Part shown: positions 1-64,000 of the stretch, one piece after another
How the letters are laid out: every line of letters starts with the position of its first letter
Numbering within the stretch: position 1 is the first letter of the stretch
NCBI GenBank assembly: GCA_046563655.1
Contig: CM102284.1
Location: 3,782,001 to 3,846,000 of the forward strand
Length of the DNA: 64,000 bases
Origin: Yuukianura sp. NJ FZ-2021
Taxonomy: Eukaryota
Direction of reading: 5' to 3'
The notes under the pieces: model-generated
What the model was told of the DNA's origin: nothing
What the model saw: the letters and a program-made list of their open reading frames with translations, nothing else
Database searches by the model: none
Program-made: the position numbers and the translations under genes

Positions 1-540
1 TCTTCAATGCCATGATTCGTTATTGCTTTTTTTCAGCAGGATTTCTGGAAGAAGATGACAAGGAGGAATTTTTATCAGTTCAACAGGTCTGTTTTCACTG
101 GGAAAAGGAAAATTCCACTATTTGTGAAATTTGCGCAAAGGAAAATCGGTTCATTCGTTGCAGCCGTTGTTTTAAAACTTTATGTTTTTCTTGTTTTTTT
201 TTTATGTACCACTTGGCGGAGTGTCAAAAGTAATTAAAAAGTTTTACTGAAATTAAATTTGAAAAAGTTTTTGGTGAAAGTGAATTATGGTGGCTAATAT
301 CTAACTATTTACATTCGCTAGATTGAAGTTTACCTGGTGTTGCATGTGAGAAAGCGTCTGGGCGTTTTTTGTCCTTTGAGGCGGGGACGCGGGTTCAAAT
401 ACTGGGGTAGAATTTTTAGAATTTTTTTTTTTTTTGCGTTCGCAACTAAAACTACCACCAAAATGTTTGTGCTTACATCAGGAACTCGACTACAACTCTA
501 GAATTCCAAATTTCGAGATCACGTGGAAAAGCATCCCTCG
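1..540 (+). mobile_element. 3' end of a Tc4/Tc5 (pogo-related)-like DNA transposon: transposase C-terminus (stop at 233) and right terminus
   Basis: ORF 12-233 MIRYCFFSAGFL...VCF...CEIC...FIRCSRCFKTLCFSCFFFMYH resembles, from memory, the Cys-rich tail of Tc5-like transposases. The sequence ends ...GCATCCCTCG (540) followed by TTA. Its reverse complement CGAGGGATGC fits the CnAGGGA termini and TNA target site of Tc4/Tc5. Similarity to the paralogous intron at about 34845 begins just after this point. Confidence 0.6.
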
Positions 541-603
541 TTAGTACATCCAACTTATCGTTATGCTTGTTTACGTTTATTATAGTAACATTGTTTGTAA
601 CAG

Positions 604-1919
604 AATCGGAAGAACCAGTCGGACGATCCCATCAAAGTCAAGGGCAGAAAAGACGCAGGTATGAGAATGGATTCTCTGACGCAGAAGAAGACGATGATTT
701 CAGCGAAGATGAACCCATAGGGAGAGAACCCCGAGTTCGTAAACGTAGACGTCCGGGTCGTCCACCGAAGGGATCAACACGGAAGCGTAATTAATTGACT
801 CCACACAGTTTAGATTACATTTTCGAAAAGGCACTAGCCATGACTAAACCTTTGTCACTTGAAATTGCTTTGTATAGCCAAGACGTTTCGGGTAGAACTG
901 ACTCCGCCTCCACCTAAGGTCAGTCGTCCGAGGGGAAGGCCGCGGCGGGTAGCCAAACAGGAAGAGGATCTGCCGAACGCTGAAACTGAAGACAATATGG
1001 ACTCACGTAAGTTATTTACTTCAACGCTCAATATTAAAAAAACAGTATTTTTTAATACTGGTTCATTGCAACCGCTGAAAGGAATACCCTCGAAAAACTT
1101 AAATAGGTTGTAAAAAAACGATATAAGTTTCTAGAAACAACTCAAAAATTCCATCTTCAAAAGAAGTTGACGTTGTTGACTATGATTCGGATGAGACAAT
1201 TTTCAATGACACAGAAATCGAACAGTTTCCACCTACTCCACCACCAGCTCAAGTTTCGAGACGCTCTGGAACTTCGTCAGTCGCTGGAACGTTGACTGCA
1301 TCTCAAAGGAAAACTAATTCGAATTCAAGGCCACCTTCCAGACTCATTGCTGACTTCGACAGGTACTTTTTAAAAGTTTTGTTAAACGAAACATTTTATG
1401 CACTTGGTACATATTGACAATGGTTTTAAACTTACATAGACTTCCGCAACCAGTATCCAAGGAACCAAATTTTGCCTACAAACCTGAGAAAGCCATTCGA
1501 AAGAAAGCAGAGCGAAAGAATCTTCCAGGGTGGGATTGCCCCTCTTGCCGATGCGTAAGTTGTCGAATAGCTGACGATTATTAATTAATACTTTTTCGTG
1601 AAGTCTACATGATCTTTTTCGATTGATGTTTTCAGTATTATGAAGCCATGGAGTCACAATTGGGACCTGGAGAACTTGAAAAACTGAGGAATAAGTGTTC
1701 AAAACATCGCTCCAAACTTCCCGAGCCAGATTTTTTACATAATACTCCACGGTGTACGTTACCTGTTCAACCAAACATTGATCAATTACTAATTACTACA
1801 ATTAATTTGGTCATTTTCTTGTAATAGATTTCTGGGACTTGGACTTTCCTTCCACCCAAGAATGTATTCAGAATGGTCTCATTCGTTTCGGTGAGCGATC
1901 TCAAGTTCATCAACCGTAA
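604..1919 (+). CDS. RBBP8: CtIP/Sae2 C-terminal-domain protein, 5'-partial and apparently chimeric; exons about 604-786, 878-1006, 1128/1135-1362, 1440-1554, 1636-1753, 1828-1919
   Basis: Manual splicing gives ...DFDRLPQPVSKEPNFAYKPEKAIRKKAERKNLPGWDCPSCRCYYEAM...CSKHRSKLPEPDFLHNTPRYFWDLDFPSTQECIQNGLI. This contains the RKKxER, CxxC, S(R/K)HR and TPxxFWxxxFPSTQ motifs of the Sae2/CtIP C-terminus. Intron phases are consistent from 1362 onward; the 1006 to 1128/1135 junction is uncertain. Confidence 0.8.
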
Positions 1920-2114
1920 GCAAAGGTACCGCGATCATTCCGGTCAACTTCGTCTGCGATTTTTATTTATGTACGCATATTACATCGGAAACTTCAGGGG
2001 AGCTTTCGAATGCAAAGAGGGAATCCAAAGTGACTTAATTGCAAACGGATTTTTGAAACACATTGTTAAGTGTGATAAACAATGAAATAAAAGTGACTCC
2101 CAAATATTCAACAA

Positions 2115-4191
<2,077 letters not shown>

Positions 4192-4791
4192 TTAGATTAA
4201 CGATGCGTAATTAGTTCAACTAATTGGAGAAATTACAACTTTAGACTTGAAGTTTAGTCGAAAACCACCAAACGAATTCATAAATGACAAAAACAGATGA
4301 TCCAATCCAGTACATGTGAAACATTCAAAAGCACGTGAAAACTTTTTTTTTTGTGATTGTACAGTACGAGACAAATGTCATATGACGGCAGCGGGAGAAA
4401 AAATAAAGAGCGGGATGTGTCTCTACTCACTCACTGTGTGTGTCGTGTCTTTTTCTGTCATCGGTGTTACTAAAATCGGTGTTACATCGGTGTTTTAGTA
4501 CTACATTATACTCCGGCTCAGTTCGATTTCGACGAAGTCTCACTCAGCTGTAATCGTAAAGGTCAAACGCTAGGTCACACAGTTGATAAATCACGTCTTG
4601 GGTAAGTAATCTTAGGGACTAGGGAGACTGAGACTTGTCAAGGAGTTTTCAAAACCGCAGTTTCACATTTCACGGTTGACACTAAAATTGCCACTGAAAT
4701 GTTTCGAATTCTTAAAATGAAATATCTATCCAATTCCAATTGGTAACATCTTTTTATTTTTGCTAGGGCGCGTTAACATCTAACAGCAATC

Positions 4792-7322
4792 ATGAGTGCC
4801 TTGGACGACTTCCTAGGACTGTGTGACGCCGATCCAGACTTCGATTCCGGCGAAGAGGAGGATCCATTTGAACGTTTTATGAATAAAAGCTCTCAAAACG
4901 ATGACAATAAAGACAAGCCAGCAGCAGGGAGTAGCCAGCGAGAATTTCACGAGTTGTTTGGGTCACCAACCAAAATCTCACAAGGACCGAAACTGAAAAC
5001 ACTGGAAGCAGATCCGAAGGTTAAAAAGCAGCTATTGCCAGTCGTCACTACTAATGCTATGCGAAAGACCCAGCCAATCGGAAGTTTGGCCTTCAAGGGA
5101 GCCCCACATGATGATTTGGTGAAAGATCCGTTTTCGGGTTTGCGCCTTCTGAAAAAGTCCATTCAACTTTACTTCGATGAAGTACAAACAGTAGATCTCA
5201 GCATCAAAGAAAGGAATTTGACCATACCTTACACAGCTCTGGACAAAGTAGGAAGCATAAAAGACAAAGGCCACTTCTGGACATGCGGAGTCCTCGTTAA
5301 GAAAGTTCCCGGAATTCGACAAAGTGCTAAAGGGAACGACTACGTGCTGTGGGAGATCAGTGACTTGGAAAGCGCCAATTCAATTACCCTGTTTCTATTT
5401 GGAGGTTCAGGGTCCACCGATTCTCTCAAGATGATGCCAGTGGGAACACTGCTTGACTTAGTCAATCCCGGCATACTGACAGACAATAAGCAAGGAGCCG
5501 CTGGATCTCCAGGGTTTAAACTGTCAGTATCACTGGCTTCTCAGATCCGCCATATTGGAACTGCGTATGACTTTGGTTTTTGTGGATCTCGACGAAAAGA
5601 TGGGAAAAGCTGCACGAATCCAGTCAACAAATTCAAGTGTGAGGTTTGCATTCATCATGCTGCTGCAGAACTGCGAAAACTCAACGCTGCTTCAAAGAAA
5701 GGAAACAAATGGGGAAAGAACAAAGGTTTTACGGAGTACGAAAAAATTCAATTTGCCAAACGCATGGAATCGCTGCGTTCAACTTCCGGGGAAGCCGTGA
5801 TGACAACAAATTTTGGAAAAGTCAACAGGAAGTCGCTTCCGATAGTCTCCGGGGGTGGCGGAGCCTCCACTTCGAAAGCTGGCATAACCAGCAATGGTAT
5901 CGGTGGACGTAAATCGCTCGGAGTTGACAACTCCCAAGTCAAGCCTATACCCAAACCCAGAATGGAACTGCAAGATGCTGCCAGTAGTTTACAGAAGAAG
6001 TCGAAACAGTCCAGCATTACCTACTCGAGGGACACAAGCGACCTTCTACGCTCGGTTTCCACTGAAGACAGTTCAACCAAGAAGAAATTGGAGGTCAACC
6101 TCAATCCAGCGCAGACGAAGCACTTGTCCGATCGCGATAGATTTCTTATCGAGAAAGTTGAAAAATCAAAACCAAATTCAAATTTGGCAGCTATGCTAAC
6201 AGATCCAAATCCAGGGAGTCAAAATTTTCTGAAATTCTTAAGCGATCGGCAGAAGAATGAACTTGCAGACAAGGAAAAAAGTACACCGAAAGGTCCTGGC
6301 AAGGTTTTCATGACTCGTGACGCCTTGATGAACATGCAGAAAGCTATTTCTGTTGTCAAGAAATCTGGACCAATCAAAAAGGCCGATCCAAATGCCGTTT
6401 CAAGAAAGAGGAAGTTGACATTAGAACTTGAAGTGGAAGAACCTTCGTCAGTTTCAGCAAGTTCCAGCGGACATTCTTCTGCCAGTTCTAGCTCCAACAA
6501 TGGCAATGACGGAATTCCTCCCAAATCCAAGCAACCAGTGAACATAGCTGGCCAAAAAACAGCTGGAATGGACATGGATTCTGAACAATTCGAGAAAATC
6601 TTGAATGCCAAGTCAGCACATTCGGACATTGCAGAAGAAAATCAAGAGACCGACTACTTTAACAAACTAGAACGTAAAGAAGCGATTGAGAATAAGCTGT
6701 TATCTACATTTTCGATGTCCACAACGGCCTTCATGTGTCGAGAGTGCAAGTACGTCGCTCTGAGCCAGTCTGACCTCTGCAAAGAACGAAATCATGCCGT
6801 TCGAGCTGTCAAAGCCATCAAGCGGTTTTTCAAATGCAAAGACTGTGGAAATCGGACAATGTCACTTGATCGTTTACCCAAAAGACGTAAGATTTTATTT
6901 TTTCCTTACTAGTTATGGTTAGACTAAATCTAAATTAAACTCTATTGTAACCAAACTGTAACCAACCACCGGCGCCATTTTTGTAACTTTTAAAAAACCT
7001 AACACGTGGTTACAATGGGCCACTGGATGGAATGATGGAAACAAAAATGATGTCGGTGGTTACACTCATTACATTGTGTGGTTACAATGCATACAATTTC
7101 GGTTTACTCCAACCCCAATTCTTCATAAAAATCAATTCCTTTAACATGGTAAAATACAATTGTTTTCTTATTTCAGCTTGCACCCATTGCAAAAGTTCTG
7201 CCTGGTTGGCTGCTCCAGTTGGAAAGGAGAGATCCGGGCCTACGCTGGATTCGGAGCGTTTATCGGTTCGTGGAGATGAGGAGATGTTTCTCGGATCAAC
7301 AAGTGCCAAACTCTTTCTCTGA
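4792..7322 (+). CDS. MCM10: DNA replication factor MCM10 (exons about 4792-6886 and 7178-7322)
   Basis: OB-fold region WTCGVLVKK...SAKGNDYVLWEISDL, zinc finger DFGFCGSRRKDGKSCTNPVNKFKCEVCIHH, and C-terminal YFNKLERKEAIENKL...CRECKY...KRFFKCKDCGNR...CTHC...ERLSVRGDEEMFL. Confidence 0.95.
6944..7088. repeat. Degenerate foldback/MITE-like element in the MCM10 intron
   Basis: ATTGTAACCA / TGGTTACAAT ends, with repeated internal TGTAACCA/TGGTTACA motifs. The intron (about 290 nt) is longer than most in the window. Confidence 0.55.
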
Positions 7323-8482
7323 AATCTGAAAACACGAAAACCGTGCAACCCCTTTTCAAAGTTTCAACTTCAAACGGAAGAGGAAAGCAATTGTTTACTT
7401 TTTCAGATTCAAAATGTAAGCAAATGTTGTTCTAAATAAGCATGCGTTATCCTAGAAAACATAAGTTTATTTCCGTTACAAGGATATCCGAGAACCTTCG
7501 GATTAATTATAATTTTTACCTTCAGAATTTTTTATTATTGGATTTTCATAAAAATGTTGTGGTGTTTCTAGAAGGCTTTCCTTTCCAGACTTGCGGCTAA
7601 GTTTCTCGGATCATTTCGTTCGACATGCGAAGAGTGTTTTCTGTTTTGTGAAACAGGAATCTACTGCCTGCTTGTCTTATTAATTTGGTGTTAATTTTTG
7701 GCGTCAAAGAGTCGCCTGTTCTGGTCTGAAGAACATTTTTGCGCCTGCTTTTCCTTCTGTTCAAACAAGGAGAAAGTCACAAGCTTTAAAAGTGATCCAG
7801 GCTTTCTCTTGGCTTTATGCAAAAGTCCAAGGCTGGGCTAAACTTTCTCCCAATCAGTCACCCTCTGTCATTCTGCCCTTACACACAAACTGTTTTAGCG
7901 TGTTAACGTCATCTCGCACGCCAACGTAATAAGCCTTTGTAACTGTTTCGTTGACCAATAATTATAGCGTTTCCTGGTATAAAATGTTTCTGAGTTGCTC
8001 CGATGTAACTTAACCAAACTTCAAAACAAACCATTCAAAACGTAGAAGAGTGTTTCGTCATATCATAGTGCGCTACTTTTTAGCATTTTTGTCGACGTTT
8101 TTGACGTTCTAGCTGTTTGAAGCTTTCCCCTCCCCACTGGTGCGCCTGACGATCCCCATGGAATGCTAAAAATAAGTACAATCATGTATAACTCTGCTAA
8201 AAATTTTTGCTCCGAAGTCTGAAACTGAAAATACATCACGCAACAAGGTTATTAGTGAGGAAAAACAAGCCTTGTTGGCTCTGAGTGGTTGAAGACTTTG
8301 TGCAAAAAACCGAATTCGGTGGTTTATTCCCAGTGACTGGCGTCCCCTCCTCTTCTTTCCCTTTCTGAATTAATTAGTATTGGAATCGACGACGCAATCA
8401 TCCAATCGTGCCCTTGTTTTCCTCAATTTTGTCCATGGTAACTAACCAACAGCTTTTGTTCATCCAATTGGCCAAGGCGACT

Positions 8483-8708
8483 TAAGGATTAACTACCCTC
8501 ATTGTAATCGCACAGTGTAGCCACTCTGGTCATCTTTGATGGTAACAATAGGCGACTAAACCTGAGTAGCTACTCTTGTAACCACTTTTTAACTTAACTG
8601 AAAGTGGTTATATATTTGTCACTCAAGTGTAACCGCTTATTGCTGTCCTAGCCACCAAATATCGGTGTGGCTACACTGTGAAGCTACAACGACGGTGGTC
8701 AAACCTTA
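8483..8708. repeat. Degenerate palindromic (foldback/MITE-like) element
   Basis: Perfect CACAGTGTAGCCAC (8511-8524) / GTGGCTACACTGTG (8667-8680), inner TAACCACTTT / AAAGTGGTTA, and outer TAAGGATTAACTACC matching the reverse complement of the right end. Confidence 0.7.
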
Positions 8709-8767
8709 CTTCAACCATGGATCATTACTCTGTAACTTTTTTTCTGTTTCAGTTACACTAAGTTGTC

Positions 8768-9598
8768 ATGAAGGTCTCCGTGACATTGGTAACTGTTCTG
8801 ACCCTGCTGGAAGTCCACTCTACGCTGGGCATCAAACCTTTCTTCCTCTGGGGAGTCATCAACGAAACCATTAAGGAACGCCGATTTCCAACACACTGCA
8901 CAAAACTCATTTTTCATAACAATTCGACCTTGGCTGATGACGATGTCGCCCGAAACTTCAGTGGCCTCGACAGGAATTCCTTCATTGACGTCCACGCAAC
9001 CTTCAGTGGTGGTTACGTCGCTCCAGAAGACTTTCCGAGCGACTGGGACGCTGCTGAACAGAGCTTGGAAGCTACCCACAAAGTCATGATTGAAGAGGAC
9101 AAAGCTGATCCGTGCCTGACTGTTGCCAGTTTCGTTTTCAATGCCGTCCAGTACGACGTCCATTTGGAAAATGCCACTTGGCGAAGAGCTTTTCGCCACC
9201 GCCTTGCCGATCTGCTCCAGTTTTCTGTACCAATCAGAAGCCGGCATTTGTTTCTGCTCAGAATCTCCGAGCCCGAGTACGTCTCGTGTCCCAAAGGACC
9301 AAAGTTTCCTACACGCCTTGTTCCACAATGGGAACTGCTCTTATTTGACTTCTTCCATGATGCCTGGGTCATTCAAGGGCCATTCCATGAAGACGACCAA
9401 CCTTTCCTTCATATAAGCAGAGAAACTGGAAAATGGCGGTGGATTTGTGACGATATCCTGGAGAAGCTGGAACTGGAGAAATCTTGTGGATCCAATCAAA
9501 CGTGTCTTATTGAAGGTGGAGTTGCTGACCTCTGGAATCCATTAGGTCCTGTTCCAAGTTCTTTCCCGTGCAAAAGTCGATACAGAGCGAGACAGTAG
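8768..9598 (+). CDS. Intronless putative secreted protein, 276 aa; possibly a degenerate GH18 (chitinase-like) barrel
   Basis: Hydrophobic N-terminus MKVSVTLVTVLTLLEVHSTLG. PTHCTKLIF, VHATFSGG and FNAVQYDVHLE occur in the same order as the GH18 CTHLIY, SIGG and FDGLDLDWE motifs. The family call is weak. Confidence 0.6.
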   Translation: MKVSVTLVTVLTLLEVHSTLGIKPFFLWGVINETIKERRFPTHCTKLIFHNNSTLADDDVARNFSGLDRNSFIDVHATFSGGYVAPEDFPSDWDAAEQSLEATHKVMIEEDKADPCLTVASFVFNAVQYDVHLENATWRRAFRHRLADLLQFSVPIRSRHLFLLRISEPEYVSCPKGPKFPTRLVPQWELLLFDFFHDAWVIQGPFHEDDQPFLHISRETGKWRWICDDILEKLELEKSCGSNQTCLIEGGVADLWNPLGPVPSSFPCKSRYRARQ

Positions 9599-9912
9599 CT
9601 TATGTGAGCCATTAATGGACTCAAGGTTTTTGAATTGCTGTAATTCAAAAAACTTTACAATCACATTTTGACCTTATTACCGTTTTCGCACAAAGTTAAT
9701 GTAAAAAAATTAAGCTTTCAATCAAAGTGTCTTGTCATTAATTATTATTGTTGACTTTATTCAACAATTTATCGCTAAATTTTACGTAAAAAGGCCGCAT
9801 CGACATATAGTAAAAAGACTTTGCATTTTAGTATGGTTGTAGAATCATTATTTTTGCAAAACAGAAATCTATGGCATTGATAAAGTTACAATTACATACA
9901 ACTTGGAAATTA

Positions 9913-10071
9913 CCGTAAATGTTCAACTAGTACCCCCTCACCCCAAAAAATAATGCCCGTCTGGTCTCTGTTAGTACCGTCTCCCAAGGACCTCCTCCCG
10001 TAATGCCAATCCCCCCCCCCATCACAGGTCAACGGCACTACTACCCGGGGTTACTATGTGAAGATTTACGG
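9913..10071. mobile_element. Tc1/mariner-pogo-type MITE with TA target duplication
   Basis: TA|CCGTAAATGTTCAACTAGTACCCC ... GGGGTTACTATGTGAAGATTTACGG|TA: imperfect TIR of about 25 bp with CCGTA termini. Confidence 0.8.
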
Positions 10072-10801
10072 TATTGTATTATTCTTAGGTTATTTTGGTT
10101 GTTAAAATTAAATATATGGAAAAAGGTCAAGCGACAGTTGGTGGTGGGTGAATATTGACTTAAAATGAGGTCACAGTTGACGTTGACAGTAATTTTGCGT
10201 TTCACTTTCTCCAGTTTTGAAGGATGGAGTTGTTTACTCTAATGATGCTTTTTGTATCGATTACTTTCTGTTGCTTCATGTCATTGGATCCTCCTATTCC
10301 TTCCTGTTGCTCCTAATTTCTCAATTACTTTACGATCAATGCCACGAAGAAAGCATAAAACTTTCTGTTTGTTGGACTTTTGACCTCTTGACCCTCAAAA
10401 AATTGAATTTGGATCATCACTAGTACTTCCTGTGGTGCTGCTCATCTTGAGTCTATTGTTGGACACAAAACAAAGCCCAGCCCCACTTACAGTTACTTTC
10501 TTCAACCCCCTCCTGGTACTTCCGAGTAATGTCCCCATAAACCTCAAAACTCAGCAGGGGTCGCAGGTCAACTTCTTGAAAAATGAGTTTTCATAAAAAA
10601 ACTGACGGGGGATGCACGGTTTCAATTATTGAATGTCAGATTTGCAATTGGATATGGAGGGTGGACGCACGTACTTTTAGTAGGCTCCGCCCTCCCTTGA
10701 AGAATTTGTGAAGGTATAAATTCAATTGATGACACCAATTTCTGCTGGGATTCGCCAATTGGCACACCGACCGACCAAAGCGTCTGCGCAAAGTGGCAAA
10801 C

Positions 10802-11418
10802 ATGAAGCACTGCTACTGGTCTTTGATCGCTGGAGCAGCGTTGCTGGCAATTGTCTCTTCCATGGAAGCTCCAGTACCTTGTGAGTCAAAACCTGAATAA
10901 AAAAAAACGAAATTCTGTGAAATTTTTTGAAAGAAAACAAATTTTGTGTAGATTCTGTTCACATTTTCCTCGTACCTCCAATTGTGCAAGCGAGATGTTC
11001 CATTGGACAGTTCTGGTACCCCGACATGGTTTGCAGCGTCTGCTTCTGTCTAACTGGAGGTATCTCTCGATGTGGACCAAGACCTGGATGCGATCCTAAC
11101 GATTTCACAACGACGACACCAGCTACGGAAGATGTTGCTGTCAATCCAGGAGGAGGAGCAATCGTTGGCGTAGCGGGCAACCACACTGCCAGTAATTCCA
11201 GTACTACTGCAGCACCACAGGGCACAGGAACAGTAGCCGTAACTGGAAGTACTACGCAGGCGCCTACTGCATCCACCGGCACAACTAATACGGACGCTCC
11301 AGGCATGAGCTCCACCGTACCGCCGACGATCACGACAGTTTCTCCAGGCCAACGGTTCGTGTCACGCAAAAGTCGAAGTCCGAGATTTGCAATGTTTAGG
11401 AGAGATGACGAGGAATGA
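10802..11418 (+). CDS. Small secreted Cys-rich protein with a Thr-rich mucin-like tail (2 exons)
   Basis: Signal-peptide exon MKHCYWSLIAGAALLAIVSSMEAPVP followed by a GTGAGT donor. Exon 2 RCSIGQFWYPDMVCSVCFCLTGGISRCGPRPGC has 6 Cys in pacifastin/VWC-like spacing, then a T/A/P/S-rich region. AATAAA at about 11705. Confidence 0.7.
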
Positions 11419-11456
11419 CCTTTCGTTAACATCCAGCACTCAAAATTTCTTTGAAA

Positions 11457-11546
11457 ATGACCAACGACAGACATGACAACAAAATTGCCCACGACAAAAC
11501 CGTCCATGACAAAATTGTCCATGACAAAAGTATCCTCGACAAAACC
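11457..11546. repeat. Degenerate tandem repeat of about 15 bp (ATGACAAAATTGTCC-like, about 5-6 copies)
   Basis: atgacaacaaaattgccc acgacaaaaccgtcc atgacaaaattgtcc atgacaaaagtatcct cgacaaaacc. Confidence 0.7.
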
Positions 11547-11724
11547 TGAAACTATTAGCTTGCAGCAGAACAGAAATGTAGTAATTATTTGCACTTATTT
11601 AGTAGTTTTGAAATTGAAAAGAGTGGAAGTAATAGATGAGGTATTTAATTCTAATTTATGAAGACAGTGTGTAACAAAATTATGTTGAATGAAAGTAATG
11701 TTTCAATAAATGCAATATTTTACC

Positions 11725-13580
<1,856 letters not shown>

Positions 13581-14237
13581 TCAGTTGAAGTTGACCTCGT
13601 TCCAGAACTATAAAGATTCAAATTATAAACAGCTCCTAATCTATCGCTTCGGCTTTAACTTACGATAAAGTAAATCGCTGTTTGGCACTCACTAGATCGT
13701 TCACACTTGGTATTGGACCAAAGAGGAGCAGCGACACAAATCCTGTTGAGTCCTTCAGTCACTGTGCGTGTTCAGTTCAGCCGCCCGGTCACTGATCAGG
13801 AAGTTAGTTCTTCTTGTTGCTGGAGCTGAGCTTGGTTGGAGGCGTTGGAGGTCAAGAATGAACTAGAAAGGAGTGGAAAACGTAAGGATGACTAACGAAC
13901 AACGAGAGCGACAACGAAAGAATGAAAGAATTGTTTGATCGATTCAATAATTCTGAAAATGATTTTTTTTCGAAATTGCAAAATTTCAAAAACCTTAAAA
14001 AAAATTCAAATTCAAATTGCACTGAATCAACTTTCCGATTCCGACTAACATTCATTTCCCGCCTTTTTTTAAAATTTAAAATTTTTATCAAACCACTTTG
14101 GGGCATATTGAATAAATAAATGACGCCACTTTCACCACTTACGGCTACGAAATTGAACTTTCTTCTCGAAATTAATTTTTCATAGTAAGGTTATATTTTT
14201 TAATTACTAACATTCTTTCATTTGATCTAATTTTGGT

Positions 14238-16177
14238 TTAGTTCACAATGTAATCTTTCTTCTCCGGGTAACACGTCTTCTCCTCGGCACTTACCATTTC
14301 AAATTTTAGAATTGGATCCCAGTATGATTGCATGCAAAATCCAAGACCGTCCCAAGTAGTTTCCACAGTATCTCTTGTCTTGTACCTCTTTTGCCGACTA
14401 GTTTCAGTGTGAAAAGCGTCAACAATTAACAATTAAACATAACTTATTTAACTACTGCAATTAAGTAAAATACCGTTTAGAAGTGCTTGGCGGAGTTGTA
14501 GTAGTTACCATTGGTCCACATTTTGAAGAGCACGGGGAATAGGGCACTGGCACAGCAATGTTTGATCCTCCACAATGAAACCGATTTCACTCTGAATTTC
14601 TTATTAATTGAACTTTTGTTATATTTATGGGCTTACTGTAGCTGAAATCATTGTGCGTTCCAATAAGATTGTCAAATCCGCCTGGGAACATGTCTCCACA
14701 AGAGTCAACCAATTTGTATGAAGTTGGACCACGAGCACTGTCCCAAAAATGACCTCTGATGACCCTGTCCTTACTAATGTACTCGACTGAGGAGAAGCAG
14801 ATTGAGCTGCTTTTCCCTTTCTCGGTGGCTTGGATTGAGCGCTTGGAATTGATAGTTATGACAGTGGGCCAGTGAAAGTCAATCACTGGAGTCGGTTTAC
14901 CCGGTGCAATTTCGTGAAACACGGTCAGAGAATGGGGGGCTACGTAGGTCATACTGGAAGGTTAACATTAGGTTAGTTAAAAAACGTTTGGTTAGTTAAC
15001 ATTAACTTTGGTTAGGTTAGATTCCAGAAAGCGGTACTAATTTAGTATGAGGATTTACCTTTTCTTAAAGTTGCCTGGATCTCCTAAGTAGATGAACATG
15101 CTGATCTGTGATTTGAAATTATTTTTGAAATTCTGATTCCTATAGAATAGTAAACAATCAAAATTCAAGATTCAAAAGGGGAAGGCACAAAACCCTATCA
15201 AAATCATCGTTGGTGGGTTTTAGATGAAATTTTAACTGGTTGTTAAGGTCCATGGTAGGATCATTTCTGCAAATTTTCAACTCCCTAGAAACGATAGGTC
15301 AAGGGTTACGGGGGGTCAAAGGTCACCTGGTCGTCCTATGACAACCCCACGCAAGTAGCATATCGTTGGAACGGGCGTGACCTCCTGATTCAGAAAATAT
15401 ATACATGTTGCTATCTATGATGTAAGACAAGCGAAACATTGCGCCCTGAATGCAAACTTGCAATTTTCACCCGGGTCTCGTCGCTCCGTTTTGCTCTGAA
15501 CGCGCAGTGTTTCGCTTGTCTTACATCATAGATAGCAACATGTATATATTTTCTGAACCAGGAGATCAAGCCCGTTCCAACGATATGCTACTTGCATGGG
15601 GTTGTCATAGGACGACCAGGTGACCTTTGACCGCCCGTAACCCTTGACCTATCGTTTCTAGGGAGTTGAAAATTTGCAGAAATGATCCTACTATTGACCG
15701 TAACAACTGGTTAAAATTTCATCCAAATCCCACCAACGATGATTTTGATAGGGTTTTGTGCCTTCCCCTTTTACGTTGAAGTCAATTTGGTAGCATCGTT
15801 CCTGTTCTTTCTCTCCGTAGAAGATGTATGCAGAATGGTCGCAGAGTGTAGAATGCAACACCCATCTGCCAATATTGCCAATATTAGTTGAAGATCTTTA
15901 ATTCAATTACTTTCGGGAGTTAGATAATGTCGTAACTAAATTCAACCTAGACTTACGTTCCTTGCAAACAGACGCATCCCGGTAACATCGGTTCCTTGAG
16001 GAAGATTCCCTTGGGACAATCGGTCGTTAGTGTATCGTAACGGTCACCGTCACGAGTACAAACGCGGATCCAACCGTACTTGTCATCTTCTTCGGGTCGT
16101 TTCGTAGTGCACGGCAAAGCGAAAAACAAAATCAGAAATACTTTGGCCTGTAAGAACTGGGTTGGCGAAGATGTCAT
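14238..16177 (-). CDS. Putative secreted Cys-containing protein with a C-terminal TSP1-like module; contains an in-frame TGA at 14587-14589 (possible pseudogene or unusual splicing)
   Basis: Signal-like FLILFFALPC. Exons about 16177-15957, 15895-15775, 15105-15059, 14953-14474 and 14399-14238 join in consistent phase. The C-terminus PYSPCSSKCG...RRQKRYKTR...C...EEKTC resembles thrombospondin type 1 spacing. Confidence 0.6.
15174..15772. mobile_element. Near-perfect palindromic (foldback) non-autonomous element, about 600 bp, in an intron
   Basis: Arms of about 270 bp, AAAAGGGGAAGGCACAAAACCCTATCAAAATCATCGTTGGTGGG... / ...CCCACCAACGATGATTTTGATAGGGTTTTGTGCCTTCCCCTTTT, with scattered mismatches and a short spacer near 15460-15490. 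Confidence 0.92.
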
Positions 16178-17662
16178 TGTTATGCCTTAAACCATTTCTG
16201 CAAATGGTCCTACCTACTCATGAAATAACTTAATAATAAACTAAAAAAATGTTTACATTTCATTGTGATTTTAGTTTAGGTACGAATAATTCTCATTAAT
16301 TTCACAATTCATTAGCGATTGATTGTCAATTTTAGACAAATTGTAAACCTAAACGTATTCATTTATGATTTTTGGTGAAGCAATGAAACTTCCGTTCTAG
16401 CTTGCGTAAGATAAGCTTAGCCGAAAACTTAATTTTTGTCTCCAAAGTCTCCAAACAAAACGCGGAAATAAGTTTGGCTGGAGGTGTTAAAATGTTTAAA
16501 TGAATTCATTTCTGCACGTAATAATTCCAAGAATACACCGACCGGTAGCCGCTACGAGTCATTTAATAGCCAACACGCAAACATATTAAGCACTGCAAAT
16601 GAATGGACATGGTGGATCATTAAATCCGCTGTTTACCTTTCCAACATTCTGCAACTTTCCAATTAATTTTGGAATAAAGTTGTGATGTGATGTGACGAGA
16701 TGTGATGACTCGGTGACTTGCGTCAGGTCATCACATACAACGAATGTAAGCTTCGGAATATCGTAATTCAACATTGGCATGAAATGAATGACAACTTATA
16801 CTCGTAATACCGTTTGGAATGAAATGCTGACTGCTGTAATTAATCTTACCTTTTGTAATAGCATCTTACTTTTAGTACATCTTTTAGCAGTGACTACTTA
16901 TTTCCGTGTTTGTGTTTGATTCATACATTTTCCAACCGTCAAGAGAGTGACTGGACAGTTAAATTAGGTTTTTAATTAAGAACATTTTGAAGCGATTAGG
17001 CATTAGATGAGTGAGGAGTGACAAGAAGGCTGGAAGACGCTGCTGCAAGCGTTGTTGATGGGCTAAAAGGGGTTGGATTTGGATTGTGTTTGTGGGGGAA
17101 GCAGATGAGTCATGGAGGCTGTTTGTGCACACAGCCTCCCCTCCTTTTGCTTATTCATCCACATTCACAGAGATCATCCCGCTAGGACAAGATCTCTTTC
17201 CTGGATGGATCCACTTCAAACAGCATCTCTCAAATTCCATTCTCACTTCAGTCTACACTTTGTCCCCCCTACAGTACTTCGGACTCATCTCTCCAGTAAA
17301 AGAGTAAAACATCCAATTTATAACTCGCTAGTCTTCAATTAACCCTATTCATAAACCATTCAACTGGGTTCATTTTAAAGTGTTTCAAACAAGTTTCTTT
17401 GATTTCACATTTGCATTGATTGGAATGGAACCGTCCCTTTGTGGATCAGCAGGATCGCTCAAGAAAGTGCCAGAGGTATCGTCAGCATCAGCATGATTCA
17501 GCTACGGCGTAAGGGGGATTATTGAAAAACGCTTTGATGGTTGATGGTTGTGGTGTAACAAGTTGTTGTGAGATGTTCTCTGACGCTTCGTCATTAAAAC
17601 TGCTGACGTCTGAAATCAGTTACTAGAAGTAAGAAATTGGTTGTCAATTTGTGATTAACACG

Positions 17663-20600
17663 ATGTGGACACCACTTTATGAAAAGGGGGCCGCTATAGG
17701 TAATGAAAAGACAGCAAAACATAATTTCGTTGAGGGCATTAGGGATTTAATTTCTTTGTCTTTGTATTGCAGCGATTTTCTCGTTTCACGGAGTGGAAAT
17801 CCTGCCTGGACGTGGTATAGACTTGGATTTGGGTGACGCAGTTCATGTTCTACAAGAATGTGGAGGTGAAAACGCAGAACAGCCTATACATTGTTTACAA
17901 CAACAAAATATCATAAAATCTCCTATTATTTGAATCATAAAATTGGTTATTTTTGAATAGAATGGCGATACGGGTATGTCAAAACACGCCGAGAGAAGAA
18001 GGGAATTTTTCCAGCGTCGTATGTTCAGCTCAAACCTTATCGACGTGCCAAGTCTGTCCCCGACACGATGCTGACCAAATCCGAGGATCCAGTTGTTAGA
18101 GAGTGTCGCGCCGTTGCCCGTGAATGGGGTGACATCTTGAAACAACTGTATGTGAGCGGAGGTCAATCGACATATGAGTTCCATGCCCTAATATGTACAA
18201 TCCGGGATGTAGTGGATGGCCGAAGGCAACTGATCATTGGCACTCTGACACAAGACCAAATCCGAGAGTTGAAGCTTCGACTGACACTGAAAATGGACTG
18301 GAAGAATCGGAGTCTCGGTTTGGATTTAGTTCCTAGAGTAGGCTATGAAATTGCCAGTCCTGATGAAATGGGGGCTGTGGAGCTGTATCACGTCGTAAGT
18401 TGCATTTATCCTGCAAAACTTAATTGGAAGTGGAATTAACATACTGCGTGCTTTAAATTTGCAGCATAAACGATCAGCTGAAAACGCTGAATCTGGAAAA
18501 GGCACTGTTCGCAAGAAGCGTTCCTTCTCTGCTCAAAAGGCTATCGGTCACCACCTTTATTGCAGTTTACGAGCTTTCTCTTATCAATCAATCGATGATT
18601 GTGAAATATACTTTTCCTTATTTGATGCTCAGCGTATGCAATCTATATCGTAAGTCACCAATCTAAAGTAACAGTTACATTTTATCTTCATTTTGATTTT
18701 GCACTAATTGAATCTTATTTATTTACAACAGGGAAAGATTCATAGTCAAAGCGAATGGAATGTCCAGTTTTGTAGACAAATTGCAACAGCATGGAACAAC
18801 AGTTTTTGAAGACCTCGGCTCCGTCGACTTGCACTCAGAGTTATACTTGATTGTCCAGGTTATTCGGGTTGGAAAGATGTTCGCAGAGTCAACTAAAAAG
18901 TCAAGCCAGGTTAGAATTTCTCATTGTTTCTAAAAAATATTGCAAACGTTGCATTTACCTGCGAATCTTAAATTCAAATATTTATAGATGTACAAGAGGC
19001 CTTTTGCATGCGGTGTTCTAAACATTGGTGAAGTCGTGGTTCCTAAAAATTTGAAAACAGTGGATAACATTGAAGAGGATTTGAAACTTCCAACGATGTT
19101 TGCTGATCCCGAGGCTCGTGAACTCAGTTTCAAATTGTACTCAACCGACGAAAAAGAATTTTCACAATTGCACGAACATCTCATAAAAAAGCAAATGGGA
19201 AAAGTCTCGGTCGTTTCTGGTTCTTTGACAATCGTTGAGCTCAAACCGTACACCGGAGATATAAACACGATCCGTCAAGAGAATCCAATTGTATTCAAAA
19301 ATGCCGTTACCACTCGGAAGTTGGGATTTCCTGACATCATTTACCCCGGGGACGTCAGGTATTGTCATTTTTCCTGTAAACCAACTTAATTACAATGATA
19401 AACTTTAGTTAAGTATAATGGGATTGGTTAAATTGTTACAGGAACGATATTTACGTGACGCTGGAACACGGAGAATTCGAGAAAGGTGGGAAACCGACTG
19501 GGAAGAATATTGAAGTTTCCTTTCAAGTCCTAGATGACAACGGTTGTGTCATTCCGAATTCCATTTTCGGTGCCGTGTCAAGTTGTGGCAGTGGAACCGA
19601 CGAGTATCAATCCGTGATTCTCTACCATCACAATTCTCCACGGTGGAACGAAACAATTCGGGTCACAGTTCCAATCGAAAAGTTTCCATTTGCTCATCTT
19701 CGAATAGACTACAATCATTGCTCAAGTAAGTCCCAGTCCATTGACATTTGCATAAATCACCCGGAAATGTTTTATAATTTGACATTTCTTCCGCAGCCAA
19801 AGATAAGAATACGAAGAAGTTGTTTGGATTTTCCTTTGTCAAGTTAATTTACGACGAGGGAACTACAATTAAAGATGGTCCACATGAACTACTCGTCTAC
19901 AAATGTGAAGATAGAAACAAGTTACGAGATCCACAAAACTACCTCGGACTTCCCTTCCTCTCCAATTCATCCGGTCATCACATCATTGGAAACCAAAGTT
20001 TCCAGAGAAGTACTAAAGAAGTGCTTACCATTTCGACTCTCCTCGTGTCAACTAAGCTCACCCAGAACTTGGATTTGGTGTCTCTACTCAAGTGGCGGTC
20101 AAATCCTGACAAAATTAGGGAGACGCTGGAAAATATGACGAAAGTGAGTGGAGAAGAGATAGTGAAGTTTCTACAGGATGTCCTCGACGTTCTCTTCACC
20201 ATGTTTCTGAACGAGGAAGGAGAGTCGAATGATAATTCCGGAGATGTCTTCATTGTGCTTGTCAATATTTTTGTTTTGCTTGAACAAGGAAAGTTTGAGC
20301 ACTTCAAGCCAGTCATTGACGCTTACATCACGGATCATTTTGCAGCAGCTCTAGTCTACAGGTGGAGTTATTGATTTCATGATTCAGTTTTCAAAAAAAT
20401 GATGAACTTCTTAGAATAATATGATGATTTCATGAATTTGCAGGGGATTGGTCTCTACGGTACAACATTACGCTGAAGTCGTACTAAGAGCCTCAAAGGA
20501 ATTTTACCCCCAGATCCAGAAATGTTTCGAATCTCTGGAATTCATTTTCAAGTTTATTGCTCAGTCGTACATTTTATTTGCAAGAGCAACTGGAACGGAA

Positions 20601-23600
20601 ATCAAGGATAGTGTTACCAACAACGTGGCAAATCTTTTTATGGCTCTCAATTCAATGCTAGATGACACTCCGATGCATCAAGCAGACTATGTACCAATTC
20701 AAGCAGCACTCCTTTACAACCTTAGCAAAATGTACAATGAATTAGTCCGAATTATGCCAAATGTAGAACTTGCGAAAATGGTCTGCGAACTGTTCACGAA
20801 TATTCCACTGAAAGAATCAGCTCATCCCCTCTCTCCTGCAAAACTTACTGCACTTCATCATCTAGTCAAAAGTAATTTATTTCGTGAAAAAGGTAAATTC
20901 AAAATTTTGAAATTCAAAATCGAATTTTTGCAATGGTTACTAGTGATGGTGTGAGCAACGTTTTTCCTTTGATTTGCAGACTGCAGAAGTATAATTTTAC
21001 CGGAAGTATGTCGCCATCTCCGTCATCATCTCTCGCTTCGTCAGGAGCTCAAATTGTGCACAGACGTTCTGGACGATGTTTTAATATTTCTTCATGGAAG
21101 ATTCAGATCTGTAAGTTCCACAATTTTAGTTCAGATGTTGGTGTGTGACGACATGATTTTTGCAATTTCAGGAGGATAATCGTATACATGATGACATAGA
21201 GACTGTGGCAACTTGTACATTGGAGATGTTAGTTCAATCCGTCCTCGTCCTTGAAAGAACTTCTCCAATTGTCGGGAATTTAGTGACTTGTCTCATAGGC
21301 CTTTTGCAACTGATGGATCAATTTCATTACAATCGTCTTTGGGATGAATTTCGAGAGTCAAAGCCACTCCGTGATCTCCTCCTTCGCGTCTTCCTTGTCT
21401 TCCGGGACTTGATCAAGCATGACGTTTATCCAGTGGATTGGCTTGTTATGAAATTACTCACAGATTCGATTATGCTCAAGTCCCTCCATGAATTCTCTCA
21501 ACCCTTGAATCTTTATTTCCTAAACAAGCATTCGTTCGACAGTCAGGTAATAACGATGCATTTGATTTACAAGTTTACGGCAAGGTGGACCCAGTTTTAA
21601 CTTGTGTTACTTTGTTATTTTTTAGCTGTGGAGTCAATATTTTAATTTAGCCGTCACCTACTTGACGCAACCAGCGTTACAGCTTGAGAAGTTTAGAGTC
21701 GCGAAGAGGGATTCCATTTTACAGGTTTGTTCACAAAGAGAAAAGCTTGATGAAAATGTGCGTTTGCAATTTTTTTTCTTCTAGTTTTCTAAATCTGGAA
21801 AACCGATTTTTTTTTAGAGATACGGTGATATGCGTGTACAGATGGGATTTCAGATTTTAAACATGTGGTCCAACCTTGGTGAGAACAAAATCAGTTTCAT
21901 CCCGTCAATGGTTGGACCATTTCTAGAAGTAACTCTTGTACCGGAAATGGAACTTCGTAAGGCAACGCTCAACATATTCTATGATATGTTGGAGGCTGAA
22001 CAAAAGTATCACGGCGATTTCAAACAGGTAATCAATCACGGCCACAAGGATTTCCAAAAAAAATCAAGAAACACTGAACATTTCTCAATTTTTGTTTCAG
22101 GTTGAGTGCGAATTGATTGACAAGTTGGACATGCTCGTTTCACAAAACAAAGGAGATGATGAATACAGACAACTTTTCAATTCAATGTGAGTTAATGGGA
22201 ATGTTTGTGTAATTTTAATTGGGATGCATAATGGAAAGAGAGTTTGTGTTTGAGTCTTGTAATTTTGATTTTGAATGCTGCAAATTCAGGGAAAACTTGC
22301 ATCAGATGTGAGCAATTTACGGACTTTATATTTCGGAATTTACTTGGCTGTTTGTAATAATAAATTCTTCATTTTTGCAGCCTTCTAGAACGCATCAACC
22401 GATGTGATCCACCGTGGAAATCTACTGGAATCTCTTTTATAAATTCAGTCACGAGACTACTGGAAAGACTCTTGGACTATCGAAATGTGCTGCAGGGAGA
22501 TGAGAATCGGGATAAGCGAATGGCTTGCACAGTCAACTTACTGGATTTTTACAAAACAGAGATCAATCGACAGGAGATGTATTTGAGATACATTTACAAA
22601 TTGCATGACCTTCATCTGTCGGCTGAAAATTACACGGAAGCTGGTTTCACTCTTTTACTGCACGCGGAAATGCTAAATTGGTCATGCGACAAACTGCCAG
22701 CGGAGGGGAATTATCCTGCTCAACAGGAAATGGAACGAAAGGAAGAGATTTATCTGAGGATCCTCAAGTATTTTGATCATGGCAAGGTTATGGCCAAGGA
22801 TTTTTTTAATTTTAAAAAATGCAATTCAAAATTTTATAATTGAGACTTCGTTTTCCATAGATGTGGGAGAAAGGAATTCCACTTTGTAAAGAATTGGCAC
22901 ATCGCTACGAATTTAAGTTCTTCAGTTACACAAAGTTGAGTCAAATTCTGAAGACACAGGCAAGCTTCTTTGAAAATATTTTGACGCAACTACGTCCTGA
23001 ACCGGAGTACTTCCGAGTCGGATTCTTTGGAAAGGGATTTCCACTTTTTGTTAGGGTTAGTTCTATTATTTGTTTTGAAAATGCTTCGGAGATTTGAATC
23101 TGAGTTTATTTTGCTGTTGTTTAGAACAAGGAATTCATCTATCGAGGTCTGGAGTATGAGCGTCTAGTAACATTTATTCAAAGAATTATGACTGAGTGGC
23201 CAGCAGCGGAGATTCTCAAAAATATTCCTCCCGATGAGTCCATCATCAACTCCGATTCACAGTGTAAGTCGTGTTTTGTCTATTCCCATATTGCATTATT
23301 TGTTGAAACTCCTAAAACGTTAATCTTTTCACGCAGTTATTCAAATTTGTAACGTCAAGCCCATCCCGGACACGAACAATCCAATTTTCAAAGATCAAGT
23401 TCCAGAAAAAATTCAAGCGTACTACAAAGTCAATAATGTTGATGCTTTCTCGTTTGATCGAAGACTCAAGAAATTCGTGCAAGAGGATCCAGATACTCAA
23501 AATGAATTTAAGGTAGTTAAAAAATCATCACTGCTTAATTTTTTTCTCAAACCTAATTCAATAACTTTCATTTTTCTTATTCAGAATATGTGGATTGAAC

Positions 23601-25460
23601 GTACGAGGATGAGAACTGGGAATCCTCTTCCGGGCATTCTGAGATGGTTTGAAGTAATTGAGAAAAAAGTGGAGCAAATTACGCCCGTCCGTTTTGCATG
23701 TGAACGGATCGAGGACGTCAATCGAGAAGTCAAGTGTTTGATGAATCAATACACTGGAGACCAACCTGCAAAGAACGTTAACCCACTCAGCATGAAATTA
23801 CAGGTAAGTCTTTAATTAAACATTGAATTGAACCGAAATCAATAAATTAATCGCAGGATATTTAAATTTAATCTGCGTTTTATTTTCGTATCAGGGTATC
23901 CTGGATGCAACTGTGATGGGTGGGCTAGCTAATTACCGAGATGCATTTTTCACGCCTGACTTTTTGAGAAATAATCCTGATTCAATTGTACATGTGAACA
24001 AACTACGGCAACTGATTTTAGAACAAGTGAGTTGCTATTTGAAAAAGTATTTTTGGTTGAGCGGAATTTGAGTAAGTTTGTGGTATTTAGGTCAACATTT
24101 TGGAACAAGGACTCTCTATTCACGGTAAACTTGCGCTCCAGCAAGTTCAGCCTCTTCATAATCGACTAGTCGAATGTTTTGCTCAAATGAAAGCAAACGT
24201 TGAAAAGGATTTCAGTCGTTCTCCAGCAATGAACATGTTTCTTCGAAAGTGTGAGACTGATTCAACTCGAGATTCTGGCAGGAGGACTCTCAGTAGCAGC
24301 AGTATTGTCAAGTATGTTCAGAAAATTGTTCACAAAGTAGATATTTTGTACAGGGATTTTGTTGACAATTTTCATCTCTTCTTTTTCTTATTAGCACACC
24401 GCTTCCAGCCCCACCATTGGCAACGATAGAACTGAAGAGATTGACCGAGTCCTCGTCAAATCGTTCGTCCAACTCAAGCGGATATGGACAAGTTTTGGGA
24501 GCATTTTTTGATCAACATTCTGACGAAGATGAAGACGTTTACAGCAAACCAAATGAACCAAAGGAATATGCTTCAATCACAATTACAAACAATTCAAACC
24601 CTCTTTCGAATGCCAACTCGGAACCATCTCTGGTCACTCCGCCGCCAATTCCAAACAGACAACGGGCCAGACTTTTACAATCGGCTTCATGTCCCAGAAA
24701 CCAAGAGTATATTTTCATGCCTCCAAATCGAGTACGTGAACTCTGTGGAAATGGAATCGATAAACGACTGGGAAAACTCAATTCACTTCAATCGCAGAAC
24801 AGTTTGGACGAATCATTAACCTCTTCACAAAACAGCTTTTATACTGCAAATGGAAGCCCTGCTGGACACTTGAATGGAAATAGTGAAGACATTTCTGTCA
24901 CTGATGGACCACCGTTGCCACCAAGGACGGACAAAAAAAGTTGTGATGGCGAACCTACTGAACCGCCTCCTCCTCCTCCCGTTCTACCGAAAAGACAGCC
25001 ACGAAGGGTATGTTTTTCAAATAAACTTTTTTAAACTGATTTTTTACAAATGAAATTCAAAATTTTGTAATTTGTGTTTTAGAATACAATTACCCCAAAG
25101 AACAGCACTGAATCGGACCAAACGTCCAGTCTCTCCTCTCCCTCCAGTCCAACAAAAATTGGTCCTCCTGTGCCGCCTAAGCCAAAATCCAACAACCGTG
25201 ACTCTGTAAATAGTGAACCAGGACATGAAATTTACCTCAACAAAGAAGAACTCATGGAACAAATGTCTCATTCTCCATCATTTGAAGAGACATTTGAAAA
25301 TATTCAGCTAAAACCAAATGAGAAGAAGGTAACTATTGAAACTGATGCAACTTTCCCGGAAAGACAAAGCCCCAACAACAATTCCATCCAGAGAAATCCA
25401 AGTCGAACCTCACACAAGGAATTTTTTAACTTACCATTTGAAAATGTCAAGAAAGACTAA
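17663..25460 (+). CDS. DOCK3: DOCK-B (DOCK3/4, sponge-like) Rac GEF: SH3, DHR1/C2, DHR2 and Pro-rich tail; many exons
   Basis: SH3 WRYGYV...[95 protein letters not shown]. The family is secure; the exact paralog name is approximate. Confidence 0.92.
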
Positions 25461-26233
25461 AAATCAATCAGGAGAAAATGTTCTCTAATTTACAATTTCC
25501 AACCGCATAAGACTGACTGGTCAATTTTTGCCACACTAGTTAAGTTCAATTCTTCCAGAAAATGCGATGGAGCATACAATTCTGTCAACTGTCCAGAAAT
25601 AGTTTTTTTTTCTATTTTGTCCCACTTCTGATTTATAGTCTGTGCATAAGTGACAATTTATACAAAATTAATATCAATCATGAATCTGAATTTATTTCAC
25701 TTTTAGTTTTATACGATTACAACGACTAGTCCCTCCGTGTTTTACAACAAGATGTTCAAAAGGAACAAAACACAAATCATTGTTTTAAACACACAGAATT
25801 TATAGTTTAAAATTCAATTTTTAGCACTTTAAAGTATAGTTCAAGTCCTTTTGTTTGTGATAAATAATTCTTCCATTTTTTGGCAACTAAAAACTAATGT
25901 TGTTAATTACAACTTGTAATCTTGTGTCTTGTAGCCAGAAATATTGAAATTCAAGTCCAGAATAAAGCAGGTCAAACTTTACTTACCAAAATTTAAATTT
26001 TTGTATTGTTTTTATTTTTCAATTTCTCAAAGTAACCATTGTTTGTTGCTAATATTTACGTTTGTTTTTTTTTATAGGTTTATTCTGGATACTGGAAGAA
26101 GGCAATAACAACTTTTTCGCAAGTTTCGTGAGAATGAAATAACAATTTTTTAATGCAACTTTATAGCACTCTGACGCTTTTCAAAAATAAGGCGTTTTGT
26201 CATGTGCGAATTGTCGTCATAGTTCAATTTTAA

Positions 26234-28170
26234 ATGCAAAATTCAGTAAAAGAGAAACAGCGTCCTAACGTGTCCTATTTTCCAGAATTTTTGCGTCCGA
26301 TGTCCGCCATAAGCTACAGTGATGATGAAGAAGAATTTTCTGGAGGAGAGGAGGAAGAAATGACTGAGAATCCACTTTTGCTTCTAAGGGCTACCCAAGC
26401 TCGAGCGTCCAGGAAGCGAACACGATCGCTGGAGAAGAAGAAGAAACTAGTACGTACTTCGCCTGTCCCGGAACTCAAAGATCTCCTATTCGATGGCATT
26501 GGACTTCCGAGGACTGCTGAACTGTTCGAAAGCGACAGTTTGGCACTGCCTCCTGCGCATGTCCAGGATCAGCGTCGACCGAAGCCGAGTAAACCAATGC
26601 CTTATCCACTAATTGAGGAAGACTTTATCAACATCTTGACCATACGGAAAATAAATCAAATGAAGGCAACTAAACCGCCTGTGAAAAAACTAGTGACGAC
26701 CTTGAAGAAAGAAAAGCGGCCGACAACCAAGAGTGTTCCCCCGAAGTCCTCAAGTCGGCCCGGGATTGGTCCAAAACTTCCTCCAAGAAGACCGCCAGAG
26801 AAGAAGAAACCTCAAACACCACCGAAAGAGGCAAAGTCAAATTGGCGCAACTATCCAAAACCATGGCGGAATGGAATGTTGAAAAAGTTGCCCAAGGCTA
26901 AAAGTAGTGAGAAATCGCTGCTCGGGACAGGCAGAGGCGAAGATTCTTCCTTGCTTCACATACCGCCGCTGACAGAATTTGACCTTGACCTGCAAGTGGC
27001 TTTCCAGCAACGCATGACTCTTGGATTGTCGCACAAGTCTTCTACGCAGGGGCTGATTCAGATGTATGAAGAGCGCAAGCCCATTGACGAACTTACTTTT
27101 GAAGATGCTATTGGCAGCATTCCGATCACAAAACCACAAACTGTTGTTTCGAAACGAAACAATTCGATACCAAATAGTAACGAAGACAATCCTACCGGAG
27201 TAGTTGAGGAAACGACTGAAGTGCAGGTAGTCCAGGACGCTGCTGTGGATCGTCAAGACGCTAAAGGTTCAACTGGTGCTGGAATCGGAGAGGCGGGGCT
27301 ACGGAGGCCATTTGATGATCTGCTCGGTAGAACTCCATCTTCCGTTTGGGACGAAAATTCTAACTTTCCTGGAGCAGCGTATGGACTTACAAACGGATTT
27401 CAAATGCCGTTAAATCGGGCATACAATGCTTTTGTTGAAGTCGGTTCACAACGTTGGGAAGCAGAAAACGGGTTTCTACGAAACTCTGTGCAAAATGTTG
27501 GCGCTGCAGGTCATGGTCAAGGTCAAACGAACCAAAACCAGTTTCAAGAAGTAAGTTTTTTGAAATGCGTCTTTTTTTTTGTATTTTGGGAATGATTCTA
27601 AAATTATTTTCAATGTTTCCTAGGGACGTAATACTTACAGGGTAGCAGCATCACTAAACCCAGGATACGCTGATGCTTTCACGGTGCCACACTTGATGCA
27701 ACCTGTTCTAAGTCCATTGGTTGGAAACTTTGTCTGGAACGGTCGGCTCCACCAATCAGCGGCTCCGACTCCAGTGGGAGCTCTTCCCCTGTATCAATTG
27801 AATTACTTTCCAGAAATTCACGATCAGTTTCCCCCGCCGCTTCTTCCTGTGATTCCTCCACCACGCGCCCCAGCAGATCGGGGGTATCAGCGTCAAGGTC
27901 AAATGAATTTCAACCAATTACCAGAAGTAAGCTTCGACGTTAAATTTTTGCTTAACTTTCATTTTTTCGCTCTGTTTGTTTTTAAAAGCGAAATTATGTT
28001 TGTTCCAGGGACATGTACGGAATTCATACCGGGTAGCAGCATCGCTGAACCCCGCTTTTACTGTGCCTCTAATGCAACCAGTTCTTAGTCCGCTTCTTGG
28101 AAATTTCGTTTGGAACGGACGACTTCACCAATCGGGGACTCATCAGCCACCTCCACCACCTCGGCAGTAG
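26234..28170 (+). CDS. Uncharacterised low-complexity (K/P/E-rich) protein with a duplicated C-terminal exon; exons 26234-27550, 27624-27926, 28009-28170
   Basis: Long ORF plus two phase-0 exons. Both downstream exons carry RNxYRVAASLNP...AFTVP.LMQPVLSPLxGNFVWNGRLHQS. Confidence 0.7.
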
Positions 28171-28986
28171 GAGCTCTTCATCTTTACAATTCAACGGCTT
28201 CCGTGAAATTCGGAAGCGATTTCCAGCATTTTCCAGCGCGGCTCACCCAATCCGCATTCCAGACCTACCCCTGAAAGTAACTCTGCTAAAGGACACAAAA
28301 CCTGTTTGAAATGACGACAAAATTTTGTTTAATAGTACTTAACCAATGACTTTGCAATTAACAAAACTTTTTGGTTGAATCTGGAAAAGTGGAATCTGGA
28401 ATATCAAATTTTTTATTTTTTAATTCTATTTTTTCCCGTCAATTTTTCTATTTTTAGGTCAATAAGTCAATGAGGTCACGAAATATTTAAATCCCACGTG
28501 CCAGTTTATGTGAATGACTGATGAGTAATACGGAAAGCAAAGAAGGCATTGACCTCTGCTGTACAATTTGTGTGCTACGGTTATGTCGAACCAAACGGGA
28601 CTCTAATCGTCCTGGACATTGTAATTGTCACTTCTATAATTAAGCCGAAACTGTATGTAACTTGATCAGTTGAAACATGTAAACTGATATGGAAATCAAC
28701 TAAATGGAATCTCTACTTCTCCCTGGATAAGAAATGTTGGAGCATCTCCAGAAAAAACCTTAACCAGGAGTTCCGGAGTGGCACAGTTATGTTGGATGGA
28801 CACACAAAATGGAAAGTAGAAATAAACAGTGACAGTGCCAGGAGGCAGTTGGAAGTTTAGAGTCCAACCTTAGTTGACCTCCCACAAGTCTCCGAACGTG
28901 ACCCAGTCTTACGTAGAGTGTTGACAAGGAAGGATATCCAACAGTCCACTGTCTGTTGTCTCCAAGTGACCACAAGGATTTTCAGG

Positions 28987-31900
28987 ATGTTCCACTCGTC
29001 ACTTGATAGTCAGGTCATCCAAGGCTTGACGGAACTCACAATCTCGGATACAATCTCCGAGTCCTCAGACAATGCAACGCTTATGTCCCTCTCACGTGAA
29101 GATTTGTCGCAAGTTGGAGCTGGACCGATTCGGGAAGACGTGAGAGTCAGCCGCAAGAAGCTGGAGACGCTCATTTTGAAAGGTCAGCACTCAAATTTCA
29201 ATTTCCTTAAAATCTTAGCATAACTGACCAGGGAATGCATAGTTGTGACGTTCATGCACACAAAGTTACGTTAGGATTGCTGCCGCAGATGATCGACTAA
29301 TGTCGTAGACCACACATTGACCTACGTAGCATTTCAATCACGTTCCGTTCAATTAGCACAAACATGTTTGAATTTCAGCACTTAAAGTTAGTTAACTATC
29401 ATGATTGTCACTTACACATGGCATCCTTTGGCGTCATTAGCAAGTTCATTGCCATCGGTGCGTCAATTGACGACTCCGTTAAAAAAGTAGGTCAACGACT
29501 TCGGTTCTGTTGTTGTTTAAATTTAAATTTAACTGCAATTCTTATTCTTGCGGATGTGGAGAGTATTGCCCTCAATTTACATAGGCTTAACATAGATACG
29601 CTTCCTGGAAATGGACATTCTTGTAGTATTGCATCAGAAGTCGCTTGTCGCAAACGAATTAAAAATAGCTCCAATTAGAATTTTCTCCAGGAGTCACTGC
29701 TCCTTTGGTGTAAGGCGGTATAGTAGCTCTCTACATTTTTAGCTCAACTGTCTTCAAGTCTGGAATTGTTAGCATTTTAGATGTTGTTGACCTCTGCGTA
29801 CTATGTTTAGACCAAATTCCATAAATTTAAGTTTCATGTGTAGCATAACCTAATTTGTCGATCGATGACCCCCAAATCCTGTCATTGTTGACTTTCCTTT
29901 CATGCTGGAGCGACCTAATCCCGTCAGCGTCGTATTTTTATCAATGGTCTCCACGCCTTTGAGAAAAAAGAGAGCAAAATAGTACCAGCGATGGAGTAAA
30001 TGACGTCATGATTTAAAAGTCAGCAGCAGAAGGTCACTGAACTTTGCATTGATGATGTCATAACTTCCGGAAGAGGGTAAGGTGGACTAAATGTCCCGTT
30101 CAGTATGGTATTTGTAGGGGTTGGGCAGGGATTTTTCTAAATGCCCGAATTGTTGGTCCACTTAAAAAATTCGGGTCATTGACCTTTGGAGACAAAGAAG
30201 ACAAAGAACTGTCAATGTCCTCTGCTGATCATCTGATTCGGAGTCTCAAGATTCCTTGTCAAAATCAGCAGTTCTTTGTTCAAACTTTGCTGGACATGGC
30301 TCGGTCCTCTTGACCTCTACCAATTACTAATTAAGTAGATTTTCTTAGAAAGTGACTAGTTTTTAGTAGGATTTGACTAAATAGTGAGATTGAGAGTAAT
30401 AGACATAATGGTTGACTGTAGTATTCCTGGAGATCTTCCAGCAAAGACTTTCCCTAGAAATCCGCTAGCTGCCTTCGCAGATGCAATGTTTCATCCAGCT
30501 ATTCACGAACGTTTGTTTTCTAAAATTCTAGAACGAGATGATGCTTTCACTGGCAAAGGATTCATTGAAGCTGTAAGTCAATTTTCGAAAACAAAAATCA
30601 TAAATTTTCAAAAATTTTGTATTCATGTGTAACTTTCTTTCTGTTGTCCTTAGGTTATGGAATCGACGAACACATATATCCAGTGGCCATCCCGGATGAA
30701 AATTGGAGCGAAGACAAAGAAAGGTGTCCATTTTTACTATTTACAAGGAAAAATTTCAGCTATGAATGTTTGAGATTTTAAAATTTTGAATTTTCTGAAT
30801 TCTAGACCTCTTTGTTCGGATTTATGGACATGAAGAAAATGAAGTCAGCGAAGCCAAAGCACAGATTTTCCAGGAACTTGGACCACAACGGGTATAGTTC
30901 GAGCGATGCCACGAATCTTAGAGACTGAAATTAAAAAAAAAATTTAGAAATTCAATTTTGATTGTTTATGTTTTTAGGATTTGAAGATTACGCTTAAAAT
31001 GGAGATCAGTTACACTGATCACTCGCATCTGATTGGCTGTCGTGGAGCAACGATTCGCGAGGTGATGGACGACACTGGTTGCCACATTCACTTCCCAGAC
31101 TCAAATCGCATGTCAAAGGAACACAAGAGCAACCAGGTTACAATTGCTGGGGCTGCGATTGATGGTGTGGAGCAAGCTCGTTCTCGTGTTCGGGTAAGCG
31201 GAAAATTTCAAAATTTCGGCGTTTCAATAATTTTCAATCATGGCTGATATTGTTTTTGTTTTTAGGAACTGAGCCCATTGATTTTTCAATTCAATTTACC
31301 GGTAATTCAAGCTCGATTTGACGTGCACAGGAACCCAGACGCTCACAACGTTTTCATTGACAACATTCAGACGAGTTACAACGTTATGGTATGGACGGCT
31401 TTGACTTTTTTTAAACTAAGAATCAAAACGTAGATTTTTTTTTAAATTCTTTTAGGTGACTGTTCATCCGCCGAACAAACTTCAGCAGACGACCATCGCA
31501 GTTAAAGGTTGCGAAATTGACCATAATCAAGTGAAGGAAGCAGTCGGAAGAATTATAAACTACTTTGCATGCGATACTCCGGTTAGTCACTTAATTCACA
31601 AATCACAACTTCAAAATTTTGAATTTTTGACATTTGATTTTTGAAAATTCCGTTTTCAGGTTTCTGCAATTTTGGTTGAGTCTACAATGGAAATTACGCC
31701 TATTCAACACGCATTTGTTCGCTCCGTGAACGATTCCAACATTCACGCAATCATGATGGGCACTGGAGCTAAAATTGTGTTTCCAGATTTGTCTGATGGA
31801 AACATTCAGCACATCAAGCGATCACGGATCTTCATCACTGGAGAGTTGAACAGCGTCTACTTGGCTCGCCAGCAACTGATTGTTAGCATACATTTTTCAA

Positions 31901-33235
31901 GTTTTTTTTTGTCGAATTTTAAAAGAATATTTCTGAACTTTGTTGCAGGGATGTCTTCCGCTTCGGATGATCTTTGACTTGCCTGATCCGTATCCACTTG
32001 AGTGGGAAACTATTCGTCAAATTTGTGCTGAGCGGAATGTCAACGTCAAACTGATCAACAGCAGCCGAACTCGTTCTGGACCAAACTCTGGAGCAGGGTC
32101 AGGACTTCCGCCAGTTCCTGGACGTGGACGTACTGTGCAGCTCATAACGGCTGAGCGAAATACTGGAAATCTCATTGAATCTCGACGTAGGATTTTGGGT
32201 GGAATTGAACAACCAAAAATTGCCAGAATTCCACAAACTTATTTTCTGCGTCACATTCAACCACCACCAGGTACAATGTTCGAACACGCATTCGCAGCAT
32301 TTTGACAAGCAACTTCTTAAACAATCATGCAAATTTTCATGTTTCTAAAATGAATTTAACGTTTTCCTAGGACTTGTGCCGTTTGCTGGTAACTTGGCAC
32401 CGATGATGCTCAATAGTCCAAACATGCTGTCTCCAGTGCTGTCTCCATCGTTTTGGCCACCCACGCCATTTTCAACGCAGTTCTGTTCACCACATATGTT
32501 GCATCTCCAGTCTGGACATCATGATCAATCATTGATGGGTACTGGATCAATTACTCCAGGAGCTGGACATCGTGGAAGATCATTCCAAGGGCTTATGCCG
32601 CACAAGTACGGAAGAGACTTCGGTGCAGGACTTGATGGACGCAGTCCAGTGGGCATGCGCACTCCGAACTTTCATGGAAGTCCATTGGCTCCTGTCAATT
32701 TGTTGCCACAATTTGACTTTCAGCAAAATCGTCGAGCTCCAGGATTTGAACGCTCAAATACAATTTCAGACTTTTTTGTCTATCCACCAGCAGAGGACGA
32801 TAATCGACACAACCCGATGAAGGACAAGAAATATTTGGCAGAGAAGGGTAAATCTAAAAATTATTGACCTTTGACCCGGTCTCAATGCCAAGGTCATATG
32901 CGTGTTCAACTTCCACCTTAGTAGATTCTAATTTGTTTTGAAATTTTGTAGCAATGTATTCGCGCGTAACCAATCGACCACGAACGCCAACTCTTCGGTG
33001 GGCTGGATATGGCTTTAGCAAGACCGTTACAAATTTGTTTCCGACTGAAGAACGGACTGCACAGAGTGACGCATCAGAATCGGACGTCGTCGGCCAGGCA
33101 CAGGAGGAATCCGGAACTTCAGACGAAACACCTTGGACTAAGACTTTGAACAGTGGCACTCACTATGATCTGAACAACAACGTAGCTACGGACGTAAATT
33201 ATGACGCAAAGTACTACGAGACGCACGACGTTTAA
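28987..33235 (+). CDS. BicC: Bicaudal-C family KH-domain RNA-binding protein; no SAM domain seen
   Basis: RVSRKKLETLI, IQWPSRMKIGAKTKKD, ITLKMEISYTDHSHLIGCRG...IHFPDSNR...KSNQVTIAG, VYLARQQLIGCLPL, RTPTLRWAGYGFSKT. Confidence 0.9.
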
Positions 33236-34403
33236 AAATACAGTTCATGAAATCTTTATTCGTAATAAATATTTCTATTTATAGTTTAACTTAATTCGTT
33301 CAGGTTGGCTTAGTTCTCATTTTTACATCTTCCATGTTCTGTTGCATCTTCACAACAAAAATTGTTTAAATCCTGGCAAAATTGGTTTAGCACAAGCAAA
33401 GAATAGTAGTAGACACTAACCTAAACTCGAATTTGAGTAGAGTGAAAGCAGGCTGGCGAAAGCGAAGAAATGAGTATAATCGAAAGTTCAAATTTTTAGA
33501 TTGTGAATTTTTAATTGTGGCAATTTTGAATTTGCAAAATGCAATTTACTAGTAAACATCAATACAAACTGGAAAGCGTCATCTGCTGAAGGAGCGCGTT
33601 ATTTTGAAAAGGAATCCTCCCTCCCCCGGGGTCAACTCCCGCGTCCCCCTCGCTCCCCTCCCTCATCCGGTACTGTTCGGCATCTGGTTGACAAAAACCC
33701 GCAAGACACAGTTGTATCCTGGGATTTCATTGTTTCTTTCGTTCTTTTTTTATATGGATAAAACATACATAAATATATGTTACATGTAGATGTATTAACA
33801 TTGATTAAATAAACATTCAACTGAAATCTAACTCTTGAACGTCCTAGATTAGATAAAAATTCATCTGAATTCTAAGTCATAACTCTAAAATAAAGGCTTC
33901 ATAATAATAAGGCTTTATACAATTTATGGTAACTTATTCATTTAAATCAGTCAAATTACTAAAAGTAAGCTATTAAACTGACTTAATTCGAAAGCCAGTA
34001 GCCAGTCGATTTGGTTACGCAACCGGGCCACCGGGCGCAGGGTGGATACAACATGGTTCGTCTTGTTTACTAGAACTAAATTTCGCTTTTTAGTTTGATT
34101 CGGGCATTGCAAATTCATTTGCTAATTAATATTCAGTGTCAAACATTACAAACACAGCGATTAACTCCATTCACCGACAACGATTTGTGATCGTAGATAA
34201 CTTATCAGAAGCATTAGAATTTGGTAAGTTCGTTATTAAAAAAGCCTCTGATGGAACTGAAACTGAATAATTACTGGGCCTGCTTGTGATTGTAGAAAAT
34301 CTAACTTGAATGTTGATTCTGTGATCTGATACTAAAAAACTAAAATAATGATTGACTACATATTCGTAGTTTTTTACATTTGGTATGTTGATTACAGGGA
34401 GTG

Positions 34404-35884
34404 ATGGAAGTCGTTCAACTGGTGGAAGTGACTGGTCAAGGTCACCAAGTGATGGAGAATTTTGAGGATCTGATTCTGACTGTTGTTCCTGAGGGGCAAG
34501 AAGCAGAAGCTTTAGCGGCTGCTGGATCGAGCGAAGGGCAGCGAACAATTGTTGTCACCGAAGTTCGTAACAATCCTCAAGAGGAAGATGACAGCAAGAA
34601 TAAGCAAATAGAAAGTTTACAAGGCAGAGTTGAACAACTAGAAGACCAAGTCCATTTCTTGGAAGATGAGTTACGAATTATGCGACGAAAAATTCATGCC
34701 AGCATGCCGTCAAATAGCTACAATACTATTCGGCGAACTGTACTTGAAGTTCTGAGTAAACAAACGTTGAAGGTATCTCTCTCAGATTTTGAAGATGAAA
34801 TGGGTACGTTCACTTTTAACTCCAAAGCACACATTTAAACTACCTATTGTTACGCTTGTTTACGTTTTATTTTATATTTATATCATCACATTGTTTCTAG
34901 CAGAGTCGGAAGAACCAGTCGGACGACCCCATCAGAATCAAGGACAGAAAAGACGCAGGTATGAGAATGGATTCTCTGACGAAGAAGAAGATGATGATTT
35001 CAGCGACGATGAACCAATAGGGAGAGAACCCCGAGTTCGTAAACGTAGACGTCCGGGTCGTCCGCCGAAGGGATCAACCCGGAAGCGTAATTAACTCATC
35101 CACACAATTTAGATGTACATTTTTGAAAACGCACTAAGTAGTTATGACTAAACCTGTGTCACTTGAAATTGCTTTGTATAGCCAAGACGTTTCGTGTAGA
35201 ACTGACTCCGCCTCCACCTAAGGTCAGTCGTCCGAGGGGAAGGCCGCGGCGGGTAGCCAAACAGGAAGAGGATCTGCCGAACGCTGAAACTGAAGAGAAT
35301 ATGGACTCACGTAAGTTATTTACTTCACCGCTCCACTACTGGTTGATTGCAAGCGCCTTTCCAAATGGTTAGTCTAAGTCTAAGTTTACTAGTTTTTAAT
35401 TTAGATATTGAGCACACCATTGAAGACGATGTTGAAGCTAACACAACAGCGGAAGTGGGAGCCGAGGATGGTGAACCAAGCTTCATCATTGAAGATAACC
35501 TGGAAGAAGACATGCAGGAAATCCATGCTGAGGCTGAAACGCAACAGATAGAAGCTGAAGCTGAGCCTGTACCGGTTACTGCTACGAAGACGGCTGCCGT
35601 TGCAGTCGCTGAGGTCAAAGCAGTGACTAAACCGGAACCAGCCGACGATTCCAAACCAGCGTCTCCGGCAAAGAGAGGTAGACCTCCCCGCGCAACTCCA
35701 CAAGCCCAAGAGGTCAGTGAGTCAAATACAGTCATCGTTAAGCGTAATTAGTATACTAAAGTAATTGATTCAGCGAATAAGCAAAAACGTTTCTTTGCAG
35801 CAGGTTGAGGCGTCGACACCCACCCCGGCACCCGTGCGTGTATCCACGCGTGCACGAAAGATTTCCAGGAAAGCCAGCGATTAG
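34404..35884 (+). CDS. Acidic protein with a coiled coil and AT-hook-like motifs (about 5 exons)
   Basis: Heptad stretch KQIESLQGRVEQLEDQVHFLEDELRIMRRKI and motifs RRRPGRPPK, RPRGRPRR, KRGRPPR. GT-AG junctions are phase-consistent; stop TAG at 35882-35884 and AATAAA at about 35975. Confidence 0.75.
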
Positions 35885-36175
35885 AGTAAAACTTGACTAA
35901 TATTTGGATTCCAAAAATTAATTTAACTCAGCAGAGGACTCCATGTTCTGCTGAAGACATGTTTTTCATTTTCCAATAAAATAGACATTAATTAGCAGTC
36001 AGTGTGTATTCAATTGTATGTGGTTTCATTAAAAGTTATGAAAATAAAACACTTTAATTTCTTTTGCTGCTAACCTTGTTTTAGCATAAGGTTTATCTAT
36101 TGATATTTTCATCTTAATCTCCTCAGTGTTCTTGTTTCACGCTTAATAGCATCTGAGACCGGGTTAGTTTTCATT

Positions 36176-37740
36176 TCAATTTCGAGATGCAGCATTTTGG
36201 ACTCGTTCGTACAGCACCTTGCACATTTCATTTCTAGCCATCACAAAGAATGTTGGAACGCCTTTTTCAGGGAGTTCGAATCTAGAAGTATCAAAATCAA
36301 AATGAGGAACAATTATTATCAAATTGGAAAGTTCCGGAAGCTTAAGCTTGCTTGACTGCGTCGACTTAACCCACCGTTGATCTTGTAGCACTTCCAGTAG
36401 AGTTTGCGCAGGATCAACCTGGATGTAACCACAAGTTTGGAAGTCGACGTAGTAGATGTCCAGTATATCAGAACGATACTCGTGAGCCAAATCCCAAGCA
36501 GGACTTTCATTGTCAAACATTTCTACTAAATGTTCTAAAAATCTAAAACAAAACAAGCAAAAAGTTAGTTTTTATTCGGAATTTTGTTGAATATACTTGC
36601 GGTTATTGGTTTTCTTACGTGGAATTTTCATGGAAAGATTCAATGAAGTCGGACTGAGAGTACTGCGGATAGCAAAAGAACGTTGGCCATTCCAGACAAC
36701 CATCTTCTCCAATTTTGACATGTTTGCCGGGTTCTGTTTCTTCATTCAAAAACTTGGAACTTCGACACTTAATCTTCCGTTTCCTCACTTCCGCCATAAT
36801 TTCCTCAAACATCTTTGCCCCGGCTCTCTTTTTGAACTCGTTCTTCCGATCAGTAGCATCATTCAGTTTCTACAAAAAAAAATCAAGAAGAGTGACACTT
36901 ATTAGTCCATTCAAATTCAAAAAATTTAACAGCTTCGGTAACAATTTTTTTTAAAAATTACCATGTTTCGAATAGCTAAAAGTCTGAGTCTCTCAACCTC
37001 TGAATTTTTAGGCTGGAGTTGTTCAGCTCTTGTGCAAAAGTCAAGCGCCTTTTTCCATTTTCTTATTTTGATGGCTGCTTCAATCGCTTTAAAGGTTGGT
37101 TTAAAGTAATCACTGTTGTAGGAAATGGACGTCTCGCAATCCAGAAGGCACGATCGGTAGTTCTCTAAATGAAACTGAGCAGCAGCTCTGTTATTGTACA
37201 GTTGAGCAATCAGTTCGTTCGTTTGCTCTGTCTTGTTTTCAATGGTCATTGCTATTCTAATAGCTTCCGTGAAACAGGCAACTGCAATTCGATACTTTTT
37301 CAACTTGAAATGAAAGTTGCCATCTTCCTTGTAATTGAGAGCAAGTTCCTCCGGTTCGTTGTCATCTTCTGAGTATTTCAGTTGCTGCAGAGCTTCTAGC
37401 AGTGGCGGAAGTGGTTCACCATCTTTCGGCATTTCCTTCATGAAAAATGGATGCTTCTTCAGCTCCTAAAAAATTAATCAAATGTGGATAAGTAAGCAAA
37501 TCAAAATAGCTGTAACTTTTATCTAAGTCAAATCAAGTGTGACGTGTCACGTACTTCGTCCAGACGGGTTGGATCCCATCCGTCTGTGTACTTGATTCCT
37601 CTCCTATGCTGCGGAATTGCATCTATTATGGCATCCATGTCAAATGGATTCCCATCCGTGGACATATTGAAAGGTTTTGCTAATTCATTGACATCAAGCA
37701 TTTGCTCCACATCCTCCGTAGTTTTATTAGAAGAAGCCAT
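36176..37740 (-). CDS. TTC4: TPR co-chaperone TTC4/Cns1 (Dpit47-like)
   Basis: HPFFMKEMP...LLEALQQLKY, ALNYKEDGNFHFKLKKY, LYNNRAAAQFHLENYRS, LEWPTFFCYPQYSQSDFI, PAWDLAHEY. Confidence 0.92.
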
Positions 37741-38552
37741 TTCTAGCCACAACGAAGACGAACTAGCAGCTTCCTCGTAGCTCAACTTCCTGTGCGCAAC
37801 CTAAAATAAAATATAAACCAAAATCAAAATCAATTATCCGTTGCATTGCATTGCATTTCGAAATGTTGTAATTAGCACAAATGAGGTTGAAGGAAAATGG
37901 CCCACCTAGTAAGGTATTTACGACCAACGTTAAGTCCTCATTCCGAAAACAATTTCCGTCGACAGCAAAGAACACAATAGAAACCAATCTCTACAAACAA
38001 ACTACTCCATGCATGTAATTCGAATGAAACCAATTCAAAAATTGGAAAGTGACGCTTTGTTTTGAAATTAACGAAGAAGTTTTACAGGCATCTGCAAGTG
38101 TAAACCTTAAAAGCATCATCCATCCTAGACTAGAAATTACAAGAAAAGCTTAAAAAGTGAAATCTGAGGAAATCACGATCATTTACGAACTTTTACAAAT
38201 TCTGCAAATGTTAATTAATAATCTAAGAAGGAAGAGAGACCCCAAGAAGCTTTTCCTGCAATAGATGCCAAATTGTACAAATCTTTTAGCAATTCAATTC
38301 CACAGTGGAATTTCCACTCCACCTCTGATGTTTATGGCGGAATAAAACAATTGAATGTTATTCTCTCTTCCGGTGACTTAAGGTTCTTGCATAATAAAAT
38401 CAAAGGCGGTGTCACTCTTAATTTTAATGAAGAAGAATTTTGACGTTGTGAAAATAAGTTTATGAGATCACCTCTACCTGTCTCAACATTTCCAAATGAG
38501 AGTTTATAAAGAAAAGATTTGGACAGTTTCTGGAACAGTTGCATTTTTAGAA

Positions 38553-40227
38553 ATGGCAAAGTTAAGAATGTTCTTCGTATTGCTATTTCCTCTAGTCCAA
38601 GCTACCATAAGATCATCAAGTACTTTCAACTCTCCGCACCATTTTGGATTCAGTTCACAATTCCTAAACAATTCGGACTCTGGATTTGGATTTGTACCGT
38701 CAAGGGAATTTCAGAGCCACCTCCAGTATCCTATTCCAAATTCAACACCCTATCCAGCATTCCATGTTCCCCCAAACACATTCACTCCACCTCTGTTTGA
38801 ACAAGGTCAGTTATATGCTGGACCTGGACCAGGAGATGCTGCCAACCCTTCTGGAATTTACGAACGACAATACTTCCCCCAACGAGGATTTTTCCAACCC
38901 ACGGTGTCCCTTCCATTGGGATACTTCCCAGCACATTTCGGCGGGACAAGTACAACTGTTCCGTTTCCAGGAAATAGCCCTTATTCCCTGCCTAGTTCCA
39001 GCACTCCGCCTTCTACTCCGCAAATACAACTGGCCCCACCAGGAAAACTGAACCTTAAGCATTATTTCTCTCCAGAAATAGACTATTACTATCCACGACA
39101 TTTCCCACCGCTACCTCCACCGCCAGTCCCACCAAGGTTTCAGGAGGGATTTGACTTCGGATTTCTACCTACGCAAGTACGAGTTCCTGGAACTATTCAG
39201 ATCAACTTCATCGGGAAAGATGCGGAGATTACTTGCGAGTTTCCAAAGTATTTGATCCTGGTGCAGGTGAATGAAATCTAAACGAATCACAACAATTAAT
39301 TGATTTTTTAAACGTTGGCTATGCCTCTGGTTATAGGGAATCTACTGGCACCACAAATACATCCATGACCCCTTTGGATCTTACTTTGACACCCAGAATG
39401 GATTTGGTGGACACACAACAGTCCGTTCCATTGACAAGTGGAAATCTGTTTTGCTCATCCAGGATTTCGGTGCTGATGATCACGGAGTATATCGCTGTAT
39501 CTCTAGTGCAGCGATTCCGGCCGAGTCAGAAAAAGCACCACAGACGCCTCCAGTTCCTCAATCTTTCGTGACACTCCCAACTCGGGCAACTTTTGGACAC
39601 AATTTTAAACTAATGCCAACAATGGCCATTCCAACGCCAGGATCTCCGCAACCATTTGGACTGAAGCCACCGATGGGGTCCACACTTCCGGATCACATGC
39701 CTGATGACACAATGTCTGATGATGGAAACAAAAAGAGAGTGTCACGGTATACCAAGAACAGTCGAAAAATGCGATTCCCTCCTCCTCTACAAGAAACAAA
39801 AAACAGAGTCAAACGTCAGCAATCAGCGTCTTCGGAAGATGACAAACAACTACTCGAAGAAAGTAGAGGATTCTTCAGTCTCTTTCCTAGTACTCCATAC
39901 GGATATTCAGATCCAGGTTTCAATTACAATCGTCTAACTAATCCGTACGTAGATCTGTTCCAGCAGCAGAAAACCTTGGAGAAGGAAATTCACCAGCAAC
40001 AGGACCGTCATTTGCCATATCCATGGGGATATCCAGGATTTGGCCTCCAATTTTTTCCGCCAATTGCTCCACCAGTTCCGCAACCGTATCCTACACCTGG
40101 ATATGGACTTAATATTCCTTATTATAAACCAACAATTTCATATACGACAATTTACCAAGAAATTAAATTTGAGCCAGACGGAGGTGCCGGCGGATCATCC
40201 ACAAATAGAGGCTGGCGTCGAATCTAG
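38553..40227 (+). CDS. Secreted Pro/Phe/Tyr-rich protein with a single Ig-like domain (2 exons, intron about 39267-39336)
   Basis: Signal MAKLRMFFVLLFPLVQA. Ig motifs GKDAEITCEF, IYW, LLIQDFGADDHGVYRC. Confidence 0.75.
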
Positions 40228-41203
40228 AAACCAGGCATCCTATAAATATCAGTTCAGTTTTTAAACGCCTCGTAATTTTGTTAGCTTAGCAAAACAAACA
40301 CTAGAATTACATCCTGTATAAAAATAAAGTTGCTCCCCCCCCCCCCAATTTTGTAAACAATCCGCTAAAGTTAACGTACCTTATGGTATGGCGGACGTAT
40401 CTCGATTCTCTCTGACGTCCAGATTCTTGTGGTTTTCGAATATACTAATAATAGTTAATTAATCTATAATTAAAATAAACTTTAAATCAGAAACGATAAA
40501 TTTAACTCCACAAACCAAGACCAAATGGAAATCACATAAAAAAAACCACATAATTAAATTTGATTTTGAAATAAGATTTTCCCGCGATTTTGGTTTGTTT
40601 ACACCGCAAAGTTGTAGCACCTCCTTTTCAACAGAGAGATTAATCCACTGATTCGGCGATTCAACTGACGTCTTTGAAATCGAAAGGTAAAAAAAACTAT
40701 GTAATAATCCCATTTTCTATAAAAATTCATTAATCCAATAATTAATTTTACAATGTACTTTTACTAAAATAATAATGACAAAATTAATACGATAGTTACA
40801 ATAACTTATGTAACTCGTTGAAGTCACAAACGTGAGGCAATACAATTCCTGAAAATACTGATTTCAATTTCCTAGTTAAGGAGAGGCATCAGGTCAATAA
40901 AACTAACGTCAAAGAATGTTTTGTCGACATGGCAACGACTGAGAACTGAGAATTTACAACTACGTAATCACGAAAAACCCCAACGGGTGGATTCTTTACC
41001 ATTGAAATTTTGCACAACTCAAGCTAACTCGCGAATCACCGAGTTAAATTTCAAATCTGAGAACCATTTGCGGGTTTTCTAAAACTGTAGGATGAAGTGG
41101 GTGAGCTATTTCTTAGCCTCAATTCTCAGGTTGCCCCAACTCTTGGTGACGTAATACGAAATTGTAAATTGTAAACACAAAATTCGTGAACTCTGACCCA
41201 ATC

Positions 41204-41518
41204 TTCAGGTGCATTTCCTGACTGATTGGTAGGAGCCTCAGAAAACTACGACCACACTTTTCGTATTAGCTAACGCTGCTCCACATCTTGAACATCTCCT
41301 ATTTGACGAATCTTCGACCGTTTTGCCATGCGGAGCAAAAAAAGGCAAAAATCCGAGGATTTCTCAAACGTCTTCCAGAAAACCTATGTTTTCTGGACGA
41401 AGGGTTCTGTTTTCGTCCGATTGCAAATGTTCGATATGTGGAGCAGCGTATGCTAGTACGAAAAGTGTGGTCGTAGTTTTTTGAGCGCCTAACCAATCAC
41501 TCAGGAGATGCACCTGAA
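41204..41518. mobile_element. Foldback/MITE-like element with imperfect arms of about 105 bp
   Basis: TTCAGGTGCATTTCCTGA...AAAACTACGACCACACTTTTCGTA...CGCTGCTCCACAT pairs with ATGTGGAGCAGCG...TACGAAAAGTGTGGTCGTAGTTTT...TCAGGAGATGCACCTGAA. Confidence 0.85.
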
Positions 41519-43065
41519 CTCTAATGGGAAATTGCGTATAAGCGAATCTGTAAATCGCCTCATTAAACCACAGAAATTCAGTTAGGTTCTTAAGTACTAT
41601 GCACTTAAAACCGCAAATAACTCGCATTTAACGATTTTTTGTTATTATTTTGTTTAAAAAAAAACAGGGATTGCTACTAAATGACAATTCCTACTTTTAC
41701 CTTGTAAATATGAAAGTTGCGTAAAACAGAGAGAAAATAGGCAGCGATGCTTCTGAAAGCGATAAACTGGAACTAAAATTTTCATCACTATTCCAAGCGT
41801 TTTTTCTTTGCGAATTGTTAAGTTACAAACTGGCTGGAAAAATCATAGAAATCCGAATCCGAAACAGGAAGCTCAATCTCAAAATTTTGCAAACTTCCAA
41901 AAAAAAAAAGTTTCGTTTCGTCCGGTACTAATTTCTTTTTCTACTCACGTCTGCGTTTGGGCACAGCTGAAGCTGTCAAATTTCCAATTAAGTTTTCCCT
42001 CATTTTGAAAAGTCAAATCAGAATTTGGGCAAGATCTGTTCTGATGTCATAATCGTCATCTGCTGTCCCTGCGCTTCCTGGAAGGGGGACATGGCGGAAG
42101 AGGAAATGAAAATCATAGAAAAAGAAAGCGGTGACTTTCTCCTGTGCTTAGATTTGCATCATATTGTTTCTATTAGTGACAAATTATGATTTTGGACTTG
42201 GAGGGATGACGGATTGATTTCAGCGCTTATGCTTACAGCCCTCCCTCGTCTATTTTAGACTTAAACACTTGGAGGGGATTAGGTTAATAAAGTTACACAA
42301 TACGGATAATGTTACGCATTGTTTGGCTTAAGCCATTTATAACTGGACCCCACACATAACAATGGAAACTGCTTTCCCCATTCACGCAATCCGTCAAAAC
42401 AGCTGCGTTTAACGCCCATTCAAAGTTACAACAATTTCAATTGCACCCCTCCTCACAAAATTTCACGAAATTCTTTCACCCTCTTCATCCCTCTACGAAG
42501 GCACAAAGCATAAAAGAATTAATTTCACACTTCCAAACAAAACAATCAACAATCAAATTAAGCTATGAACTTGGCAAAATTATGTTTCTGTTTTTGAAAA
42601 TTTTCTACGTCTGAGGTTTCAACTTGTCAAATTTTTGGCCAAAATTTTAAATTTCGGACTCGGGAGTGAATCAACAAAGTAAATGAAATTAAAAACTCAA
42701 AATTTCAAAATTTTTCAAAAAACTTACATTTATTTCGTTTTGCGAATAATTTTAATAACTTGGAAGACATGTTTTTGAGAAACACATAAGAGTTTATGTG
42801 ATGATCAAAATCAATGAAAAGGCGAAGTAGAAGAAAGTTCCGGATTTGTTAAATTTCGGTCGAACTTTGGTGTCCAACCCCTCTCACAATGAAAATTCGA
42901 AAAGAAGAGACGCCTTTTAGAACTTTCACTTGCCTCAAACCCCGCCTACCAACTTTCACCCTAACAAATGATCCCAAACATGGCTTGACTTTTCAACTTC
43001 CTAAAACTTTAGGGCGTAAAGTTTCATTATACATTGACCTGTCAACTGAGCCAGGTCAAGCTCAC

Positions 43066-44527
43066 ATGGCCGGAACGAGTTCGTCCAGAACCAATTCAGG
43101 AACTGCTGCCAACAATTCCAGTGGAAATCAGTCCTACTCACCACCAACCCCCACTAACTACGAATTGGTCTACCACCATCACCTTCAAACTGCACTTCAA
43201 ATGGGACAGTTCTACAACTCGGCAGCAGCCAGCGATCACTTGTCAACTGTCGCAGCAGTGCTGAGGTCAACTGGCGCATCTTCGTCCAACGGAGACACGG
43301 CGGCGGGTAATCTTGGTCTTCCGAGTTCGTCAAATCAAGGCTCCAATTGTCTAGGCGGCGGTCCTGGATTATGGGAAAGTTCGTTGGGTGTTCATGGGAA
43401 TAGCGGGGGTCAACGGGGGTCATTGCCGTATAATCACCTCCACCATCATCAAGCATCTGGAGATCTGCTTTCCAATGGACTTGGACTTGCCACGGATATT
43501 TGGCCCAGCGTGAGCCAAGGTCGTGGAAGTGGCAGCAGTTCTGGGCCAAGCAGGTAACACTCCAAAACTACTTTTGTAAGTTAATATTAAGTCTTTAAGC
43601 CAAAACTATTTGCGAGAGTAACAATTACTGAAACCAAAGTCACGAAACTTAAGATAAATGTCCTGTCCTTTCAAACTGGACACTGGAGCATTATAGTAAG
43701 CAAAAATTGGATTTCTGAGACGAGATGAACCTGAATTAATTGTTTCCACCCGGCGGGCCAGTAGTGGTAATGTTAAAAGGCGGCGAGTTATAGCAAACCA
43801 AAGTGATGTTTTAAAATTTCAAAAATGAGTTGGAATTTTCCAATTCTGTTTAAGCAAATAGTTAAAGTAACAGTTAAGTAAATTAAGTATAATCAAAGTT
43901 AATTTCAATTAAAAGGTTTGGTTCCACCAAGTCTTCTAGCAAGAAACCTCGACGACGTGTGGCCACGATGGCACAGCGACGTGCTGCCAACATCCGAGAA
44001 CGACGAAGAATGTTCAATCTCAACGAAGCCTTCGACAAACTCCGGAGGAAGGTCACGATCAATTTTTTTTTTGAACTTCTAAAGTTTTTTGAGAATTTTG
44101 GAGAAAATTTGTAATTTTGGTCATTTTGGATTTCAAGGTTCCAACATTTGCTTATGAAAAGCGGCTGTCCAGAATTGAAACGCTGCGACTGGCAATCACT
44201 TACATTCGGTTCATGACCGAGATTTTGACGGTCCCTGACAATAACAATGGGAAACAGGCAGAAAGTCATGGTCGTCACAGCGGAAAATCTGGAAGTGGAA
44301 CCAGCAATGGCCACTTTCGACCCACCAATCACAACGTAGCAACCGGTGGGATGGATGGAACTATTGGTGGGGCAGGCGGGGCAAATGGACTCTTACGTAG
44401 CGAATGTCCTCAGAATCAAAATGTCCCACCGACTCCACTGATTGCTCATTACTCCAGTCTTGGCAGAATCTACCCTAACCATCATCATTCGAATGCTTAC
44501 GTCCATTCGGATGTCCAGCATCAGTAA
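43066..44527 (+). CDS. Fer3: bHLH transcription factor Fer3/Nato3 (FERD3L); 3 exons
   Basis: [64 protein letters not shown], spliced across about 44052-44137. The start codon is uncertain. Confidence 0.93.
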
Positions 44528-44753
44528 CAATAATAACGTCGGGAAAGTACACGATGTCACAATAACATAGTCTTCCAGAATTTGGACGTGTTGTCTTCCA
44601 ATTCCAGTGAGATTTAATAGGTATCAATTCATTAGCATAATCGATGCTTTTTCAGTAAAACGAACTACTAAAGGTACTAGAACATAGCAGAATCTCCAGA
44701 ATTACTTTCTCTCCTATTGGTGTAGCTTTTGTTTCACTTTCTCCAGGATTCAT

Positions 44754-45305
44754 TCAATTACTAGTAAGTAAAAGTGTAATGCCATTGTGTGCTTTCTGGA
44801 AGGCTTTGATGCGTTTGTGCACTTTGTTCCGCACCCACTTTTCTCCTGCTGCTTTTATTTCTTTCGGAAGGATATCAAGCTTCATGGAAGGCTGCGTACT
44901 ACCCATGGATGCTCCAGAGAAAGTCCCAGTACTCTGTTTCGGGTTGAATTTACTCCAGGATTTCTCGGGTTCGCATCTACTATTAGTACGCGTAGCATCA
45001 AATGTTACTCTGTAATCCCTACGCTCTGCTGACGCTAACACCCGACACATCTTACACACAGCCATTTCCTGTTTGACCTTTGACCTGACCTCATTTGGCA
45101 TGTTTGAAAAAGCAATCTGGCGGAATTTGTTATAACAAATCCCTTCGGGGAAGAGAGCGGATCGAAGTGAAAGTGGATGTTGACATTGCGTGCTTTCACT
45201 AGACCCCAAAGGCAAACTGGTACACCCCTCATCAGCTGTTTACGCCCAAATTCACACACTGGGGGAAGTCCGTCATCAATTTTAATCTCACCTTTGACTT
45301 TTCAT
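44754..45305 (-). CDS. Small basic hypothetical protein, divergent from WDFY3
   Basis: Micro-exon ATGAAAAGTCAAAG|GTGAG splices in phase to a roughly 148-codon open exon after TCTAG. Contains VCKMC and a K/R-rich C-terminus. Confidence 0.45.
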
Positions 45306-45752
45306 TTAAAACACAAATCAAACAAGGTAAGTCTCATCGTTTTGATTACTTAAAGAATTACGTATTCTGTCGAACAAGTATCAGCTGTCTAACATACGAA
45401 TTTGTCAACTCTCACGACCACACCCATTAATTGAAGTTTATTACTGAGTTTATTCATTGTAAACACGGAAAAGTACTGAGTTATAAAGCAGTTCAAGTAA
45501 CAACGAAGTAATGTTGGTGATTGGTTAAAAAGTATTGCAGCAAGACAGTGTTTATCGTTGGCTTCAATTAATTCAATTATTTATTGTATTCACAGGGGGT
45601 AGATCAGATTCAGGAAATCCGGCGGTGTGCTGTATTGGAAGCTGAATCAAATACTAATACACAATCTGCAAGATACTTTCTTTAGAGTAACTGAAGACTG
45701 GAAATGATAGAAAAACACGTTACATTTCCATGACCTTTCAAGAAGCAATGAA

Positions 45753-60818
<15,066 letters not shown>

Positions 60819-61749
60819 ACATCTCAACACCAACAGTTACGAAGATATTGTCGCAAATTCATTTACCATTCCAAATTTCCCAGCGAAGAATGTAGAGTCT
60901 TGACGTTGCACGATGGAGAACGACAGATTGACATTAACTGTGCTGGCATAGTTGGATTTTAGTAACTTCAGCAGTTAGCCGAGAGTCTTGCCAATTTTAA
61001 TTTGTATTTAGAGGAAAATCACTTTATGAAACTTGGCTGGCACGACTAATCGTTTTAGTGAAGAAGAACAATAATAATTTTGAATTATTTTGACTTGATG
61101 TGCAGAGAGTTTTCGTAATAGGCAGCTTACTGGAATAGTCCAAAGTCACTAACATAGATACTAATCGAAATGTAAACTAAAAGTTAACCTTCTTACCTTG
61201 TAAATTGAAACCTGGATGGAAATTAAGGAGAAACGTAGTTTTAAATTAGGAAAAGTAACATTAGCTGTGATTTTATTGTATTTTTTTTTGCTTTATTTCT
61301 TAAATCTTACGGCCCTGCTCCCAGCGTCCTTTTCTGTATTATTTGTCTTTCTTTTTATCATTGTAACTCCTCAAATCAAGAGTATCGAGGGACATCCTAA
61401 TAAAATTAAAATTATCTATGAACAAATACAGTTTTGTTTTTACTTTTAATTTTAATTTCCACTTCTCGAAGTTAAAAGTACAAACCAATTACAAAAACTA
61501 TTAATGGAGCAATGGCAGTGGTGAGAGGAACTGCGGGGAAAAAATTAAGTGGCGGAAAGCATAAAACTCGCAAATGAGTCTTGGCAATCACATGTGTTTT
61601 GCCCTTGGTTTTTACTCTTGTTACATTAAAATCAGCTGTGATTTTGAAGTAGTGCTAAACGCCACACCGATTTGTTTATTGTAAGATTAATCGAGTGTTC
61701 GAATAGTCAAATTAAGTATCGTTTAAAATAGTAGCGTTTGTATCCTGGG

Positions 61750-63576
61750 ATGGATTGCGTCCACAAGTGCGGAAAGAGGGCCTTCATGAAGGTAAAAATT
61801 TTTTTCAACTCTGATTTCGTTTGTCATGAATTTGTATTCTGTGAATAATTAATTTTAGTGTGTAAACTTAAATACGTTCTAAATTGATCCGTTTGAGGCT
61901 AAGTGCTTCAATGTTTGAAGTTCACTGTGTAATTGTAATGTGTGTTTCACGTTTAACATATATCTTTTTGATTGATAATTTCTAGAGGCCGAAAACGAGC
62001 GAAGCGCTATGTCAACAATGTTTTTTCAGAGCCTTTGAAGACGAGATTCACAACACGATTGTCCAAAACCAATTGTTCAAGCAAGGAGATTTCGTTGCGG
62101 TTGCCGCTTCTGGAGGAAAGGATTCAACAGTGTTAGCCTATATTATGAAAATCCTGAACCAGCGACATGGATATGGACTCAAGCTCATTTTACTATCAGT
62201 GGATGAAGGAATCACTGGTAAGGAATTGTCGTTGGCTGAAGTAGTTATTTTGGATTTTGTGATCATAACTAACAATGCATTATGTTTTAATAGGGTATCG
62301 GGACGACAGTTTGGAGACTGTCAAACGGAACGAGCAACAATATGACATTCCACTGAAGATCTTCTCTTACAAGGACTTATATGGATGGACAATGGACGAA
62401 ATCGTACGGGAAGTAAGTGGGCATGGATCTCCGAAGTTTTATTTACTAAAATTACACTGGTAACTCATGCAGGAATGTGGCCTTACCTAGGTTGGACGCA
62501 AGAACAACTGCACATTCTGTGGAGTGTTTCGACGACAGGCGTTGGATCGTGGTGCCATGGCCATCGGGGTCGATAAAATCGTAACAGGACATAACGCGGA
62601 TGATGTCGCCGAAACGATTCTGATGAATCTGTTGCGCGGAGATGTTGCAAGGTTACAGAGGTGCACAAATATTGTTACGGTATGATCCCAATTCTATGTA
62701 TTCATGTGTTCAATGGATTCTTTATGTCCTACGAAGTATAGCTTTAAACCTCGCTTCACTTCCTTGATTCATTTGTAGGGAGCTGAAGGCGCCTTGCCAA
62801 GATGTAAGCCATTCAAATACACGTACGAGAAGGAAATCGTTTTGTACGCTCATTACAAAAGTCTGGATTATTTCTCCACTGAATGCATTTACTCCCCGAA
62901 TGCCTACAGAGGTCACGTTCGAACGCTCATAAAAGATTTAGAACGTATCAAACCTTCGTCTATAGTAGACATAATCCACTCGGGTAAGAAAAGTTCAAAT
63001 TTATGCTTACGCATCAATTTTACGCTTAATCGGCTTGCAAATTGTGTCCTCTCCTAAACTAAACGAATCTTTTTCTTTATAGGCGAATCGCTGTCAATTC
63101 GTGAAGGTGTGAAGATGCCTACTCAAGGAACTTGTTCCCGTTGTGGCTACATTTCGAGTCAAGAGCTTTGCAAGGCCTGCGTGATGCTGGAAGGTCTCAA
63201 CAAGGGAATGCCAAGGCTCGGTGTTGGCAAGAGTTCCAAAGTACCGGAAGCACTTTCCACTCTCGATACAAATGCAAATACGAAGAAACCGTTTGTGCCT
63301 AAGATTCGTAGCAATCGCAAGTGCAAGAGTTCAACGAAACACTGGAGGAATTCGGATGAAATTGGCAGTGGAAAGTGCGGAGATAGCGGCGGAGGACGCG
63401 GCCACGACTGTGCTTGTTCAAAGCAAGATACTAAAATTGTCAATACACCGGAAGCGGATATGCTGGATCACAGTTGTTCAGTTGCTGAAGTTTCTCATAA
63501 TACCTTTGAAGATGGTGAGTTGGACATTGAAAACTTAGGAGTACTGGCAAAGAAGGTTCTATCTTTATCACATTAG
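61750..63576 (+). CDS. CTU1: Cytoplasmic tRNA 2-thiolation protein 1 (Ncs6/CTU1)
   Basis: PP-loop [88 protein letters not shown]. Confidence 0.97.
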
Positions 63577-63670
63577 ACTACTAGGACGAAAGTTACGGAA
63601 ATTTTTACAACTACGATTTATTACTTAAAATTTTTAAATAAAGACAAAAGACCTACACAGAATTTTGGTG

Positions 63671-64000
63671 TCAAGAAATGTACGCAGCATGAGTACGTGA
63701 GTAACTGCTTCGACAGACCGGACAGAGACCATTTAGCCTGTCTAGACAATCGAGACAAGCGATGACATGACCACACGGCATCAAAATGACTTCTCGAGGA
63801 TTTGTCAAGCAGATAACGCAGAGATGGTGCTCGGTGCGTGTACTTGTATTGCCATTGTCACTTTCAGCTTCGACTGGTCGTTCGCTCCGTTCTGTTCGTT
63901 CTCTGAGGATCCGGTCTCTCATTTGCTTTCGTTCGTAAGCGCGCCACAGCTTCATTGCTTTTCGAACCGTGAAAACTGCAGCCACACCGTAGAAGAAATA
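63671..64000 (-). CDS. MUL1: C-terminal RING-HC exon of a MUL1-like E3 ubiquitin ligase (5' part lies outside the window)
   Basis: End of a hydrophobic segment, a basic linker, then CVICLTNPREVILMPCGHVIACLDC...CPVCRS..AAYIS*. This architecture matches the MUL1 C-terminus. Confidence 0.7.
   Translation of the reverse strand, partial: YFFYGVAAVFTVRKAMKLWRAYERKQMRDRILRERTERSERPVEAESDNGNTSTRTEHHLCVICLTNPREVILMPCGHVIACLDCLDRLNGLCPVCRSSYSRTHAAYIS

Follow-up and report, generated by a model that had tools for sequence, protein, structure and literature searches.

Comparison with Known Systems

Human CtIP forms a tetramer that bridges DNA, as summarised in two studies (PMC6344080, PMC11317151), and CtIP tetramers and DNA bridging are also the topic given for a third (PMC7474685). 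The locus described here lies at the start of a window of 64 kb, this being the whole stretch of DNA that was analysed, which is gap-free and holds 0 N. Its exons E4 to E6 have the features of the CtIP/Sae2/Ctp1/Com1 proteins, namely a basic stretch, a Cys pair, Y-Y, C-S-K-H-R, T-P, and F-W..F-P-S-T-Q; the difference is that two AT-hook-like exons of foreign origin lie directly upstream of the CtIP exons. The part corresponding to the N-terminal oligomerisation region of human CtIP is outside the view given by this window, which does not contain the start exon. Of the 57 papers matching CtIP with AT-hook, none of the 10 listed describes, judged by title and abstract opening, an AT-hook in this resection factor.

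As for the gene from which these exons were copied (the parent), it resembles the AT-hook chromatin proteins of the HMGA and D1 type in having, between acidic stretches, three short basic motifs centred on G-R-P. It differs from them in that it has no Pfam AT_hook match and one of its motifs reads P-G-R-P; besides, it has a long helix in its N-terminal part and a C-end that is basic and conserved, and it matches no Pfam family.

Regarding the rearrangement itself, exon shuffling is treated in Patthy 2021 (PMC8001218), and young chimeric genes formed by partial duplication of DNA are the subject of work on Drosophila (PMC1463047, PMC3449122). To the extent that the summaries of the latter describe them, the present case is alike in being a recent DNA-level copy that includes introns, in its intronic breakpoints, and in the short distance, 34 kb here, that separates donor and recipient on the same chromosome; it differs in that its best donor and acceptor do not share a frame, and in that an expressed, in-frame product is a candidate only. 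A further comparison is with host-transposase fusions and transposon capture, because a pogo/Tc5-type frame lies in the same orientation ~320 nt upstream of the copy, and the last codon of the transposase gives an in-phase donor to the CtIP acceptor; here, however, no transposon ends were identified within the window, and the fusion read is a predicted junction only.

The duplication is real, young and partial, it is of a known kind, and its donor and direction are identified. The fusion of the copied exons to CtIP is presented as a candidate and not as a finding.

Features of the Window

The window is eukaryotic, and the introns at the CtIP locus are short, ~70–130 nt; the features are collected in Table 1. 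A tRNA-like look of positions 370–400 was dropped, both the tRNA and the Rfam scans of 1–2500 being empty.

Table 1. Features of the 64-kb window discussed in the text; positions are those of the window.
Feature	Position	Strand	Basis and remarks
3' end of pogo/Tc5-type transposase frame	3–233	+	runs off the window start; stop 231–233
Copy A, derived	553–1075	+	DNA similarity to 34842–35357
Copied exon a'	604–786	+	phase 1-1, 183 nt; acidic stretch and R-P-G-R-P-P-K AT-hook-like motif
Copied exon b'	878–1006	+	phase 1-1, 129 nt; P-R-G-R-P-R-R AT-hook-like motif
Small palindrome	1029–1060	+	made by a 23-nt insertion not in the parent intron
CtIP exon E3, Ser/Thr/Pro-rich	1128 or 1135–1362	+	open frame and splice sites
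CtIP exon E4, Sae2 domain start (basic stretch, Cys pair)	1440–1554	+	Pfam, homology
CtIP exon E5 (Y-Y, C-S-K-H-R, N-T-P)	1636–1753	+	homology
CtIP exon E6 (F-W-D-L-D-F-P-S-T-Q block)	1828–1919	+	stop 1917–1919
rRNA adenine dimethylase	~2115–4191	−	Pfam on open frames
Mcm10, single exon	4777–6912		Pfam on open frames
DOCK-family gene	~17.9–23 kb		Pfam on open frames
Parent gene, 367 or 368 aa	34404–35884	+	five-exon model closing in frame
Parent exon 1, long helix	34404–34803	+	gene model
Copy B, parental	34842–35357	+	DNA similarity to 553–1075
Parent exon 2	34901 or 34904–35086	+	tandem acceptor
Parent exon 3	35182–35310	+	gene model
Parent exon 4, acidic, third AT-hook-like motif	35405–35712	+	gene model
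Parent exon 5, basic C-end	35801–35884	+	gene model
TTC4-like TPR gene	36176–37465	−	Pfam on open frames
BEACH-domain gene	~48–58 kb		Pfam on open frames

The Duplicated Segment

Comparison of positions 1–2100 with the whole window by blastn gave a single non-self match, 553–1029 against 34842–35333, with 90.5% identity over 493 columns including gaps and 671 bits, and the reciprocal blastn from 33501–36500 agreed with it. This match has two ungapped blocks, 581–794 against 34881–35094 (93% identity) and 835–1029 against 35139–35333 (97% identity); they are the sole direct-repeat families of at least 60 nt in the 64 kb, and no third copy of the segment was found within the window. Past the blastn match copy A carries a private insertion of 23 nt, which creates a palindrome with 13-nt arms, 92% complementary and 6 nt apart; beyond the insertion, similarity extends to ~1075 in copy A and 35357 in copy B, then ends, 50–60 nt before the E3 acceptor.

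The segment comprises two exons with the complete intron that separates them and, on either side, the adjoining part of the flanking intron; since introns were copied, the duplication was made from DNA, and not from mRNA by retroposition. In the exons, copy A differs from the parent at 13/312 nt, with a dS of ~0.10, and the copies lie 34 kb apart on one chromosome. The first-pass annotation had described 553 to about 1075 as a close copy of a downstream segment, with two exons and their introns, and had placed the end of the similarity inside an intron at about 1075; blastn and the direct repeats bear this out, with copy B starting at 34842, both exons are as described there, and all the splice sites are canonical. 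Its broader proposal of recent exon shuffling holds in one part, namely that a recent partial duplication puts two AT-hook-like exons directly upstream of intact Sae2/CtIP exons, and fails in the other, the alternative of a CtIP-derived paralogue, discussed with the parent gene below.

Exon a' accounts for 11 of the differences (11/183 nt) and exon b' for the remaining 2 (2/129 nt). Both copied exons keep intact, canonical splice sites at either end, and the first AG of the tandem acceptor of the parent is gone from copy A; exon b' has two donors, a strong GTAAGT at 1007 and, nested with it, a weak GTTATT at 1011. No in-frame ATG is present in exon a' or in the upstream open frame (450–794), and the sole one upstream of E5 within the window is in exon b', at 997, three codons ahead of the donor. 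AT-hooks are defined by an R-G-R-P core with basic flanking residues: in the translations, this core and its basic flanks are found in exon b' and in the acidic exon of the parent, and exon a' has P-G-R-P. Six sequences were compared with Pfam AT_hook (PF02178), namely exons a' and b', their two parent counterparts, the acidic exon of the parent and the protein P0004 introduced below, and none matched at E up to 10; the AT-hook label used for these putative elements is thus that of the motif alone.

On the left side, the frame at 3–233 matched Pfam Transp_Tc5_C (PF04236) with E = 3.1e-5 and 24.7 bits, below the cut-off of 27.4, over positions 5–61 of the 63 of the profile; it has the same strand as CtIP and ends ~320 nt before the left edge of the copy (553). 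Neither an inverted repeat nor a TA target duplication identified transposon ends in the window, the 5' end of the element being outside it. No second copy of 1–552 was found in the window, the 21 nt before the left breakpoint have no match elsewhere in it, the short repeats in 1–1200 are A/T runs, and tblastn with P0001, a homologue of the parent protein, detected no copy of parent exon 1 in 1–552. The left limit of the similarity may be the breakpoint of the duplication; it may instead be the edge of an intronic transposon that hides more copied sequence outside the window, possibly a copy of parent exon 1.

The Parent Gene and the Direction of Copying

The parent gene was modelled with five exons, and its length, 367 or 368 aa, is set by the tandem acceptor at 34901/34904. 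After the duplicated portion comes an acidic exon that carries a K-R-G-R-P-P-R motif, as anticipated by the first-pass annotation, in which this copy was said to continue into an acidic AT-hook-like tail. Two proteins were informative on its structure, P0001, found with parent exon 1, and P0004, from the same 90% cluster: the spliced P0001 matched parent exons 1 to 5 in order, with 77%, 59%, 63%, 25% and 88% identity, and with P0004 the match reaches into the long helix encoded by exon 1. AlphaFold predicts one long helix at residues 58–100, with pLDDT >90 at 70–90. No Pfam family was found for P0001, P0004 or the copied exons; the best ESM Atlas score for P0001 was 0.83, under the level where the score means much, and the nearest Atlas clusters (scores of 0.76) have AT_hook on 45–46% of their members, which is a lead only.

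Judging from these homologues, the order of long helix, two AT-hook-like exons, acidic tail and basic C-end is the ancestral one. This order is kept in P0001 and P0004 of a distant relative, while copy A differs from the parent at only 13/312 nt; therefore, by sequence comparison, copying went from the AT-hook gene to the CtIP locus. It should be noted that the distance of this relative was gauged by the synonymous saturation of another sequence, the contig L001 described in the next section, on the assumption that P0001/P0004 and L001 are from the same species. The idea of a downstream gene derived from CtIP by loss of the Sae2 domain was rejected: P0001 and P0004 share the exon order of this gene, hence it is the ancestral donor, and CtIP_N (PF10482) was absent among the 13 sub-threshold coiled-coil-type Pfam matches of parent exon 1, at E up to 1.

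The CtIP Exons

Exons E3 to E6 are intact, with an open frame to the stop at 1917–1919 and GT..AG at every join, and they have long been under strong purifying selection. Indeed, the codons of E4–E6 compared with those of L001 gave a pS of 0.74 (saturated), a dN of 0.107 and a dN/dS of ~0.03; L001 is the metagenome contig of the protein P0002, and it starts only 50 nt before the matching reading frame, which holds the E4 counterpart. All 12 tblastx matches between L001 and the window fall inside CtIP exons, with nothing else in common.

The identity of the domain was established by homology. In a search of 1.84 billion proteins with E4, only P0002 and a second protein, P0003, matched at E up to 0.001; both are C-terminal fragments, and both are above the gathering score of Pfam SAE2 (PF08573), which is 19.8 bits, with 29 and 58.6 bits, respectively. 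E4–E6 are colinear with P0002 (66–86% identity) and P0003 (45–70%); E4 has 66% identity to P0002 and 70% to P0003, E5 has 86% to P0002 (E = 3.1e-15), and E6 has 83% to P0002 over 29 residues. P0003 is spliced, and its alignment confirms the E4–E5 and E5–E6 joins. On the basis of this colinear homology and of the conservation, E4–E6 are assigned to the Sae2/CtIP C-terminal domain, in accordance with the earlier statement that the four exons after ~1075 encode it intact, the last three being colinear with proteins that pass SAE2.

In the SAE2 profile search, which had been proposed as a check on this assignment, the exons of the window were scanned singly and not as a spliced protein: sub-threshold matches were found for E4 (E = 0.097, 14.2 bits, profile 5–23) and E6 (E = 0.11, 14.0 bits, profile 100–110 of 110), E5 had no match, and no single exon exceeded 19.8 bits. 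As for E3, a search with 88 candidates returned no homologue at E up to 0.1. Its frame has 96 codons (1127–1417), is open only from 1127 and contains no ATG, and the exon can be entered at two acceptors, 1135 (TAG), which needs a phase-2 donor, or 1128 (AAG), which needs a phase-1 donor.

Splice Frame between the Copied Exons and CtIP

The strongest pair of sites, donor 1006 and acceptor 1135, is out of frame: read from exon b', it runs into a stop at codon 96. Two other combinations are open to the CtIP stop, donor 1006 with the AAG acceptor 1128, and the nested GTTATT donor 1010 with acceptor 1135. The caveat that came with the first-pass annotation, that the better acceptor is out of frame with donor 1006 and that only the AAG acceptor keeps it, was confirmed, with the 1010 to 1135 pair as a second in-frame route. 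A third donor, at 229/230, where GTAATT overlies the stop codon of the transposase, is also in frame to the CtIP stop when joined to acceptor 1135.

Acceptor 1135 is preceded by T-T-T-C-T-A-G, whereas the AAG acceptor 1128 has no pyrimidine run, and the remaining 9 acceptors modelled in both genes are all CAG or TAG; by consensus, AAG acceptors and GTTATT donors are poor. The frame is off by exactly one base, and E3 has runs of A at 1135–1137 and 1144–1148, within its first 14 nt.

Possible Coding Constraint on the Copy

Copy A and the parent differ at 7 silent and 5 replacement sites, and at one further site in a split codon; for this pair of copies dS was 0.104, dN 0.022 and dN/dS 0.21. Mismatches are more frequent in the introns, with 23/187 aligned positions versus 13/312 in the exons (Fisher p = 0.001), and the same holds for indels, with 5 internal events in the introns versus 0 in the 312 exon nt.

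In the null model used to evaluate these data, copy A is free to drift and the parent alone is constrained. The probability of 5 or fewer replacements was 0.13 to 0.07 with coding sites alone and 0.02 to 0.006 with the introns added as neutral sites, and that of zero exon indels was 0.015, all these values assuming equal mutation and indel rates in the exons and in the AT-rich introns. For at least 2 of the 5 replacements the change is placed on the side of the parent, since copy A agrees with P0001 there. Overall, the sequence comparison gives a weak to moderate indication that the copied exons are under coding constraint.

Interpretation of the Locus

The best explanation, to which we assign an even chance, is that copy A is a young insertion in a 5' intron of CtIP and is mostly not part of the protein, with the own 5' exons of CtIP beyond the window. 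A 0.5-kb piece of the conserved helix/AT-hook gene was recently copied as DNA to just upstream of E3, and the landing site would be the intron between E3 and the 5' coding exon, or exons, of CtIP that precede the window start. The native splice would enter the TAG acceptor 1135, in phase 2 if the look of this acceptor is a guide, so that the copied phase 1-1 exons would mostly be skipped, or would break the frame when included via the strongest sites. The insertion would then be a recent passenger that is for the most part non-coding, with any in-frame AT-hook–CtIP protein as a minor isoform at most. As for its origin, four features (copied introns, breakpoints within introns, a transposon close by and the palindromic filler of 23 nt) suggest that a break was probably repaired from an ectopic template, perhaps in connection with the adjacent DNA transposon. 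The passenger reading requires native 5' exons of CtIP outside the window, which begins inside the transposon; it is weakened by the copy, which looks more constrained than a dead fragment, and by the intact splice sites with two in-frame routes to E3.

Those same features are what true exon shuffling would account for, with the copied exons coding in CtIP via the AAG acceptor 1128, or via donor 1010/1011 and acceptor 1135, and with a start exon (native to CtIP, or a copy of the parent helix exon) beyond the transposon and outside the window; the product would be a resection cofactor that has gained two AT-hook-like motifs for binding DNA. We consider this unlikely, but it is in keeping with the signs of coding constraint, with copied splice sites that are intact and exons that have no stop and no indel, and with the fact that both in-frame routes reach the CtIP stop; moreover, E3, lacking an ATG, depends on a coding exon further upstream, so that both halves are without a partner, the gap from b' to E3, 121–128 nt, is an ordinary intron length at this locus, and the copied exons are symmetrical, phase 1-1, which is the classical exon-shuffling class. 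As for the phase rule of shuffling, the good acceptor 1135 implies a phase-2 intron and only the AAG acceptor 1128 a phase-1 one; the strongest donor and acceptor are mutually out of frame, and each in-frame route relies on a site that is poor by consensus, either the AAG acceptor or the GTTATT donor. In addition, a start codon for the copied exons or E3 is not in the window, the C-terminal frame of the transposase fills 3–233 and 1–552 holds no copy of parent exon 1, the constraint tests limited to coding sites are weak (P 0.07–0.13), and the prior for a useful landing of a 0.5-kb fragment is low. It is doubtful that CtIP recently (~0.1 synonymous substitutions per site) gained two constrained AT-hook-like exons from the nearby chromatin gene, by DNA copying between introns beside a pogo-type transposon, and yields an in-frame product via a non-consensus splice choice.

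If the copied exons are coding, they could also be part of a truncated second version of the AT-hook gene, a paralogue unlinked to CtIP, with exon 1 upstream of the transposon and an end in the intron past 1006; this would explain their constraint without weak splice choices, and the frame 844–1113 is indeed open for 35 codons beyond the donor, but no copy of the first exon is visible and the similarity ends 50–60 nt before a CtIP exon that is itself without a partner, which leaves this reading improbable. The assembly could be at fault, with sequence wrongly joined across the 0.5-kb repeat or a homopolymer near the start of E3 miscalled by one base; in favour of such an artefact are a mismatch of exactly one base and the two A-runs in the first 14 nt of this exon. 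It is quite improbable, given that the copies, 34 kb from each other in a window free of gaps, differ at ~5–10% of positions and by several indels, and that P0001 and P0004 independently confirm the exon order of the parent, making a swap of flanks unlikely. Slightly less credit still is given to old shared exons, that is, to homologous AT-hook exons long present in the CtIP lineage and rejuvenated by a recent gene conversion from the parent: the uneven divergence, 97% identity at 835–1029 versus 93% at 581–794, could be produced by conversion of the right part, yet the introns were copied too, the flanks have no residual similarity in DNA or protein, and an unseen older paralogy would be needed. 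The least probable of all is a transposase–CtIP fusion, from the phase-2 GTAATT donor at 230 into acceptor 1135; the read is in frame to the CtIP stop, and GTAATT is also the donor type used after the parent counterpart of copied exon a', but a G followed by TAA at the stop codon yields such a donor by chance, a phase match has a one-in-three chance, and the intron would be of 905 nt, compared with 70–130 nt at this locus.

Implications for CtIP and for Exon Shuffling

Partial duplications that put foreign exons in the intron of another gene are the raw material of exon shuffling, and examples as young as this, in which donor and recipient are still intact at a distance of 34 kb, are seldom seen before selection sorts them. 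If the chimera is not true, this locus is an ordinary young pseudo-exon insertion beside a transposon, and it calls for caution in taking juxtaposed exons as fusion proteins. If it is true, CtIP, whose DNA binding and bridging matter for the repair of breaks, would have gained ready-made minor-groove motifs, and exon shuffling into CtIP would have been caught at a very early stage.

Copied Exons and Their Parent Gene

In copy A (553-1075), the derived copy upstream of the CtIP exons, a 23-nt insertion found in this copy only forms a palindrome with 13-nt arms at 1029-1060; its core (1035-1048) is alike in 12 of 14 positions to 1111-1124, a stretch that sits directly ahead of the AAG acceptor of CtIP exon E3. 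The insertion may be templated filler left by the insertion event.

As for the parent gene, the donor of the copied exons, a tandem TAG-CAG acceptor at 34898-34903 lets the exon begin in frame at either of two points separated by 3 nt. The first AG of the pair has been lost from copy A (598-603). The part of the gene most conserved with respect to its spliced homologues in a relative is the basic C-end (35831-35881; 15 of 17 residues), which presumably resembles a short arginine-rich, putative chromatin-binding tail. In Pfam, the parent gene had no family match.

Repeats and a Transposase Frame

Inverted repeats occur elsewhere in the window (see table), and the foldback element is probably a MITE-like or foldback transposon. 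Upstream of CtIP, a GTAATT donor (229/230) overlaps the stop codon of a transposase frame; it is in phase with the CtIP acceptor at 1135, and the joined read is open to the CtIP stop.

Repeat and transposase features
Feature	Position	Description
Pogo/Tc5-type transposase C-terminal frame	3-233	Extends past window start
Inverted-repeat pair	3399-3617	84-nt arms, 76%
Foldback element	15174-15772	Pair of 283-nt arms with 94% complementarity and a 33-nt spacer
Inverted-repeat pair	41204-41518	107-nt arms, 83%

CtIP Exons and Their Neighborhood

L001, a metagenome contig carrying a related CtIP, had no coding similarity to the window across its positions 600-7498 outside the CtIP exons; therefore, the downstream neighbor, an rRNA dimethylase in the window, is not conserved in L001. 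Mcm10 (4777-6912) is a single uninterrupted frame of 711 codons, in a locus whose other genes typically have many short introns.

Regarding the intron before CtIP exon E4, it contains an ATG (1420-1440), absent from L001, that is in frame with E4 if unspliced, so that a short product with the Sae2 domain alone is formally possible.
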